Below, piece by piece: positions 1-64,000 of a DNA stretch of 64,000 nt. The notes under the pieces were generated by a model, which saw nothing but the letters and a program-made list of their open reading frames with translations, was not told where the DNA came from and made no database searches. Within the stretch, counting starts at the first letter, position 1; each line of letters starts with the position of its first letter. This DNA comes from Candidatus Woesearchaeota archaeon CG10_big_fil_rev_8_21_14_0_10_44_13. GTDB lineage: Archaea > Nanobdellota > Nanobdellia > Woesearchaeales > UBA12501. The stretch is from positions 7,464 through 71,463 of the forward strand of contig PCXZ01000003.1 in the NCBI GenBank assembly GCA_002762985.1, given 5' to 3'. The position numbers and the translations under genes are program-made.

Positions 1-654
1 GAAGAGCATATAAAACTAACAAAAAATTCAACAGGTAAAAGTAGAGGATATTTCTTCTATTATAACTATACCCATAATGTAAGAGATGAGCCAAATGGAG
101 CACCCCATCAAGTTATGCATTTATTTCAAGTACAAGCTAATTGGAGTGGCGCAATTGTGGGATATAATGGTCCAAGAGAACCCTTTCAGTTTTTAATAAG
201 TAGTAGTGAGGCAAGGGATATTGCAATTCAAAATGGGATGAAAGAGCCAGTTGTTGAATTGGATTGTGGTATTCAAGGTTATGATTCAGACACCCCTATC
301 TCTGATGGGACTTGTATATGGGGGGTATGGACGTATGAGGGCGTTCCAAAAGGAAATCCTGACTTGTTTTTTATTCATGTAGATACTGGTGAGGTACTTG
401 GCAAAAGGCTAAGTGAGGGAGAGGCTCGTACAGGGGTTGCTGCTCAGACTGGAGAAAATGCACTTGAATCAAAAAACAATGAAAAAATAGACATTGAACC
501 CACACAAGACATTCAAATCAACAATAGCATCCCAGAGGATATATCAAATAAAAAGGACGTAAACGAAAACATGATTACTCCAAAAAATGAAGAAGTGAAT
601 ATTATTCAAATAATAATTAGTTGGGTAAAATCCTTGTTTGTGGTGGTAAAATGA
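1..654 (+). CDS. Secreted PepSY-like protein, copy A1 (5' end outside window)
   Basis: Frame is open from base 1 (EEHIKLTKNSTGKSRGYFFYYNY...). Closely paralogous to 1217..2062. Has a PepSY-like pattern ISSSEARDIA...IHVDTGEVL. Confidence 0.75.
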   Translation, partial: EEHIKLTKNSTGKSRGYFFYYNYTHNVRDEPNGAPHQVMHLFQVQANWSGAIVGYNGPREPFQFLISSSEARDIAIQNGMKEPVVELDCGIQGYDSDTPISDGTCIWGVWTYEGVPKGNPDLFFIHVDTGEVLGKRLSEGEARTGVAAQTGENALESKNNEKIDIEPTQDIQINNSIPEDISNKKDVNENMITPKNEEVNIIQIIISWVKSLFVVVK

Positions 655-1220
655 GAAGATTAATAAGACTTAGTTTATTTTTATGGGCAATTCTTATTTT
701 GATAGCTTTATCTATAAATGTTTCTTCTTCTAGTGGCATAAGTAATTCTGACTCATTTTTGGTAAATTTAAAACCAATAATCCAAACTAATGCTGGAATT
801 ACTGTTAATGCCACAACAGAAGAAAAAGCTTTAGCAGAACAATTAGAAATCACAAATCCCAGGCAACCTTATTCCCTTGGTTTTGTATCGGAAACTTTTA
901 CTCCAACTGAAAAAATAGATAATAAAATCTATTCAAAAATTGATGAGATTTCTTCTCTGCAAATAACAGATATTACGCCCAAATATGTCAAAGATAATTA
1001 CACTTATGGATTTATAATGATTCTTGGAGATATATGGGAATACAAACTTAATGATTTAAAGAATATGGGAATAAAAATGTTGGGTCCTCACTCAACACAC
1101 TCATATAAGGTAAAAATCCCGCTAAACAAGATTAATGAATTAGAGCAATTGTCATTTGTAAAGTGGGTTGGTTATAGCACCAATAAACAAAAATTTGATC
1201 ATTTAGAGGCAGGATTGTGA
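651..1220 (+). CDS. Stand-alone secreted S8 peptidase prodomain-like protein, copy B1
   Basis: ATG at 651 overlaps the A1 stop (ATGA). Signal peptide present. Highly similar to the N-terminal ~175 aa of the S8 protease at 3536. No catalytic domain. Confidence 0.8.
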   Translation: MRRLIRLSLFLWAILILIALSINVSSSSGISNSDSFLVNLKPIIQTNAGITVNATTEEKALAEQLEITNPRQPYSLGFVSETFTPTEKIDNKIYSKIDEISSLQITDITPKYVKDNYTYGFIMILGDIWEYKLNDLKNMGIKMLGPHSTHSYKVKIPLNKINELEQLSFVKWVGYSTNKQKFDHLEAGL

Positions 1221-2062
1221 AAAAAAGAAAGAATTGTCTAAAATGTGGTATTGTTTTGATAACTTTGATATTAGTTGTAATTATTGTCTCAGGTTTTGTA
1301 GTTGCACAGGAAAAAAAATATACACCAAAAACAATGGAGGTTGGTGGGGAAGTTACTAACCCCCCACAACAATCAGCCCCCCAATGGGCAATTGACAAAG
1401 CAAATGATTACATAATCTCTGTGCTTGGTGAAGATTATTTTGAAGAGCACATAAAGCTAGTAACAAACACAACAGGGAATAGTAGGGGATATTTCTTCTA
1501 TTATAATTATATACACGATGTAAAGGATGAGCCGACTGGCACGCCACATCAAGTTGTGCATTTATTTCACGTACAAGCTAATTGGAGTGGTACAATTGTG
1601 AGATATGGTGGCCCGCGAGAGCCTTACCAGTTTTTAATAAGCAGCAGCGAAGCGAGGGATATTGCAATACAAAATGGAATGAAAGAGCCAGTTATTGAAT
1701 TAGATTATGGTACCCAAGGTTATGACTCTAACACACCTATCCCTGGTGGGACTTGTGTATGGGTTGCGTGGACATATGGGGGTGTTCCAAAAGGGGATCC
1801 GGACTTGTTATTTATTCATGTGGATACTGGTGAGTTACTTGGTAAAAGGATAAGTGAGGGTTATAGTGGTGCAATTATGACTAGTACAATAGACCTAAAT
1901 GAAGAAAAAAGAGATGGAGAATCCACACAACCTAATAACACTGATAAAAAAGTTAATCTAACAGATAGAGAAGAAAAAGTAGCTTCTTCAGCCAAAGAAG
2001 AAACAGGCATTTTTAAGAAAATAATAAACTGGGTAAAAGCATTATTCGTGGAGATAAAATGA
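1217..2062 (+). CDS. Secreted PepSY-like protein, copy A2
   Basis: Signal peptide ending VVA-Q, PepSY-like motif, C-terminal amphipathic IFKKIINWVKALF. GTGA overlap with B1. Confidence 0.8.
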   Translation: MKKRKNCLKCGIVLITLILVVIIVSGFVVAQEKKYTPKTMEVGGEVTNPPQQSAPQWAIDKANDYIISVLGEDYFEEHIKLVTNTTGNSRGYFFYYNYIHDVKDEPTGTPHQVVHLFHVQANWSGTIVRYGGPREPYQFLISSSEARDIAIQNGMKEPVIELDYGTQGYDSNTPIPGGTCVWVAWTYGGVPKGDPDLLFIHVDTGELLGKRISEGYSGAIMTSTIDLNEEKRDGESTQPNNTDKKVNLTDREEKVASSAKEETGIFKKIINWVKALFVEIK

Positions 2063-2649
2063 GAAGACTAATCAAGTTTAGTTTATTAATGCTGGTTGGC
2101 CTTATTTTGATAACCTTGTCTATAAGTGCCTCTTCTTCTAGTGAAATAGATAATTTAGATACTTCTTTTAAAGAGTTGACAATGAAACAAATCACTAAAG
2201 GGATCATAGTTGAAGCTACAGAAGAAGAAAAAGCCGTAACAGAACAATTAGAGATTACAAATCCAAGGCAACCTTATTCCCTTGGTTTTGTTTCAGAAAC
2301 TTTTACCCCAACTGAAAAAATAGATAATAAAATTTATTCAAAAATTAATGAGAGTCCTTCTCTGCAAATAACAAATATTACTCCTGAATACATCAAAAAT
2401 AATTATACTTATGGTTTTATTATGATTCTAGGAAAAACAAGAGAAGAAAAAATTGACACATTGGAAAATATGGGGGTAAAATTATTAGGGTATCATTCTT
2501 ATCATTCGTATAAAGCCAAGATTCCGTTAAATAAGATTAATGAATTGGAGCAATTGCCTTTTGTAAAATGGATTGGATATAGCACTAATAAACAAAAGTT
2601 TGATACCGTACTAAACTCTAAATTTGATGATAAGAAGGTGGGATTATGA
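2059..2649 (+). CDS. Stand-alone secreted S8 peptidase prodomain-like protein, copy B2
   Basis: Paralog of B1 and of the S8 N-terminus (EQLEITNP..PYSLGFVSE.FTPTEKID...YGFIMILG...FVKWIGYST). Ends shortly after QKFD. Confidence 0.8.
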   Translation: MRRLIKFSLLMLVGLILITLSISASSSSEIDNLDTSFKELTMKQITKGIIVEATEEEKAVTEQLEITNPRQPYSLGFVSETFTPTEKIDNKIYSKINESPSLQITNITPEYIKNNYTYGFIMILGKTREEKIDTLENMGVKLLGYHSYHSYKAKIPLNKINELEQLPFVKWIGYSTNKQKFDTVLNSKFDDKKVGL

Positions 2650-3539
2650 GGAAAGAAAATCATTTAAAAAGTAGGTTTATGTTAATAAGTTTGACTATTT
2701 TTATAGTTATGCTATCTTGTGTGGTTGCACAAGAAGAATTGCCTCTTAAACCAGATACTTATCCTGATGTTGTAAAAGTTATTCCAACAGAACCAGCTCC
2801 ACAGTGGGTAATTGACAAAATGAATAATTACTTCATCTCAATGATTGGTGAGGATTATTTTGTTGAACATCTTAAGCTTGTAAAGAATCGTACCCTAAGT
2901 AGTATGGGTAAATCAGGAGAAAAATATCTTTTTATTTATAATTATACACATAACTTAAAAGACAAACCTAGCGATAATCCTTATAGGGTAGCGCATACAT
3001 TTAATTTGAGGGCCGATTCAAATGGAGAGTTAGTAGCAGTTAGAGGTGTTAGATATACGGGTCCTAACAAACCCTATAAGTTTTTGATTAGTAAAGAAGA
3101 AGCGATATCAATAGCAGCTGAATTTGGTCTGACAAGGCCTTTTTTTAAAACGGCGGGTAGCGAGGCATACGTATATTATGGTAACCAAGGGTATAATACG
3201 GACACTCCTGTTGAGGAAGGCACCTATGCGTGGGAAATGTCATCATTCAGGAATTGTATTCCCGGAAAACGTGTGGAAGCTTTGTGGGTTGATGTTGATA
3301 CTGGTGATATTATTACTACAAAATCGGTTGAATCGGACTGTAAAGGGGAGGAATTGGGTTCCACTAATGATAGTATCCAAACAGACAATATTAGTATTAG
3401 AGATAGCATTAAAGAGATAAATTATACTGAAGAATTAAAGGAGAGGATAAATAATTTTAATAATAGAAATTCAAGTATTACCCAAAGAATAATCAAATGG
3501 ATTAAAGGATTATTTATAAGAACGGATGAAATAAAATGA
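2646..3539 (+). CDS. Secreted PepSY-like protein, copy A3 (more divergent)
   Basis: Shares APQWVIDK, IGEDYF.EH, FLISKEEAISIA and VDVDTG with A1/A2. C-terminal ITQRIIKWIKGLF. Confidence 0.8.
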   Translation: MRKENHLKSRFMLISLTIFIVMLSCVVAQEELPLKPDTYPDVVKVIPTEPAPQWVIDKMNNYFISMIGEDYFVEHLKLVKNRTLSSMGKSGEKYLFIYNYTHNLKDKPSDNPYRVAHTFNLRADSNGELVAVRGVRYTGPNKPYKFLISKEEAISIAAEFGLTRPFFKTAGSEAYVYYGNQGYNTDTPVEEGTYAWEMSSFRNCIPGKRVEALWVDVDTGDIITTKSVESDCKGEELGSTNDSIQTDNISIRDSIKEINYTEELKERINNFNNRNSSITQRIIKWIKGLFIRTDEIK

Positions 3540-6500
3540 AAAGAAAAATAAGTTTTGGTTTATTAATATGGATTAGTCTATTTTTTATAACCTTATCTTG
3601 TGTGGTTGCAATTGGAATGTCAGAAGAAAAACTTACTAAACCAGATAGTTATCCCATAGTTAGGAAGGTTATTCCTACAGAAGAAGAAAAATCAATAACA
3701 GAGCAATTAGAAATCACAAATCCCAAACTGCCTTATTCCCTTGGGTTTGTCTCAGAGTTATTTACCCCTACAGAAAAAATAGATAGTAAGATATACTCAA
3801 AAATTGAAGATATTCCTTCTCTGAAAATAACGGATACCACGCCACAATATGTTAAGGATAATTATACCTATGGTTTTATTATGATTCTCGGAAAAACAAG
3901 AGAAGAAAAACTTGATGTTTTGAAAAATATGGGAATAAAATTGTTAGGATATCACCCCTATCATTCATATAAAGCAAAAATTCCATTAAATCGTATTAAT
4001 GAATTAGAGCAATTGTCTTTTGTTAAATGGGTAGGATATTCTACAAGTCGGCAAAAATTGGATTCTGAATTAATAGGAATGTTAAACAATGTATCACAAA
4101 ATAAAGAGGAGATTGTAAAAATATTTATAGCTCTATTTGATAATGATACAAACGAAGAATTTAAAAATATTCTTGAAAAAAATGGTGTTAAAGTTATAAA
4201 ATATCATCCTAATCTAAATACATACCTCGCTGAGGCCCCCTTAAAATTGATAAATGACACATTAATCAATTTTGATTTTATATTAGCTATTGAAAGATCA
4301 AGTTATGGACTTGAAAACCATGACCAAAGCATACCTTTGATTGGGGCAGATTATACCAGAAGTTATGGTTATAACGGAAGCGGTGTGCGTGTAGGGATGG
4401 TGGATTCTGGTTATACTAGTGGTCATGAGGATTTAATATCTTATAGTTTATGTGGTGATTGGTCCCAAAGCCCACTTGATTGTTCTGATTCGACAGGTCA
4501 TGGGACACATACAGCCTGTAGTTTTTTTGGTAGGGGTGAAGCTGATCTAAAGTATAGGGGAGTTGCACCTGGAGTAGAGGATATCACTATAGCTAAAGTA
4601 ATTGAAGATGATGGTTCTTCTACTGAGGCAGAGATAATTGATGGGTGGGAATGGATTGCAGATGTATCACCAACACCAGAAGTTGTTAGCTCAAGCCTTT
4701 CTGTCTATTCTGTTGGTTGTAATGGCACAGATACAGCAAGCAGGGCGATTGATGAAGCTGTTTTTAATGATGGGGTAGTTTATGTGCTTGCAACTGGTAA
4801 TGCTGGACCTAATTCAGACACATTGCTTACTCCTTCATGCGCTAAAAATGCAATTGCTGTTGGAAATATATATGATCATGGTCATGGACAAGTGGATAAT
4901 ATAAACGCTAGTAGTAGTAGAGGGCCAGCTGATGACTGTTTTGACAGTGATTGTAGACAAAAGCCAGATTTAGTTGCGCCTGGAACTTCTGTTACATCAT
5001 GTGATAGATTTGATTGGGAAGGATATACAACTAAGTCAGGTACAAGCATGGCCGCACCACAAGTAGCAGGAGTTATAGCTACACTGATTGACCATTACCC
5101 CTCATGGAGTGGACACACTTCCTTAATAAAAGCAAGGTTATTATCAACAGCTTTAAATAAAGGAGGAGATAAATCAAATATCGGAAATACCTATGGATTT
5201 GGTAAAGTTGATTCTGATCTTGACCATTGGAATATGAATCAGTCAGATGGATGGGTTGGTGGTTTTAGCGAAGGTTCCCTAACTGATAGCGATGAAACTG
5301 ATTATTATACAATTTATGTACCTTCTGGATCAAAGAGATTAACAGTTGTTCTTGTATGGCATGAACCACCAGCTTCGGCTGATGCATCCAATGCCGTAAT
5401 TAATGACCTAGATTTATGGGTAGATGGGCAATGGTCTGATTCTTCTGTTGATAATGTAGAACATATCTCAATTGATAATCCTTCGGCTGGCACTATTGAT
5501 GTAGAAATTTATGCTTATAACATCGCCCAAGGTCCGCAAGCGTGGGATTTGGCTTATATGATCACTAGAGGCGACCCAACACCAGTCACCAATCTAACCA
5601 ACAAAACAAGCAACACTTCTATTTATATCAACCAACCATTCACTGTCACAGCAAAGGTTTCACCATCTGAGTTTGTCGCTTCAGGTGTATCCACCAATAT
5701 CACTGTTCCGTCTGGCGTTACAGTATTGTCAATGAATACAACAAGAGAAGATGGAGTGTTTATGAATTATACAGGTTCAGAACAGAGCATCGAAGGAGTA
5801 GATAGAATAAATTTGGGGGATATTATAGTTGGGGATTCCAGAGAAGTGACTTGGGTCTTAAAAGCAACCACATCAGGAACAAAAAACATCTGTGTCAATA
5901 CCAATTCAGACAATGCCGGAATAAACTCTAGCTGCATGAATATTGCAGCATCCAATCCCCCTCCTGAAAATTGCACTAATAATATTGATGATGATCTTGA
6001 CAGCTATACTGACTGTGATGATGGGGACTGTACAGAGGGAACGTCTTGCGGAACAAACCAATGGTGCTGTGGTTCTGGTTGCTCGACAAACGGGGGAAGT
6101 TGCTCATGTGCCGGAATTAGTGGCCTATCATGTGTAGATGGCACATGCAACACTTATAACGAAGCATGTTGTGATGGGGAATTAGGGAGAAATATGCAAT
6201 GTTCCGGTATATCTTTGGAATGTATTGGTGGGGTTGGTTCGTGCGTATATGCAACTTGTGGTGCCCCTCAATGGTGCGATGGGTTGACACCTGGCGGCTC
6301 GGTATGTGAGGATTCTCCAGGAATTTATAATGAATTAGCTTGCGAACTTCTTGGAACTGATTGTTATTATCAAGGAGAAAATGATTGTAATACCCCTTCT
6401 GGTTGTGATGAAAAGGACGAAAATGACTGCTCAGCCACTTCAGGATTCCAGTGTGAATGGCAAGATACTTACCTTGATAATGTTGTAGAAGAGTGCGAGT

Positions 6501-7042
6501 ATACTGATTGTGGAGCCATATCACTATGCGATGAGCAGCAACCAGGATATGATTATGCAAGCTGCACAACCGGAGACCAAAGCTATTTTGCCGATCAATG
6601 CACATCTTCCTGTCAAGGAGAAGATAGAGGAGATAACATCTGCAGGAGCAGTGCTTTTGCCGCTGGCTGTACTGCAGATGCTGAATGCGACGGGTTAGAA
6701 GCAGGTGTAGAATGTAGTGCAGATTGCATCCATTTTGCCAGCGAAACAGAAGGAAGGACAGCAATAGAGCAGGGAATAAACAATTCTGTAATAGGGGGCG
6801 CAATCATCTATACAGATTATTATATCAGATACCTAAACGAAAGCAGAGAGGTTATAGGATTATTTGATAAAATAACAGAAAACCTAAACCAGACATGGGC
6901 ATTCAATTATATAACCGCTGGCGAATTGTTTACCAATATGGGAAATTTGACAAATAAGGTTTATGTTTTAGAGCTGACAAATAGAACAATGGCAAACGTA
7001 ACCTCTGAAATAGAGACTTTTATTGATGCAACAAAGATATAA
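3536..7042 (+). CDS. Secreted S8 (subtilisin-like) serine peptidase with C-terminal beta domains and Cys-rich repeats
   Basis: Catalytic motifs VDSG (Asp), GHGTHTA (His), ATGNAG (oxyanion Asn), KPDLVAPG and GTSMAAP (Ser). Cys-rich tail includes ENCTNNIDDDLDSYTDCDDGDC. Confidence 0.95.
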   Translation: MKRKISFGLLIWISLFFITLSCVVAIGMSEEKLTKPDSYPIVRKVIPTEEEKSITEQLEITNPKLPYSLGFVSELFTPTEKIDSKIYSKIEDIPSLKITDTTPQYVKDNYTYGFIMILGKTREEKLDVLKNMGIKLLGYHPYHSYKAKIPLNRINELEQLSFVKWVGYSTSRQKLDSELIGMLNNVSQNKEEIVKIFIALFDNDTNEEFKNILEKNGVKVIKYHPNLNTYLAEAPLKLINDTLINFDFILAIERSSYGLENHDQSIPLIGADYTRSYGYNGSGVRVGMVDSGYTSGHEDLISYSLCGDWSQSPLDCSDSTGHGTHTACSFFGRGEADLKYRGVAPGVEDITIAKVIEDDGSSTEAEIIDGWEWIADVSPTPEVVSSSLSVYSVGCNGTDTASRAIDEAVFNDGVVYVLATGNAGPNSDTLLTPSCAKNAIAVGNIYDHGHGQVDNINASSSRGPADDCFDSDCRQKPDLVAPGTSVTSCDRFDWEGYTTKSGTSMAAPQVAGVIATLIDHYPSWSGHTSLIKARLLSTALNKGGDKSNIGNTYGFGKVDSDLDHWNMNQSDGWVGGFSEGSLTDSDETDYYTIYVPSGSKRLTVVLVWHEPPASADASNAVINDLDLWVDGQWSDSSVDNVEHISIDNPSAGTIDVEIYAYNIAQGPQAWDLAYMITRGDPTPVTNLTNKTSNTSIYINQPFTVTAKVSPSEFVASGVSTNITVPSGVTVLSMNTTREDGVFMNYTGSEQSIEGVDRINLGDIIVGDSREVTWVLKATTSGTKNICVNTNSDNAGINSSCMNIAASNPPPENCTNNIDDDLDSYTDCDDGDCTEGTSCGTNQWCCGSGCSTNGGSCSCAGISGLSCVDGTCNTYNEACCDGELGRNMQCSGISLECIGGVGSCVYATCGAPQWCDGLTPGGSVCEDSPGIYNELACELLGTDCYYQGENDCNTPSGCDEKDENDCSATSGFQCEWQDTYLDNVVEECEYTDCGAISLCDEQQPGYDYASCTTGDQSYFADQCTSSCQGEDRGDNICRSSAFAAGCTADAECDGLEAGVECSADCIHFASETEGRTAIEQGINNSVIGGAIIYTDYYIRYLNESREVIGLFDKITENLNQTWAFNYITAGELFTNMGNLTNKVYVLELTNRTMANVTSEIETFIDATKI

Positions 7043-7050
7043 TAAAAAAC

Positions 7051-9093
7051 TTACTCCAGCGGAACCTGGCTCCAAAGCGTCCAGTCATTGCTCGGCGAAT
7101 ATGATCCGAAGACATAATAAGGCATCTGGCCCCTGCCGAAATAGGAATTCTGCACATCAGACCACCTCACTGGCGCCCCCGGCCTCACGGGGCCTGCTGC
7201 AGAATAGATAGGGGAGCCGAAAGTCTTCCATGCCTCTGTGAGCATCCTTGTCACATCCCCATAACCTTCAGAGAGATAAGCGCCAGTATATCCTCTTTTT
7301 TTCAGGTAAGCGATAGCATCTACAACGGGCATGTCACCATGTCCTGCAGGAAGGTTTGCATGGCCGTAACCGAAACCGTCTGCGATATGGATATGCCCTA
7401 TTATCCCTGCCTTGTCCATCTTCTTTATCTGCTCCATGTACCATTCGTTGAATCTCTGCGTGAACTGCGCTTCATTCTCGCCTTCATGCCTCTGGTAATA
7501 TCTCTTCCACATGCCTATGTGCTCTGTGTCGAGCGTCGCCTTTATGTGCTGTGCAGCGGCCTTTTTCGCCTGGTCCTCATTGAACCCCCTTTCCCTCATG
7601 AGCCTCTCTGCCATCCTCTGTCTCCCCATCTGGACAAGCTCTATCATCTCTTCAGGATGGCTGCCATATCCCATCTCAGGGAAGACCTGCTCAGGCGCTA
7701 CAAAGACAGGCTTCGGCAGTCTCCTTGCATTTGTCTGGTCCATCGCATATATTCCCACTTCAGCATAAGACGTTGCTGATTTCTCTTTTGCATATCTCTC
7801 TATGGGTTTTGCATGTGATTTGAACAATTCCTGCTCCTTTGCCTGCTGCTCATAACCTATTGAAGCCTGATGAGTGTGTTCTATGTGGCTCCTGTAATCC
7901 CTTATCTCTTTCTCAAGGAATTCCGAAGGAAGCTTCATATCCTTAGGCAGAATCCCATAATCCTGCTCAAATTGCCTTTTCAGCTGCCATTTGTCCTCTT
8001 CGGGTGTTGCGGCTTCGAGCTGTTTATAAAAATCAAGGGATTTCTTGAATTTTTCAAGTTTTTCCTGGAACTGCCTCATCTGCACTCCGTGGTACAATGC
8101 CCATCCTCTTGCCTGCCCTGCGTTCGTCTCTATGTTGGCGTGCAATAATGCTTCCTCGGGGGTTATCCATTCTTCCTGAGGCCTTTCCATGTTCCTCTCT
8201 TTCGCCTCTTCGACAAAATCGTCCCATACCATCTTCCTTACCCTGAACCTGCCGCTTTCAGTATCATAGACCGGCACCCTGCTTTCTCCGGTTAATTTTC
8301 TTTTCTCATAATCGATATAATCCCCTTTCTTCACCTGCACCTTCTGGCCGTTCTCGTTAAGGTATTCATAATCATCATCCGCTCTAAGCCATATGGGCCT
8401 GTAGACCTCCTGGTTCTTCCTTACCTGCTGGATCACCTGGCCGGTCCTGTCATCGACAATCCTCATTATGGCCCTCTCAGGCTCCTCCTCATAATGCTTG
8501 AATATGTATCTCCCGTACTCGTCCCTTGCCCAGGCCTGTTCTGACATTGGCCTCTGGTATTCCCCTGTATGGACGACGACTGCGCCTCCCTGAGTCACGT
8601 CTGCTGCAAAATTCACGGCCTTCTTGACCTCATTGACAAAGGCTTCCCTCTGCTCATCCACAAAGCCCCTTTCCGGCCCTGCGAAACCGCTTAGGTTGCC
8701 TATCTGTGAAGGAGTATGCACTGACGCGATCTTGATCTCGTTGGCTCTTGCCAATTCCCTGAGATCCTCCCTTTTCTGGACGCCATAGCTCTCGACACCA
8801 GTGCCGGGCTCTGAGCCTGCAGGCACTGCAGAAAGCTCGACAGAAGCGGCTCCTTTGAATATTGCTGCCTTCACTGTCTCTACGAAGGTTCCTCCTCCTG
8901 CCCTTCCTTCTGTGACTGTCTGGCCGATCTCATTCACGCCAAGGATCGGCTCCCCTCTTGTGGCTGCGCGTATAGGCCTGTTCAGATTTGTAGAACCAGT
9001 ATAGACGGCATCTGCCTCGCTGACAGAATTCGCAGCATATTCCCTGTCCATAGAACTTGAGTATGAATAAGGTTCGCGTTCATTGAATATCAT
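7051..9093 (-). CDS. Xylose isomerase-like / AP endonuclease family 2 TIM-barrel protein with large helical insertion
   Basis: Motifs SVHTP, VVVHTGE, APE, TLDTEH, HIHIAD, NLPAGHG and LSEG. Confidence 0.75.
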   Translation of the reverse strand: MIFNEREPYSYSSSMDREYAANSVSEADAVYTGSTNLNRPIRAATRGEPILGVNEIGQTVTEGRAGGGTFVETVKAAIFKGAASVELSAVPAGSEPGTGVESYGVQKREDLRELARANEIKIASVHTPSQIGNLSGFAGPERGFVDEQREAFVNEVKKAVNFAADVTQGGAVVVHTGEYQRPMSEQAWARDEYGRYIFKHYEEEPERAIMRIVDDRTGQVIQQVRKNQEVYRPIWLRADDDYEYLNENGQKVQVKKGDYIDYEKRKLTGESRVPVYDTESGRFRVRKMVWDDFVEEAKERNMERPQEEWITPEEALLHANIETNAGQARGWALYHGVQMRQFQEKLEKFKKSLDFYKQLEAATPEEDKWQLKRQFEQDYGILPKDMKLPSEFLEKEIRDYRSHIEHTHQASIGYEQQAKEQELFKSHAKPIERYAKEKSATSYAEVGIYAMDQTNARRLPKPVFVAPEQVFPEMGYGSHPEEMIELVQMGRQRMAERLMRERGFNEDQAKKAAAQHIKATLDTEHIGMWKRYYQRHEGENEAQFTQRFNEWYMEQIKKMDKAGIIGHIHIADGFGYGHANLPAGHGDMPVVDAIAYLKKRGYTGAYLSEGYGDVTRMLTEAWKTFGSPIYSAAGPVRPGAPVRWSDVQNSYFGRGQMPYYVFGSYSPSNDWTLWSQVPLE

Positions 9094-9198
9094 CTTAGCC
9101 TCTTTTTCCGGAATATCCTGGAATGCTTCTTTTTCTGATTATTATCCTTTTAGGTTTATTAATTTTTCCTGGTTTTTCCTGTCCTCTCCTGTTCCGGT

Positions 9199-9849
9199 TC
9201 ATCTCGCATACCAGTGAAGGAGCTTGTCTATCTGCTTGCTCATGCTCGCCTCTTCATGCAGGGATTCGCCTGCTGTCTTGTATTTCTGATCCATCCTCTC
9301 CCAGTCATTCTTTATCATCTCAAGCTCTTCCTTGTACTTGGACTCATATTTCATGAACCTTGCAGGCTCAGTCTCCGCCATCGTCTGGAGCTGATAGACC
9401 CTGTCTTTCATGCCTTCGAGCTTTGCAGTGTACTGGGTCTGATGCTGCGCCTCGTCCATGCTCCTCTGGAGGTTATCCTTGTCAAGGACCTCCTCAAGGG
9501 CCCCTCTTCTCCTCCTGAACTCGATATCTTCAAGTGTTTTCCCTTCTGCACCCTTTCCTGCAGGTGCGCCCCCCTCATTTTCTGATCTCCTGTCGCTGAC
9601 AAACCTCTTTGCCTTGAAGATCTCCTTTTCTTCGGATGTGAACAGGCTGTCGATATCGACTGATGCCAGCTGGGGTATCGGCATGTCCCTCTCTATCTCC
9701 TCTTTTATCTCGATCTCCCTCTCTGACTCCACCATCAGCTTCCTGGCTTCTTCTATCTCTTTCCTGCTCTTCTCCTCAAGCTCTTTCAGGACCTTAAGCC
9801 TCCTTTCAGGGCTGAGCTTCTTCAGCTCATCAGCGTCAAAATCTGTCAT
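9199..9849 (-). CDS. Hypothetical charged coiled-coil protein
   Basis: 216-aa E/K-rich ORF, co-oriented with its neighbours. Confidence 0.75.
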   Translation of the reverse strand: MTDFDADELKKLSPERRLKVLKELEEKSRKEIEEARKLMVESEREIEIKEEIERDMPIPQLASVDIDSLFTSEEKEIFKAKRFVSDRRSENEGGAPAGKGAEGKTLEDIEFRRRRGALEEVLDKDNLQRSMDEAQHQTQYTAKLEGMKDRVYQLQTMAETEPARFMKYESKYKEELEMIKNDWERMDQKYKTAGESLHEEASMSKQIDKLLHWYAR

Positions 9850-9973
9850 TTTTTATGGCCTGTGCTTCAATGGTATTTCCTGCAAAATTGTCAAAAACTT
9901 AAAAATTTTAATGGAAGCCTGGATGCGTTTAGCTTTAAGGAGTGGTGTTAATGAACGGTTTTAGTGAGCATGA

Positions 9974-11428
9974 TCAGTATATCCAGCCGTGCGCTGCCTT
10001 GACCCTTTTCGTGATTGCATATATCACTTTTTTCGCATCGCTTTTTGCAGCATCTTTTGCATCCTCTAGCTCTAAGGCCTCATCCTTCGTTAGCTTGCCT
10101 ATTATCCATCCGCACTTCTTGCAGTATTTGGCTTCGTTGTTGTTCTTCGCTCCGCAGGCGGGGCATTTTATGGCGACGTTAACCGGCTTGAAAGCACCCA
10201 CAAGCTCTCCGGCGCCCCTGAAAGCCGCTCCGAACGGCCCGAGCATTGTCTCATGCGGCGCTTTCGGCTTTTCCCATTCCTTGCCCAATTCTTCCCCTGA
10301 TTCTGCAAGATATTTCTCAAGCTCTTCCCCTAAAGAGGTATATGCTGCCTGGACAGATGAGTCTATGTTGCCCAGCAGATCAAAGGCTTCCTGGTCCCTG
10401 AATTTCTTGTACTGCTCGAGCTGCTTCCTTGTCCATGAATATGCCCTGAATGTTATGACTACCCTTCCCACATGGATGGGCCCTCTCTGGTATCCCTCCT
10501 GCACGAATTTCATCTCAGGCCTTGACCTGTAATCGAAATGGACGTCCATCACTGAATAGCAAAGGCCTTTTGCAAACGGCTTCAGCGCCAGGAACTCTAT
10601 CTCTATCATCGAGCCTTCGAAAGCAGATATCAGGTTAGGGGAATCCATCTTCGACTCGTCCATAGTGAGCCTCTTTATGTTCTTCATGTAAGGCTTGACC
10701 CAGTTCATGTACATCTTTATTATGTCATAATGCTGCCTGAGGTATTTCAGCGTGAAGACCCTCCTGCTCTTGTGCTCCCTGTATGTGTGCTCTTTCCATA
10801 TGATGAATGTCTTCAGCTTCCTTGCAAGGACCTCCCTGACTTTCCTGTTGAACTTCAGGCCCTCGATATAATCCTGCACTTTTGTTGAAGACATGGGCGG
10901 AGCTGCGAAAAAAATGTCAGGCAGGGTAGTGAAACCGAGCTCCCTTGACATGCCGTACACAGATGCAGGATTTTTTGCTCCCCCTTCAACAAGGTCTATC
11001 CAATACCCTTTGAGGCTTATCTCAGAAGGCTCGTCGTTCTCATAGCTCCGGTCATACAGCTCAAGCCTCTCGTCCAATATCCTCAGCTCCCTCACGAGCT
11101 GGAACAGCTCCTTCACCATCTTCCCTATGGTCGCAAGGAACTGGCTGACCTTGTCCTGCTGCAATCCCAGTCTCTGCTGGGCAACGCCGAAAAATGCCGA
11201 GTTCTCTGAAGCTGCAAAGACATCAGTGACCTTGAGGAACTGCGAGTATTCCATCTCCTCCCTGAGATTATCCAATATCCAGAAGTAGACCTCTTCGATC
11301 GACTGGTTGTGTTTCTCATGGATGAGCCTCATCCTCTCTACGGGCTTCGGCCATCCTGTGAGCATCTTCTTATGGATGACTTCCTCTGCCTCTTCTTCCT
11401 CAAAACCGAAATCGGTCACGTGTGTCAT
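9974..11428 (-). CDS. Conserved hypothetical protein with C-terminal double zinc ribbon
   Basis: 484-aa ORF with CPACG...YCKKCG near the C-terminus. Confidence 0.85.
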   Translation of the reverse strand: MTHVTDFGFEEEEAEEVIHKKMLTGWPKPVERMRLIHEKHNQSIEEVYFWILDNLREEMEYSQFLKVTDVFAASENSAFFGVAQQRLGLQQDKVSQFLATIGKMVKELFQLVRELRILDERLELYDRSYENDEPSEISLKGYWIDLVEGGAKNPASVYGMSRELGFTTLPDIFFAAPPMSSTKVQDYIEGLKFNRKVREVLARKLKTFIIWKEHTYREHKSRRVFTLKYLRQHYDIIKMYMNWVKPYMKNIKRLTMDESKMDSPNLISAFEGSMIEIEFLALKPFAKGLCYSVMDVHFDYRSRPEMKFVQEGYQRGPIHVGRVVITFRAYSWTRKQLEQYKKFRDQEAFDLLGNIDSSVQAAYTSLGEELEKYLAESGEELGKEWEKPKAPHETMLGPFGAAFRGAGELVGAFKPVNVAIKCPACGAKNNNEAKYCKKCGWIIGKLTKDEALELEDAKDAAKSDAKKVIYAITKRVKAAHGWIY

Positions 11429-11525
11429 TTTGATTGCATCCCTTGTTTTGTGTGCTTTGATTATTTAAATACTTTTTGATGTTTTGGCCGGGTTTTTCTT
11501 TTATCTTTCTTTACCCTTTTTATCC

Positions 11526-11837
11526 TTATTCGTCTTCTTTCGTTCTCTCCTTGTACAATACTGCGATGAAGCCTACCTGATGGACCAGATGCGATCCGGT
11601 CATCCCTGCTATCTCTTTTGCGAGCTCTTTCTTGCTTTTCTGCTCCATGGACTGCTTCAGGAACTTGACTTTTATCAGGCCCTTGTTCTTGAGCTGTTTT
11701 TTCGCCTCCTGTATGACTGTTTCTGTGATGCCGGCCTTGCCTATCCATACTACCGGCCCAAGGTCATAGCTCGCTGCTTTCAGCTGCTTTATCTTCTCGT
11801 TGCTCAATCCGTCCTCATCATTGTTCCCGTTTTTCAT
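11526..11837 (-). CDS. yhbY: YhbY/CRM-domain RNA-binding protein
   Basis: L.PVVWIGKAGITE...GLIKVKFL...VHQVG..AVLY is the CRM signature. Confidence 0.9.
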   Translation of the reverse strand: MKNGNNDEDGLSNEKIKQLKAASYDLGPVVWIGKAGITETVIQEAKKQLKNKGLIKVKFLKQSMEQKSKKELAKEIAGMTGSHLVHQVGFIAVLYKERTKEDE

Positions 11838-11893
11838 CCTTATCCCCTTTTTTATCGTTATCTTTTATTATTGCCATCGTCCGTGATGTCTTC

Positions 11894-13591
11894 TCATGCC
11901 TTTCTCGGGTGCTCGTGCTCAAGCTCGATCCTCTTCTTCAGCTCATTGATCTGCTCAAGCTTCGTAAGGCTCACTTTCCTGTAATCTCCCTGCGTCTCCT
12001 CTATCAATGTTGATACTTTCTCCCCTCCGAGGAAGTACGGCAATATCACATAGTCCGCCCCTTCCCTGTACAATATGAGGGCATCTTCTATCACTGATGC
12101 CGTAAGGTAGACGATTGCGCGGGGGTTTTCCCTCTTCACCTTTTTCAGCAGGAAGGTATTATCCTTGATGTCAGGCACAGTCGATATGACAAGCTCTGTC
12201 TTCCTGAGATCCAGCCTGTTAAGTATCTCGGAATCCCCTATGTCCCCGTATATGCACTGTATTTTCCTGGAGATCATCCTTTTTATTATGTCTGGATTGA
12301 AATCTATCACAAGGAAGCTCTTCTTCTGTTTTGTCAGCATCTTGAATATGTTGTAGCCTATCCTGTCGTAGCCTACCAGGACAACATCATATTTCAGCTC
12401 CTGGGGGAGGTACTGGAGATTCTCGCATGTCTCCTTGACATCGAACAGGGCCAGCGGTCTTGAGAATTTCTCGTAGATCCCGCTCTCGAATTTTATCATG
12501 TAGGATGTTATGGTTATCGTGATCACTGCTATTATCACCATCAGGGAAAAAGTCTCATTCGAGACATAGCCTGAAGCAAGACCCTGCGCAGCTATTATCA
12601 TGGAGAACTCGGATATCTGTACCAGGGATATTGCAGTGAGGAATGACGTGCGCTTGGTATACCTGAATAAGGCGGATATGATCATGAGGACCAATGGCTT
12701 GAATATGAGCACTATCACAAGGAATGCTGCCAAAGGGATCATTATCCTGCTGAAGCTCGAAAGGACGACGCCCAGGCCGAGTGACACGAAGAATAATGTC
12801 ACGAAAAAATCCCGCAGAGACCTCACTTTTCCCACTATCTCTATGTTATAGGGGAGGTTTGCAAGGCTTATGCCCGCTATGAATGCCCCTATCGCTATCG
12901 AGAACCCTATGTATGAGACAAGTATCGAGAACAGGAAGCATATCCCCAATGACAGCAGCAGCAGCAGCTCCTGTGATTCTGCCGCTTTCTTAAATATCGA
13001 GGGGAAAAGATATTTGCTTGAGAGGTATGCTAGGACTATGAGCGCAGCTGCTTTTGCAAGCGAAAGGAGGATGAATGCAGCTGATATCCCTTTCAGCGTG
13101 ATGAGGGTGGATAATGCGAACAGCGCTATCACATCCTGTATGAGGAGTATCCCGACGACGATCCTGCTGTGCAGAGTCTCCAGTTCGCCTTTGTCAGACA
13201 GCAGCTTCACTACGACCATTGTCGAGCTGAATGAGAGTATCATCCCTATGTATATGGCTTCAATGCCGCCATAGCCGAGCATGACTGCCACCCAGAATCC
13301 TGTAAGCGCGACCAGTATGACCTGCAATACACCCATCACTATCGCAGCAACACCTGTGTCCCTGAGCTTATTTATGTTGAGTTCCAGGCCCACTATGAAC
13401 AGGAGGAAAGCTATGCCTATCTCGCTCATCGTCTTTATGACATCAGAACCTGTTATCAATCCAAGGATCGGGCCCAGGAGTATGCCCGCAAAGATATATA
13501 CAGGGATGATGGGCTGCTTCATGAGCTTTGCTATGTAAGCGCCTATTGTGGCTATTATGAACATGATGCCGATCTGGAAAAATATGTCCAT
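11894..13591 (-). CDS. CPA2 cation:proton antiporter (Kef-like) with C-terminal TrkA-N/RCK domain
   Basis: About 13 TM helices, motifs SFSSTMVVVKLL, ILLIQD and QISEFS. RCK motifs VGYDRIG and IYGD. Confidence 0.92.
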   Translation of the reverse strand: MDIFFQIGIMFIIATIGAYIAKLMKQPIIPVYIFAGILLGPILGLITGSDVIKTMSEIGIAFLLFIVGLELNINKLRDTGVAAIVMGVLQVILVALTGFWVAVMLGYGGIEAIYIGMILSFSSTMVVVKLLSDKGELETLHSRIVVGILLIQDVIALFALSTLITLKGISAAFILLSLAKAAALIVLAYLSSKYLFPSIFKKAAESQELLLLLSLGICFLFSILVSYIGFSIAIGAFIAGISLANLPYNIEIVGKVRSLRDFFVTLFFVSLGLGVVLSSFSRIMIPLAAFLVIVLIFKPLVLMIISALFRYTKRTSFLTAISLVQISEFSMIIAAQGLASGYVSNETFSLMVIIAVITITITSYMIKFESGIYEKFSRPLALFDVKETCENLQYLPQELKYDVVLVGYDRIGYNIFKMLTKQKKSFLVIDFNPDIIKRMISRKIQCIYGDIGDSEILNRLDLRKTELVISTVPDIKDNTFLLKKVKRENPRAIVYLTASVIEDALILYREGADYVILPYFLGGEKVSTLIEETQGDYRKVSLTKLEQINELKKRIELEHEHPRKA

Positions 13592-13617
13592 GCTTGTCCT
13601 CTTTTTTTATTTATTTT

Positions 13618-14436
13618 TTATCTTAATACTAAATGTAGATTCTCTACGATATCCGAAGCGATGAATGTCCTGCCTCTCTTCTTCAGCAAATAGTCTCCCA
13701 CTTTTCCGTTGAGATAAGCGGCCATGCATGCTGACCTGAACAGGTCTCTTGTCTGGGCAAGAAACCCTGCGCACAGTCCTGCAAGCACATCTCCTGTGCC
13801 TCCTTTTGTCATGACAGGATTGCCTGTGCTGTTGTAGGCGATCTTATCCTTTGAGACTATCATATCTATAGGGCCTTTCAGCAACATCACATTATTCCTG
13901 AGCTTTTTCCTGTAATCATCGCTTTTCAGCCTGCTGTTCTTCAGCAATATCTCAAATTCCTTCCTATGGGGGGTGAGTATCGAGTTATCGACGTCCTGCA
14001 GCCTTATCGCCTTCAGGGCGTCCGCATCTATCACCATGGGCTTTTTCATCCTGGTCAGATTCTTCACGACCTTTTTTATGAAAGCCATTGTCTCTTTTTT
14101 CCTGCCTATGCCGCAGCCGATCTGGATCACGTCTGCTTTTCTTGCTTCTTTTATGATATCATTTGAATGTCTCATCGTAAAATAATCCCCTTTGTACTTC
14201 TTTGTTATTATGTCCGGGCTCAATGCATTCGCAGCCCAAGCGACCTTGGCAGGGGCAGCTAGTTTGGCGATATCTGCCCCTGCTCGTAGGACGCTCTTGG
14301 CAGCTGTCGCTGCCAATATTGGCGCTCCTGCAAAATCTGCACTTCCTCCGATAATCATGACTGTGCCGAAGTCCCCCTTATGCGAGGCTTTCTTTCTCTT
14401 CGGCATCTTTAGGATTGATTGTGTGAGGTATCTCAT
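13618..14436 (-). CDS. nnrD: ADP/ATP-dependent NAD(P)H-hydrate dehydratase
   Basis: SHKGDFG..IIGGS, VIDADAL, LTPH..EF, LLKG and GGTGDVLAG. Confidence 0.93.
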   Translation of the reverse strand: MRYLTQSILKMPKRKKASHKGDFGTVMIIGGSADFAGAPILAATAAKSVLRAGADIAKLAAPAKVAWAANALSPDIITKKYKGDYFTMRHSNDIIKEARKADVIQIGCGIGRKKETMAFIKKVVKNLTRMKKPMVIDADALKAIRLQDVDNSILTPHRKEFEILLKNSRLKSDDYRKKLRNNVMLLKGPIDMIVSKDKIAYNSTGNPVMTKGGTGDVLAGLCAGFLAQTRDLFRSACMAAYLNGKVGDYLLKKRGRTFIASDIVENLHLVLR

Positions 14437-14499
14437 TTTTGCCAGGTCTTTATCGTTTTTATCTTGTATCTTAATCTTATCATCATCTTTATCATCTCA

Positions 14500-14676
14500 T
14501 CATCCTATCTCATCAAGATAATCCTGCTGCGGCGATGCGACAGGCGAATTGAAAAGCATGCACAGGTTCCTTGTCTTCATCCTGTGGCTTATCACGATGT
14601 CCCTCAGCTCTTCGAAATCTGCGAGCTTCCTGTTCCCCATCGCTGCCTTTGCGGTCTTCACTTTCTTCAGCTTCAT
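14500..14676 (-). CDS. Small hypothetical protein (58 aa, not in ORF track)
   Basis: MKLKKVKTAKAAMGNRK...YLDEIG. Start overlaps the stop of the upstream AbrB-like gene (ATGA). Confidence 0.5.
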   Translation of the reverse strand: MKLKKVKTAKAAMGNRKLADFEELRDIVISHRMKTRNLCMLFNSPVASPQQDYLDEIG

Positions 14677-14837
14677 CCATTCACCTCTTCTTCCCCTTTC
14701 TTCGAGAGGATTATATTCCCCTTGCTGTCAATGCTGACCTTGATGTCATTGCCTTTGGCCCACCCCATCGCATCTATCAGTGCCTTCGGCAGGGTTATCT
14801 TGTACTGCTTGTTGAGATCGAACTGGAGTTTTACCAT
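14673..14837 (-). CDS. AbrB/MazE/SpoVT-family DNA-binding protein
   Basis: MVKLQ...QYKITLPKALIDAMGWAKGNDIKVSID, a swapped-hairpin signature. Confidence 0.85.
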   Translation of the reverse strand: MVKLQFDLNKQYKITLPKALIDAMGWAKGNDIKVSIDSKGNIILSKKGEEEVNG

Positions 14838-15134
14838 TCTTTCTGCGCCAAATCTTTCCTGACTGATTTTATTTACTTTAATTATGTATAATTTAAGGTA
14901 TCTTTCTATATACAACTATATGTTTTTTTTAAGGTATTTAATTATACATATATAAATATTTCGATTTTAAAGGCTTCAGATTGTGTTTTGAGAGATTTTG
15001 ACTAGGTTTTTGTAGTAACTATTTAGTGGTTAATAATGGAAAGGTTTATATAGGAGTAGTATTTAGTACTCTGAAGTGGTTTTGTATAAGAAATATGTAT
15101 GGAAAAAGATAAAAAGGTATGAAAGAGGAATAAG

Positions 15135-15826
15135 ATGGATGAAAGACCTAGAAGAGAATTTTTAGGAAACCTATGGACAGGCGCAAAGGCAGCAGCAGGC
15201 ATCTCTACGGCTTCGAAGGTGTTGGAGCTATTGCTTCCTGATAACGCAGTCGCTCAAGAAGAACAGCCATCAAGATCCCTTGGTCATGAAGCAAACGGGT
15301 ACATATTGACTGTCGAAGGTTATTATGATGCAGACAAGATGATCCAGGCAGATGATACATTCAAGCTGCTTGAGTTCTTCATCAGGAAACCGACTGTCAT
15401 AAACAACAAGGTCTATTTCGAATATATATCCCCCTCCCCGGCAGAAGACCATCAAGGCAAGACAGGCATACTTACAGGAGAAGAACCTCGTTTGGATGGT
15501 TCAAGAAAATTTATCTATTCCCCAGGAAGCATGTATATAAACAGATCAGGTGACATACAACCGGTCCTACTGCATGAATTCGGCCATTGCTGGTTTAAAT
15601 TCATGGATTTCCTTGTGGACAAAGAATGGGTGGATGCATTCAACAAAGTTTATTGTTCTTCAAAACCAAAAAAACAGGTGAGATCCAGGCGAAGATGTTC
15701 ATGAATCATGTCTTGACTAAAGAACATTCTGATCTGCTTCAGGATGGGTTCAGGATATATAATGCTTATGTTGAGAAAGCGAAGGACGACCTAAGAACTA
15801 AAATCTTAGCACCAATTAATCGCTGA
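15135..15826 (+). pseudogene. Tat-signal HExxH metallopeptidase-like gene, apparently split by a frameshift
   Basis: PRREFLG twin-arginine motif, AVA-Q cleavage site and LLHEFGH. Frame ends at 15704, but the -1 frame continues to 15826 after an A7 run at 15668-15674. Confidence 0.5.
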
Positions 15827-15862
15827 ACAAATCAAAACTTTTTGAGGATAAACAATAACAAA

Positions 15863-16006
15863 ATGAAACACAAGCTATCAATATCAATGGATGAGGAGAC
15901 TATCCTTGCGCTGTTCGACAAGATCAGGCAGAGCAAGGGAGATCTCAGGAACAAGAGCCATGCTATAGAGATGGCTGTGAAGAAGTTTGTCGAGGGGAAC
16001 CAATGA
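15863..16006 (+). CDS. Ribbon-helix-helix DNA-binding protein (47 aa, not in ORF track)
   Basis: MKHKLSISMDEETI...RNKSHAIEMAVKKF. ATGA overlap with the next gene. Confidence 0.75.
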   Translation: MKHKLSISMDEETILALFDKIRQSKGDLRNKSHAIEMAVKKFVEGNQ

Positions 16007-16665
16007 TTGATCCTAGATCAGAAAAAACGAGAAGATCATCGATATTCTCAAGGAGGAGACCGGATGAAGATGCCCCTAAAGAGAATGATCAGAAGAAATT
16101 ATATCTTATCGTAGATGTGGGGGGACAGCCTTTCGCCCTTGATTATAATCTTTTAAAAACAGATATAAAGCCGATGGATTACCTCAAGATCGCAAAAAGG
16201 CAGGATTCAGGCCTTTATCTCCTGACGGACCAGAAGAGGACGAAGCATGGCACTGGCACGATAAGCCACCAGTTATTGCCGGTCTACCTTGCAGGCGTCC
16301 TGGGCTTAGAAGAGAGCATAGACCATGACTCAAAGCATTATATGCTGATAAAGAGGAGCCTTACAGGGATCCCGACGCATATCCCTGATGAGAAAACAGG
16401 GAAAAAGACAGAGCTCAACTTCAGCCTTGCGCTCATAGCGGGGAAAAGGCCAGATTTCATGGCATTCGACGATAAGAGCACCAGGAGGTTGCCTTCAACT
16501 TATTGCCCTGCAGGGATTGTAGATAAAGAGAGGGTGATCCCCATAATCGATCTTGAAGTCTCGCTGAACAGGTTCACTGACAGGTTCTGCCAGATCTATC
16601 CTGAGCTTTCGCAGTATTATCCTTTCAGCAAAGATTTCAAATATAAGGAGTCTGACGGATTTTGA
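16003..16665 (+). CDS. Hypothetical protein, divergent CheW-like
   Basis: YLIVDVGGQPFAL near the N-terminus and GIV...RVIPIIDLE near the C-terminus resemble CheW ends. Confidence 0.55.
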   Translation: MIDPRSEKTRRSSIFSRRRPDEDAPKENDQKKLYLIVDVGGQPFALDYNLLKTDIKPMDYLKIAKRQDSGLYLLTDQKRTKHGTGTISHQLLPVYLAGVLGLEESIDHDSKHYMLIKRSLTGIPTHIPDEKTGKKTELNFSLALIAGKRPDFMAFDDKSTRRLPSTYCPAGIVDKERVIPIIDLEVSLNRFTDRFCQIYPELSQYYPFSKDFKYKESDGF

Positions 16666-16691
16666 GCTTCTAGGCAGGCCTATTGGGAAAA

Positions 16692-17495
16692 TCACTTCCT
16701 GACCTTGGCTCCGCCGGAAGGTATGACTTTGATTATATCGTCCAGGTCTCCGCCGATCTTCGCCCTTATCTTCTTCGCTGTCTCAGAAGTCTTCTCATTC
16801 CCCTGCGAGATCTCCACATACTTCTTGCAGTGCGCCTTGACTGCATTGACAGAAGCGCCCATCACCCTGCCGTCATCAAGCATGCCTATGGCGATATTCA
16901 GCCTCGGCTTCACGTAATTCGTCTTGCCCCTGATCATGAAAGCGCCTTTCGGAAGGAATTCCCCTGGCTGCGCTGTCTTGGAAACCTGATCGGGATTCAC
17001 CCAGAAAACCTCTGTTGTGGACATGCCTAATTTCCATGCCCTAGAATAAGCGCATGTAGTGTCTGCAACCTCCTGCAGTGTCTTTTCTGTGGGCTTTTTG
17101 CCTGGCTGAGAATTAGCCTTCACTATGAAGAACGGCGAGCCCGCCATGTCAGTATGGAACACAAGATCATCCTTTTCAGCGTGCTTCTTTATCATGATCT
17201 CGTTCGTCGTGGCATCCCTGCCTCCGACAACAAGGAAACCTTCAGAGCTGAAGAACCACCTGAATTTCTCGTACCATTCCTGCTTCCTTGCCTTCTTCTT
17301 CTCGACAGCCTTCTTCTGCTCTTCTTTCTTCACAAGCCTCTCTTTTTCCTCATGATGCAGCCTCTCAAGCTTTTCCCTTGCAGAGGCTATCGCTTTGTTT
17401 ATGCCGTCTATCTTTCTCCTGGCCTTCTTGGCCTTCTCGAAGTACACCTCGGCGTTCTGTTCCACTGATTTGTTCAGGTCAAGCTCCATCTGCAT
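16692..17495 (-). CDS. NFACT-R (DUF814) RNA-binding protein, truncated Rqc2/NEMF-like
   Basis: WYEKFRWFFSSEGFLVVGGRDATTNE, FHTD..GSPF and GEFLPKGAFMIRG. Start reassigned to MQMELD. Confidence 0.9.
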   Translation of the reverse strand: MQMELDLNKSVEQNAEVYFEKAKKARRKIDGINKAIASAREKLERLHHEEKERLVKKEEQKKAVEKKKARKQEWYEKFRWFFSSEGFLVVGGRDATTNEIMIKKHAEKDDLVFHTDMAGSPFFIVKANSQPGKKPTEKTLQEVADTTCAYSRAWKLGMSTTEVFWVNPDQVSKTAQPGEFLPKGAFMIRGKTNYVKPRLNIAIGMLDDGRVMGASVNAVKAHCKKYVEISQGNEKTSETAKKIRAKIGGDLDDIIKVIPSGGAKVRK

Positions 17496-17599
17496 GATGG
17501 AGATGATGTAGGGCTTGTTTTTAAGGTTTTTGGTCGGGAAGGGAGAGATTTGTTTGATAATATTTCTTATTGAGATGGAGAAAGTGTGCAATTTTTTCC

Positions 17600-17698
17600 T
17601 CAAAAACCGTCCCGCCCCTATCTGATAAACTGACGGACATCCCACCCCGTCGCATGAATGTGCTCAGAAGTTGCATCGGAGAGCACAGACATTTGAAA
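17600..17698. repeat. Dispersed ~95-bp non-coding repeat, copy 1 (copy 2 at 46443)
   Basis: CAAAAACCG.CCC.CCCCTATCTGATAAAC...ATCCC.CCCCGTCGCATGAATGTGCTCAGAAG...G.GCACA is shared between the copies. Confidence 0.85.
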
Positions 17699-17774
17699 GC
17701 GAGGCAGCAACGAAAAGTTTACAATTTTTCTAGTTCCAAAACAGTATGTGTTATAACAACAGAAAACTCCTGGT

Positions 17775-18180
17775 TTAGCTGCTTCGCTTCGTTCAGCAGC
17801 AATGGCGCGCTGGGAAGACAAAAATTTCAAGGATTCTTGGGGATCTAATCCAAATCCGCAGAAATTTTTGGCTGACAGGGCAAGCTTTTTTACTGTCCAT
17901 TTTTTCTCAAGTAAAAAAGTTGTCCGTGAGCGCCGCCAATATTGCTGCTGCCCTGATAATATGTCATGAAAATCCGCAAAAGCGCCCTACCAAGCACCGA
18001 AGTGCTTGGCTTGATCGGACGCTTTTATTTATAACGGATCCCATAAAAACACGAAGTGTTTTTAGGGTGCCAAAAATCCCAAAAGGATTTTTGTGCATTC
18101 AGGACGCTGAAAACCCAGAGAATGCAAAGATGGACCCATTCATCCGCAGATTGAAATCTGCGGCTTTCTGGGTTTTCCTC
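17775..18180. repeat. Intergenic array of nested palindromes (REP-like)
   Basis: Hairpins include AAGCAC-CGAA-GTGCTT, AAAAACAC-GAA-GTGTTTTT, CAAAAATCC-CAAAA-GGATTTTTG, CCGCAGAT-TGAA-ATCTGCGG and AAAACCCAGA...TCTGGGTTTT. Confidence 0.75.
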
Positions 18181-18254
18181 GTAAAAAATAACCATAGTCT
18201 CAAAAACTCCATCAAAAAGAGTATCTATATAAACAACCTCATATTTAACCCCTT

Positions 18255-18572
18255 ATGGTCGTCAGATACAAGCAAAAATGCACCCGCTGCAAGAAAAACT
18301 ACGTTCTTTCGGGCTGGAGGGACAGGTACCCTTTATGCTATGAATGCCAGAAAAGCGAGCTTGTGGGCAATATAAAGGATCCTAAGATGAAGAAACTGTT
18401 CAATATCCCTGAAGAGTATTACAGGGAAAACGCCTTCCTCAGGAACATAAAGATAACCTACCTAAAATTCAAGAGGCTCACTGACCCGCAGATCGAGGCT
18501 TTCAAGAAGGTCGCCAAGAAGATGAAAGATGAGAAAGCCGGCATCAAAAGCGATGATAAGAAGAACAGATAG
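18255..18572 (+). CDS. Hypothetical zinc-finger protein
   Basis: CTRC...CYEC. ATG lies just downstream of a TATATAAA box. Confidence 0.8.
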   Translation: MVVRYKQKCTRCKKNYVLSGWRDRYPLCYECQKSELVGNIKDPKMKKLFNIPEEYYRENAFLRNIKITYLKFKRLTDPQIEAFKKVAKKMKDEKAGIKSDDKKNR

Positions 18573-18580
18573 GGTGCCGG

Positions 18581-19321
18581 ATGGAGATTTCTGTTATCGC
18601 ATCAGGAAGCAATGGGAACTGCTGCCTGGTTGAAGAGAAAGATGTTTCTATACTAATTGACGCAGGGAAGAGCTGCAGGGAGATAGAAAAACGCATGAAT
18701 TCCATGGGAAAAAGCCTTGAGAATGTCAATGCATTGCTCATCACACATTCCCATTATGACCATTGCTCAAGCGTAGGGATTGTCTCAAAGAGATACGGCC
18801 TTCCGATATACCTTATGAAAGATGTCCACTCATTGATCGATGACAAGGTAAGCGAAGCTGAAAAGAGATTCATCTCTCCAGGGAAAAGCTTCACGGTAAA
18901 AGGCGTTGAGATAAGGCCTGTCGCTACTTCGCATAATGTCCCTTCGTGCGGGTTCGTCATAGGCGGGTTCGGACTGTTCACCGACACAGGCATTGTGACC
19001 AGGGAGATGGAAGCGATGTTCCCGAAGCTCAGGTGCGCCCTGCTGGAATCAAACCATGACATCGACATGCTCATAAACGGGGCTTACCCTGCATTCCTGA
19101 AGCAGCTGATATTGTCGGACAGGGGCCATCTCAGCAATGTGCACGCAAGCAAGTTCATACAGGAGAAAGGGCAGAATCTCTCGCATGTCCTTCTGGGCCA
19201 TCTTTCTGGAAATAACAATACGCCTAAGGCAGCAAGAGCCGCATTTGAAACCCTTGTCAAGAGGAAGATCGACTGCCATATCTGCTCAAGGGAGAGCATA
19301 AGCGGAAGCTGGGTAATTTGA
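18581..19321 (+). CDS. MBL-fold metallo-hydrolase (YycJ/WalJ/PhnP-like)
   Basis: ASGSNGN, THSHYDH, TDTG, ESNHD, GHLSN and GHLS. Confidence 0.92.
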   Translation: MEISVIASGSNGNCCLVEEKDVSILIDAGKSCREIEKRMNSMGKSLENVNALLITHSHYDHCSSVGIVSKRYGLPIYLMKDVHSLIDDKVSEAEKRFISPGKSFTVKGVEIRPVATSHNVPSCGFVIGGFGLFTDTGIVTREMEAMFPKLRCALLESNHDIDMLINGAYPAFLKQLILSDRGHLSNVHASKFIQEKGQNLSHVLLGHLSGNNNTPKAARAAFETLVKRKIDCHICSRESISGSWVI

Positions 19322-19503
19322 GAAAAAAGCCGGGAAAGAAGGTTTGATTCTGATCGGGTATTTATCGATGCATGGGCATATGACTGATATGGTCATATAG
19401 GATGATTGAAGATTTTAGGGGGTATCAGTACCGGGATTTGTTGCAAACTTTATAGTAGTTACAGATAGAAATATTTATATAAAGAAAATAAACTTTTACT
19501 GTT

Positions 19504-20040
19504 ATGGACGAAATCGAAAAGATCATAAGCCTATGGAAGTCAAATATCCTCAATCCATCCTGTTTAAAAAGCTGCGACCATCTCTGCTGCAGTAAGGACT
19601 TCAGTCTTACAGAAGAGCAGGCAAGGCTCATCTTCAGCATAGACGGGAAGATGTATTTTCCATCGGGGAAGAACGGACAGCCGCTCCTCGGGAACAATGA
19701 TGATGCACAGGACGGAAATCCCGAAGGCGATCAGGATATGATTTTCAGGACAAGATTCTCAATTGCAGAGGAATACTGCCCCATGCACAAGGAAGGGAGA
19801 TGCGGCATCTATGATAACCCTCTAAGGCCGAAAATCTGCTCGGATTTCCCGGTCTTCGCTGATGCAGGGATAAGATTGGTCGTCTATGACTCTTCATGTA
19901 GCAGGACAGAGCGGGGATCAGCATTGGCTGTCTTCTCAGAGGCGATCAGGCAGGGATACAGGGTGATAGACTGCGCTGAAGACATGGAGATAACAATAAA
20001 GGACGGCAGGATGCACAAGGGCATCATCGAAAAAAAATAA
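19504..20040 (+). CDS. YkgJ-family cysteine-cluster protein
   Basis: C..SC...CC, followed by CPM....CGIY...RPKICSDFP. Confidence 0.8.
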   Translation: MDEIEKIISLWKSNILNPSCLKSCDHLCCSKDFSLTEEQARLIFSIDGKMYFPSGKNGQPLLGNNDDAQDGNPEGDQDMIFRTRFSIAEEYCPMHKEGRCGIYDNPLRPKICSDFPVFADAGIRLVVYDSSCSRTERGSALAVFSEAIRQGYRVIDCAEDMEITIKDGRMHKGIIEKK

Positions 20041-20071
20041 TGTAAGAATCCAGAATAAGAGTATAAATGGC

Positions 20072-20515
20072 CTAATCATCGTCCCCGTCATCATCTTCTT
20101 CTGCAGCGCCTTTCTTCTTCCCGGCCTTCATCTTCTTCGTTATGCCTATCTTCTTCTTGCACTTGCCGCATTCGAAGACATAAGAAGGCACCCCTTCAAA
20201 AGATTTCCTCTTATAAGGAGTAGTGGCTTCGCCTACATTCCCGCAGAACGGGCAGGCATATTTCACTTCAACAGTCAGCTTAGGCTCATGGACTTCTTTT
20301 GATTCTGTATAAGCACACTCAGGGCACACATAAATCTTTGCCCTGATTTTCTTATGGCCAGTCTCATCTTTAGGCTTGCCCATCTTTGCCTTCCTGCATT
20401 TCGGGCAGTCCATCTTATAGACCCACGCCATTATCTTGCCGTTATTGCCCTCTCCGAATGTTCTCCTTGTGAAATAAACGCATTCGTTTATCGAGCCCGG
20501 TAGTTTCAGTGCCAT
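20072..20515 (-). CDS. Multi-zinc-ribbon hypothetical protein
   Basis: Four CxxC pairs and a basic/acidic tail. Confidence 0.85.
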   Translation of the reverse strand: MALKLPGSINECVYFTRRTFGEGNNGKIMAWVYKMDCPKCRKAKMGKPKDETGHKKIRAKIYVCPECAYTESKEVHEPKLTVEVKYACPFCGNVGEATTPYKRKSFEGVPSYVFECGKCKKKIGITKKMKAGKKKGAAEEDDDGDDD

Positions 20516-20533
20516 GTTATCACCTTCTCTCCC

Positions 20534-20824
20534 TCATTTTTTCCTTATTGCAAAAGATTTTCCCTTCTGGTACCACTTCTTTGCATGGTAATGATAATAT
20601 TTATAGTTGAAATACCTGTATATCTTCTCAAGGTACGGCGCACCCTCAACTCCGCAGATATACGCCCCAAGTACGATCACGGGCCAGCTTATTATATAGA
20701 CTATAAGGCTCAGGTATCTCCATAACCTGCTGTCATAAAAAAGTATGAAGGAGACTGTTGTTATCTTGCCTATGATGAGGCTTACAAGGACAAGCGCCAA
20801 TCCGAGGAAGAGTTTAGGGTTCAT
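20534..20824 (-). CDS. Small membrane protein
   Basis: Two hydrophobic helices. Confidence 0.7.
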   Translation of the reverse strand: MNPKLFLGLALVLVSLIIGKITTVSFILFYDSRLWRYLSLIVYIISWPVIVLGAYICGVEGAPYLEKIYRYFNYKYYHYHAKKWYQKGKSFAIRKK

Positions 20825-20992
20825 TTTGTTGTGGGTGGCGGCGGTTATATATTAATGTTTTCCAGCCTTAGTGCAGTCAAGTTAAGTGTCAAAGCCGCTA
20901 CTGCCTAGCGGAGTCCAAGTTCTAAACAGAGAATTACAAATAAATCTGACGCCCATCAGAATATAGGATAGGCACGGAGCGTGGTGCTGGTC

Positions 20993-21856
20993 TTAAGGCC
21001 CATTACTTGACTGCATTTCCAGCCGTTTAACTTCAATACTCACTGCGTTCTCATCCACCCTTATATCCTTCGGGCAGAGCACGAATTCATAGCCGTTCTT
21101 GCTGCAGTAATCGATGAGCTTCTGCTTCTCTGCATCATTCTTGAACCCGACGACCGCATTAAGGCCTCTTTTTTCAGCATGGAAGACATCAAATCCTTCT
21201 TTTTTCAGGTCTTTCCTGATTTTTTTTGATTTCTCAAGGAAAAACAAAGTCCTTTTTTCTGCATCCTCAAGCTTCTCAAGCAGTTTTTCTGCATCGCCAT
21301 CAAATTCAAGTCCAGGATAGATATCTTCTGTCTTCTCAAAGTATTCTTTCTTATCCGTAGAGATGAATCCTCCTGTGCCCAGGTTCACAGGCTTCCACCT
21401 GCCGAAGCTTCCGACGATGATATCCGAATATTTCCCATTGCACAAACTGTCGTCAGACATTCCTATCGCGCCTGTGGCATCTTCAATCAGCAGACATCTG
21501 TTTTTCCTGCATATTTTTGAGATCTCAGGCATGGGCTGTTCTGCGAAATAGCCTGCGAAGCTTGTGACAATGAAAGCTGCTGCGTCTTTGTCCTTTGTTT
21601 TCTTCTCAAGGTCTTCAAGGTCTATCAATCCCCTGTCTGTCTTCACTTCCACAGCTTCAAGCCCGAACTTCTTGGGATATTTCCTGAAGGATATCCAGCC
21701 ACCTTGGTCAGGTATGAGGACGATCTTCCTTTTACTGATCCTGCTTGCTATGCACAGCGATGCGAGTATAGCAGAATTGCCTGAATTAAGTATTTTGGCA
21801 TGCTTGTGCCTTGTGAGCTCTTTCAGCCTGCCCGTGATCTTTTCTTGGATTTCCAT
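20993..21856 (-). CDS. PLP-dependent transferase, DegT/DnrJ/EryC1/StrS-like
   Basis: NSGNSAI, IPDQGGW, LIEDA, GSFGRWKP (Schiff-base Lys) and G.GGFI. Confidence 0.8.
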   Translation of the reverse strand: MEIQEKITGRLKELTRHKHAKILNSGNSAILASLCIASRISKRKIVLIPDQGGWISFRKYPKKFGLEAVEVKTDRGLIDLEDLEKKTKDKDAAAFIVTSFAGYFAEQPMPEISKICRKNRCLLIEDATGAIGMSDDSLCNGKYSDIIVGSFGRWKPVNLGTGGFISTDKKEYFEKTEDIYPGLEFDGDAEKLLEKLEDAEKRTLFFLEKSKKIRKDLKKEGFDVFHAEKRGLNAVVGFKNDAEKQKLIDYCSKNGYEFVLCPKDIRVDENAVSIEVKRLEMQSSNGP

Positions 21857-21986
21857 AATAAATAAGAACTTAGGCCGATATATAAATCTTATTCGGTTGA
21901 GCATTCACCAATCCAAACTTTTATATACTTCAAAAACACTATATATCATTCATATAGGGGTTGGTTGAAGAGGTGGGAGTCGTGTC

Positions 21987-22271
21987 ATGGAGAGCAAGCC
22001 ACCACAGGATGACCTCGTCAAGAGGATAATCAAGTTTCAGGACGAAGAGATATCAAGATTTCTTAGGGAGAAGATAAATGTCAGAGTTCTCGGCGATATC
22101 GGCGTTATAGTCGATGATTCTGTCCTGCGTTCATTGCGAGAGCCGACAAAGAAAGGCATATTGGCCGGTCTTGAGATTTATCTTAAGGCAAAAGGCAGGG
22201 AAGGGAAACCATTATATCCCATCAGCTTCGATGACATACCCTCTCAACAAAGGCATTATATGATCTTATAA
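21987..22271 (+). CDS. Hypothetical protein
   Basis: 94-aa ORF with upstream GAGGTG SD-like sequence. Confidence 0.55.
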   Translation: MESKPPQDDLVKRIIKFQDEEISRFLREKINVRVLGDIGVIVDDSVLRSLREPTKKGILAGLEIYLKAKGREGKPLYPISFDDIPSQQRHYMIL

Positions 22272-22282
22272 GAGACGAATCA

Positions 22283-22489
22283 ATGCAGAAGCAGATATTT
22301 GATAATATCATCTCTACCCTCCCTGAGAGGGACGCAATGTTCTATTCCCACTATGTCTCTGAGAGATACAGGGAATTTGCTTATAAGGAGTCGTTTCACA
22401 GATATAAGGGAATATTCAGGAAATGCACACTGCCCACATCGATCAACCAATCTTTACGCTATGCCCAGGACGCCCATTCAAAGTCATGA
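22283..22489 (+). CDS. Hypothetical protein (doubtful)
   Basis: 68-aa ORF following 21987..22271. Its 3' end overlaps tyw1. Confidence 0.3.
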   Translation: MQKQIFDNIISTLPERDAMFYSHYVSERYREFAYKESFHRYKGIFRKCTLPTSINQSLRYAQDAHSKS

Positions 22490-23393
22490 GCACAACCCTG
22501 CTCTCTTTCTGCTCATCCACTATCCTGTAATCAGAATGCTTCTCGATCTCCTTCGCGAACTCGACGATATCCTTATGGTAAGGCATATTCGCCTTCTCAA
22601 GCTTCTGCCTTGATGCGCCTACGAACATGTATGCCTTGACCTCGAGGAAATCAGGCTCTGCTTTCTCGATCAGCTTCGCATAATTCTCAGGCTCGGCCAT
22701 ATTATAGCCCTTTACAAGCGTAAGCCTTATCGCAGTCCTTGTCTTCTTCTTCAGCTTCATCCCTTTCAATGCTTCAAGGGACCTATTGAGCCTTTCCCAG
22801 TAATCCTTATTCGATGGCCTGCAGACTTTCTTGTAGATCTTTGCATTCGGCGCAGCCAATGTCATGTAAAGCTGTGTAGGCGGTTCCATCTTCTCCATCA
22901 CTTCAGGAAGCTGGCCGTTCGTTACGACAAAAACAGTGCATTTCCTTTGCTTGAGCTCCCTTATCAGCTCGCTGAGCTTAGGGTAATAAAGCGTCTCTCC
23001 GGTGAGAGAGATCGCAAACTGGTTGGGATTCTGGGCTTCCTTGAGCTTCTGCCTGTCCCTGACCTTCTCATTCCCGCCCATGCCTGAGAGCAGGAGCCTT
23101 TGGTATTTTATGGCGTTCTCTATTATCTCTTTAGGTTCATCTATCTTACTGAAGCCCGAAAACGGCTCATTGTGCCTCTTGCGCCAGCAGAACACGCAGT
23201 CCTGGTCGCAGAAATTCACCGTTACGGATATCTGGCAGCACCTGTGGGATTCGATGCCATAGAACTTCTGCTTGTAGCAATGGCCTTTGTCTGTCAGGCT
23301 CTTCTTCGTCCATGCGCATATCTTCACTGCAGAATGATCTCCTATGAACCTGTACTGCTGTTTTTCAAGCTCTTTCCTGTAAGAACCGCCCAT
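22443..23393 (-). CDS. tyw1: 4-demethylwyosine synthase Tyw1/Taw1 (radical SAM)
   Basis: HSAVKICAWT, CYKQKFYGIESHRC, CDQDCVFCWR, AISLTGE and EVKAYMFVG. Confidence 0.95.
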   Translation of the reverse strand: MGGSYRKELEKQQYRFIGDHSAVKICAWTKKSLTDKGHCYKQKFYGIESHRCCQISVTVNFCDQDCVFCWRKRHNEPFSGFSKIDEPKEIIENAIKYQRLLLSGMGGNEKVRDRQKLKEAQNPNQFAISLTGETLYYPKLSELIRELKQRKCTVFVVTNGQLPEVMEKMEPPTQLYMTLAAPNAKIYKKVCRPSNKDYWERLNRSLEALKGMKLKKKTRTAIRLTLVKGYNMAEPENYAKLIEKAEPDFLEVKAYMFVGASRQKLEKANMPYHKDIVEFAKEIEKHSDYRIVDEQKESRVVLMTLNGRPGHSVKIG

Positions 23394-23410
23394 ATCGCAT
23401 CCTCTTTAAG

Positions 23411-23770
23411 CTAACCCACCATGCATTCTTTGCAGTCCAGCCTGCTGCATGTCTTATTGGTGAATTTCCATCTCAAAGCCCATTTTTTTATGTTCTTTAT
23501 TATGCCTATGAAATCCCCGCCGCTCTTTGTCAGCGAATAATCGCACCTGACTGGAAATGTCCTTGTATCCACCCTTTTTTTCACAAGGCCCTCCTTCTCT
23601 AGCTCCTTAAGCCTTGTTGAGAGTATTTTTGGGGTTATGCCCGGAAGGCTCTTCTTGAGCTCAGAGTACCTTCTTGACGGCTTCCCTTTGCAGAGTTCAA
23701 GCAGTATGAGCAGGGTCCATCTCCTGCCTATGAAATCCGCTGTCCTGTACACTGTGCAGTCCTTGTCCAT
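23411..23770 (-). CDS. HxlR-family transcriptional regulator
   Basis: CTV......IGRRWTLLIL...RYSELKK...GITPKILSTRLKELE. Confidence 0.9.
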   Translation of the reverse strand: MDKDCTVYRTADFIGRRWTLLILLELCKGKPSRRYSELKKSLPGITPKILSTRLKELEKEGLVKKRVDTRTFPVRCDYSLTKSGGDFIGIIKNIKKWALRWKFTNKTCSRLDCKECMVG

Positions 23771-23861
23771 TGTATCCCCCGGTATCTTTCTGGAAACCCG
23801 CACATATTTATATAAGTTTTGCTTTTATACTTAGTATAAAAAAGATACTAAGAGGGGCCAT

Positions 23862-24869
23862 ATGCCTTCAGGACAAAGAACACCTCCAAAGACGCACGGT
23901 AAAGCGGTGCAGAGGACACAGAAGAAGAGGAAGATCATAAGGATTGACGAAAAGAAGTGCAACGGCTGTGGCTTCTGCATGCCGAACTGCCCTGAAGGCG
24001 CCCTCAGAATCATAGACGGAAAGGCCAGGCTTATAAGCGACATATTCTGCGACGGGTTGGGCGCTTGCATAGGCCACTGCCCCCAAGGCGCAATCAGGAT
24101 TGTTGAGAGGGACGCAGAGCCATACAATGAGAGGAAAGTCATGGCGAACATAATCAAGCAGGGAAAGAATGTCATAAAAGCCCATCTCGAGCATCTCAGG
24201 GAGCATGGCGAGACAGGGTATCTGAATTCAGCTTTAGCTTTCCTGAAAGAGAAAAAGATAAAGAATCCCCTGGAAGAGAAAGAGGGGCATGAGAAAGAGA
24301 CAGGCAAAGGGGCGATCAAGGCAGCAAAAGACTGCCCTTCAGGGGATCATTCGCAGTTTTCACAGATAAGGATATGCCCTGGCTCAGCTGAGATGGACCT
24401 CAGGGATAAAAGCAGATCATCAAACCAATCAAATGCGGGCCTTAAGGATGAGATGTCAAACAGACAGGTAAAATCCGGCCACTATGCCCAAAAACAGGAG
24501 TCTATGCTCAGGCAATGGCCCGTGCAGCTGAGTCTTGTCTCGCCCAATGCGTCCTTTTTCAACGATGCGCATCTCCTTGTTTCAGCTGACTGTGTGCCTT
24601 TTGCAAACCCCAATTTCCACTCTGAACTGCTCAAGGGCAGATCGCTAGTGATAGGCTGTCCAAAACTTGATGATGTCGAGCATTATGTTGGGAAACTGAC
24701 AGAGATAATCCGGAACAACAGGATAAAAAGCATAACTGTCGCGATAATGGAAGTCCCATGCTGCTATGGCCTTTATTCTGCAGTCGAGCAGGCTGTGGGC
24801 AATTCAGGGAAGAAGGTGCCATTCGAACAGAAGATAGTCTCTGTGAGCGGAAGCATGGACGGTTCTTGA
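23862..24869 (+). CDS. 4Fe-4S dicluster protein with C-terminal Cys-rich domain
   Basis: CNGCGFCMPNCPEGA, CDGLGACIGHCP, QWPVQL, ADC, GCPKLD and MEVPCC. Confidence 0.92.
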   Translation: MPSGQRTPPKTHGKAVQRTQKKRKIIRIDEKKCNGCGFCMPNCPEGALRIIDGKARLISDIFCDGLGACIGHCPQGAIRIVERDAEPYNERKVMANIIKQGKNVIKAHLEHLREHGETGYLNSALAFLKEKKIKNPLEEKEGHEKETGKGAIKAAKDCPSGDHSQFSQIRICPGSAEMDLRDKSRSSNQSNAGLKDEMSNRQVKSGHYAQKQESMLRQWPVQLSLVSPNASFFNDAHLLVSADCVPFANPNFHSELLKGRSLVIGCPKLDDVEHYVGKLTEIIRNNRIKSITVAIMEVPCCYGLYSAVEQAVGNSGKKVPFEQKIVSVSGSMDGS

Positions 24870-24903
24870 GCAGCAGTGCTGCAGGGATCATAGGAGGTCA
24901 ATC

Positions 24904-25215
24904 ATGAAAAAAAACACGGGAGAAGGCATAAGGCAGATGATAGAATACCCAAAATCAGGCATACTGAGCAAGGATATTTCATCAGAGGATAAGATAGACT
25001 CCACTCTGTTCTGCATGGCCAAGGGGACGAAGATGTCAGAGCACACGTCGACAAAAGAGGGGATATTCTATGTCCTTGACGGCAAAGGCACATTCAACCT
25101 TTCTGGGGCAAGGCATGATATGGTCCCTGGAGCGATAATCCACATGGATAAGAATGCAGTCCATTCTCTCAAGGCAGATGAGAACACAAGCTTTGTCCTT
25201 TTTCTGTTCGATTAA
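24904..25215 (+). CDS. Cupin domain protein
   Basis: MSEHTS....FYVLDGKG.F...HSLKA. Confidence 0.88.
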   Translation: MKKNTGEGIRQMIEYPKSGILSKDISSEDKIDSTLFCMAKGTKMSEHTSTKEGIFYVLDGKGTFNLSGARHDMVPGAIIHMDKNAVHSLKADENTSFVLFLFD

Positions 25216-25386
25216 ACCCCTGTCTGATTAAGCCTGATTGCAAGATTCCGGGGGCATATGCTAAATCCGAGCTAAAACCTGCTCTAAATGCCGTTTAAAA
25301 CCACGTTAAAAACCCCATTAAAAACTAGTTTCATTCAAGAATTGAGTTTCATAAACTATATAAATGACGTAACTAGTTGATTTCTC

Positions 25387-25854
25387 ATGAAAAACAGAAA
25401 CGTCGGCATACTATTGCTTGTAGTCGCCTTGTTCATACTCTTTTTGATCGTATCATACAACAAGGCCATGGAAGACATAGTCAATGCCACATGCACGCAC
25501 GGCCCTGAATGCTCGATGTATAAGACGATAGGCGTCCAGAAGACGATAAGCTACAGCCTCATAGGCATGCTCATAGCAGCAAGCCTTTATGTGATAATCT
25601 TCCTGAAAGACAGGACTATGCCCGGGCAATCAGCCCCGAAACCGTCAAAGAAAGTGCTTGAAGGCCTTGACAACACAGAGAAAAAGATACTGGACCTTGT
25701 TTCGAGAAGCGAAGGTTCAATGTACCAGAGCGACATCATGAAAGAAACCGGGTTCTCAAAGGTCAAGGTCACAAGGGTGCTTGACAGGCTCGAGGCAAAA
25801 GGCCTCACCGAGAGAAAAAGGAGGGGAATGACGAATATTGTCGTTCTCAGGTGA
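25387..25854 (+). CDS. Membrane-anchored winged-helix transcriptional regulator
   Basis: Two TM helices flanking CTHGPECSM. C-terminal YQSDI...GFSKVKVTRVLDRLE...RRGMTN. Confidence 0.85.
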   Translation: MKNRNVGILLLVVALFILFLIVSYNKAMEDIVNATCTHGPECSMYKTIGVQKTISYSLIGMLIAASLYVIIFLKDRTMPGQSAPKPSKKVLEGLDNTEKKILDLVSRSEGSMYQSDIMKETGFSKVKVTRVLDRLEAKGLTERKRRGMTNIVVLR

Positions 25855-25981
25855 CTTAAAAAGATGGATGAAACCAATTTCTCAGTTATATATATAAGTT
25901 GTTTCAATTCTATGCCCTTCATTGGGTTTTAGGATAATCAGTTTAAGATGATAAAAAATAACAAAGATTCGGAGGCAAAAA

Positions 25982-26188
25982 ATGAAAAAACTTGAATTCA
26001 ATGTTGAAGGCATGCACTGCAGGAGCTGCGGCATGATAATAGAGGAGAACCTGAAGGATATCGGTGTTGACAAAGCAGAGGTATCGCAGGAAAAAGGCAG
26101 GGTCATCGTGACATTCGATGAAAGCAAGGTGAATCCTGCCCAGATAAGGAAGGCCATAGAGAAAGACGGCTATAAGATCAAGAAATAG
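25982..26188 (+). CDS. copZ: Heavy-metal-associated chaperone (CopZ-like)
   Basis: VEGMHCRSC HMA motif in a 68-aa protein. Confidence 0.88.
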   Translation: MKKLEFNVEGMHCRSCGMIIEENLKDIGVDKAEVSQEKGRVIVTFDESKVNPAQIRKAIEKDGYKIKK

Positions 26189-26212
26189 GAAAAACAACAG
26201 GAGAAAAACAAA

Positions 26213-27709
26213 ATGAGCGGAAAGATAATAACAAAAGGATTCATCGCAGAGGGCATGACATGCACTTCATGCGAGAAGGTAATAGAAAGGCAGGCTTTCA
26301 AGGTCAAAGGGGTCAAGAGCATAAAGATAGACTACTCCACACAGGAAGGCACTGTAACATTCGACAGCGCAAGGACAGACATTGACACGATCCTGAGCAG
26401 GATAGAGGAGAAAGGATACACCTGCTATATACTGAAAGAACCCGGGCAATCTGGGCAGAGCAGCAATTCCAGCAATCCCCTCGGATGGGTATTCTGGCTG
26501 ATAGGCCTGTTCATTGCAGGTTATTTCATACTCAAGCTTGTCGAGGGGATAAATCTTCCCGAAATAAGCCAGAACATGGGGTATGGGCTGTTGTTCGTCG
26601 TGGGGCTTCTCACAGGATTCCACTGCGTAGCAATGTGCGGCGGTTTTGTTGTCTCATACACGGCAAAAGACGCCAAAGAAGGAAGAAAACCCCATATGTC
26701 GCATTTTATGTACGGCCTGGGGAAGGTCATCTCTTATACAGTCATAGGCGCATTGTTCGGCCTTCTGGGGTCCATAATAGCATTCACGCCTTTCATGAGA
26801 GGGGTAGCAGGAGTGATAGCAGGATTGTTCCTCATACTGTTCGGGCTTAACATGCTCAATGTGTTCCCTGCGCTTAGGAAGATACAGTTCAGGACGCCTA
26901 AGTTCATAGCCAAATTTGTGGGAGAAGAGACAAGAGAGAGCTCAAGCCCGCTTGTGATAGGGCTATTGAACGGCCTCATGATAGCATGCGGCCCATTGCA
27001 GGCGATGTATGTGATGGCAGCAGGCACAGGCAGCATGATCGAAGGAGCGAAACTGCTGTTCGTTTTCGGCCTGGGCACACTTCCTGTCATGCTCGGCTTC
27101 GGCTATCTGACAACATTCATCTCAAGCAAGATGACACATAAGATACTGAAGGCATCAGGCATAATAGTCATAATACTTGGAGCGATAATGCTCAACAGAG
27201 GCCTGGCATTGGCCGGCACGGGCTATGATTTCGGGAGCATACTGGCTGCCGTTTCAATAAGCCAAGGAGGCCTGGATTCAGGTGCAGATTCATCAGGGAC
27301 AAACAACCTAAATAACATCGCAGTACAGAAAGACGGCTATCAGGAGATAAGGATGGATGTCACAGCAAGAGGATGGGAGCCTGACAAGTTCGTCCTTAAG
27401 ACAGGCGTTCCTGTAAGATGGATAATAAACGGTAAGCTCATCACAGGATGCAATAATGCGATAATTGTTCCGAAGTACGGCCTCAACTTCAAGATAAAGC
27501 CAGGGGAGCAGGTCATCGAATTTACGCCGACAGCATCAGGCACTATACCCTGGAGCTGCTGGATGGGGATGATAAGAGGGACATTCATAGTGAAGGATGA
27601 CATAACAAACAGCGCTGATGTGCAAAAGGAACTGAACACAGTCCAGACACCTAAAGGGGGCTCTTGCGGCATGGCTGGCGGAAGCTGCTCATGCGGCGGA
27701 GCAAGATGA
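26213..27709 (+). CDS. HMA + DsbD_2/TauE-like membrane domain + cupredoxin-like fusion protein
   Basis: GMTCTSC, GFHCVAMCGG, ACGPLQ, FGLGTLP and WSCWMGM. Confidence 0.9.
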   Translation: MSGKIITKGFIAEGMTCTSCEKVIERQAFKVKGVKSIKIDYSTQEGTVTFDSARTDIDTILSRIEEKGYTCYILKEPGQSGQSSNSSNPLGWVFWLIGLFIAGYFILKLVEGINLPEISQNMGYGLLFVVGLLTGFHCVAMCGGFVVSYTAKDAKEGRKPHMSHFMYGLGKVISYTVIGALFGLLGSIIAFTPFMRGVAGVIAGLFLILFGLNMLNVFPALRKIQFRTPKFIAKFVGEETRESSSPLVIGLLNGLMIACGPLQAMYVMAAGTGSMIEGAKLLFVFGLGTLPVMLGFGYLTTFISSKMTHKILKASGIIVIILGAIMLNRGLALAGTGYDFGSILAAVSISQGGLDSGADSSGTNNLNNIAVQKDGYQEIRMDVTARGWEPDKFVLKTGVPVRWIINGKLITGCNNAIIVPKYGLNFKIKPGEQVIEFTPTASGTIPWSCWMGMIRGTFIVKDDITNSADVQKELNTVQTPKGGSCGMAGGSCSCGGAR

Positions 27710-27757
27710 ACACAGAACAATGAGAGATAAGACGACAAAAGATGAGGTAAGATTGCA

Positions 27758-28285
27758 ATGAGCGGATGCCATAAACATAACAATGCCGACCAAGGAAAGA
27801 AGACAAGCCCTCTTCTACTAGCCATCGGAGTGATTGTGGTCCTGGCCTTGATTTTTTTTGTCAGGAATCAGGGAAAAGATGATGGTAGAAGCATACAGCA
27901 GATATCTGTGGAAACAGAAAAATCTGCGGCAGCAGGAAACAGCAGTGATTATGTGAGGATCCCCCTGTCCGAACTGTCATCAACACTGAAAAAGTACACC
28001 TATGATGTGAATGGTGTGCAGGTGAGATTCTTTGCCGTTTTAGGCAGCGACGGCAAGGCCAGGACAGCGATTGATGCCTGCGATGTCTGCGGAGGATACG
28101 GCTATATCCAGGAAGGAGGAGATGTCTCATGCAAAAAATGCGGAAGATCCTTCGGCATAGATGATATAGGCACAAAAAACACGCCTGGAGGATGCTGGCC
28201 GAGCTATCTTGCGAACTCTGTCGATGGGGATTATGTTTCCATAGGCAAAAAGGACCTCGAAAAAGCAGCCAGCAGGTTCGCATGA
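27758..28285 (+). CDS. DUF2318-like membrane-anchored Fe-S protein
   Basis: DACDVC...GY.Q......CKKCG...GGCWP. Confidence 0.82.
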   Translation: MSGCHKHNNADQGKKTSPLLLAIGVIVVLALIFFVRNQGKDDGRSIQQISVETEKSAAAGNSSDYVRIPLSELSSTLKKYTYDVNGVQVRFFAVLGSDGKARTAIDACDVCGGYGYIQEGGDVSCKKCGRSFGIDDIGTKNTPGGCWPSYLANSVDGDYVSIGKKDLEKAASRFA

Positions 28286-28408
28286 AGATTTTGCAGATCC
28301 TCGCTCCTGACCATTCGTCTAAAAGGAAATAATCAAGATACAATAACTTAAACGATTAATGACCAGAAATTCATAAAGTTTAAATAGTTGAACGAGTTTT
28401 CAACCATT

Positions 28409-28753
28409 ATGGCAGAGATAGACAGGAGGATAACACAGTTTTTTTCGGCACTTGCCGACGAAACAAGGCTTAAGATACTCTTGAGCATCTTAGACAAGCC
28501 AAAGACTGTGAATGATATTTACAGCGAGGTAGGCAGGGAGAATATGACCTTGTCAGCCATATCCCATCAATTGAGGCAGATGAATGATATGGGCATGGTC
28601 GCATATGAGAAAAAAGGAAGGGAGAGGCACTTCAGGCTGTCAGACAATTTTTGCTGGTGCATACTGAGAAGCGCCATGTCACATTTCGGATCAAAGGCAA
28701 AATGCGAGGAATGCTCAAAAAAGCTGAGGATAAAAAACAGCAAGATAAGATGA
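28409..28753 (+). CDS. ArsR/SmtB metalloregulator
   Basis: FSALADETRLKIL...SAISHQLR with C-terminal Cys residues. Confidence 0.9.
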   Translation: MAEIDRRITQFFSALADETRLKILLSILDKPKTVNDIYSEVGRENMTLSAISHQLRQMNDMGMVAYEKKGRERHFRLSDNFCWCILRSAMSHFGSKAKCEECSKKLRIKNSKIR

Positions 28754-28831
28754 AAATATGATAAAAAACAATAAAAACAATAAAAACAATAAAAAATACA
28801 TAATGGACATACCTTAACGGGAGGAAAAATC

Positions 28832-31027
28832 ATGAAAAAAATAAATCTGCATATAACTGGCATGCACTGCGCAAGCTGCGCTTTGATAATAAGCAAGCAC
28901 CTGACGAAAACAGACGGCGTCAAAGAGGCGAATGTGAATTTCTCCACTTCAAAGGCGACCGTCTCTTTTGATGAGACAAAGGTCCTGGAGAGCCAGATTC
29001 TGGAGATAGTGAAGAATGCGGGCTATGGCGCAGCGATCCTCACCCTGGGAAAAGATGATGCTCAAAAGCAGGCAGAGATGCAGAAAGCAGAGATTAAGGA
29101 CGCAAAACTCATGTTCCTCATCAGCCTTTTGTTCGCATTCCCTGCATTCATAATAGGCATGGTCCTTATGTGGATAGGGGTGGAGGTGCCTTATAAGGTG
29201 TATATCCTGTGGGCATTATCAACGCCCGTCCAGTTCTTCGTAGGATGGAGATTCTACAAAGGCACATGGCATTCCCTCAAGAATTTTTCAGCGAGCATGG
29301 ATACATTGATAGCTGTAGGCACGAGCGCTGCATATTTCTTCAGCATATATGTCGTGCTGTTCAATCCAATACTCGACCAGTATTTCGAGGTATCCGCAAT
29401 ACTGATAACATTCGTCATGCTGGGAAAATACCTTGAGATGAGGGCAAAGGAGAAGACATCTGATGCGATAAAGAAACTCATGGACCTTTCGCCGAAGATA
29501 GCGACAGTCATAAGGAATAATATCGAGATGCAGATAAAGGTCGACGATGTAGTCGAAGGGGATATCATAATCGTGAAGCCAGGCGAGAAGATCCCTGTGG
29601 ACGGGAAGATAATAGAAGGGATGTCTTCTGTCGATGAAAGCATGATAACAGGCGAAAGCATACCTGTCGAGAAGAAGAAAGGGGATCTTGTTGTAGGAGC
29701 GACGATAAACAAGAACGGAAGCTTCAGGTTCACTGCGACAAAGGTCGGAGAGAACACGACTCTTGCGCATATAATCAAGCTGATAGAGGAAGCGCAGGGC
29801 AAGAAGGCGCCCATACAGAGGTTTGCTGATGCTGTCTCTGCATATTTTGTGCCCGTTGTCATACTGCTTGCGATAATCACATTCTTGGTGTGGCTTGTTG
29901 TGTTGGGAAAAGGGGTATCTTTCGCGCTTATCGCAGGGGTTTCTGTGCTTGTGATAGCATGCCCATGCGCACTTGGCCTTGCGACACCGACTGCGATAAT
30001 GGTAGGCACTGGAAAAGGCGCAAAAGAGGGAGTATTGATCAAAGGAGGAGATGCCCTTGAGACTGCCCATAAGGTAAAGCATGTCATATTCGACAAGACC
30101 GGAACAATAACAAAAGGCATGCCAGAGGTGACAGATATCATCCCTCTAAGCAAAGAAAGCCCAGACTCATTGCTTCAGATCGGAGCAAGCATAGAGAAGC
30201 CATCAGAGCATCCTTTGGCTGACGCTATCGTGAAAAAGGCGAATGAGAAGAGCATATCATTAAGTTCGGCAACGAATTTCAAGGCAATATCCGGCCATGG
30301 CATTGAGGCAAAGATAAACAAGAAGCAGTATTATTTCGGGAATATGAGGCTTATGGAAAGAGAGAAGATCAAGATTGGCGACATCAAGGCAAGGGTCAAT
30401 GAGCTTGAGAGCCAGGGAAAGACAGTGATGATACTCTCTGATACGAAGAAGGCCCTGGGCATGATAGCGGTCGCAGACACGATAAAAGATACATCAAAGG
30501 CTGCTGTTGAAGAGCTGAGGAGGATGGGCATAGAGGTCTACATGATTACAGGAGACAATGAAAGGACCGCAAAAGCGATTGCAGCCCAGGCAGGCATAAC
30601 AAATGTTTTCTTTGAAGTGATGCCTGCGGATAAGGAGAGCTATGTGAGAAGGCTCCAGATACTCGGAAAAGTCGCGATGATAGGCGACGGCATAAACGAT
30701 TCGCCTGCATTGGCGCAGGCAGACATAGGCATAGCGATGGGCTCAGGCACAGATGTGGCTATGGAGACAGGCAACATTGTCCTGATGAGAAATGACCTCT
30801 TGGATGTGCCAAAGGCAATAAGGCTGAGCAGGAAGACGATGTCAAAGATAAGGCAGAACATGTTCTGGGCATTGTTCTACAACATACTCGGCATACCGAT
30901 CGCAGCAGGAGTGTTGTATCCATTCACAGGGTGGCTTCTGTCGCCGATAATCGCAGGCGGAGCGATGGCAATGAGCTCTGTGAGCGTAGTCAGCAACTCG
31001 CTGCTGCTGAAGTATAAGAGGATATGA
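28832..31027 (+). CDS. copA: Copper-translocating P1B-type ATPase
   Basis: GMHCASC, TGES, CPCALG, DKTGT, SEHPLA, GDGIND, YN and MAMSS. Confidence 0.96.
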
Positions 31028-31100
31028 ACCAATCGCAGATTCCCTGCGAATCTTGAGAATATACCTTAAAGCATATCAACCGAACATGTTAGGTGAAACT

Positions 31101-31328
31101 ATGAATAAAGCATTATTGCTGCCGATTACGCTTGCAGCATCATCAGCTTCAGTCTCTGCCCAATCAGGCTATGGCGGCAGCGGCTGTGGGATGATGGGTG
31201 CCGGTTATGGCGGAGTTTTTGGCAGCATCATCAGCCTGATCTACATCGCGCTTGCAGCATTCATAGTCTCAGCGATCTTCTGGCTGACATACAGGCTTTT
31301 CAACAAAGATCAGAAAAAGAAGGGATAG
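31101..31328 (+). CDS. Small Gly/Met-rich membrane protein (paralog of 33436)
   Basis: Signal peptide, GCGMMG, and TM segment YIALAAFIVSAIFWLTY. Confidence 0.75.
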   Translation: MNKALLLPITLAASSASVSAQSGYGGSGCGMMGAGYGGVFGSIISLIYIALAAFIVSAIFWLTYRLFNKDQKKKG

Positions 31329-31488
31329 GAAAAGACAACGACTTAAACATTTGATGGCCCGGTGATTATACTTTGATTCTTGTTACCTTCTCAAAATCAT
31401 AGAATTCACTTTCATAACATTTTTAAATGATCCGAAAAGACCAAACTGCACCAAAAAGATTAGATTTGCAAAAAGTAGGGGGGCAAGG

Positions 31489-31872
31489 ATGAAAATGAAT
31501 AAACTGGTCTTATTTATTGTATTGATGCTATTATCTGCTGTCATCAGCGGCTGCAACAAGTCTTCACCTATAGGCAGCGTTGTCCAAGAGAACGGCGCAG
31601 ATGGGGTTGTAGGGGCTGTGAAGGAGATCAATGTAAAAGCATTCCAGTTCGGATATGATCCTGATGTGATAAAAGTTAAAAAAGGGGAGAGGGTGAGGAT
31701 AAACATCGATAATTCCGACGTATTGCACGGCATAAGGGTGCCTGATTTGGGACTTAGGGGAGATTATAGCCTGGAATTCACAGCAGACAAGCAGGGCGAA
31801 TTCGCCTGGTATTGCACTAATATGTGCGGCCAGGGCCATATGGGGATGAAAGGGAAGCTGATTGTGGAATAA
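31489..31872 (+). CDS. Cupredoxin-domain lipoprotein (CuA-type)
   Basis: Lipobox ISGC, DVLHG and WYCTNMCGQGHMGM. Confidence 0.88.
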   Translation: MKMNKLVLFIVLMLLSAVISGCNKSSPIGSVVQENGADGVVGAVKEINVKAFQFGYDPDVIKVKKGERVRINIDNSDVLHGIRVPDLGLRGDYSLEFTADKQGEFAWYCTNMCGQGHMGMKGKLIVE

Positions 31873-32178
31873 GTTATAACACCAGGTTATAAGATATTAA
31901 GGGTGGAGCATGTTAACTATTTTTGGAAGAGGGATGGTTTATTGGACAGGGATCTTAACAGCTCTTTTTTTATAGTTTCTTTTCTTGGGGGCGGCTGTGT
32001 TTATGGCAAAAGAAAGGGTGATGGTGCTATATTGGGGGATATAAGGAGAATCCACAAATATGCCGTCTGGCTGGCCCTTCTATCTTTCTTGATTCATATG
32101 GCTTTAGCAATAATATCAAACAACCTTGCTCTCTGGTTCTGAATAGGGATTCTGAATAAGGAAAATATGATAGATGCC

Positions 32179-32454
32179 CTATCCCAGCCCGAAAGAATCC
32201 ACGAAATCGACCATGAGATTGTACTTGCTCAGGTAATCGAAGCCTTTGTTCGTAAGAGAATAAGTCTTGCCCTTCTTCGTATTTTCCTCGGTAATGAACC
32301 CCTTTTCGATCAGCTCTTTCAGGTATTCATTCATCATCTGGTGGGACAAGTTTGCCTTGTAAAGTATGTGCGTGGGTTTTATCCTTCCGTTCTTGTCCTT
32401 GATGGCATTCAGTATATCCTTGATCACCTGAAGCCTGTCTCTTTTCGCTCCCAT
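32179..32454 (-). CDS. Archaeal winged-helix transcriptional regulator
   Basis: KRDRLQVIKDIL...KPTHILYKANLS...YSLTNKG. Confidence 0.88.
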   Translation of the reverse strand: MGAKRDRLQVIKDILNAIKDKNGRIKPTHILYKANLSHQMMNEYLKELIEKGFITEENTKKGKTYSLTNKGFDYLSKYNLMVDFVDSFGLG

Positions 32455-32466
32455 GTTCCTATCGTC

Positions 32467-33129
32467 TCACTTATTGATCACTATGATAAGATTTATCAGG
32501 ATGAGTATGTATGCGACAAGGCCGAGCATGTGACCCAGGGCATAGAACAGGCTGTGGTTTATTGAAAATATGAAATGTATGCTTCCGAAGAGCAGGAATG
32601 CGAATGCGACAAGCACAAGCAGGGTCCTCTTCTGCTTCTTCCTTACGAATGCAACGAGATAATGTATCAGGATATATGTCAAGAGGACAGAAGACAGGAA
32701 ATAGAATGTATAGAATGTGTTTGATGCGAACCATAGCAGCGCATAAGCGAGTATGAACATCAATGAGAATGTCTTCGCACATTTCGTCTTTAGGGTCATA
32801 TAGACAAGGAAAAGAAGGCCTGATATGAAGAAGAACGTGTGGAAATATATGCCTAATGCATTCAGGGTGTCGATATTCGCAAGTTTCATCGCATTGCATA
32901 TATCCCTGTTGAGCTCGGAGACTATCATGAAATTGAGGAAAGACTGCGCCATGTAAGATGCCGAGATGAAGATGAATGAGACCCCGAAAAGCAGGGGCTG
33001 GTTCTCTCCCGAGAGCTTGTAGACCTTGAAGGCATATATCGCCACGAGCAGGGTCACAAAGGCGAACAGCAGCTCAAGAAGCACATCATACCCGAAGAAC
33101 CATTGCGGAATAAGATACATATGCACCAT
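32467..33129 (-). CDS. Multi-pass (~7 TM) membrane protein
   Basis: Seven hydrophobic segments, co-oriented with the wHTH gene. Start is uncertain (33129 or 33120). Confidence 0.8.
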   Translation of the reverse strand: MVHMYLIPQWFFGYDVLLELLFAFVTLLVAIYAFKVYKLSGENQPLLFGVSFIFISASYMAQSFLNFMIVSELNRDICNAMKLANIDTLNALGIYFHTFFFISGLLFLVYMTLKTKCAKTFSLMFILAYALLWFASNTFYTFYFLSSVLLTYILIHYLVAFVRKKQKRTLLVLVAFAFLLFGSIHFIFSINHSLFYALGHMLGLVAYILILINLIIVINK

Positions 33130-33435
33130 ACCGACGTAAAAGCACGTGTCATTTTTAAATTTTGTGAATCGATTCTCCTGATTTTCCTTTAATAATCGTT
33201 TAATAAATGATATGCGTAACAACCTGCATCAATAATGCGAGGTGAGACTATGAGGTATAAGGATCCGGGGTACAATAGGCTGTTGGTGATAGACATTTAT
33301 GATTTTTTTTGCTGATTTTCTTGGGTTCCCTGATGGGAGCAGGTGGTGCGGGCCTCCCTTTGGCCCCCACCATCGCCTAATCGTGGAAAAATTTAAATAA
33401 ACCCCCCTCTTTTCTCTTTCATAGAGGTGATTGAT

Positions 33436-33672
33436 ATGAAAAAATATATTGTTCTGCCTTTTTTATTCGCCCTTGCCAGCACATTAGTTTCAGCTGACTG
33501 GGGGGGAATGATGGGAGATTATGGTTCTGGAGGATATGGCATGATGGGATGGGGCGTGGGTGTTATGGGCCTGTTCGGGCTTTTGTACCTGGCATTGGCC
33601 GCTTTCATCGTGTCAGGGATATTCTGGCTGACTTATAAGTGGATTGTAAAGGATAAGGGAAGAAAGAGGTGA
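33436..33672 (+). CDS. Small Gly/Met-rich membrane protein (paralog of 31101)
   Basis: GGMMG..GYGMMG and YLALAAFIVSGIFWLTY. GAGGTGA SD upstream. Confidence 0.8.
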   Translation: MKKYIVLPFLFALASTLVSADWGGMMGDYGSGGYGMMGWGVGVMGLFGLLYLALAAFIVSGIFWLTYKWIVKDKGRKR

Positions 33673-33923
33673 AGAATATGGCGGAAAAGCTGAATTCGCT
33701 CGCATTAGGCTATTCAGCGGCTATAATAGCAGGCGCATGCATGTTATTGCTGAGCTTGGCCGGATATTTTGGGATGTACCCCGGGGCTGTTGAGATGATG
33801 ACCAATGCCCATATGTTCTACTCGCTGAGCATATTGGGGACTATAACCGGGATTATAGAAGCCGCAGTTATGGCGTTCGTGACAGGACATGTTTTCGGGA
33901 GATTATACAACAGGCTCGCTTAG
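33669..33923 (+). CDS. Small membrane protein (DUF5676-like)
   Basis: Two TM helices with H.FY motif, ending G.LYNRL. Confidence 0.75.
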   Translation: MKNMAEKLNSLALGYSAAIIAGACMLLLSLAGYFGMYPGAVEMMTNAHMFYSLSILGTITGIIEAAVMAFVTGHVFGRLYNRLA

Positions 33924-34012
33924 AAAAACATCGAAAAACAAAAAGTATATAAGCATCCTCAGCTTCATCAATCAAGATAATTTAAAAAAGGGTTGGTGTT
34001 GGGAGAAAAGAG

Positions 34013-34636
34013 ATGTTCAGAAAAAAGGTGAGTAGTAGATCATTCAGCTTGGGCATCAGCCTCAGCGCAATATTATTTTTTGTTCTATGTGCAGTCTTCT
34101 CGTCAGCAGCAGAGAGGGCAGACTATGTTGACAGGAGCGGGAAACAGATCAGCGGCCGCGAAGGCCAGACATACACCGTCGATTTCAGCGACAAGTCTTA
34201 TGTAGTAAAGATAAGCAGCATAGAGGGGGATTATGTCACAGTATATGTCGATGGCGAAGGCCCTAAAACTATAAGGGAGCAGGAGACTGCGCTCTTTGCC
34301 AGGACAAAAGAAGGCACAGCTATGAGCATCGAGGTCATAGGCGTAAGCGGGAATTACACAAACCTCAGGATGAGGATGGTTGCAGGCATCAAGCCGGCTG
34401 AACCTGTTGTCGAATCTCCAGCGTATATAGTCGAGGACAAAGTCCAGGCAGAAGCCAGCCAGACACAGGCAGGGACAGCTCAACAATCATACTCTGCATC
34501 AGACAAGATGATTACAGGCGTTCTTATCGCAGTCGCTTCAGTGCTTATGGTGTTTTTTGTCAGGCATTTGATGAGGAAAAAGGCCAGGACCAAGCCCAGC
34601 AGGATAATCATAAAGAAGGCTAAAAGAGGGCGATAA
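34013..34636 (+). CDS. Surface protein with signal peptide and C-terminal TM anchor
   Basis: Hydrophobic N- and C-termini with a basic tail. Confidence 0.75.
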   Translation: MFRKKVSSRSFSLGISLSAILFFVLCAVFSSAAERADYVDRSGKQISGREGQTYTVDFSDKSYVVKISSIEGDYVTVYVDGEGPKTIREQETALFARTKEGTAMSIEVIGVSGNYTNLRMRMVAGIKPAEPVVESPAYIVEDKVQAEASQTQAGTAQQSYSASDKMITGVLIAVASVLMVFFVRHLMRKKARTKPSRIIIKKAKRGR

Positions 34637-34709
34637 TTCTTGTTCTTTTTTTATTGATACCAAAAACTATATAAAGCAAAATCGAAAAAAAGCCATTTAA
34701 GGCATATAT

Positions 34710-34814
34710 GCGCCAGTAGTCTAATGGTTAGGATAGGGCCTTGCCAAGGCTCTGATCCGGGTTCAAAAGAGGCGGTTATGCACAATAACCCTCATGAAAG
34801 TCCCGGCTGGCGCA
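34710..34814 (+). tRNA. tRNA-Gly(GCC) with 33-nt T-loop intron (34768-34800)
   Basis: Acceptor GCGCCAG/CTGGCGC and anticodon arm GGGCC-TT-GCC-AA-GGCTC. Intron removal restores CCGGG-TTCAAAT-CCCGG. Confidence 0.92.
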
Positions 34815-34820
34815 TTCAAT

Positions 34821-34912
34821 AAAGGTTAAATTCCAGACGAGCTTGCGAGTCGGAATTTCACCTTTTTGAATGTCTGATAATCCCAGACGAGGCTTGCCGA
34901 GTCGGGATTATC
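34821..34912. repeat. Paired hairpin repeat unit downstream of tRNA-Gly
   Basis: Two hairpins with core CCAGACGAG(G)CTTG(C)CGAGTCGG. Confidence 0.85.
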
Positions 34913-34927
34913 TATACAAGTTACATC

Positions 34928-35139
34928 GGGCCCGTAGCTTAGCCTGGCAGATGGTTACGCGCATCTGGAGCGCAAACGCAAGGTGGGCATAAAACTTCGT
35001 TTTAGCCCCCCGACGAACGCAGAAGTTGAGCGTACCACCTGGGCAATGGAGCACTGCTCTTATATGGGAGTGTTTCGGTCATGAAGCTGACACAGCTTGA
35101 GCGAAGCAGTGGTCGCGAGTTCAAATCTCGTCGGGCCCA
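34928..35139 (+). tRNA. tRNA-Ile(UAU) with two introns (D-loop 34948-35046; canonical 37/38 35065-35103)
   Basis: Acceptor GGGCCCG/CGGGCCC, anticodon arm CTGCT-CT-TAT-A^A-AGCAG and T-arm GCGAG-TTCAAAT-CTCGT. BHB geometry at both introns. Confidence 0.85.
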
Positions 35140-35144
35140 TTAAA

Positions 35145-35238
35145 GAAAGGCAAAATGCCAGACGAGGCTTGCCGAGTCGGCATTTTGCCTTTTTAAATGC
35201 ATAATAATCCCAGACGAGCTTGCGAGTCGGGATTATTT
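35145..35238. repeat. Paired hairpin repeat unit downstream of tRNA-Ile
   Basis: Same two cores as 34821-34912 with different but still complementary outer stems. Confidence 0.85.
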
Positions 35239-35542
35239 TTGCATTAATTTATTTTTGGGGTTGTAAGAGAGTACCTATTTTTTTAGGTTAGTGCTCTTTT
35301 TATTTCCTCTGAAATTAGCCACGCCCAAAACCGAAGCAACCCACCTCTATCCCACCCTATCACCTCAAGGTGCCCGATTCACAAAAGGAGAGCATAAAGA
35401 TTTAGTTGTGCGCATTGGGATTGTTGTGCAGAAATCAGTTATGCGGCCATGAGCCATATCGATGAGTTGTGCGGTGGAGGCGAATGGAATGATGTCGTTT
35501 TTAGTAATATTTAAAAAGGCGCCTTATCAAAACTAATATATC

Positions 35543-35656
35543 GCCCCGGTAGTGTAGCCCGGAAATGACCCATGCGGTTATTGGGTAAACAATCATTTCG
35601 CCCTCTCGATTTTCAGGGGAAAGGCGAAGACCCGAGTTCAAATCTCGGCCGGGGCA
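35543..35656 (+). tRNA. tRNA-Glu(CUC) with two introns (D-loop 35563-35588; canonical 35609-35621)
   Basis: Acceptor GCCCCGG/CCGGGGC, anticodon arm TCGCC-CT-CTC-G^A-GGCGA and T-arm CCGAG-TTCAAAT-CTCGG. Confidence 0.88.
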
Positions 35657-35670
35657 TCTAATCCTATATC

Positions 35671-36783
35671 CTAACCAAGAACCTTATGCTTCAGTTTTGA
35701 CAAGAACTCGATGAACGGTTTCTTTTTCAGCCCGATCGTATGATACGGGCAGAGCTCATGGCAGCAGAAGCAATGTATGCATCTTCTCCTGTTGAACACA
35801 GGGTAAGGGTTGAGCCTTATCGCCTTGGAATAGCAGACCTTTGCGCATGCGCCGCACCTGACGCATCTCTCTTTAATCACATGCGGCTCTGGCACGCTGT
35901 ACCTGAAGATAAGCTCGCTTATTATGGCAGGCACACGTGATGAGTTTGCCCCCGCGTGCCTGAAACGTATCTTTTTTATCTCCCCTGAGACATTTACCTT
36001 GTCAGGATCGAGCAGCCTCCTGGCGATTGCGAATCTCGTAGTGTAGACTTTCCCTTCAAGGCCGATCATCTTCTCGACTACAAGGTCGAGGGCAGCAGCG
36101 TCGTCAGCAGCGATAACAAGGCCGATCTTTTTCGGGTCCCCTCCTGATGGCCCGTCCCCTTCCATGCCCACTATCCCATCCATTATATTCAGCTCAGGCA
36201 TTATGAGGGAATATATATCGACAATCAGATTGCAGAATCTCTTTTCGCTCGGCGCTTTGACATGATATTTCTGCTTCAAAACCCCCGGTATGCAGCCGAA
36301 CAGGTTCTTCACAGCGCCGGTGTATTTTGTCAGCGTGTGCGTCTTCAGCTTAGGCAGGTTTATTATCAGATCCGCCTCAAAAAGAATCTTTGAGACCTTA
36401 GTCTCTTTCAATACCTTCGCGCCTTCTATCCTTTTTGTGATGATGCTCTCCGAGCTCAATGATACGAGCTTCGCATCATATCTCCTTGCGACTTCAGCGA
36501 TCCCGCAGACCTCATAGTTCTTCAGCGTCGAGGTGAATCCTGAGCTCTCTGCGATTATTATACTGCAATCTTTCTCCCTGAGGACCCTGCAGACAGCTTC
36601 AACTACAGAAGGATGAGTCGTTACAGCATCATTCGGCCTGCTCCCATTGAGGACATTCGGCTTGAGAATCACTTTAGATCCAGGTTTTATCCGGAAGCCG
36701 ATGTCATCTATAACTTTTTTTATTGCAGCATATACCCTTGCCTTGTCATAAGAACTGCATTTGACTATTGAGACGTTTGGCAT
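35671..36783 (-). CDS. DUF362 protein with C-terminal 4Fe-4S dicluster
   Basis: LKPN, VTTHP, NLPKLKTH, AVKNLFG and GDGP, followed by CVRCGAC and CIHCFCC. Confidence 0.92.
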   Translation of the reverse strand: MPNVSIVKCSSYDKARVYAAIKKVIDDIGFRIKPGSKVILKPNVLNGSRPNDAVTTHPSVVEAVCRVLREKDCSIIIAESSGFTSTLKNYEVCGIAEVARRYDAKLVSLSSESIITKRIEGAKVLKETKVSKILFEADLIINLPKLKTHTLTKYTGAVKNLFGCIPGVLKQKYHVKAPSEKRFCNLIVDIYSLIMPELNIMDGIVGMEGDGPSGGDPKKIGLVIAADDAAALDLVVEKMIGLEGKVYTTRFAIARRLLDPDKVNVSGEIKKIRFRHAGANSSRVPAIISELIFRYSVPEPHVIKERCVRCGACAKVCYSKAIRLNPYPVFNRRRCIHCFCCHELCPYHTIGLKKKPFIEFLSKLKHKVLG

Positions 36784-36842
36784 GAGAAGAAGAGTAAAAA
36801 GAAAGTATAAAAAGTTTTATGTTCTGCTATCAGGGTCATTTC

Positions 36843-38071
<1,229 letters not shown>

Positions 38072-38182
38072 TTAAAGATTTATTATCATTATATAATGGG
38101 GAATGGCCTATTGTTGATGGAAAGCGATATTAGCCTGAATAGACAGAAATATTTATATATAATTTTCTTTTTGGGGGTTTAT

Positions 38183-38878
38183 ATGGCCAAACCAAAGCAT
38201 ATAGGGATAATCCTGGACGGCAACAGGAGATTTGCCAAAAGGCTCATGCTTGAGCCCTGGAAAGGCCATGAATTCGGCGTCGATAAGGTGAAACAGCTCC
38301 TGAAATGGTGCAAAAGGCAGGAGATAAAAGAGCTCACTCTTTATGCATTCTCAATGCAGAACTTCAACAGGCCTAAGAAGGAGTTCGATTTCATAATGGG
38401 CCATTTCACAAAAGCGTTCAATGACATAGTTGAGAACGAGGATATCCACAAGAACAAGGTGAGGATGAGGGCGTTTGGAAGGATAAATCTGCTGCCGAAA
38501 GAGGTCCAGGCAGCGATAAAACGAGCAGAGGAAGCCACAAAGGATTACAAGGGTTATTTCGTCAATGTCGCGATAGCTTATGGCGGAAGAGAGGAGATCG
38601 TAGATGCCGTCAAGAAGATCGGCAGGGCCATTGAGGACGGGAAACTCAAGCCTGAGCAGATAACAGAAGCTATGTTCCAGAAGAGCCTTTATATTGCAGA
38701 CGAGCCTGACCTGATAATAAGGACCGGCGGCGATCATAGGACTTCCAACTTCCTTGTCTGGCAGTCCAATTATTCTGAATGGATATTCCTTGAGAAGACA
38801 TGGCCTGAGTTCGAGGAAGAGGATTTAATCAAGTGCGTGGATGAGTTTGAGAAGAGGGAAAGAAGGTTCGGGAAGTAA
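38183..38878 (+). CDS. uppS: cis-prenyltransferase (polyprenyl diphosphate synthase)
   Basis: HIGIILDGNRR, YAFS..NFNR, YGGR and DLIIRTGG..RTSNFL. Confidence 0.96.
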   Translation: MAKPKHIGIILDGNRRFAKRLMLEPWKGHEFGVDKVKQLLKWCKRQEIKELTLYAFSMQNFNRPKKEFDFIMGHFTKAFNDIVENEDIHKNKVRMRAFGRINLLPKEVQAAIKRAEEATKDYKGYFVNVAIAYGGREEIVDAVKKIGRAIEDGKLKPEQITEAMFQKSLYIADEPDLIIRTGGDHRTSNFLVWQSNYSEWIFLEKTWPEFEEEDLIKCVDEFEKRERRFGK

Positions 38879-38898
38879 TTGCTGTTATCTTTGATTGT

Positions 38899-39207
38899 TC
38901 ACCCAAAAATGACCTTAAAACTCTTCGAGTCTATAACTTCTGTCCTGACTTTCCTTCCAGGTTTCAGGCCGAGCTTCTCAGGCAGCGTTATCCCTATGGA
39001 ATTGCCTATCTTTATTATCTTCCTTTCGCCGCCTATCATCTCTCTTATCTCTTTCAGCCTGCCATATTCCATGGCCTGCTCTTTTGTGAATGTAATGTGG
39101 CCGCATCCAGGGCAGACCAAGGCCTTTGTTGTGATGCTGCCTACCTTAACCATTTTCTCTGCAAAAAATTTCCCGCAATCACACCTTATCTTCCTTGCCT
39201 TTTCCAT
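38899..39207 (-). CDS. Zn-ribbon + AbrB-type antitoxin
   Basis: CDCG...CPGCG followed by RKIIKIGNSIGITLP. Confidence 0.8.
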   Translation of the reverse strand: MEKARKIRCDCGKFFAEKMVKVGSITTKALVCPGCGHITFTKEQAMEYGRLKEIREMIGGERKIIKIGNSIGITLPEKLGLKPGRKVRTEVIDSKSFKVIFG

Positions 39208-39575
39208 GCTGTTTTTACCTCAATAAACTTGTTCCTGACAATGCATACAAGGCAGTAAGTCTCATTCTCCTTACCGAAATACCTTTCAATGATGACTTTT
39301 CTCCCTCTGGAACGAATCACACTCCCTGTTTTTATAGTCTCTTCAGCCTTTTCAATCTCAATATCCCTTATCTTCCATCTATTGATGAAATGCAAGGTGT
39401 ATGTTATTGAAAATTGTCGGGGTTTAATACCTCGGACTTCAGTCCGACAATTTTCAAGACTAAAAACTCGCCTATCAAGGCGAGGAGCGTAATACCACTG
39501 CCTTTAGGCAGGGGATAGCTCCAAGCGGCGAGTTTTTATTATCTCCTTTTCGTTTGTCTTCGGCAGCCCTTCCAT
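39186..39575 (-). pseudogene. DUF4258-like putative toxin interrupted by a 135-bp palindromic element
   Basis: Removing 39408-39542 gives the continuous ORF MEGLPKTNEKEITYTLHFINRWKIRDIEIEKAEETIKTG...EVKTAWKRQGR. Confidence 0.75.
39408..39542 (+). mobile_element. Non-autonomous IS200/IS605-type palindromic element (PATE/MITE), short copy
   Basis: Preceded by TTAT and ends in TTAT. Two AATA-preceded hairpins (TCGGAC-TTCA-GTCCGA and CTGCC-TTTA-GGCAG). Homologous to 52052-52353. Confidence 0.8.
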
Positions 39576-39810
39576 ACTCTCACTTAGAACTGCAATTATA
39601 ACATAAGTTATAACTGCTATATAAATTTTTCTGTTTTGTTCTGCAATACATTCCTAGTTTATCAATGAAATTATCAATGAAAGGTTCTTTATATGGCTTT
39701 CCCGGAAAAATCCGGAGGATTTTCGGATGATAATCCTATTTTCGGAGATCTTTCAGAAGGATATAAGATTATAGATAAATTTTATAAACTCCTCTCCTAA
39801 CCTATATCCA

Positions 39811-40578
39811 ATGGCGAGTGACGGAGACCCAATCATCTATGCGGGCGCAGGATTCTTCGGAGGACTCTACCTATTCTACAAAGGTTTCACATGGCTGAAG
39901 CTGAAAAAGCTCATAGAGAACATGCCCACATCGAAGGTAAGGGCGATTGCGATGGGCCTTGTCGAGGTCTATGGCGAAGTCGTGCCATATGAGAAAAAGC
40001 TGCTCAAGAGCCCATTGCTGGACAAGGACTGCGTCTATTACTCATACTCCATCCAGGAGGAAAGAGGCTCTGGCAAGCACAGGCACTGGGTGACATTGAA
40101 GAGCGGCCGAGAGATGGTGCATTTCTATCTTAAGGACAACACAGGCGAAGTCCTTGTGGATCCTGAAGGGGCCACAGTGGACATGAAGGCAGACCTGAAC
40201 GTGACTTCATCCTTGGGCAAGGACCCTCCAGCGGCTGTCATGCAGGCCCTCAAGAGGATGAAGCTTTCCCATGACGGCTTCCTTGGGATGAACAAGACCA
40301 TGAGATACACCGAATATCTTGTAGAGCCGAAAGACAAGCTCTACATCCTTGGCGTAGCAGGCGACAATCCTTTTGTCGAGGACACAAAAGGACAGAAGAA
40401 TGAGGAGGACATAATGATACAGAAAGGGAAGCACGGTGACATATATTACCTGTCTGACAGGAATGAGAAGGAGCTGCTGAAGAGCCTGAAATGGAAATCG
40501 ATAGGAGGGGTGATAGGGGGCGCTGTCCTGTCCTTGTTCTGCCTTACCCTCATAATAGCTTATTTTGGGTTGTGGTGA
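39811..40578 (+). CDS. GIDE-domain (E3 ligase-like) membrane protein
   Basis: N- and C-terminal TM helices, PTSKVRAIAMGLVEVYG, FYLKDNTGEVLVDP and E......D.LYILG. Confidence 0.8.
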   Translation: MASDGDPIIYAGAGFFGGLYLFYKGFTWLKLKKLIENMPTSKVRAIAMGLVEVYGEVVPYEKKLLKSPLLDKDCVYYSYSIQEERGSGKHRHWVTLKSGREMVHFYLKDNTGEVLVDPEGATVDMKADLNVTSSLGKDPPAAVMQALKRMKLSHDGFLGMNKTMRYTEYLVEPKDKLYILGVAGDNPFVEDTKGQKNEEDIMIQKGKHGDIYYLSDRNEKELLKSLKWKSIGGVIGGAVLSLFCLTLIIAYFGLW

Positions 40579-40657
40579 CGGCAATCCACCATAATATTAA
40601 TAAATAATGGATTATTTCGGCAGTAGAGATATCATAACAAAACAAGGGGGTTGAAAA

Positions 40658-41227
40658 ATGATCGGAATCGTGATGATAATATTGTTGGTCGTAATTCTTT
40701 TTGTCGTAGGCCTGGCAGGCTATATCTTCGCGATATACAACAGCCTTGTGAGGCTGAAGAACGACATCAACAAGGCATTGGGGAACATCGATGTCCTGCT
40801 GAAACAGAGATATGACGAGCTGCCCAAGCTGATAAATTCGGTCAAGGGCTACATGAAGCATGAGAAAAGCCTGCTTACTGATATAACAAAGGCAAGATCG
40901 ATCTACAGCAGCGCAGGCAATGACATCCATAAGAAGGCGCAGGCCGACAACATGATGACAGGCGCATTGAAGACATTGTTCGCAGTCTCAGAGAATTATC
41001 CTCAATTGAAGGCGAACGAGAATTTCATGCAATTGCAGGGCAGGATCTCAGGCATAGAGAACGAGCTTGCAGACAGGAGGGAATTCTACAACGATTCCGT
41101 CAACACATTCAACATAAGGATACAGTCCATCCCTGATGTGATCATAGCAAGGATGCTGGGCTATACTGCACAGGAGATGTTCAAGGCTGCAGGAGAAGAG
41201 AAGAAGGATGTGAAGGTGGAGTTCTGA
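40658..41227 (+). CDS. lemA: LemA family protein
   Basis: YNSLV, IDVLLKQRYD..P.L, ENYPQLKANENF and RREFYND.V..FN. Confidence 0.95.
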   Translation: MIGIVMIILLVVILFVVGLAGYIFAIYNSLVRLKNDINKALGNIDVLLKQRYDELPKLINSVKGYMKHEKSLLTDITKARSIYSSAGNDIHKKAQADNMMTGALKTLFAVSENYPQLKANENFMQLQGRISGIENELADRREFYNDSVNTFNIRIQSIPDVIIARMLGYTAQEMFKAAGEEKKDVKVEF

Positions 41228-41263
41228 TTTTTTATCTTTTTATTATTGTTTTTCTGTTCTTTT

Positions 41264-41569
41264 TCAGATTCCCACTATGATCTCTTTTTCCTTTATCCTA
41301 AGCGTGACTTCCTTCCCTTTTTCCCATCCCAATGCATCCTCAACAGCCTTCGGTACCCTTAATATCAGATTGCTCCTTATCCTTCCTAGCCTGATCTTTA
41401 TCGCTTCTTTCTTCAGCTTATTCAGGAGAAGTATCTTCTGGGCCTGCCCAGGGTCAAAATATGTCTCGCCGCAGCCGCATCTCCAGCCATCTATCTTCGA
41501 TTGGTTGAATTTCAATCCTTTGGCAAACTTCATCCCCTTCCCGCATCTGTGGCATTTCATTTGTATCAC
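41264..41569 (-). CDS. Zn-ribbon + AbrB-type antitoxin
   Basis: CHRCG...CGCGE followed by IRSNLILRVPKAV...LG. Confidence 0.8.
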   Translation of the reverse strand: MIQMKCHRCGKGMKFAKGLKFNQSKIDGWRCGCGETYFDPGQAQKILLLNKLKKEAIKIRLGRIRSNLILRVPKAVEDALGWEKGKEVTLRIKEKEIIVGI

Positions 41570-41573
41570 TCCT

Positions 41574-41894
41574 TCATTTTTTCCTTGTGAATTTTCCGAA
41601 GTGCACTAAGACCCAGACCTCTTCTTTCGCCTGCTCATTGTAATCCATGGCTGCAACTGCGTTGAAAGTCTTTTTTCCGCTGTCAGCCCATCTTTCGATG
41701 ACGCCTTTTTTCCTCTTCCTCGGCGCATCGTGGCCGTTTTCAAGGATTTCAGCGGCATCAGCAAGGGTCTTTCCATGCTTCATGAGATCCCTCATGGCCG
41801 AAATGGAAGGCACTATCTTTAGGCCTTTATACCTTGGCGTATCTATATGACATATGTAGTCAACGTATGTATATAAATCTTCTGTTTCATACAT
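41574..41894 (-). CDS. DUF4258-like putative toxin (start uncertain)
   Basis: Upstream of the Zn-ribbon/AbrB gene, same layout as 38899-39575. Ends WVLVHFGKFT. Confidence 0.6.
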   Translation of the reverse strand: MYETEDLYTYVDYICHIDTPRYKGLKIVPSISAMRDLMKHGKTLADAAEILENGHDAPRKRKKGVIERWADSGKKTFNAVAAMDYNEQAKEEVWVLVHFGKFTRKK

Positions 41895-42009
41895 CTATGG
41901 TATCATGCTGGAATCTTTTATATGGGTTTATTTTCTCTCCCGGAAAGTTTGCGAAAAGTAAGGATGAAGACCGGAGAATTTGCGGAAAAATCGGGAAAAT
42001 CCAGGGAAT

Positions 42010-42612
42010 TTACGGAGAAGGATCAAACTCTTTTTCAACAACTTCCCCTTTTGGTGATTTCTCCGAGAATATCTGCGCCTGGAACTTGTACAATTTATTA
42101 TCAATGTCCTTCCATGCGTTCTGGTCTATCCCAGCCTTCACCCCTATCTGCTGCAAGAAATCATCAGCGTCCCATTTCCATTCGACTGGCACTTGAGGCA
42201 AAAGCAATCCTGAGCCATAGATTCCCCTAATGATCAGGCCGTCCTTTCCGATCTCTATCTTCTTAAGGTATTCCTCAGGCTTATTCACTTCAATGAGCTC
42301 AGGGACAGAAAGCACAGAGACCTCGATCAGGATATCATCAAACTCTTTCTTCTGCAGGGGAGGGAATCTGGGATCCTCAAATGCCGCTGAACGCGCTGCC
42401 TCAAAGACTGCCCTGTACAATTGATGGGTCGGCTCAGGAAAACCTATGCAGCCTCTCAGCTCGCCTTCCTTTGTCAATGTCACAAAGACTCCCTGCTTCA
42501 CGGGAAAATCCTTCTTGTACTCCTCAATGCTTATCTTTTCCCTTGAGAAATGCGTTTCGATAGAATATCTGGCCAACCTTACAAGTTTCTTCCCTTGCTC
42601 AAGATTGAACAT
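42010..42612 (-). CDS. AMMECR1-domain protein (TIGR00296)
   Basis: GVFVTL...LRGCIG, AAFEDPRF, IEVSVLS, G.DGLI and GLLLPQV. Confidence 0.95.
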   Translation of the reverse strand: MFNLEQGKKLVRLARYSIETHFSREKISIEEYKKDFPVKQGVFVTLTKEGELRGCIGFPEPTHQLYRAVFEAARSAAFEDPRFPPLQKKEFDDILIEVSVLSVPELIEVNKPEEYLKKIEIGKDGLIIRGIYGSGLLLPQVPVEWKWDADDFLQQIGVKAGIDQNAWKDIDNKLYKFQAQIFSEKSPKGEVVEKEFDPSP

Positions 42613-42652
42613 ATTATTGTCTTTAAAGCGGTTTATCAATTTATATTATGGC

Positions 42653-42928
42653 CTATTTGATCTCTTTCAAGAAAGTGTTCCTGAACTTATCATTCTCTTT
42701 CTTGAGCCTTTTCACTGCGTCAAGCAAAGCTTCCTTCGGGTCCTTGCCGTTCGTCTCTATTATTATCTTAGGTGAATCTGAGGATGGATGCTCAAGGTTA
42801 TAGGCCGCTACCTTGACTTTGTCGTCATTCCACAGCTCTTTCCTTATGGCATTGCACAATGTCGAATCTTCCCCTTTCACTTCAATAACAAGCTTGTTTT
42901 TGCCTTTTTCAAGAACTTTTATTTCCAT
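42653..42928 (-). CDS. rpoL: DNA-directed RNA polymerase subunit L (Rpo11)
   Basis: GEDSTLCNAIR.EL...V..AAY..EHP. Confidence 0.92.
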   Translation of the reverse strand: MEIKVLEKGKNKLVIEVKGEDSTLCNAIRKELWNDDKVKVAAYNLEHPSSDSPKIIIETNGKDPKEALLDAVKRLKKENDKFRNTFLKEIK

Positions 42929-43126
42929 TTATAGCACCTAAAAAGGGAGTATTAGAAGTCATTTATAAAGCTTTTGGGCCTTGCGGACCCCCCTTAGATT
43001 AAGAGGGAAAAGGGGTTAAATTTATATATAAGAATGTATTCCAGTATATATATATGTATATTGTGGTTCAGCCATGATATACTTGGTATCATCCAGACAT
43101 CATCCAAAAAATAAGGGGCGATATGA

Positions 43127-45688
43127 ATGGCAAGGATAGGATTCAAGGGATTCTCTGTTTTTGTGTTATTCGCTGCAATGCTGATTTCTTTATGCGCAAA
43201 TGCAAGCGCATTCGTATGGGTGGGTTACATAAAGAACTCCACAGGAAGCTATGTCGAAGGCGCAAATGTCTCTGTGAATTCATATGACCCTGCAGCGATG
43301 AATACGATCGCGGCCACATACTCTGCACTCACGAATTCATCAGGTTATTTCGCCGTCACTGTGACTGAAGGTGCAGGGTACATGTACGAGCCTAAGATAA
43401 GGGTCTATTCAGGGAATCTTGCCCTTGAAGTGGGGCCGTCGTTGCCTATATTCCCCCTGGAGGTATTCCAGATGGGCCTTAATGGCACAACACTCCATAC
43501 CCAGGATGCAGTTTCAATAAACCTAACCATGTACAGGGGGGAGGATGCGAATAACCTGACTACATTCAGCGGCCAGATAACTGATGCTGATAAGGGGTAT
43601 TTCATCCAGAGCTTCTCGAGCAGCAACGGAACAATGGCTTATCTCCCTTCCGATAGGAATTACACAATCTCAGTTTATGGCGGCGGGCCTCCTGTCTCAT
43701 ATACCCTGAATAACATAAGCTCATACAGCTCTCCAAAACGTATTGATTTCAAGGAGAACACAAGCGTCACATTCTACAGCCTTACGGGCTATGCCATAGT
43801 GACAGAGAACAACACTGCAGATGTCAATTTCACAGGGTTCTATTATTCTGATTTCACGGGAAACATGGTGTTTTTGGAAGATGTGCCCCACCCGATGTAT
43901 GAAGGGGATAATGTCAACCCTGGTACAGGCTATTATAACCTGAGCCTTCCTGGCGGGGCCCCCATGCTGCTCATGGTCTATGCGAATGACTCAAGCAAGC
44001 ATTACATGGGCCTGCTCAACCTGAGCATGACACAGGACAGGGAGCTTAATGTGACATTGCATACTCTCGCAGGCACATATAGGGCAGACAGCAGCGTGAT
44101 CAACACGAGCAGGGTCCAGATAGATGTCAAGGATGCATCTACAGGCGCAGCAATATCGGGGGGCGGTTTTGTAGAGATTGAGACGACATATTCCACCACA
44201 TACACTGACCTCACTATAAAATGGGAGAAAGACATCTCATCGGACACTAACTCGCTGAACGTCTCCCTGTTCAACTCATCGACGGCAAAGATAACGATCT
44301 TCAGCAGCAACTATGCGCCGAGGAAATACAAGGCAGGCACAGCAGCATTGAATGCAGCTAATGCGACTATAACTGTGGGCCTGTACACCATGAACCTCTC
44401 GACAGACACAGGAACCGAACTTGACATGAATATGGTCTTCTATAAGTCGAACTCGACATGCGATGTGATATCGCCGCCAGCAGGATGCCTCATGTCAAAT
44501 TTCTCTTCTGATGACCAATTCAACCCTATGCAGGCATTGCTCGGCGGGGATGTGAGCATGAGACTCGTGCAGGACAATGGCGTCGTCGTCCATTATGCGG
44601 ATGTTGACATGCTCAAATCAGGGCCTCCAGACATAATGATGACCCCGAACGGGGCGAATGCCACTTCAGGCGCTTCCTTTGAATCAGCATGGAAATTCGG
44701 GAGCAAGGGGCCCGACACATATGATCATATACTCATAGGAGTACCTTACAACCCTGCAACACTTGACGAGGCTTCCAGCGTGAACCTCAGCATACCTGTG
44801 CTGTACGATGAGGATTGGGCGCCCCAATGGAACACCACGACGATGGGGACAGGAGTGAACCTGACAGATTATGCGGCTTATGACTCAACATGGTTCAGCA
44901 GTGCAGGAATGAACTGCAATGCGGCAGCCAACCTGAGCCAGGGCCAGAACTGCTCGATGAACACATCAACAAATATGGTGTGGCTGAGACTGCCCCATTT
45001 CTCGGCAGTAGGCCCTACACTGAAAGGGACTGCTGTAGTGGCCACAACAACGACAACCACAACAACGACCAGTTCTGGAGGAAGCGGAGGCGGTTCAGTC
45101 TCAGGGGCAGCTGCGGCAACAGGGACCGCATTGAGCGAAGCATCTGTCGACACAGGCCCGGCTCTTGCAGGTGATGTCATCAAATTCGCGCTTGAAAAAG
45201 GCAGCACGACAACGTACTCTTTCGATATAATCACAGTGAGGGCTGACAATGTCGATATAAAGCTCAGCACAGGCGAAAAGTCAGTGATAAGGCTCGGAGA
45301 GCCGAAAGAGTTTGACATGAACAATGACGGAAGCAATGACATCTCCATAAACCTCTACTCGATAAAGGGTGAGAAAGCCTACATGAAGATATCGATGGTA
45401 GAAAAGCCCGTCGTGTCAGGACAGGAAGCGCCTGAAGCAGGAAAAGAGACGCAGCTTGCGCCCGAAGCCCAGCCCGCTGTAGCACCAGGGCAGAAGGAAG
45501 ATGAAGGAGATATTGTTGAAAAGACAGCAGGGACCTCTTTGACAAAGATCGCAGGCATAGCAATACTCGCCCTTGCAGCGATAATGCTTGGCGTGATGGC
45601 ATGGCATAAGCATATGAGGAAGATCTACGAGAAGACTGCAGAGAAGATAAACATAAACGACTTTTTCAATGATACTAAGAAGAAATGA
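43127..45688 (+). CDS. Large cell-surface glycoprotein (S-layer-like)
   Basis: Signal peptide, about 30 N-x-S/T sequons counted by eye, LPHFS motif, poly-Thr/Gly-Ser linker and C-terminal TM. Confidence 0.85.
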   Translation: MARIGFKGFSVFVLFAAMLISLCANASAFVWVGYIKNSTGSYVEGANVSVNSYDPAAMNTIAATYSALTNSSGYFAVTVTEGAGYMYEPKIRVYSGNLALEVGPSLPIFPLEVFQMGLNGTTLHTQDAVSINLTMYRGEDANNLTTFSGQITDADKGYFIQSFSSSNGTMAYLPSDRNYTISVYGGGPPVSYTLNNISSYSSPKRIDFKENTSVTFYSLTGYAIVTENNTADVNFTGFYYSDFTGNMVFLEDVPHPMYEGDNVNPGTGYYNLSLPGGAPMLLMVYANDSSKHYMGLLNLSMTQDRELNVTLHTLAGTYRADSSVINTSRVQIDVKDASTGAAISGGGFVEIETTYSTTYTDLTIKWEKDISSDTNSLNVSLFNSSTAKITIFSSNYAPRKYKAGTAALNAANATITVGLYTMNLSTDTGTELDMNMVFYKSNSTCDVISPPAGCLMSNFSSDDQFNPMQALLGGDVSMRLVQDNGVVVHYADVDMLKSGPPDIMMTPNGANATSGASFESAWKFGSKGPDTYDHILIGVPYNPATLDEASSVNLSIPVLYDEDWAPQWNTTTMGTGVNLTDYAAYDSTWFSSAGMNCNAAANLSQGQNCSMNTSTNMVWLRLPHFSAVGPTLKGTAVVATTTTTTTTTSSGGSGGGSVSGAAAATGTALSEASVDTGPALAGDVIKFALEKGSTTTYSFDIITVRADNVDIKLSTGEKSVIRLGEPKEFDMNNDGSNDISINLYSIKGEKAYMKISMVEKPVVSGQEAPEAGKETQLAPEAQPAVAPGQKEDEGDIVEKTAGTSLTKIAGIAILALAAIMLGVMAWHKHMRKIYEKTAEKININDFFNDTKKK

Positions 45689-45718
45689 TTTTTTCTTTTT
45701 TATAATATTTTTATTCTT

Positions 45719-46354
45719 TTATAATCTCTTCTGCTCCCTGACCAATCTCCAGCAGCCGACCTTTATCCTGTGGATATTCTTCTTATGGAAAAGCTGCGAT
45801 GCTTTCAGCGGGAAATCAAACCCATAATAGTTCGCTATCCTGAAGCCATTGTCTGACGAGATCTTCTCTATGAAATTCTTCGATGTCGCCTTATGGAAAG
45901 AATATATAGAATCTGATATCTCAAATGCTTTCATAAGGAAATCCCTGTCCGCATGCTTCTGTTTTGTGCCGAAAGGGGGGTTCTGTATGACCGTGTCGAC
46001 GTTCTCCTTGAAATCATTGACATCCTTGACTATGAAAACGGCCTTGTCCTTGTCCAGGATCGTGAATCTGCTCAGGTTTTCCTTTGCTATGGCTATCGCT
46101 TTTTCGTCAGAATCCACAAAATAGACGAGCTTTGCGCCCAATAAGAGGGCTCCGATGCCGAGGATGCCTGTGCCGCAGCCGAGGTCTGCGACGGCCTTGT
46201 TCTCGATATCCCCTTTGAAATATGCGTCCCAGAGGACTTCTGCGCCGAACTCAGAGTCCATGGGATATTGCTCTGTCTTCACGTCAGGATTCTCGAATAC
46301 CTTGAGCTTGGATAATTCGATTGCTAATCTTGATTTGGAGTTCAGGTATGGCAT
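45719..46354 (-). CDS. METTL5-family N6-adenine RNA methyltransferase
   Basis: EQYP, DLGCGTGILG, NPPFG, HAD..FL and YSFHK. Confidence 0.92.
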   Translation of the reverse strand: MPYLNSKSRLAIELSKLKVFENPDVKTEQYPMDSEFGAEVLWDAYFKGDIENKAVADLGCGTGILGIGALLLGAKLVYFVDSDEKAIAIAKENLSRFTILDKDKAVFIVKDVNDFKENVDTVIQNPPFGTKQKHADRDFLMKAFEISDSIYSFHKATSKNFIEKISSDNGFRIANYYGFDFPLKASQLFHKKNIHRIKVGCWRLVREQKRL

Positions 46355-46442
46355 ATTATGAAACTTGTTTTGGTAAGTTTATAAATTTTTACTTGATAAT
46401 ATTTTGAGCATATAATCTTAAAAAATGAGCGTGTTAAAAAAT

Positions 46443-46538
46443 CAAAAACCGGCCCACCCCTATCTGATAAACCAACTCATATCCCGCCCCGTCGCATGAA
46501 TGTGCTCAGAAGCCCGGCGAGAGGGCACATATTTTGAA
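46443..46538. repeat. Dispersed ~95-bp non-coding repeat, copy 2
   Basis: Aligns with 17600-17698. Confidence 0.85.
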
Positions 46539-46542
46539 TAAT

Positions 46543-47451
46543 CTATCCCTTCTTCTTCGCCAGGTACCTTGCGGCTTTCAGCAAAGCCATGCATCCCTGG
46601 CCCGCTGCGATTATGTACTGGTATTCATGGCCTGAAGCGCAGTCTCCTGCAGCGAAGATGCCCTCTACGCTCGTATTTGTCCAGCCGTCCACCATTATGT
46701 GCCCATGCTCATCTGTCTTCACAAGGCTCATGAACCTGTCTGTGTTGGGGATCCTGCCTGCTTCGACAATGACTCCTTTGACATAGATCTTCTTTATCTT
46801 GCCTTCCTTCTCATAGACAATGGCTTCCACAAAATCTTTTCCAAGGATCTCTTTCACTCTCGCCCGGCTTATCATCTCGACATGGGCATTGTTCTTTATC
46901 TTCTCTATCAAGGATTCATGGGCCATGAGCTGCTCTGCTGAATCTATCATATATATCCTGTCTGCGATCTTCAGCATGAAATCCGCTGCCTCTAATGCAG
47001 AATTGCCTCCGCCTATTATCGCCACTTTCTTGTCCCTGAACAACGGCCCGTCGCATATCGCGCAGTATGTCACGCCCTTATTGGCGAGCCTTTCTTCTCC
47101 TGGCACACCAAGTTTTCTCGCCCTTGCCCCTGTCGCTATGATCACTGACCTTGTCTCGTAATCCATCTTGCCTGTGATGACCCTGAAATTATTGTTCTTT
47201 ATCCCCTCAATCCCCTGGACCTCCTCTATCTTTATGCCTATGCCGTTGAATTTCATCTGCTCCATCAATACCGTAGAGAATTCTATTCCGGTCGTCTTTA
47301 CGATCCCGGGATAATTGAGGACCTCATTGCTCAGGTTCATCTGTCCTGCGAAATCGCTCGAGAATATGAGGAAATCCATGCGTTTCCTCGCTGCATAGAT
47401 GGCTGCAGTCATGCCTGCGATGCCAGCCCCGATTATTATTGTGTCTTGCAT
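46543..47451 (-). CDS. trxB: Thioredoxin reductase
   Basis: IGAG.AG, NYPG, IIATGA, YCAICDG, GGGNSA and FAAGD. Confidence 0.92.
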   Translation of the reverse strand: MQDTIIIGAGIAGMTAAIYAARKRMDFLIFSSDFAGQMNLSNEVLNYPGIVKTTGIEFSTVLMEQMKFNGIGIKIEEVQGIEGIKNNNFRVITGKMDYETRSVIIATGARARKLGVPGEERLANKGVTYCAICDGPLFRDKKVAIIGGGNSALEAADFMLKIADRIYMIDSAEQLMAHESLIEKIKNNAHVEMISRARVKEILGKDFVEAIVYEKEGKIKKIYVKGVIVEAGRIPNTDRFMSLVKTDEHGHIMVDGWTNTSVEGIFAAGDCASGHEYQYIIAAGQGCMALLKAARYLAKKKG

Positions 47452-47480
47452 TGGCCTCTTTTTTTGTCGATCAAATACCG

Positions 47481-48389
47481 CTAATCATTCTCATAATTAT
47501 ACCATCCCCTGAACTGATAGACGAATGCATTGATCATCTTAGATAGCTTGATGAGGCTGTCCCTATCTATTGCCTTATCCTGGCCATTATTTTGCCCCAG
47601 CTCTCTTATCTTCTCCTTCACCAGGTCAACGAACCTGGAGCTGTTGACAAATTCAAAATTAGCGTCATAGTGGTTGTCTAAACTTCCGTCTTCGATCGCT
47701 CCATAGACTTTTTCCTTGATAGCATCACGGACAGCAACTCCCAATTTGAAGACTGCGCTTTCGGTCCTCTCATCCTCAGGGGAATCATATATCAGCCTGT
47801 CCATCTCGCTGAGGAATTCTTTTTCTGTCGAATCCAGCTTCTTTATCATATGCTCTCCTTTGACCAAAGCAGAGAACAGGCTGTGGAATGTCTGCACATC
47901 CTGCACCTTTTTTATCACAGTCAGTTCTATCTCAAACTGCTGTTTGATGTGGGATATCAGCCTTTCAGGGTCATTTGATCCGGCAAGAAGTTTTTCTGTC
48001 AGGTGCATCTGGTTCTTCAGGATGTTGTATATGTAATGCGATAACCAATATGCATACTCATGCTTTGTTTCTGCATAGGCCAGGCATTGCTCAAGCCTGT
48101 GCAGTCTTTTGATCTTCAGGGAATGCTCCATCCATTCCAGGTCAGAAATCAGCTCTTCCTCCTCTTTCTGTTCGTCATGGATATCGACCAGTTCTGTCTG
48201 CAGGATCTTTTTCAGCGCCAAAAGGTCAGTTTTAAAATTGCTGCCTGCTTTCAATCTCTCAATGATGAGCTTCTTTTCAGGGATGGTCCCAAGATATCCG
48301 TTCAGGTTCTTTATGATGGCCTCATCATCAAGCTTTATCTCTTTTGCAGCCGTTTCCTCTGAGCCGAAGAGATGATCCAGTATTTTCAT
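47481..48389 (-). CDS. Hypothetical helical protein
   Basis: 302-aa ORF with no recognised motif. Confidence 0.7.
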   Translation of the reverse strand: MKILDHLFGSEETAAKEIKLDDEAIIKNLNGYLGTIPEKKLIIERLKAGSNFKTDLLALKKILQTELVDIHDEQKEEEELISDLEWMEHSLKIKRLHRLEQCLAYAETKHEYAYWLSHYIYNILKNQMHLTEKLLAGSNDPERLISHIKQQFEIELTVIKKVQDVQTFHSLFSALVKGEHMIKKLDSTEKEFLSEMDRLIYDSPEDERTESAVFKLGVAVRDAIKEKVYGAIEDGSLDNHYDANFEFVNSSRFVDLVKEKIRELGQNNGQDKAIDRDSLIKLSKMINAFVYQFRGWYNYEND

Positions 48390-48554
48390 ATGGCTGAGGA
48401 GGCACGAAGTGTTAATAAATTTTTCTCTTTATCATCCTTTAAACCGCTTTATGGCCCTTAACAAACAAGTTTATTAATCGTTTTTCCCGGAAACCAAAAT
48501 CTTTATATAGAATCCCATTACCCCAACATAATATTGTTATTGGGGGTGTAATAC

Positions 48555-49100
48555 GTGGAGTCAAAAGAGGTAGAGACATTAGTCCACAAACATGTCCTGC
48601 CGCTTAATGAGCAGATAAAGGCAGCTTTCAGGACAGTCCAGGAGGAATTCGAGGACCATCTGGATGCGATCAATGAGAACACCCAGGAACTGCAGCACCA
48701 TCACGACGCAATCTCTGAGCTCAACAGGAAGCTCGAGAAGATCAATGAGAGGATTGACGAGATGCAGCTGATGATAAAGCAGGTCTATATGGACAAGAGG
48801 GACATAAGCCTCAATTTCGACGAGCAGAAGATATTCTTGCTTTTGTACACGCATGAGAACGGCTATCTTTCGTTCGATGAGATCTCAGCGAAGACAGGAT
48901 TCTCTCCTGACTATACGAGGAGCATGATAAACTCCATGCTTGACAAGGGCATATCGATGATCAGGGAGATCATAGATGCGAAGCTTTTCTTCAGGCTTAA
49001 CCCGAGGTTCAGGGCGATGCAGGCGAAGGAGAACATCGTGCAGATAGAGCCTGCTGTCGTGAGGCAGTTCGAGAACAGGATGCTGGGAAGCTTCTTCTGA
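48555..49100 (+). CDS. Coiled-coil + winged-helix protein
   Basis: N-terminal heptads followed by EQKIFLLLY...LSFDEISAKTG...MLDKGI. Confidence 0.8.
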   Translation: MESKEVETLVHKHVLPLNEQIKAAFRTVQEEFEDHLDAINENTQELQHHHDAISELNRKLEKINERIDEMQLMIKQVYMDKRDISLNFDEQKIFLLLYTHENGYLSFDEISAKTGFSPDYTRSMINSMLDKGISMIREIIDAKLFFRLNPRFRAMQAKENIVQIEPAVVRQFENRMLGSFF

Positions 49101-49127
49101 TTTTTTTGTTATTTTTTTCTCAGAAAA

Positions 49128-49853
49128 CTATCTTGATTTATAACCTGCGACAGAACTTTCAACAATACCCATTATATCGGCAGCAGACAGGCCTTCTTTC
49201 CCATTCCTCCTTTTCAGGCTGTTATTGAGATCATTCCCGAAATCTGTGCATACCTTAAGCCTCTCCCTGAAATTATGCCCTGAAAACCTGTCTGCAACAT
49301 TATCTTCGGGCTTCTGGCAACAGAATACCTTGCCTTTAACATAGCCATACGCAGGCAGCTGTTCACGATAACTGCAATTCCCGCAGGAGATCTTATTCAG
49401 CGCAAACTGGAATGCATAGTCAAGGCATTTCCTCATCAGATTGCTGTATTCGGGCTGAGAAAGATTGCCTGCTATTATAGGGAATACATGCGGGGCGTAA
49501 TCATAGACGCTGAATGCAGCTGAAGGGTGCTTGATATCCTTCCTGCAGTCATATACTGTTTTAGGGATGTGCACATTCATTGGCGGGAATCTCTGTGCAA
49601 GTACAGAAGCCATGACATGTGCGACAAGAGAATTTCCTGCATATCTCGCTGCCTTTGCGATGTCCTCCTTCGATTCTTCGGGAGGTTCTTTTTTTGCGAC
49701 CGAGAAAGGGATCACTGCTCCGATCTTGATTATGATTCCTGCGATGTGCTCACTTTTTGCAAGGATCTTATCTAAATCCCATTTCTCTCCGAGGAATTTA
49801 GGATCTACTCCTACTTCACTGCTCACTTTCACTGTTCTCACCAACCGGCTCAC
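49128..49853 (-). CDS. Hypothetical protein
   Basis: 241-aa ORF, Cys-containing C-terminal half. Confidence 0.6.
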   Translation of the reverse strand: MSRLVRTVKVSSEVGVDPKFLGEKWDLDKILAKSEHIAGIIIKIGAVIPFSVAKKEPPEESKEDIAKAARYAGNSLVAHVMASVLAQRFPPMNVHIPKTVYDCRKDIKHPSAAFSVYDYAPHVFPIIAGNLSQPEYSNLMRKCLDYAFQFALNKISCGNCSYREQLPAYGYVKGKVFCCQKPEDNVADRFSGHNFRERLKVCTDFGNDLNNSLKRRNGKEGLSAADIMGIVESSVAGYKSR

Positions 49854-50128
49854 TTTTTGCTGAAGTTGCTTTTAAATATTTTGTTTATGCCTGTTTTTTG
49901 GGGTTGCTGTTGTTTTTAAGCACTCACTTTTTGGGCCTATTATAGCTTTATACCGGCAATTGTCTGGGTTTTGCCGTTCTTGATTATCCCGACAACGTTT
50001 TGGTATTTTTTCTGTTTTTAGTTGGGTGTATTTCGACACGTTTAAGGGACTTTAAAGAATACAAAATGGTATAATAATGGCTATAAACTGGGTATAATAA
50101 AGGAATAGACGAAAATAGCCAAAAAGCT

Positions 50129-50686
50129 TTAAGCCTCTACAGAAGGTTTTTGCTCAATTTCTAATGTCTCTGGCTCCTCTTCCTTTTCATCAATCGCATT
50201 TATCCTTTGGGTTTCTGAGATTTTCTCGTTTTTTACAGAGCGCTGCAATTCTCTTATGAGTTTTTGGGTGTTATCCAGGTTATCCTTGATGACACTCATG
50301 GATTTTTCAAATGCTTTTTCCAAGGTATTCCCATTCAGCTTGTAGCCTATGATCACCTTCCCTTCATTGATATAGCTTGTTTTGACGATCAGACTCAGCT
50401 CTGTCCATCTGCTGAGGTAGTCATACATCGTCTGCCTGGAAATGCCTGCAAATGTCCCCATATCTTCGACTGTCATTATCGCCAGCTCTGGATGCTTTTT
50501 TCTGTAGGATTCCTTTGAACGCTCGTAGAGCTCTAATAATGTCTGATGCATCTTGTCTGTCGAGCCTTTTTTCCTCGGCATGAGGCCTATCCTGTTAAGG
50601 ATGATCTTAGAAAGCTCCTCTGCTGAAGGGTTCAAGCCGGGCTCGTGGCTCGTCAGGACTATTTTTTCTGTTGCGAATTTGATCAC
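50129..50686 (-). CDS. Winged-helix-like hypothetical protein
   Basis: MTVEDMGTFAGISRQTMYDYLSRW is HTH-like. Confidence 0.75.
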   Translation of the reverse strand: MIKFATEKIVLTSHEPGLNPSAEELSKIILNRIGLMPRKKGSTDKMHQTLLELYERSKESYRKKHPELAIMTVEDMGTFAGISRQTMYDYLSRWTELSLIVKTSYINEGKVIIGYKLNGNTLEKAFEKSMSVIKDNLDNTQKLIRELQRSVKNEKISETQRINAIDEKEEEPETLEIEQKPSVEA

Positions 50687-50834
50687 CTCTTACTGGAAAA
50701 TTCTGGTGTTATGGTTTATAAGCTTTTGGGATTATGGCGACAGATGGAAGAAAAAAGATGGTAATCTTTTAGAGTTGATTGAAGGTTTTAGCAGGTAATT
50801 TTTGTTTGATATTATAATAAATCAACAATATTTG

Positions 50835-51001
50835 CGGGGGAACGCCGTTCCCCCCGTCCCCCTCCTACACTTTGCTAGGCTACGGAGCAATCTAGCGAGG
50901 CAACAACAATGGCGCTGGCGAGCCGGGGGTTGCCCCCTACGGGGTGGCGAGTCGGGCAAAGCCGAAGGCTTTGACCGTCAGCTGCCAATTTTGTTGTTGC
51001 C
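50835..51001. other. GC-rich nested palindromic non-coding element
   Basis: CGGGGGAAC-GCC-GTTCCCCCG, and GGCAACAACA...TGTTGTTGCC enclosing CAAAGCC-GAA-GGCTTTG. Confidence 0.7.
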
Positions 51002-51379
51002 GAGCTTACATTTTCATCAAAAATCTCCAATCTCTGCCAAAACCTTCCTGTCAAAATCCAATTTAACCCAATAGAGCCATCATCTCCTCTTAGGTATAGG
51101 TTTATCATGGCTAAAACAGGCCATTTCTGCCTGAAAATTTTAGTTTATTTTTTATTCGGGATAATGCCGAAAAAGGTGTTTTTGGAAAAACGGCAGATTC
51201 TGGGATAATACCCTAAGACCCCCAATATTCTGGGATCATCCCGAAATTTTCTGGAAAACGAGTTTGAGGGGTCCCGAATGAAGAACCAAGGGGGAACGAT
51301 GGAAGATCTGGAAAGATGGACAAATGGAGGGGTTTGAGTTGGTATTATGGGATAATGGCGACGGCACTGAACCAGTATA

Positions 51380-51889
51380 CTATTTATTGAGAATTTTTTT
51401 GCATTTACCATCAATACATTTAGCCACATACCCTTCAGGATTTTCATATGTGGTCTCGCACGCAGGACATGTTCTTGGCTGCTCGCAATTTTTATTAATC
51501 CAATTGATATAATTTTCAGTAGTCATTGCAATTACATCATCACTTGAAATATCCATCCAGCATGGCAGACAGCATTTAAACTCAAAAAATTCACAGTCTG
51601 AGTCCTGCTCACATGGCTTGATTTCTTGACATTCCCCATCAATACAGCTGCAATTAGGCTTTGGTCCCTTTTCTTCCTCAGAACAAAACCTCGCACAATC
51701 TTCTCTTGGTTCATCCGTTTTTTTAACACAACCCATATAACTGCAACTACAAGAGGAGAATACTGCTTCACATTCACCATCTTGGGTGCAGGAGTTGTTT
51801 ATGCTTGATTGGTCTGTTGTAAGGATTTGTTCATCGCATCCGCTGATTAGAATCAACACCAAGGCCAGGAATAAGAGCGCTTTTTTCAT
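51380..51889 (-). CDS. Cys-rich lipoprotein with two repeated modules
   Basis: Lipobox ISGC and two C..D..C...C.C...C.DG.C modules. Confidence 0.8.
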   Translation of the reverse strand: MKKALLFLALVLILISGCDEQILTTDQSSINNSCTQDGECEAVFSSCSCSYMGCVKKTDEPREDCARFCSEEEKGPKPNCSCIDGECQEIKPCEQDSDCEFFEFKCCLPCWMDISSDDVIAMTTENYINWINKNCEQPRTCPACETTYENPEGYVAKCIDGKCKKILNK

Positions 51890-52051
51890 ATATCCAAAAC
51901 AGGGCAAAGGAAGTTTTTAAAGGTTGTTGTGTGGATGATTCCGACGGGTGGGAACTGGTGTAGGGATTTGTGAGAATTAAATGATATCCATAATTTCCCG
52001 TGTATTAAACACTTTTATGCCTTTTGCCTTTTTTAGTCTTTTATTAGTTAT

Positions 52052-52353
52052 TGAAAATGGCGTAAGCCATTTTCTGGCGGTTTAAAGAAAATTCCGACTA
52101 AAGTCGAGATTTTCAGACTTGCGAACAAGTTCGCAAGTAATACCTCGCACTTTAGTGCGATTGCACCATTTTCAAGACTAAAAACTCGCTATCAATGCGA
52201 GGCGCGTAATACTCCGGCCAACAGAAAATCTGCGGATTTTCTTAGTTGAGTCACTTCGTTCCTCAACTTTAGGCCGGAGATAGTCACCGAGCTAAGCGAG
52301 CGTGACTATGAACATCGCAATGTTCAGTAGCTCCGAGTGCGAGTTTTTATTAT
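52052..52353 (+). mobile_element. Non-autonomous IS200/IS605-type palindromic element, expanded copy
   Basis: Same skeleton as 39408-39542 (TTAT|TGAAAAT...TAATACCTCG...ATTTTCAAGACTAAAAACTCGC...GCGTAATAC...GCGAGTTTTTATTAT) plus three hairpin insertions. Confidence 0.8.
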
Positions 52354-52608
52354 AATGGCTGTTCTTGGAGAACTGATACTTTTGTTACTAAACTAACAAG
52401 AATAAGGGGCAAGGAGATAAAAGTCCCCTTAAATAAAAGAAAAAATGATAATAAAACAGCTCAGCATTGCTCAGCAGAGAACCTCAACTGTTAACAATTT
52501 GTTTACAGTTGAAATACACCCCCTGTATCCAGGTGACCACAAAAACACTCAAATGTGGTCAACCAAACCCTCGCAACCTTTTTATAACCCCTCATCCCCA
52601 ACAACCGC

Positions 52609-53655
52609 ATGAACCGCATCCTCCAAACAGCCATCTTCATCTCACTCTTTTTAGCCATCTACATATCCCTCAATTCTTACGTCACACTGAGATTAGGCTC
52701 ATTGTTAGGCATAAAACGATATTACCTCTACTTCGTCATCGCATTCGTGACTCTCGGGCTTCCCGCTACCATGTTCATCGAGAACAGGTTTCCCAATATC
52801 ATAACAAAGGTCATCTACACAGTCTCTGCATTGTGGATGGGAGCCCTGCTTTTCCTATTCGTCACATTAATCCTTTACGAACTGATCCGTCCTTTCTACA
52901 GCGTACCTTTCGCAGGATTCATCATTCTAGGAATAACATTGATCTTAAGCTTCATCTCAATCATAAACGCCTCAACTATCGCTGTAAAACACATAAATGT
53001 CCCATTAGGAGCAAACGTAACAATAGCCCAGATATCAGACCTCCATGTCGGCACGATAAGAAACTCAGCCTACCTGAAGGAAATAGCATATCTCATCAAC
53101 AAGGAAGACCCTGACATAGTCATGATAACAGGGGATTTAGTCGATGCATCAGCTCCTCTCCATAAAAGCATGTTCAGCCCGTTCAACCAATTGAGGGCCC
53201 CGGTCTACTTCGTCACAGGCAACCATGAGACCTATGAAGGAGTGGACAAGGTATACGCCCTCTTCGAAGGCACTAAGATAACCCCCCTGAAGAACCAGGC
53301 CGTGAAATGGGACGGCATACAGGTCGTAGGCATAGAGTTTTCCACAGATAAAACCTACTTGAAGCAGCAGCTCTCAAAGATGAACATCACGCAGCCTTCT
53401 GTATTGATGTACCATCCTCCGATGAGCATGGAAGACGCAAAAGCAGCAGGCATCAACCTCCAATTATCAGGCCACACCCACAACGGCCAGATATTCCCGT
53501 TCAACTTCATAGTGCAGCTGGTCTTCAATAAGATCCGAGGATTATATGACCTCGACGATTTCTACCTCTATATCTCCCCTGGCACAGGCACATGGGGGCC
53601 TTATATGAGGTTGGGATCGAGGAATGAGATTACTATAATAAAGCTGAATGTCTAA
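52609..53655 (+). CDS. Membrane-bound metallophosphoesterase (YkuE-like)
   Basis: SDLHVG, TGDLVD, GNHE, GHTHNGQ and GTGTWGP..RLG. N-terminal TMs. Confidence 0.93.
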   Translation: MNRILQTAIFISLFLAIYISLNSYVTLRLGSLLGIKRYYLYFVIAFVTLGLPATMFIENRFPNIITKVIYTVSALWMGALLFLFVTLILYELIRPFYSVPFAGFIILGITLILSFISIINASTIAVKHINVPLGANVTIAQISDLHVGTIRNSAYLKEIAYLINKEDPDIVMITGDLVDASAPLHKSMFSPFNQLRAPVYFVTGNHETYEGVDKVYALFEGTKITPLKNQAVKWDGIQVVGIEFSTDKTYLKQQLSKMNITQPSVLMYHPPMSMEDAKAAGINLQLSGHTHNGQIFPFNFIVQLVFNKIRGLYDLDDFYLYISPGTGTWGPYMRLGSRNEITIIKLNV

Positions 53656-53679
53656 ATCCCCCCCACTAGGGGGCAAGCA

Positions 53680-54978
53680 TCACCAGAAGAAATCCTCGAT
53701 CTTGATATCCCTCCTCTCGACACCCATATTTGAGAGGGCTTCCTTAACGCACCTTTTCATCGGCTCAGGTCCGCAGATATAGAACACACATCCGGATATA
53801 TCATCAACATGCCCCTTAATTATCTTTTCATCAACATAGCCTTTCCTGCAAACGCCATAATCCTTATCTTCATCGCTCAGAACATATAATTTCTTTAGCT
53901 TCTTCATAGAATCAAGCTCTTTCCTGAATATGATGTCCTTGTAATTCTTGGATCCATAAACCAGCACAATATCTTTTTTCTTTTTCCCGCCCCTCATCGC
54001 CCTTATCATGCTCATGAAAGGGGTTATCCCGACGCCGCCAGATATGAATACATGCTTCTTTGCAGAATCGTCCATTATGAATGCCCCGAAAGGCCCCTCG
54101 ACAAAAACCCCGTCTCCTTTCTTCAGCGCAGAAACAGCCTTTGTGAATCTTCCCTGCAGTTTTATCGTGAACTCAAGATACCTGCTGCTGGGGGCGCTGG
54201 ATATTGTGAACGGATGCCTTGTGTAGAGGCTCTTCAGCCTGAGGAAGCAGAACTGGCCAGGCTTGAATCCCATCTTATTGCTGCTTTCGAGCGCAACAGT
54301 GAATGTGTCTTTTGTCTCCCACTTCAGCCATGCAACTTTAAACTTGTTCTTTCTCTGCCTGATCTTGTACGAGAACCTGTAAACTGCACCCAGCGGTATG
54401 ATAAGGATAAAGAACCAAATCATGATCCTTATCGGCAGTCTGCCTGTGTCAGAGCCCGTATTCAGCGCATGATACACGACCATTGCGAAAAGAGCGTAAT
54501 TAAGCATGTGGATGTATTGCCATAAACCATAATGGATTCTCTTATGGACGGCAGATGCGGCCATCATGATGCAGAAAACATACAATGACAATATGCCCAT
54601 TGCAAGCGGAAGAATAGCGAAATCAGGCACTATGAAATCCCTTATCTTCCCCGTCGAAAATATGAGCAGAAGAGGATGCGAGATTATGAGGATTGCGGCT
54701 GCTGTTGCATACTTCTTATTGAAACTGATTATCCTGTCAAGTCCGTAATATCTGTCAAGGAATCTTGAGGTGTCGCCGATGAATATGAGCGATGAGAGCA
54801 TGAAGAAGCACAAAAGCCCCGCGAATCTCACTGATTCTCTCATGAAATCGCTTAATGATGCACTATCGCCCAGAGGCCAGAATATTGCGTATGAAATCAC
54901 AAAAAAAGAGAAAATAAATGATATTGCCGCAAAAAAAGTTATTGTCTTTCTTGCCAATTTAAGGTGATCATTCAACAA
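53680..54978 (-). CDS. Ferric reductase-like membrane protein with FAD/NAD-binding (FNR) domain
   Basis: TM domain followed by PGQF, HPFTISS, EGPFG, GGVGITPF and YICGP. Confidence 0.92.
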   Translation of the reverse strand: MLNDHLKLARKTITFFAAISFIFSFFVISYAIFWPLGDSASLSDFMRESVRFAGLLCFFMLSSLIFIGDTSRFLDRYYGLDRIISFNKKYATAAAILIISHPLLLIFSTGKIRDFIVPDFAILPLAMGILSLYVFCIMMAASAVHKRIHYGLWQYIHMLNYALFAMVVYHALNTGSDTGRLPIRIMIWFFILIIPLGAVYRFSYKIRQRKNKFKVAWLKWETKDTFTVALESSNKMGFKPGQFCFLRLKSLYTRHPFTISSAPSSRYLEFTIKLQGRFTKAVSALKKGDGVFVEGPFGAFIMDDSAKKHVFISGGVGITPFMSMIRAMRGGKKKKDIVLVYGSKNYKDIIFRKELDSMKKLKKLYVLSDEDKDYGVCRKGYVDEKIIKGHVDDISGCVFYICGPEPMKRCVKEALSNMGVERRDIKIEDFFW

Positions 54979-55315
54979 TGATCTTTCCTCTCATCTGCAT
55001 GTGGCCGCTGCCGCACGGTATGAGGCAGTACCATGCGAACTCTCCTTTCTTGTCTGCTGTGAACTCAACAGTGTTCTCGCCTTCTGCATTGAAATCAGGG
55101 ATCATTATGCCGTGAGGCGTGTCAACATTGTTTATATTGATCCTGACATCATCCCCCTGCTTGACCCTTATCTCATCAGGGGTATAACTGAATCTGAAAG
55201 CATCCACATCGTATTCCTTCACGCCATCTACATCTGTCACTGCCTGGCCTGTTGAGGCATTCTTCGCGCATCCTGCAAGCAGCAGAACAACCAAAATCAA
55301 GATCATCTTTTTCAT
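54968..55315 (-). CDS. Cupredoxin-domain lipoprotein (paralog of 31489)
   Basis: LAGC lipobox, DTPHG and WYCLIPCGSGHMQM. Confidence 0.88.
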   Translation of the reverse strand: MKKMILILVVLLLAGCAKNASTGQAVTDVDGVKEYDVDAFRFSYTPDEIRVKQGDDVRININNVDTPHGIMIPDFNAEGENTVEFTADKKGEFAWYCLIPCGSGHMQMRGKIIVE

Positions 55316-55426
55316 GTTAAACCTCAACCACTTATCGCCCTGCGGCGGTTTTATAAATCTTATGAAAGACAAATCCATGCCTATCCCCTCATTAAATTTA
55401 TATATGACTTCTTACCCACCCTCCCC

Positions 55427-55570
55427 ATGGCAATGTCAAAGAAAGACCTTGAGAAGAGATTCAAGGACACAAGGGAAGAGCTTCAGGCATTAGAAGCGAA
55501 ATGCAAGGACGGCGGCGGGACAAAAGAGGACTACATAGCGCTTGCGAAGCTGAGAAGGAAGATGAAGTGA
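55427..55570 (+). CDS. Small hypothetical protein (47 aa, not in ORF track)
   Basis: MAMSKKDLEKRFKD..., located ~25 nt after a TTTATATA box (leaderless-type). Confidence 0.55.
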   Translation: MAMSKKDLEKRFKDTREELQALEAKCKDGGGTKEDYIALAKLRRKMK

Positions 55571-55572
55571 TG

Positions 55573-55809
55573 TCATCTTTTCTTCAGGAAATCCTTTATC
55601 AATCCTTCGACAACAGCAGACATCTTCATGTCATTCTTCAGGCAATATGACCTTAACTTGTTCATCAGCTCTTCATCTATAGTGAAATTATATCTTCCTT
55701 TATAATTGGCCTTCCTGAGCTTGCCTGTCCTGTCGAATTCTTCAAGCGTCTCAAACAGGCCTTTGTTCTCCTTTATTATCTTCCTTGCCTTTTCAATGAA
55801 TTGCGCCAT
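55573..55809 (-). CDS. Ribbon-helix-helix putative antitoxin
   Basis: RYNFTIDEELMNKLR.YC....KMSAVVE.LI. Confidence 0.75.
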   Translation of the reverse strand: MAQFIEKARKIIKENKGLFETLEEFDRTGKLRKANYKGRYNFTIDEELMNKLRSYCLKNDMKMSAVVEGLIKDFLKKR

Positions 55810-56134
55810 TTCTGATCAGCCTCGCTATCTTATTTATGTCATCTATGCTTTTTTTCGATATCTTATGCACCATCTCGACCATCTTCTGCTTGTCGCATTC
55901 TATACCTTCATAATCAAGATAGACCAATATCAATGCAAGCGCCGTCCTCTTGTTGCCTTCACTGAAAGCACGGTCTGCAAGCATGCTTCTTGCAAGGTAG
56001 CTCAGCTCATAAAGCCAGCTTTTCTTCTGCTTGATGATGCCCAGCGCGAAGTCAAGGGAACTTTCGTTATGGAACTCTCCTTTCTCGCCTATCTCTATGT
56101 TCAGCGAGATCATGTCTTTCTTGTTTATCTCCAT
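55793..56134 (-). CDS. Fic/Doc family protein with degenerate active site
   Basis: DRAFSEGNKRTA compared with the consensus HxFx(D/E)GNKRxA. Confidence 0.85.
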   Translation of the reverse strand: MEINKKDMISLNIEIGEKGEFHNESSLDFALGIIKQKKSWLYELSYLARSMLADRAFSEGNKRTALALILVYLDYEGIECDKQKMVEMVHKISKKSIDDINKIARLIRNGAIH

Positions 56135-56295
56135 TTTATACACACTTATACACATTAATGTGTATAATTAATATATAAATCTTTCGTTTTTCAGGCGGTT
56201 TTATGAGAATGTGTTTTCGGACTCCCCCCCTCCCCCCTCCAAAAACCAAGCATTTATAAAGGGACGCTTTTTCTGTATATGATTGAGGTATTAAT

Positions 56296-56493
56296 ATGAA
56301 AGGAAAAGTAAAGTTTTTCAACGCTATGAAAGGCTTCGGCTTCATAGCAGGAGAAGATGGCAAAGAGTATTTTGTGCACAAGACCGGCTTGAATGAAGGT
56401 GTTGTCATAAACGAAGGTGACTCAGTCACATTCGAAGTTACCCAGGGAGATAAAGGCCCTAAGGCAGACAAGGTTTCAAGAGACACAGAGTAG
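56296..56493 (+). CDS. Cold-shock domain protein
   Basis: GKVKFFN..KGFGFI, YFVH and KGPKA. Confidence 0.96.
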   Translation: MKGKVKFFNAMKGFGFIAGEDGKEYFVHKTGLNEGVVINEGDSVTFEVTQGDKGPKADKVSRDTE

Positions 56494-56599
56494 AATTTCT
56501 AATTTAGTTTTTCTATTTTTTTGTGCAACATAGTCGGAGCTATATCCCTGACCCTGGATACCAAAACACTTAAAAACCGGGGTTTTTACGTCAATTATC

Positions 56600-57964
56600 A
56601 TGAAGATATTACTGGTATACCCTCCGTTCTGCACGCCTGCAAGCCCGTCTTATTCCATAACCCATCTCCGCTCATTCCTGAAGAGCAACTGCGATGAGGA
56701 CATAGAGGCCATCGACCTGAACATAGAATTCCATAAAATAAGGTTCCCGGGATACAAAGGGTATTATGGCGACATCTCGAATTGGGATGATTATAAGGAT
56801 ACTACAGACGATTTCAACAGGCTGTCGCTGAAGACATATTCCGACAGCAACAGGGATGTGGTGAATGGAAAAAAGCCCGCATTGTTCGATGATATGCTTT
56901 CGATGATAAGAAAGAGAAAGCCTGATGTAGTCGCATTGAGCATAGTCTATTCAAGCCAGGCTTTCTATGCATACTCCCTGATAAAAGAGCTCAAGGCCTC
57001 AGGGATAAGGGCAGTGATAGGAGGCCCTGCTGCGAATGAGATACTTGCAGGCATAGCAGATGCTGCATTGGAGAATGAGACCGATCTTCTGGAGTATGTG
57101 ACGAAGAATAAGCCAGCTCATGATGGGCTGAAGCTCGATTATGTGATAGATTTCTCGATATATAATCTTGAAGATTATTTCACGCCTGTCCCTGTCATCC
57201 CATTGAAGACATCTTCAAGCTGTTTCCATAAGGGCTGCGCTTTCTGCTCCCATTTCGACAAGGCGAGATATTGCGAATTCCCGATAGAATCCATAACAAG
57301 CACCATCATCAAATCAAAACAGCGATATTTCTTCCTGATAGATGACATGATCCCGAAAAAAAGGCTGCTTGAGATCGCCGAGGCATTCACGCCATTGAAG
57401 ATAAGATGGGCATGCCAGCTTAGGCCAACAGGGGACCTCGACCTTGAGACGCTGAAAATACTGAGCCGGTCAGGCCTGGTGATGGTGATGTGGGGCGTCG
57501 AATCAGGCAATGACAGGATACTGAAGCTCATGAACAAAGGCACAGAATCCTCTGCGATAGAGAAAGTGCTTTCTGATTCCCATGAAGCGGGCATAAAGAA
57601 CGCATTGTTCATCATCTTCGGTTTCCCGACCGAGAGAAGAGAGGAGTTCCTCGACACCATGGATTTCCTTTCGAGGAACAAAGGCAATATCGACATGCTC
57701 TCTGTGTCCGTCTTCGGCCTGAAGAAAGGGACGCCTGTCTACAATAATCCCGGAAAGTTCGGCATAATGGGGATCACAGAGGAAAAAAGGACAATACTTG
57801 AGCCCAAGCTGAGCTACAAGGTGAGCTCAGGCCTTTCGCAGGAGGACGCTGAGAAGCTGAAGAAGGGCTACAAAAGGACGATAGACAAGATGAACAGGTA
57901 TCCTGACACGATGAATTATTTCAGGGAGCACATGCTGTGCTTGATATCCGGCCGAAATGCTTAA
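56600..57964 (+). CDS. B12-binding-domain radical SAM protein
   Basis: ILLVYPP, VIGG, CFHKGCAFC, WGVESG and IFGFP.E. Confidence 0.9.
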   Translation: MKILLVYPPFCTPASPSYSITHLRSFLKSNCDEDIEAIDLNIEFHKIRFPGYKGYYGDISNWDDYKDTTDDFNRLSLKTYSDSNRDVVNGKKPALFDDMLSMIRKRKPDVVALSIVYSSQAFYAYSLIKELKASGIRAVIGGPAANEILAGIADAALENETDLLEYVTKNKPAHDGLKLDYVIDFSIYNLEDYFTPVPVIPLKTSSSCFHKGCAFCSHFDKARYCEFPIESITSTIIKSKQRYFFLIDDMIPKKRLLEIAEAFTPLKIRWACQLRPTGDLDLETLKILSRSGLVMVMWGVESGNDRILKLMNKGTESSAIEKVLSDSHEAGIKNALFIIFGFPTERREEFLDTMDFLSRNKGNIDMLSVSVFGLKKGTPVYNNPGKFGIMGITEEKRTILEPKLSYKVSSGLSQEDAEKLKKGYKRTIDKMNRYPDTMNYFREHMLCLISGRNA

Positions 57965-58027
57965 ATACCTATCCTCCTCACCCCACTAAAAGAGGTTCTT
58001 TTTTATCAGACATAAAAGTGAGCAGGC

Positions 58028-58996
58028 ATGGAACAACAGACTCCGGAATCTATCCTTGGAAGCCTTGAGAAGAATCTCAGGCCTTATGACGAAGCTATGG
58101 CTATAAGGGAAAATAGCAGAAGGATAAAAGACCATATAAAAAATAGGGGGTTCGGGGGGCTTGCAGAAGACCTTAATGAAATGGCGCCTTTTTTCGGATT
58201 TGAGCCTTCTTTCAATAAGCGCGATTTTGAAGGTTCGGTTTGCTATCCTGACCGCGCATTCGAAGAAGAGTATAAGAAGAAGCATTTTCTGCCTTTGATA
58301 GGATGGGGGGTATTGGTGCCTATGAAAAAATGGGCGAATCTCGCTAATAAGCTCGCGCAGCCCCCGACCCAGCTCGGGAAGACAATAGACTATGTCTTAT
58401 TCCAAAAAACTTCTCTTGGTCTTGAGAGCACAGGCATCTCTTTCCATGCCAAGAGAGACATTAATGATAACCTTGAATATGACTCCCTTTATCATGAATC
58501 CGGATTGTATTCCGAGATTGCGGCCCTATGTTCGCAGATTTTCACAAACAAGATAAGATATTGCTTCTTGGCACAGATCACATTCGACCACAGGATAGTC
58601 AGGGAGCTCGGCGCAATGAGGGCTGAAAACATGAAGCCGGAAGAGATGAAAAGAGGCCTGATGGGGTGCATAGAACAGAATGTCGAAAACATACCCTGCT
58701 GGCTCAATGTGCCGGAAGCGGTGATTGAACAGACAAGGGACCTTTACGCAGGCGTTTTCAGCGAAATTTTTTTAAGGATCCCCAGGGCAGTCGACGCAGT
58801 ATCGGAATTGAAAGAGAAAATCGGGCCTATGCTCACTCCGATGATATTTTCAGCGGGCTCTACAGAGCAGGATTTAGAGAAGGAGATCATCCTTTCACCT
58901 CTCAGGGGGATATGCAGGCTGAGGGATTATGTGCGCTCTGGAGATATAAATCAAGGGCAGATCAAAGGGGCCCTGGAAAAGATAGGATATCATTGA
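58028..58996 (+). CDS. Hypothetical protein
   Basis: 322-aa ORF with no recognised motif. Confidence 0.65.
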   Translation: MEQQTPESILGSLEKNLRPYDEAMAIRENSRRIKDHIKNRGFGGLAEDLNEMAPFFGFEPSFNKRDFEGSVCYPDRAFEEEYKKKHFLPLIGWGVLVPMKKWANLANKLAQPPTQLGKTIDYVLFQKTSLGLESTGISFHAKRDINDNLEYDSLYHESGLYSEIAALCSQIFTNKIRYCFLAQITFDHRIVRELGAMRAENMKPEEMKRGLMGCIEQNVENIPCWLNVPEAVIEQTRDLYAGVFSEIFLRIPRAVDAVSELKEKIGPMLTPMIFSAGSTEQDLEKEIILSPLRGICRLRDYVRSGDINQGQIKGALEKIGYH

Positions 58997-59034
58997 GATA
59001 GTCCAATCCTGAAGAGGCGGGCTAAAAGACCGAT

Positions 59035-59232
59035 TCATCTCTTCATGTCCTTGAATTTCACAGAATGCTGCTCTCCTGCGCTGCCCCAGTTCTCCATCGC
59101 TGTCTCATGGATGACTATCGTGACAGCCTGGGCAGGGATCCCCATCCCGACAAACACATCTGTGACCTTCTTCATCACATCTGCCTTGCTTTTCTTGTCC
59201 ATGGGCCATGTCTCTATTGTGATTATCGGCAT
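59035..59232 (-). CDS. 4-oxalocrotonate tautomerase family protein
   Basis: N-terminal Pro (MPIITI) and V.IVIHE...ENWG..G. Confidence 0.9.
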   Translation of the reverse strand: MPIITIETWPMDKKSKADVMKKVTDVFVGMGIPAQAVTIVIHETAMENWGSAGEQHSVKFKDMKR

Positions 59233-59288
59233 AAAACCACCTCAGACAAAGGGGGAAAGAGGATGTTTATAAAAGTTTTCATAACAAA

Positions 59289-60218
59289 TTATTTAGAAGG
59301 CTTATTATAACCATTTTCGGATGCTTGTTTTGTTGAGGCATTGATATCATAAACTCCCCCATGGCCAAAAACCATAAGGCCGCCTTTCCTTGCCTCTTCT
59401 ATTATCCTCATTATGGACTGCAGTGCAGCCTGGTCAAGCGCAGCCCTCTCAATAACATCGTCTGTCTGCCAATCTTTTGTCGGGATGTTTGAGCCATAGA
59501 CTGCAGCCCTCTGCATTTCAGGGTCTTTTTTAAGCGCCATTTTGAGGTATCTTTTGTCGCAGATGCTGTCGCCCGCGAAAACTATCCTTCCTGTCCTGTA
59601 TTCTTCTCCTGTCTCAAGATTTACCATCACAATTCCCTCCCTGTCTTCAATTGTGAATGCCTTGTTCGCCGGTGCATGGCCTTCTGCGTCGTATATCTTC
59701 AATCCCAGCGGCCTGCCTGCATGATGGTTAGTCCTGTACCTTATGAATTTGCTGCTTGTTATATCCCTCTGCCTGTGGCCCTCATAGAATCTCCTGAAAT
59801 TATTGAATCTTTTGCTGTCATTCGGCCCCAACACGACATCGAGCAGTTTGTCATTCTCATCAGCCATCCAGTAGGAATTCCTGAACATGTCATTGTTCCC
59901 GTTGTGGTCAGGATGCGAATGGCCGTGGTATATGCTTCTTACATATTTTACAGGGTTGCATCTCTCTTCCCTTGCGATGGTTTCAAGCGATTTTCCAAGT
60001 ATTTCCCTGTCAGCGAAATCGCCGGAGTCGATCATGTAGATGCCATGCGATGACCTCACCCAGAGGACTGTGCCTCCTCCTGTCACTTCCCTCCCCAGCT
60101 TCTGCGAGAATTCCCTTTTCCTTCTGCCTTCTTCGATATCCGTCAGGATCTGCATTATATTTTCATCAGGGCCCGCTGTGCATGTTCCCTGGACAGCAAT
60201 ATAGATCCTAATTGTCAT
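59289..60218 (-). CDS. MBL-fold metallo-hydrolase
   Basis: IDSG, HSHPDHNGN, GHAP, FAGD and FGHG. Confidence 0.85.
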   Translation of the reverse strand: MTIRIYIAVQGTCTAGPDENIMQILTDIEEGRRKREFSQKLGREVTGGGTVLWVRSSHGIYMIDSGDFADREILGKSLETIAREERCNPVKYVRSIYHGHSHPDHNGNNDMFRNSYWMADENDKLLDVVLGPNDSKRFNNFRRFYEGHRQRDITSSKFIRYRTNHHAGRPLGLKIYDAEGHAPANKAFTIEDREGIVMVNLETGEEYRTGRIVFAGDSICDKRYLKMALKKDPEMQRAAVYGSNIPTKDWQTDDVIERAALDQAALQSIMRIIEEARKGGLMVFGHGGVYDINASTKQASENGYNKPSK

Positions 60219-60247
60219 TTTGCATCAGCACCTTTTGTTGCGTCATC

Positions 60248-60988
60248 TCATCCCTCGATTCTCCTTGCGATATAATCCGCAGCTTCCTTCATTGCGGAGA
60301 TCTCATGAAGCCCCACTGCAGGTCTCTTCGCCTTATCAGCCATCGTCACAACGAACTTTATCCTGGATTCAGACGGTTCCGCCCAGCTCTGGCTTCTCTT
60401 TGCATCAAGACGGAAGTTATCGCCGCAATATATGAATTCAGCAGGGCATCTTTTGTACATTGGCGCTTTTCCTGGCGCATATGAGAGAAAATCCTGCCAT
60501 GCCCCGACCTGTTTTTTTGTGATAGGCAGAGGGATGAGTATGTCGCTGAAATCTATGCCCTGCTTATCGCCGGCCATGCGGTCCACGCCGAAACCCACGA
60601 TGACTACAGAGCCGTCATTTATCATGTGATTATTGTTTTTTATTGCTGATTCTACAAACATCTTCCTTGTAGCATAATTGCCTGCGGCTTCAAGGATATG
60701 ATTCGCCCCATACAATTGAGTATGGATCTCACCGACCCTGAGAAGCGAGTCTCCGCTGAAAAAACCTTTTATGACATCAACGATGGTCTCATTCCCGGAC
60801 CTGATCTCTTCCTCTGCTGCTTTCCTTATCGCAACTACGGCGGGATTCTCACCATTCAGCCAGGCATGGGCATAGAAATCGATCACTGCTTTTGCCAGAA
60901 TGCGCTGGTTTTTTGCGAATACCCTGTTCATGTAGTCTGCACGTATTATCTCTTCTGCAAATGCTTTTTGGTGAATCGCTTGCGCCAT
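60248..60988 (-). CDS. Hypothetical protein
   Basis: 246-aa ORF with GAAGGT SD-like sequence upstream. Confidence 0.65.
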   Translation of the reverse strand: MAQAIHQKAFAEEIIRADYMNRVFAKNQRILAKAVIDFYAHAWLNGENPAVVAIRKAAEEEIRSGNETIVDVIKGFFSGDSLLRVGEIHTQLYGANHILEAAGNYATRKMFVESAIKNNNHMINDGSVVIVGFGVDRMAGDKQGIDFSDILIPLPITKKQVGAWQDFLSYAPGKAPMYKRCPAEFIYCGDNFRLDAKRSQSWAEPSESRIKFVVTMADKAKRPAVGLHEISAMKEAADYIARRIEG

Positions 60989-61021
60989 TTTGACCTTCTA
61001 AAGAATATCAAAAAGAAAAAA

Positions 61022-61219
61022 CTACCTGTATACTTTCTTAGTATCAGCTTCAAGCAGCCTTACCTTCCTCTCAAGCTCGTAGATCCTCTGCTTCATGTCC
61101 CTCTGGTTGCTGTTCAAGAAAAGTATCCACTCATTGAGGCTCTGCTTCAGTTCCATGACTTCCTTCTTCATCTTCCTGAAAGAGTTCGCCACTTTGCCTG
61201 TAAAGTCGATTAAAACCAT
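61022..61219 (-). CDS. Small coiled-coil protein
   Basis: Heptad pattern and AGGTGG SD. Confidence 0.7.
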   Translation of the reverse strand: MVLIDFTGKVANSFRKMKKEVMELKQSLNEWILFLNSNQRDMKQRIYELERKVRLLEADTKKVYR

Positions 61220-61479
61220 TTATACCACCTAATGACGTTATTTTGATATATCTTAATGTTATTACTTAATAGTGATTAACTTATATATAAAGCTTTCGGT
61301 CGGAGATTGTTAAGCCCATCTGCTGAAAATCCGTAAACGTGATTTTCAAGTGATACGCAACAGCAAGGACCATCTCGCTTTGCTCGATGGTCCGAATAAT
61401 TTGCGCAGTTGTGCTCGAAAAGTGGGTTGCACGCCACCAATCCAATAAAAAAAGAATTCAATAAAAAAATAATAAATAT

Positions 61480-62193
61480 CTACCCCACATAGCTCAGCCT
61501 TTTCTTCATCTGCATGTCAGATGTCGTCTTGCTCTTCTCCAGCAGACCTTTTATCTTGCTCTCGAATTTCTGGGCCTGCGCCATCAAAGGCTTAGTGTCT
61601 ATCTTCAGCCCGAGCAGTTTATCCAGGATCTCGATGATTTTTGCGGCAGCGATGCTGTCCGGCAATGCAGAATGCGTCTCAGCGAATATGCAGCTCAATG
61701 GCAGTGATTCAGCATCGAGAAGCATGGCTCCTGTGACCCCGAGTATGATCCCTTCCTTCAAAGGCCCGATGTTGTTCTTTGCGAATATCTTCCTTGAATC
61801 ATCGTTTGTTGTATAGTAAAAGCATTTTGATTTTTCTGCTTCTTCTGTTGGAGAAGCGACGCCTTCAAGCCCTATGACCTGCCTTGCCTTGAGCTCTTTC
61901 GCAAGGTTCGTTATCGCGTCTGCGAGCTTCCATTCTATGCCCTGGACGCTCGTTATGATATGCACGATGAGTATGTTCGTCTTCTTGTCATAGAATATCC
62001 CTATGGGGTTGACTATCTTGCTGTCATGTATCGCTATCATCGCAGGTATCTCATCGGATTTTATCACTCCGATCTGCTCTGCCTTCAATTGCTCTATGAG
62101 AAATTCAGTCGTAATCGTCCCGACAAGCCCGAATCCCGGAAAACCCTCGATTATTATGGGGTTCATGGGCCTTTTCCTGAGTTCAATCTTCAT
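61480..62193 (-). CDS. PAC2-family proteasome assembly chaperone
   Basis: IEGFPGFGLVG.I, GII.G.TG, AET....PD..AAA, and a C-terminal SYVG tail. Confidence 0.92.
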   Translation of the reverse strand: MKIELRKRPMNPIIIEGFPGFGLVGTITTEFLIEQLKAEQIGVIKSDEIPAMIAIHDSKIVNPIGIFYDKKTNILIVHIITSVQGIEWKLADAITNLAKELKARQVIGLEGVASPTEEAEKSKCFYYTTNDDSRKIFAKNNIGPLKEGIILGVTGAMLLDAESLPLSCIFAETHSALPDSIAAAKIIEILDKLLGLKIDTKPLMAQAQKFESKIKGLLEKSKTTSDMQMKKRLSYVG

Positions 62194-62352
62194 TCTACAC
62201 CTCTTTTAAGCACTAAAATCAGGGAAGTATATAAATTTTTTTGAAGACGCCTGATATGCGGTTTGTATATGGGATTATATCGTAACCTTTATATATAGAA
62301 ATGCTTATTTTGGGCTTATCAGGCAGGCCTATTACCTAGAAAAGAAGGTGAA

Positions 62353-63504
62353 TTGATGAATAAAAGGCGATTTAAGTTATTTTTAGGCATATTTTTCCTA
62401 TTCACTCTCTTCTCGACAGCAGTCTATGCCCAGGGGAATCCTTTTGATGTGATATTCAGGGCAGTTGAGAGGATAGGGCCGCTGTATGCGAAATATTTCT
62501 ATGCAATCGACTGCATAATGTATGCAGTTATCCTCATCGGCGCAGCGCAATATGCGCTTAATCAGCAGTTCGAAGGCAGAGGAGGCAAAGCAGTCATAAT
62601 AGGCCTTGGCTCTTCTCTTGCGATTGCAGCTTCATACTTTGAGTACAGGCAGGGCGCCAGCGGCTTCAAGCTGATAGGCAATCTTGCGCCTGCTGCAGTG
62701 ATACTCACATTGATACTTTTCATGTTCCTTTTCTACAGGCTGTTCACAAACCTGGGGGCGAACGGAAGGGTCGCAGGCATGCTGATGTTCTCGATAGGCT
62801 TCTTCTACATCAACTCACAGTTCCCGCAGATAGGCGCATGGGCGATAAGCAAAGGCGACTGGCTCGCCTTTGTATGGGCCATACTCGAGGCAATGGCAAT
62901 CATAATGTTCGTATGGGGAATAATAGAATTGATCGCCATGTTCGTAAAGGCAAGCGGTGTCGGAGGAGGGATAAGCAGCATGTTCTCGCCGAGAGACAGG
63001 ACAGCCGACACGACAAGAACCGCACCGACAACAGCAAGGGACGAAGTAGCGCCTCCTTCTACAGAGAGGGAAGAGCCCGAGTATGATATAAAACGTCCTG
63101 GTTTCATAGAAGCTTTTGTCACAGACCTGAGGAACAATCCTCTTGCAGGAGTTGATGTGATAGCGATAGGGGCATCCGCAGGAGTCCCGAGACAATGGGC
63201 TTTCTGGAGGAGAAGGTCGCCTTTCTGGAGAGAGGAGACAGGCGATGATGGCAGGGCAGTGATCAAGGTCCCTTCGGGAAACCTGAGAGTAGAGGCGAAC
63301 GGAAGAGGATGGAAATTCTATGACCTCACATGCGCGAACGTGAAGACGACATTCGTGATCGTAGAGGCCGGTCAGACAACGACAATAGCGATAAGGATGA
63401 GGAAGGATGAGACGCAGCCTAATCCGCACATAATCAATGTAGAGACGCAGCAGGGAAATACACGGGATGAGAACCAATATCATTTCGTAGGGAGAATTGA
63501 TTGA
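62353..63504 (+). CDS. Multi-pass membrane protein with C-terminal carboxypeptidase-regulatory-like Ig domain
   Basis: Several TMs, then VTD..NNPLAGVDV...TGDDG......VPSG. Confidence 0.75.
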   Translation: MMNKRRFKLFLGIFFLFTLFSTAVYAQGNPFDVIFRAVERIGPLYAKYFYAIDCIMYAVILIGAAQYALNQQFEGRGGKAVIIGLGSSLAIAASYFEYRQGASGFKLIGNLAPAAVILTLILFMFLFYRLFTNLGANGRVAGMLMFSIGFFYINSQFPQIGAWAISKGDWLAFVWAILEAMAIIMFVWGIIELIAMFVKASGVGGGISSMFSPRDRTADTTRTAPTTARDEVAPPSTEREEPEYDIKRPGFIEAFVTDLRNNPLAGVDVIAIGASAGVPRQWAFWRRRSPFWREETGDDGRAVIKVPSGNLRVEANGRGWKFYDLTCANVKTTFVIVEAGQTTTIAIRMRKDETQPNPHIINVETQQGNTRDENQYHFVGRID

Positions 63505-63506
63505 AG

Positions 63507-64000
63507 ATGGTTGATACTGATCAGCAGATAAGGGATAAATTGACGGAGATAAGAGGCATATTTGATGGTCTCTCGCGTATTTATTATTATCCTGATCCTC
63601 AAAGCCGAAATAGGATTCATGGCGATCCCCATCTAAACAATATGGACCTTTATGTGAGCGGTTTTGATGAACTGGACGCCCTCATGACCCGCAATCCGAA
63701 TCTTCAGCCTTATGACAATGATCTCGTTGTGATTGCAAGATCTGCACTGAAGACGATGGCATGTCTGAGGTTTTTTGCAATCGGCGCCCGAACCAATAAC
63801 GATGAAAGACTTCTTAATGACTGCATCAACCACTCAAGGACAGTTCTACGAGGCATAAACAGCATCAACCAGAAATTATCAACATCACATACTAATCTGC
63901 CTGATCTCACTTCAATGATCCTCCAATTGAGGGTGGCAATCCACGAGGTCATCGATGAATGCACACAATATGCAGGAGAGATGAGGGCAAGAGCACAGGC
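63507..64000 (+). CDS. Hypothetical protein (runs off window)
   Basis: ATG at 63507, frame open to the end of the window. Confidence 0.65.
   Translation, partial: MVDTDQQIRDKLTEIRGIFDGLSRIYYYPDPQSRNRIHGDPHLNNMDLYVSGFDELDALMTRNPNLQPYDNDLVVIARSALKTMACLRFFAIGARTNNDERLLNDCINHSRTVLRGINSINQKLSTSHTNLPDLTSMILQLRVAIHEVIDECTQYAGEMRARAQ

Follow-up and report, generated by a model that had tools for sequence, protein, structure and literature searches.

A 135-bp element interrupts a putative toxin gene

The window analyzed here, by which we mean the whole stretch of 64,000 nucleotides, belongs to Candidatus Woesearchaeota archaeon CG10_big_fil_rev_8_21_14_0_10_44_13 (DPANN, Woesearchaeales; groundwater). 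At 39408-39542 it contains 135 bp of non-coding DNA without a gene of its own, lying between two fragments of a minus-strand reading frame (Table 1). The present frame enters this segment and stops after 12 further codons; deleting the segment fuses the 11-codon fragment (39575-39543) in frame to the 73-codon fragment (39407-39189). The 73-aa product matches the Pfam family DUF4258 (PF14076) at 24.0 bits (E = 4.7e-5), under the curated cut-off of 25, and a precomputed PF14076 match exists for each of the full-length homologues P0003 and P0004. Four uninterrupted homologues (84, 84, 85, and 101 aa) each align to both fragments, and the three of 84 to 85 aa do so without a gap at the junction, in agreement with a sequence-only reading of this DNA, which had proposed that precise removal restores a DUF4258-like frame. 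At the corresponding codons, one uninterrupted homologue (genome G015) reads ATAA, with TTAT on the opposite strand.

The overlapping downstream ORF, which begins with a CxxC...CxxC motif, is the likely antitoxin partner; a Pfam search with it gave no match below an E value of 0.01, and a similar ORF at 41264-41569 has a MazE_antitoxin match (26.4 bits). Insertion 3' of TTAT most likely broke the DUF4258-like toxin gene of a putative toxin-antitoxin pair, and it is plausible that scarless excision could re-activate the toxin, making the element, in principle, a candidate reversible switch. Among the contigs of four DNA sequencing runs we found no empty-site or joint contigs, which is not evidence against excision, since contigs drop rare variants.

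Table 1. Positions of the gene fragments, of the element with its predicted structural parts, and of a second copy in the window
Feature	Position	Strand	Remarks
Overlapping downstream ORF, 102 aa	38899..39207	-	CxxC...CxxC N-terminus; likely antitoxin partner; outside the element
C-terminal 73 codons plus stop of the broken DUF4258-like toxin gene	39186..39407	-	PF14076 match; homologues
Left cleavage/target site C_L (predicted), TTAT	39404..39407	+	Flanking DNA; insertion target within the toxin gene
Non-autonomous element (probable PATE)	39408..39542	+	Covariance-model score 163.8 bits; + strand is the predicted active "top" strand
Left domain (closing arm S1, guide G_L, hairpin)	39407..39457	+	Inverted/direct repeats; covariation
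Closing arm S1	39407-39416 with 39448-39457	+	Extendable to 14 bp
Left guide G_L (predicted), AATA	39426-39429	+	
Left hairpin	39432-39437, 39438-39441, 39442-39447	+	TCGGAC, loop TTCA, GTCCGA
Linker GAC	39458..39460	+	Between both domains; peculiar to the subfamily of the 135-bp element
Right domain (closing arm P1, P2, guide G_R, hairpin P3)	39461..39538	+	Inverted repeats; covariation
Closing arm P1	39461-39472 with 39527-39538	+	12 nt, 100% complementary
P2	39484-39488 with 39518-39522	+	
Right guide G_R (predicted), AATA	39491-39494	+	
Right hairpin P3	39495-39502, 39503-39506, 39507-39514	+	CCACTGCC, loop TTTA, GGCAGGGG
Right cleavage site C_R (predicted), TTAT	39539..39542	+	Final 4 nt of the element; covaries with G_R
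N-terminal 11 codons of the broken DUF4258-like toxin gene	39543..39575	-	Aligns to residues 1-11 of homologue P0003
Second family member	52052..52353	+	302 bp, intergenic; TTAT at 52048-52051 and at the 3' end

Boundaries and predicted fold

Contigs of other metagenomes part from the window exactly before 39404, and contigs from other runs depart from it behind 39542. The element begins with TGAAAAT and ends with TTTTTATTAT; it has no terminal inverted repeats, none of the nine inverted pairs found in 39300-39650 joining both termini. It consists instead of two successive domains, each closed by a long arm (on the left 39407-39420 with 39444-39457, 14 nt, 100% complementary) and each containing a subterminal hairpin. 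TAATAC starts at 39425 and again at 39490, within an 18-nt direct repeat (D1) that is 78% identical. As DNA, the element is predicted to fold at -35.1 kcal/mol, compared with -13.7 +/- 2.9 kcal/mol in 200 shuffled sequences, none of which folds as well (z = -7.28). In the folded form both predicted cleavage sites lie at the base of 10- to 14-bp helices, distant from the guides. On the left, 22 to 24 nt separate the site from its hairpin foot; on the right, the distance is 28 nt in the 135-bp copy and exceeds 100 nt in longer copies. IS91 or Helitron-like rolling-circle ends were considered and rejected, as the ends are different and a gene of this kind was not encountered.

The second copy in the window, at 52052-52353, is laid out in the same two domains, into which additional hairpin modules are inserted, and its stems (TCGCAC/GTGCGA and CCGGCC../..GGCCGG) covary with respect to those of 39408-39542. 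The TTAT tetranucleotides, TAATAC motifs, hairpins, arms, and covarying stems that had been noticed from the letters alone were all recovered at the places given.

A family of related elements in Woesearchaeales

Woesearchaeales archaea harbor a large superfamily of non-autonomous elements of the IS200/IS605 type (PATEs, palindrome-associated transposable elements), of which the 135-bp element is a member. The further copies for which a search had been suggested are numerous, with PATEs present in 53 of 151 sampled Woesearchaeales genomes (a tally that includes the unpublished genome G147) and copy numbers that reach at least 20 per genome. A scan of genome contigs with a 17-nt junction motif returned at least 118 stretches, mostly chance matches in bacteria, with real copies in several Woesearchaeota/Nanoarchaeota MAG records and in "Archaeon GW2011_AR15"; a BLAST search of the element against phage records gave no match. 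Copies occur in intergenic DNA in both orientations, on which grounds we rejected a bulge-helix-bulge or self-splicing intron.

Within the subfamily of the 135-bp element, TTAT stands to the left of 30 and at the right end of all 32 complete copies, whose ends were placed by arm complementarity and not by the TTAT motif; the count omits two further matches to bacterial records (667 and 707 bp long), which were dropped as chance. Target duplications of variable sequence, named beforehand as evidence that would speak against an IS200/IS605-type element, were not encountered. Other subfamilies have TTAT or TTAC in equivalent positions. The GAC linker, together with the GAAAAT/TAAAAA arm sequences, is restricted to the subfamily of the 135-bp element; the earlier description of two arms joined by GAC applies there and not to other subfamilies, where linkers such as TTCC, ATCC, TCCC, and GTCC are found.

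The family is also variable in its modules. A module of about 57 nt is inserted in or near palindromes of some copies, and several of the inserted hairpins follow an AGTAG or ATAG motif. A hairpin with its guide at both ends, as had been described for the 135-bp element, is indeed present there, but it is not universal: the left guide-hairpin is missing from some family members, including three such forms in the source genome. Two copies of this kind (L243 and L244) are identical at 193 of 196 positions and have different flanks, indicating that copies without a left guide-hairpin have multiplied.

Structural covariation across copies

A covariance-model search at E <= 1e-10 provided 91 distinct copies, in which 92.8% of the cells are paired, compared with 77.2% in shuffles (0 of 500 reaching the observed value) and 38 to 51% when the partners are slid against each other. 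Changes on both sides are seen in 40 of 46 pairs, across all helices. In the left domain, helices 3 to 5 and 7 have 89.7 to 96.3% of their cells paired, compared with only 52.1% in the single-pair helix 6, and every pair of helices 3 to 7 has changed on both sides, as have all five pairs of the left hairpin. In the right domain, both-sided changes are found in 10 of 12 pairs of P1, 5 of 5 of P2, and 7 of 8 of P3.

Guides and cleavage sites covary

In IS608, the guide and the cleavage site pair in a crossed manner, with guide base 1 contacting site base 2, guide base 2 contacting site base 1, base 4 contacting base 4, and the third bases being free; the contacts given in the available text include C-3 with G-35 and T-4 with A-34, with A-2 unpaired (PMC3201880). 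We observe that the tetranucleotide 5' of each hairpin and the cleavage tetranucleotide covary by this same rule across the copies, which fall into five guide/site classes (AAxA/TTAT, AAAG/TTAC, GATA/TCAT, CATA/TGAT, and ATAG/ATAC). On the right, the rule is obeyed at fixed alignment columns by 77 of the 85 distinct copies, the combinations being AAAA/TTAT (38 copies), AATA/TTAT (27), AAAG/TTAC (11), and AAAA/TTCT (1), while AAAG with TTAT and AAxA with TTAC do not occur at all. The fourth positions of guide and site form A-T in 70 copies, G-C in 11, G-T in one, and other combinations in three. On the left, 69 of 76 copies have the predicted site in the flanking interval examined, with AAAG accompanied by TTAC in 6 of 6, CATA by TGAT in 3 of 3, and GATA by TCAT in 2 of 3; ATAG with ATAC is represented by one copy. 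The TGATT class is off the fixed columns, with the predicted TGAT one base upstream, and its site may be five bases long. Among all lines of evidence this covariation is the strongest; since the copies are mutually related, it represents few events, perhaps one per class, and not 80 independent ones.

The prediction of the sequence-only reading that AATA selects TTAT is supported by these data; the rule is crossed and not a simple pairing of like positions, although both predict the same for TTAT. Likewise, the covariation across subfamilies supports the proposal that both ends of the 135-bp element use one guide and one cleavage site. Reading TTAT as an att core of the IS110 or recombinase type was also tried and discarded, since the flanks outside TTAT are unconserved and the site covaries with internal guides.

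Two independent insertions (L235 and L236) combine TCAT and guide GATA on the left with TTAT and guide AAAA on the right. The crossed rule requires just these unlike sites, whereas a target duplication would forbid them, a point that bears on whether these elements could be cut-and-paste MITEs mobilized by a DDE transposase and duplicating a preferred 4-bp target, TTAT. TTAT on either side formally resembles such a duplication at a fixed target, and the left end of minimal copies resembles the reverse complement of the right end (TGAAAATCTCGC versus TAAAAACTCGC), although this seeming inverted repeat is only a likeness of the two closing stems and the copy in the window lacks a terminal inverted repeat. 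A duplication cannot explain why the flanking and terminal tetranucleotides covary with internal bases at least 20 to 28 nt away, nor the two insertions with unlike sites. The MITE reading appears close to refuted, and we give it hardly any credence.

Guide/site covariation is a feature of DNA cleavage, and as such it also weighs against a reading in which the fold is mainly that of an RNA, for example a TnpB/IscB guide-RNA scaffold read off the right end, or a small structured RNA of another kind, with the DNA features secondary. Covariation in several helices and variable inserted hairpins are typical of structured RNAs, covariation by itself cannot tell DNA from RNA, and the right domain stops exactly at the element end, where such a guide would start. 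PATEs of other organisms, such as the PATE-like elements of Geobacillus stearothermophilus, often encode TnpB guide RNAs according to the available text (PMC10055086); in contrast, the TnpB zinc-ribbon family PF07282 was not found in the source genome (best E value, 0.21) and was matched in one of five PATE-rich genomes. An Rfam search over 38500-40500 yielded no family, the best score being 18.4 bits against a gathering score of 70. We consider a primarily RNA-based origin of the fold highly unlikely.

Relationship to tnpA-bearing elements

The features seen so far (no terminal inverted repeats, a fixed TTAT, and hairpins akin to those of tnpA-bearing elements) agree with the initial classification as a transposase-free IS200/IS605-type element, and the kinship extends to the sequence level. 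Subterminal hairpins with TTTA or TTCA loops are common to PATE ends and to the tnpA-bearing IS200/IS605 elements of the order, and the guide rule likewise holds for those IS200-type elements of the order that carry tnpA alone (GATA/TCAT, GAAG/TCAC, AATT/TTAA, and AATA/TTAT), whose right-end spacing is the canonical 10 nt. Between the left domain of the TTAC class, with its closing arm, and the left end of such elements, 34 of 42 nt agree (score of 39, compared with a maximum of 21 in 200 shuffles). In one genome (G001), the right hairpin of a PATE is that of the same genome's tnpA element at 24 of 24 nt, and in another (G145) the match to a tnpA element is 18 of 19 nt. Related HUH transposase ends, the absence of which had been named as an argument against the proposal, are in this partial form present in the order.

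An autonomous parent with the same ends was not found. A Y1 family search of the source genome revealed no TnpA with matching ends; its sole Y1 gene (C30:45-389) lies in an element that targets TTAA, has AATT as its guide and a compound hairpin of another type, and is unassembled at its right end. Two-arm ends were absent by covariance model at all 33 of the tnpA loci examined, for which the genome itself, its taxonomic family, and the order had been searched for Y1. Among the other PATE-positive genomes, 26 of 52 are also Y1-positive (the Y1 tally includes the unpublished genome G328), which is weak evidence given that these are incomplete MAGs.

These observations raise the question of whether the ends, while IS200/IS605-like, are served by an enzyme other than IS200 TnpA, for example a RAYT-like enzyme (a domesticated tyrosine transposase of the REP type) or a different HUH nuclease. 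A non-canonical mover would explain PATEs in genomes without a detectable Y1 gene, as is the case for the other 26 of the 52, and the mosaic of hairpin modules recalls REP/BIME arrays; the AGTAG and ATAG motifs before several inserted hairpins also speak for it. Insertion sequences often go unassembled at contig ends in incomplete MAGs, however, and tnpA-bearing elements of the same genomes share both the guide rule and the type of hairpin; moreover, in the course of the other searches we noticed no RAYT-like single-copy gene flanked by these repeats. We regard a different mover as very unlikely.

Comparison with known systems

IS608 of Helicobacter pylori, the structural model system for single-strand ("peel and paste") transposition of the IS200/IS605 type, is like the PATEs in having subterminal hairpins and a 4-nt guide 5' of the hairpin foot that pairs in the crossed manner (PMC3201880, available text), and its left-end pair TTAC/AAAG recurs literally in one PATE class. 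Neither has inverted repeats or a duplication, and the distance from left site to hairpin is compatible (22 to 24 nt in the PATEs and 19 nt in IS608). The differences are that IS608 has unlike sites (left TTAC, right TCAA), whereas the PATE described here has one guide and one site at both ends, that a covarying closing helix of 10 to 14 bp surrounds each PATE end, and that the PATE lacks a transposase gene and resides in an archaeal host. In addition, the right site of the PATEs is at least 28 nt from the hairpin foot, compared with 10 nt in IS608 (PMC3201880); this departure from the IS608 geometry counts against a canonical end but not against the same mode of action.

The PATEs of Haloquadratum walsbyi (for example HqIRS46) are likewise short non-coding archaeal relatives of IS605-type elements, without inverted terminal repeats or duplications and with near-terminal palindromes related to transposase-bearing elements (PMC3119063). 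They come from haloarchaea, a different phylum from DPANN, and are compared here by description only (PMC3119063). Some have the same palindrome at both ends, with a 22-bp exact repeat in HqIRS46 (PMC3119063), and small mobile repeats inserting in or near palindromes are found both in Haloquadratum PATEs (PMC3119063) and, as the module of about 57 nt, here. The closing arms and the natural series of guide/site switches are not part of the Haloquadratum PATE description in its available text (PMC3119063). As to the claim of a new PATE family, a limited collection of papers offered no account of elements like these from Woesearchaeota or DPANN; identical palindromes at both ends are already known from Haloquadratum (PMC3119063). 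The G. stearothermophilus elements are also minimal, without protein genes, and presumed to be mobilized in trans; they share their ends with a resident tnpA element (PMC10055086), while the full ends of the PATEs here match none of the tnpA elements examined.

REP/REPIN sequences and their RAYT (TnpA-REP) partners are likewise described as high-copy, palindromic, non-coding repeats tied to a Y1 HUH enzyme, often as hairpin mosaics. A REP is a single hairpin, about 35 nt long and preceded on its 5' side by a conserved tetranucleotide, and it sits beside a single-copy domesticated gene. Unlike REPs, the PATEs here have defined left and right ends, a fixed target, and precise interruption of a gene.

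Proposed mechanism and implications

Taken as a whole, we find it very probable that 39408-39542 is a non-autonomous IS200/IS605-type element (PATE) that inserted 3' of TTAT and was presumably moved by TnpA in trans. A Y1 (HUH) TnpA supplied in trans would bind the two subterminal hairpins on the plus strand when this is single-stranded, and the two AATA guides would pair with TTAT by the crossed IS608 rule. Both predicted cuts fall 3' of TTAT, after 39407 in the flank and after 39542 at the end of the element; they would release a single-stranded circle, with the donor resealed exactly, and the circle would then re-enter 3' of another TTAT. In IS200/IS605-type elements such insertion is strand-specific, into the template of the lagging strand; the source genome here consists of 36 contigs, and copies are few in the closed genomes of the order. 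The role of the long closing arms is a guess: they might join both identical cleavage sites at the foot of a junction with two arms, and the circle, once excised, might fold by means of them into a rod.

The lack of a TnpA with matching ends in the source genome, the absence of full two-arm ends at the 33 tnpA loci examined, the distant right site, and the location of the sites far from the guides count against this best explanation. Furthermore, the two-hairpin synapse of IS608 does not predict the spread of copies without a left guide-hairpin.

It is conceivable, though on balance doubtful, that these elements are a minimal self-organizing HUH substrate, in which covarying arms bring both cleavage sites together at the two-arm junction, the circle is a viroid-like rod with a TnpA-binding hairpin at each tip, and one guide-hairpin module may process both ends. 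Because the sites are identical, one guide-hairpin may suffice, so that copies without the left hairpin could spread to new TTAT sites, as with L243 and L244. Both hairpins are required for a stable synapse in IS608 (PMC3201880); if the self-organizing model is true, it would amount to one-hairpin single-strand transposition, which is not described for IS608 in the available text (PMC3201880).

The copies assembled here provide a natural test, in uncultured archaea, of a rule that so far comes from crystal structures and engineered IS608. Since five classes and two insertions with unlike sites follow it, cleavage and target specificity may be readable, and perhaps reprogrammable, from sequence. 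The family departs from the canonical mechanism in its closing arms, in the remoteness of its right cleavage site, and in having one-hairpin copies. For the Woesearchaeales themselves, these PATEs represent an abundant mobile repeat in a DPANN lineage, one that breaks assemblies and interrupts genes in very small genomes.

Precise insertion into a putative toxin gene

An ATG at position 39575 (minus strand) opens a frame that enters the element after 11 codons and stops 12 codons on; past the element, positions 39407-39189 (minus strand) encode 73 residues, a fragment that matches Pfam DUF4258 at 24.0 bits (E 4.7e-5), below the cut-off of 25 bits. A protein search with this fragment returned four uninterrupted homologues of 84, 84, 85, and 101 amino acids, to which both toxin fragments of the window can be aligned, the first 11 residues of the closest one being nearly identical to those of the window. 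The sequence-only reading had claimed that precise removal of the element restores the open reading frame, and this holds: deletion of 39408-39542 gives a frame of 84 codons, and three homologues (84 to 85 amino acids) align across the junction without a gap. In a related genome (G015), the toxin gene is uninterrupted behind the same upstream DNA and reads ATAA, TTAT on the opposite strand, at the equivalent codons. This ATAA and the colinearity of the homologues indicate that the insertion was precise.

The ORF that overlaps the toxin stop codon looks like the antitoxin partner of the toxin gene; it has no Pfam match of its own, and a similar ORF at 41264-41569 matches MazE_antitoxin. We take DUF4258 proteins to be the toxins of such toxin-antitoxin pairs. 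The ORF at 41264-41569 (minus strand; PF04014, 26.4 bits) is another antitoxin-like ORF of the zinc-ribbon plus MazE/AbrB type and lies at a distance of 2 kb from the interrupted gene pair. When read from its first ATG, a glyceraldehyde-3-phosphate dehydrogenase-like ORF (36965-38047, minus strand) would begin with an N-terminal, lysine-rich stretch of ~26 extra residues; this ATG may be a wrong start call. One account describes IS200/IS605-family excision as precise (PMC5027513), and a toxin switch by excision of the element is conceivable in principle. The switch finds no support in contigs of four DNA runs, which yielded no empty site of the toxin locus, or in the source genome, which yielded no transposase with matching ends.

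Single-strand fold

GAC joins the left and right domains of the window element, and this two-domain plan is the minimum-energy fold of the single-stranded DNA (−35.1 kcal/mol for the element stretch versus −13.7 ± 2.9 in 200 shuffles; z = −7.28, 0/200 as good). In an alignment of 92 matches (91 of them distinct) made with the covariance model, fitted to the model's own helices and thus biased in their favor, 92.8% of the cells are paired, compared with 77.2% after shuffling (0/500 as high) and 38 to 51% when partners are slid by 1 to 3 columns. Both sides change in 40 of 46 pairs among the distinct copies (P1, 10/12; P2, 5/5; P3, 7/8; left arm and left hairpin, all pairs), counts that share the same bias and, with copies related by descent, do not represent independent events. 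Judged from these aligned sequences, the element's fold is under selection.

Coordinates and end motifs of the element and related features (C numbers alone are contigs of the source genome, G000)
Feature	Position or genome	Strand	Basis or remark
TTAT, then 135-bp element ending in TTAT	39404-39542	+	sequence reading
Left closing arm	39407-39416 with 39448-39457	+	complementarity; can extend to 14 bp
Left guide AATA, then two C's, then 6-bp hairpin with TTCA loop	AATA 39426-29	+	within left arm
Right closing arm P1	39461-72 with 39527-38	+	complementarity
P2, 5-bp helix		+	right domain; sequence reading
Right guide AATA	39491-94	+	right domain
P3 hairpin, 8 bp, TTTA loop		+	right domain; sequence reading
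Downstream ORF, overlaps toxin stop	38899-39207	-	position
Relative inside window	52052-52353	+	family member
~57-nt module, other places	C16 ~56808; C27 ~42943; C30 ~8709, ~29253		
Y1-element left ends	C30:1-610; C21:1-200; C13:1-112; C34:9806-9889		outside window; all at contig edges
tnpA-element right ends	G001, G039, G145		GATA-hairpin-6 nt-TCAT
tnpA-element right end	G155		GAAG...TCAC
tnpA-element right end	G004		GAAA...TCAT
tnpA-element left ends	G001, G039, G000's own element		TTAA with AATT
tnpA-element left end	G042		TTAT with AATA
Contig-end repeat, first example group	C1 end/C14 start/C15 start/C28 end/C31 start		
Contig-end repeat, second example group	C2 start/C5 end/C8 start/C19 start/C26 end/C32 end		
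Contig-end repeat, third example group	C4 start/C9 start/C17 start/C25 end		

Copies in the host and across the order

Besides the window copy, the source genome (1.5 Mb in 36 contigs; the window is C9:7464-71463) has another 135-bp copy, 99% identical (C21:50114-50252), and at least eight complete relatives, longer or shorter (122 to 355 bp). Left or right family ends lie at seven of its contig edges, and these repeats therefore break the assembly. When copy ends are located by how the two closing arms pair, independently of motif, TTAT precedes 30 of 32 complete copies (TGAT and CTAT precede the others) and terminates all 32, in unrelated flanks; of the original 34 hits, two long ones to bacterial records (667 and 707 bp) were discarded as chance. 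The TTAT proposed from the sequence alone is thus fixed on both sides, in place of variable target duplications. The exact points at which contigs from three other groundwater runs diverge from the window lie just ahead of 39404 and just past 39542.

With respect to distribution, BLAST detects members in 11 of the 16 further genomes that share the host's taxonomic family. A covariance model derived from 24 copies, with up to 20 matches per genome scored, detects them in 53 genomes out of 151 sampled across the order (source genome and unpublished G147 included). Among the matches listed, the named records with copies are Woesearchaeota/Nanoarchaeota MAGs and Archaeon GW2011_AR15, indicating that the host belongs to the DPANN archaea, order Woesearchaeales.

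Many contig ends of the source genome have further repeats of ~80 to 100 nt in common, which belong to at least three families besides this one. Short two-hairpin stretches opening ..CTGAAAATC.. (C11 ~42540-42700 and C21 ~19790-19900), returned by a two-stem script, lie outside the PATE family.

Guide and cleavage-site covariation

In IS608, as far as one structural account goes (PMC3201880), the four bases 5′ of each hairpin foot read the cleavage sites, which lie 19 nt 5′ (left) and 10 nt 3′ (right) of the foot; C-3 pairs with G-35 and T-4 with A-34, so that the first two positions cross, and A-2 is unpaired. We added the guide/site pairs as extra brackets outside the covariance model, and the alignment is therefore not fitted to them. 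At fixed right-end columns, the rule holds in 77 of the 85 distinct copies with both guide and site columns filled (AAAA/TTAT, 38; AATA/TTAT, 27; AAAG/TTAC, 11; AAAA/TTCT, 1), the eight exceptions being four TGATT-class copies, one misaligned end, and three degenerate guides. The guide-4/site-4 pair is A-T in 70, G-C in 11, G-T in 1, and other in 3; no AAAG copy has a terminal TTAT and no AAxA copy a terminal TTAC, the TTAC class being drawn from six genomes (G005, G008, G097, G109, G111, and G121).

At the left end, the register shifts by 1 to 3 nt among subfamilies, so the predicted site was accepted anywhere in the flank window. It was found in 69 of 76 copies, an undemanding criterion for TTAT where the DNA is AT-rich; the class-specific cases are more telling, at 6/6 (AAAG/TTAC), 3/3 (CATA/TGAT), and 2/3 (GATA/TCAT), and one left end pairs ATAG with ATAC. 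The third guide base, whose behavior was not an input of the analysis, varies freely between AATA and AAAA, sometimes inside one element, as expected from the unpaired IS608 position. That the window copy uses the same guide (AATA) and site (TTAT) at both ends is borne out.

Two independent insertions in G008, likewise no input of the analysis, combine a left TCAT and guide GATA with a right TTAT and guide AAAA; the bases that differ are guide base 1 and site base 2, indicating the crossed IS608 pairing, and the unequal sites are incompatible with target duplication. Given these insertions and the guide/site covariation, a DDE-type MITE that duplicates TTAT is extremely improbable.

Kinship with transposase-bearing elements

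Among 401 genomes sampled from the order (unpublished G328 included), 126 have a member of the Y1 transposase family, as do 5 of 17 in the taxonomic family. The tnpA-only elements read follow the same guide rule at canonical spacing, and their hairpins are like those of the PATE, with 8-bp stems and TTTA loops. The left domain of TTAC-class PATEs matches the left ends in G155 and G094 at 34/42 and 33/41 nt, closing arm around the hairpin included (score 39 versus ≤21 in 200 shuffles), and in G001 the PATE right hairpin is identical to that of the genome's own tnpA element over 24 nt (18/19 nt in G145). The window copy's left core matches the G001/G039 left ends at 19/24 nt, a score of 23 against 22 in shuffles that proves nothing alone. 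The proposed relation to HUH transposase ends finds support in the TTAC-class and right-hairpin matches; the anticipated autonomous parent was not found, as none of 33 tnpA loci has full two-arm ends, and the transposase moving the family is therefore one that we only infer.

No transposase with ends matching the window element was found in the source genome, whose sole Y1 gene (C30:45-389) lies at a contig edge in an element with a different compound hairpin and at least four left ends. That element is IS200-type, in at least four copies, with its right end unassembled; at three other contig ends, its left end follows TTAA and carries an AATT guide before the long compound hairpin.

Only 26 of 52 other PATE-positive genomes have a Y1 match, which would favor mobilization by an HUH enzyme other than canonical IS200 TnpA; however, the missing matches may stem from MAG incompleteness, and we consider such an enzyme quite unlikely. 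A main function at the RNA level, as guide-RNA scaffold for TnpB, is very unlikely, since TnpB was not found in the source genome and occurs in only one of five PATE-rich genomes, and an Rfam search gave no match.

Departures from canonical ends

As IS200/IS605-type DNA, the PATE departs from canonical ends in that its two ends share one guide and one site. The two guide-hairpin modules form an 18-nt direct repeat (78% identical), and the right one resembles a repeated left-type module more than it does the right end of a canonical element. In IS608 the right site is 10 nt away from the hairpin foot; in the window copy this distance is 28 nt, and it exceeds 100 nt in longer copies, where additional hairpins separate P3 from P1. 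A covarying helix closes each domain, so that the two cleavage sites adjoin at the base of both arms, far from the guides; for catalysis, the arms would either open or else fold back. In three copies of the source genome and four of G004, the left domain is nothing but a plain hairpin; one pair of the G004 copies is identical at 193/196 positions and lies in different flanks. The spread of such copies suggests that a single guide-hairpin may suffice for mobility, a possibility outside the predictions of the IS608 synapse model.

Nested modules and related small elements

A ~57-nt module (hairpin, AGAC, hairpin) lies at 52085-52143, inside the window's second copy. It is nested in three family members, between ..TTTAA and TAATACC.., and free-standing at two places (five strict-pattern matches in the source genome), and occupies a different right-domain position in other genomes. 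It has the look of another mobile element, smaller still, that targets the PATE family, and it recalls the SMR-A repeats of Haloquadratum. Further hairpin modules (52219-52330) lie in the loop region of the right hairpin and between P3 and P2 of longer copies; their stems are repeatedly separated by short AGTAG/ATAG and TAT spacers, and the modules turn up in varying combinations in other copies. Two tandems place a family member directly 3′ of the right-end TCAT of an IS200-type element (L270, G042:C15) and of another member's terminus (L275, G115:C51), as expected if the right terminus can act as target. A ~65-nt single-hairpin mini-element (L058, G001:C1 ~65729-65790), preceded by TAA and ending in TCAT, consists of the left and right ends of the G001 IS200-type element fused via the hairpin and resembles the 52-bp "terminal-only" PATEs of Haloquadratum.

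Significance

PATEs are already known as a kind: one report describes haloarchaeal PATEs, among them elements that carry the same palindrome at each end and into which small repeats of another kind have inserted (PMC3119063), and another PATE-like elements in Geobacillus (PMC10055086). In the literature searched, we found no account of such elements in Woesearchaeota or DPANN. What appears to be new is the superfamily itself, very widespread in DPANN archaea, whose domains are closed by arms, whose right cleavage site is displaced, whose two ends share one guide, and whose guides and sites switch together in a natural series.
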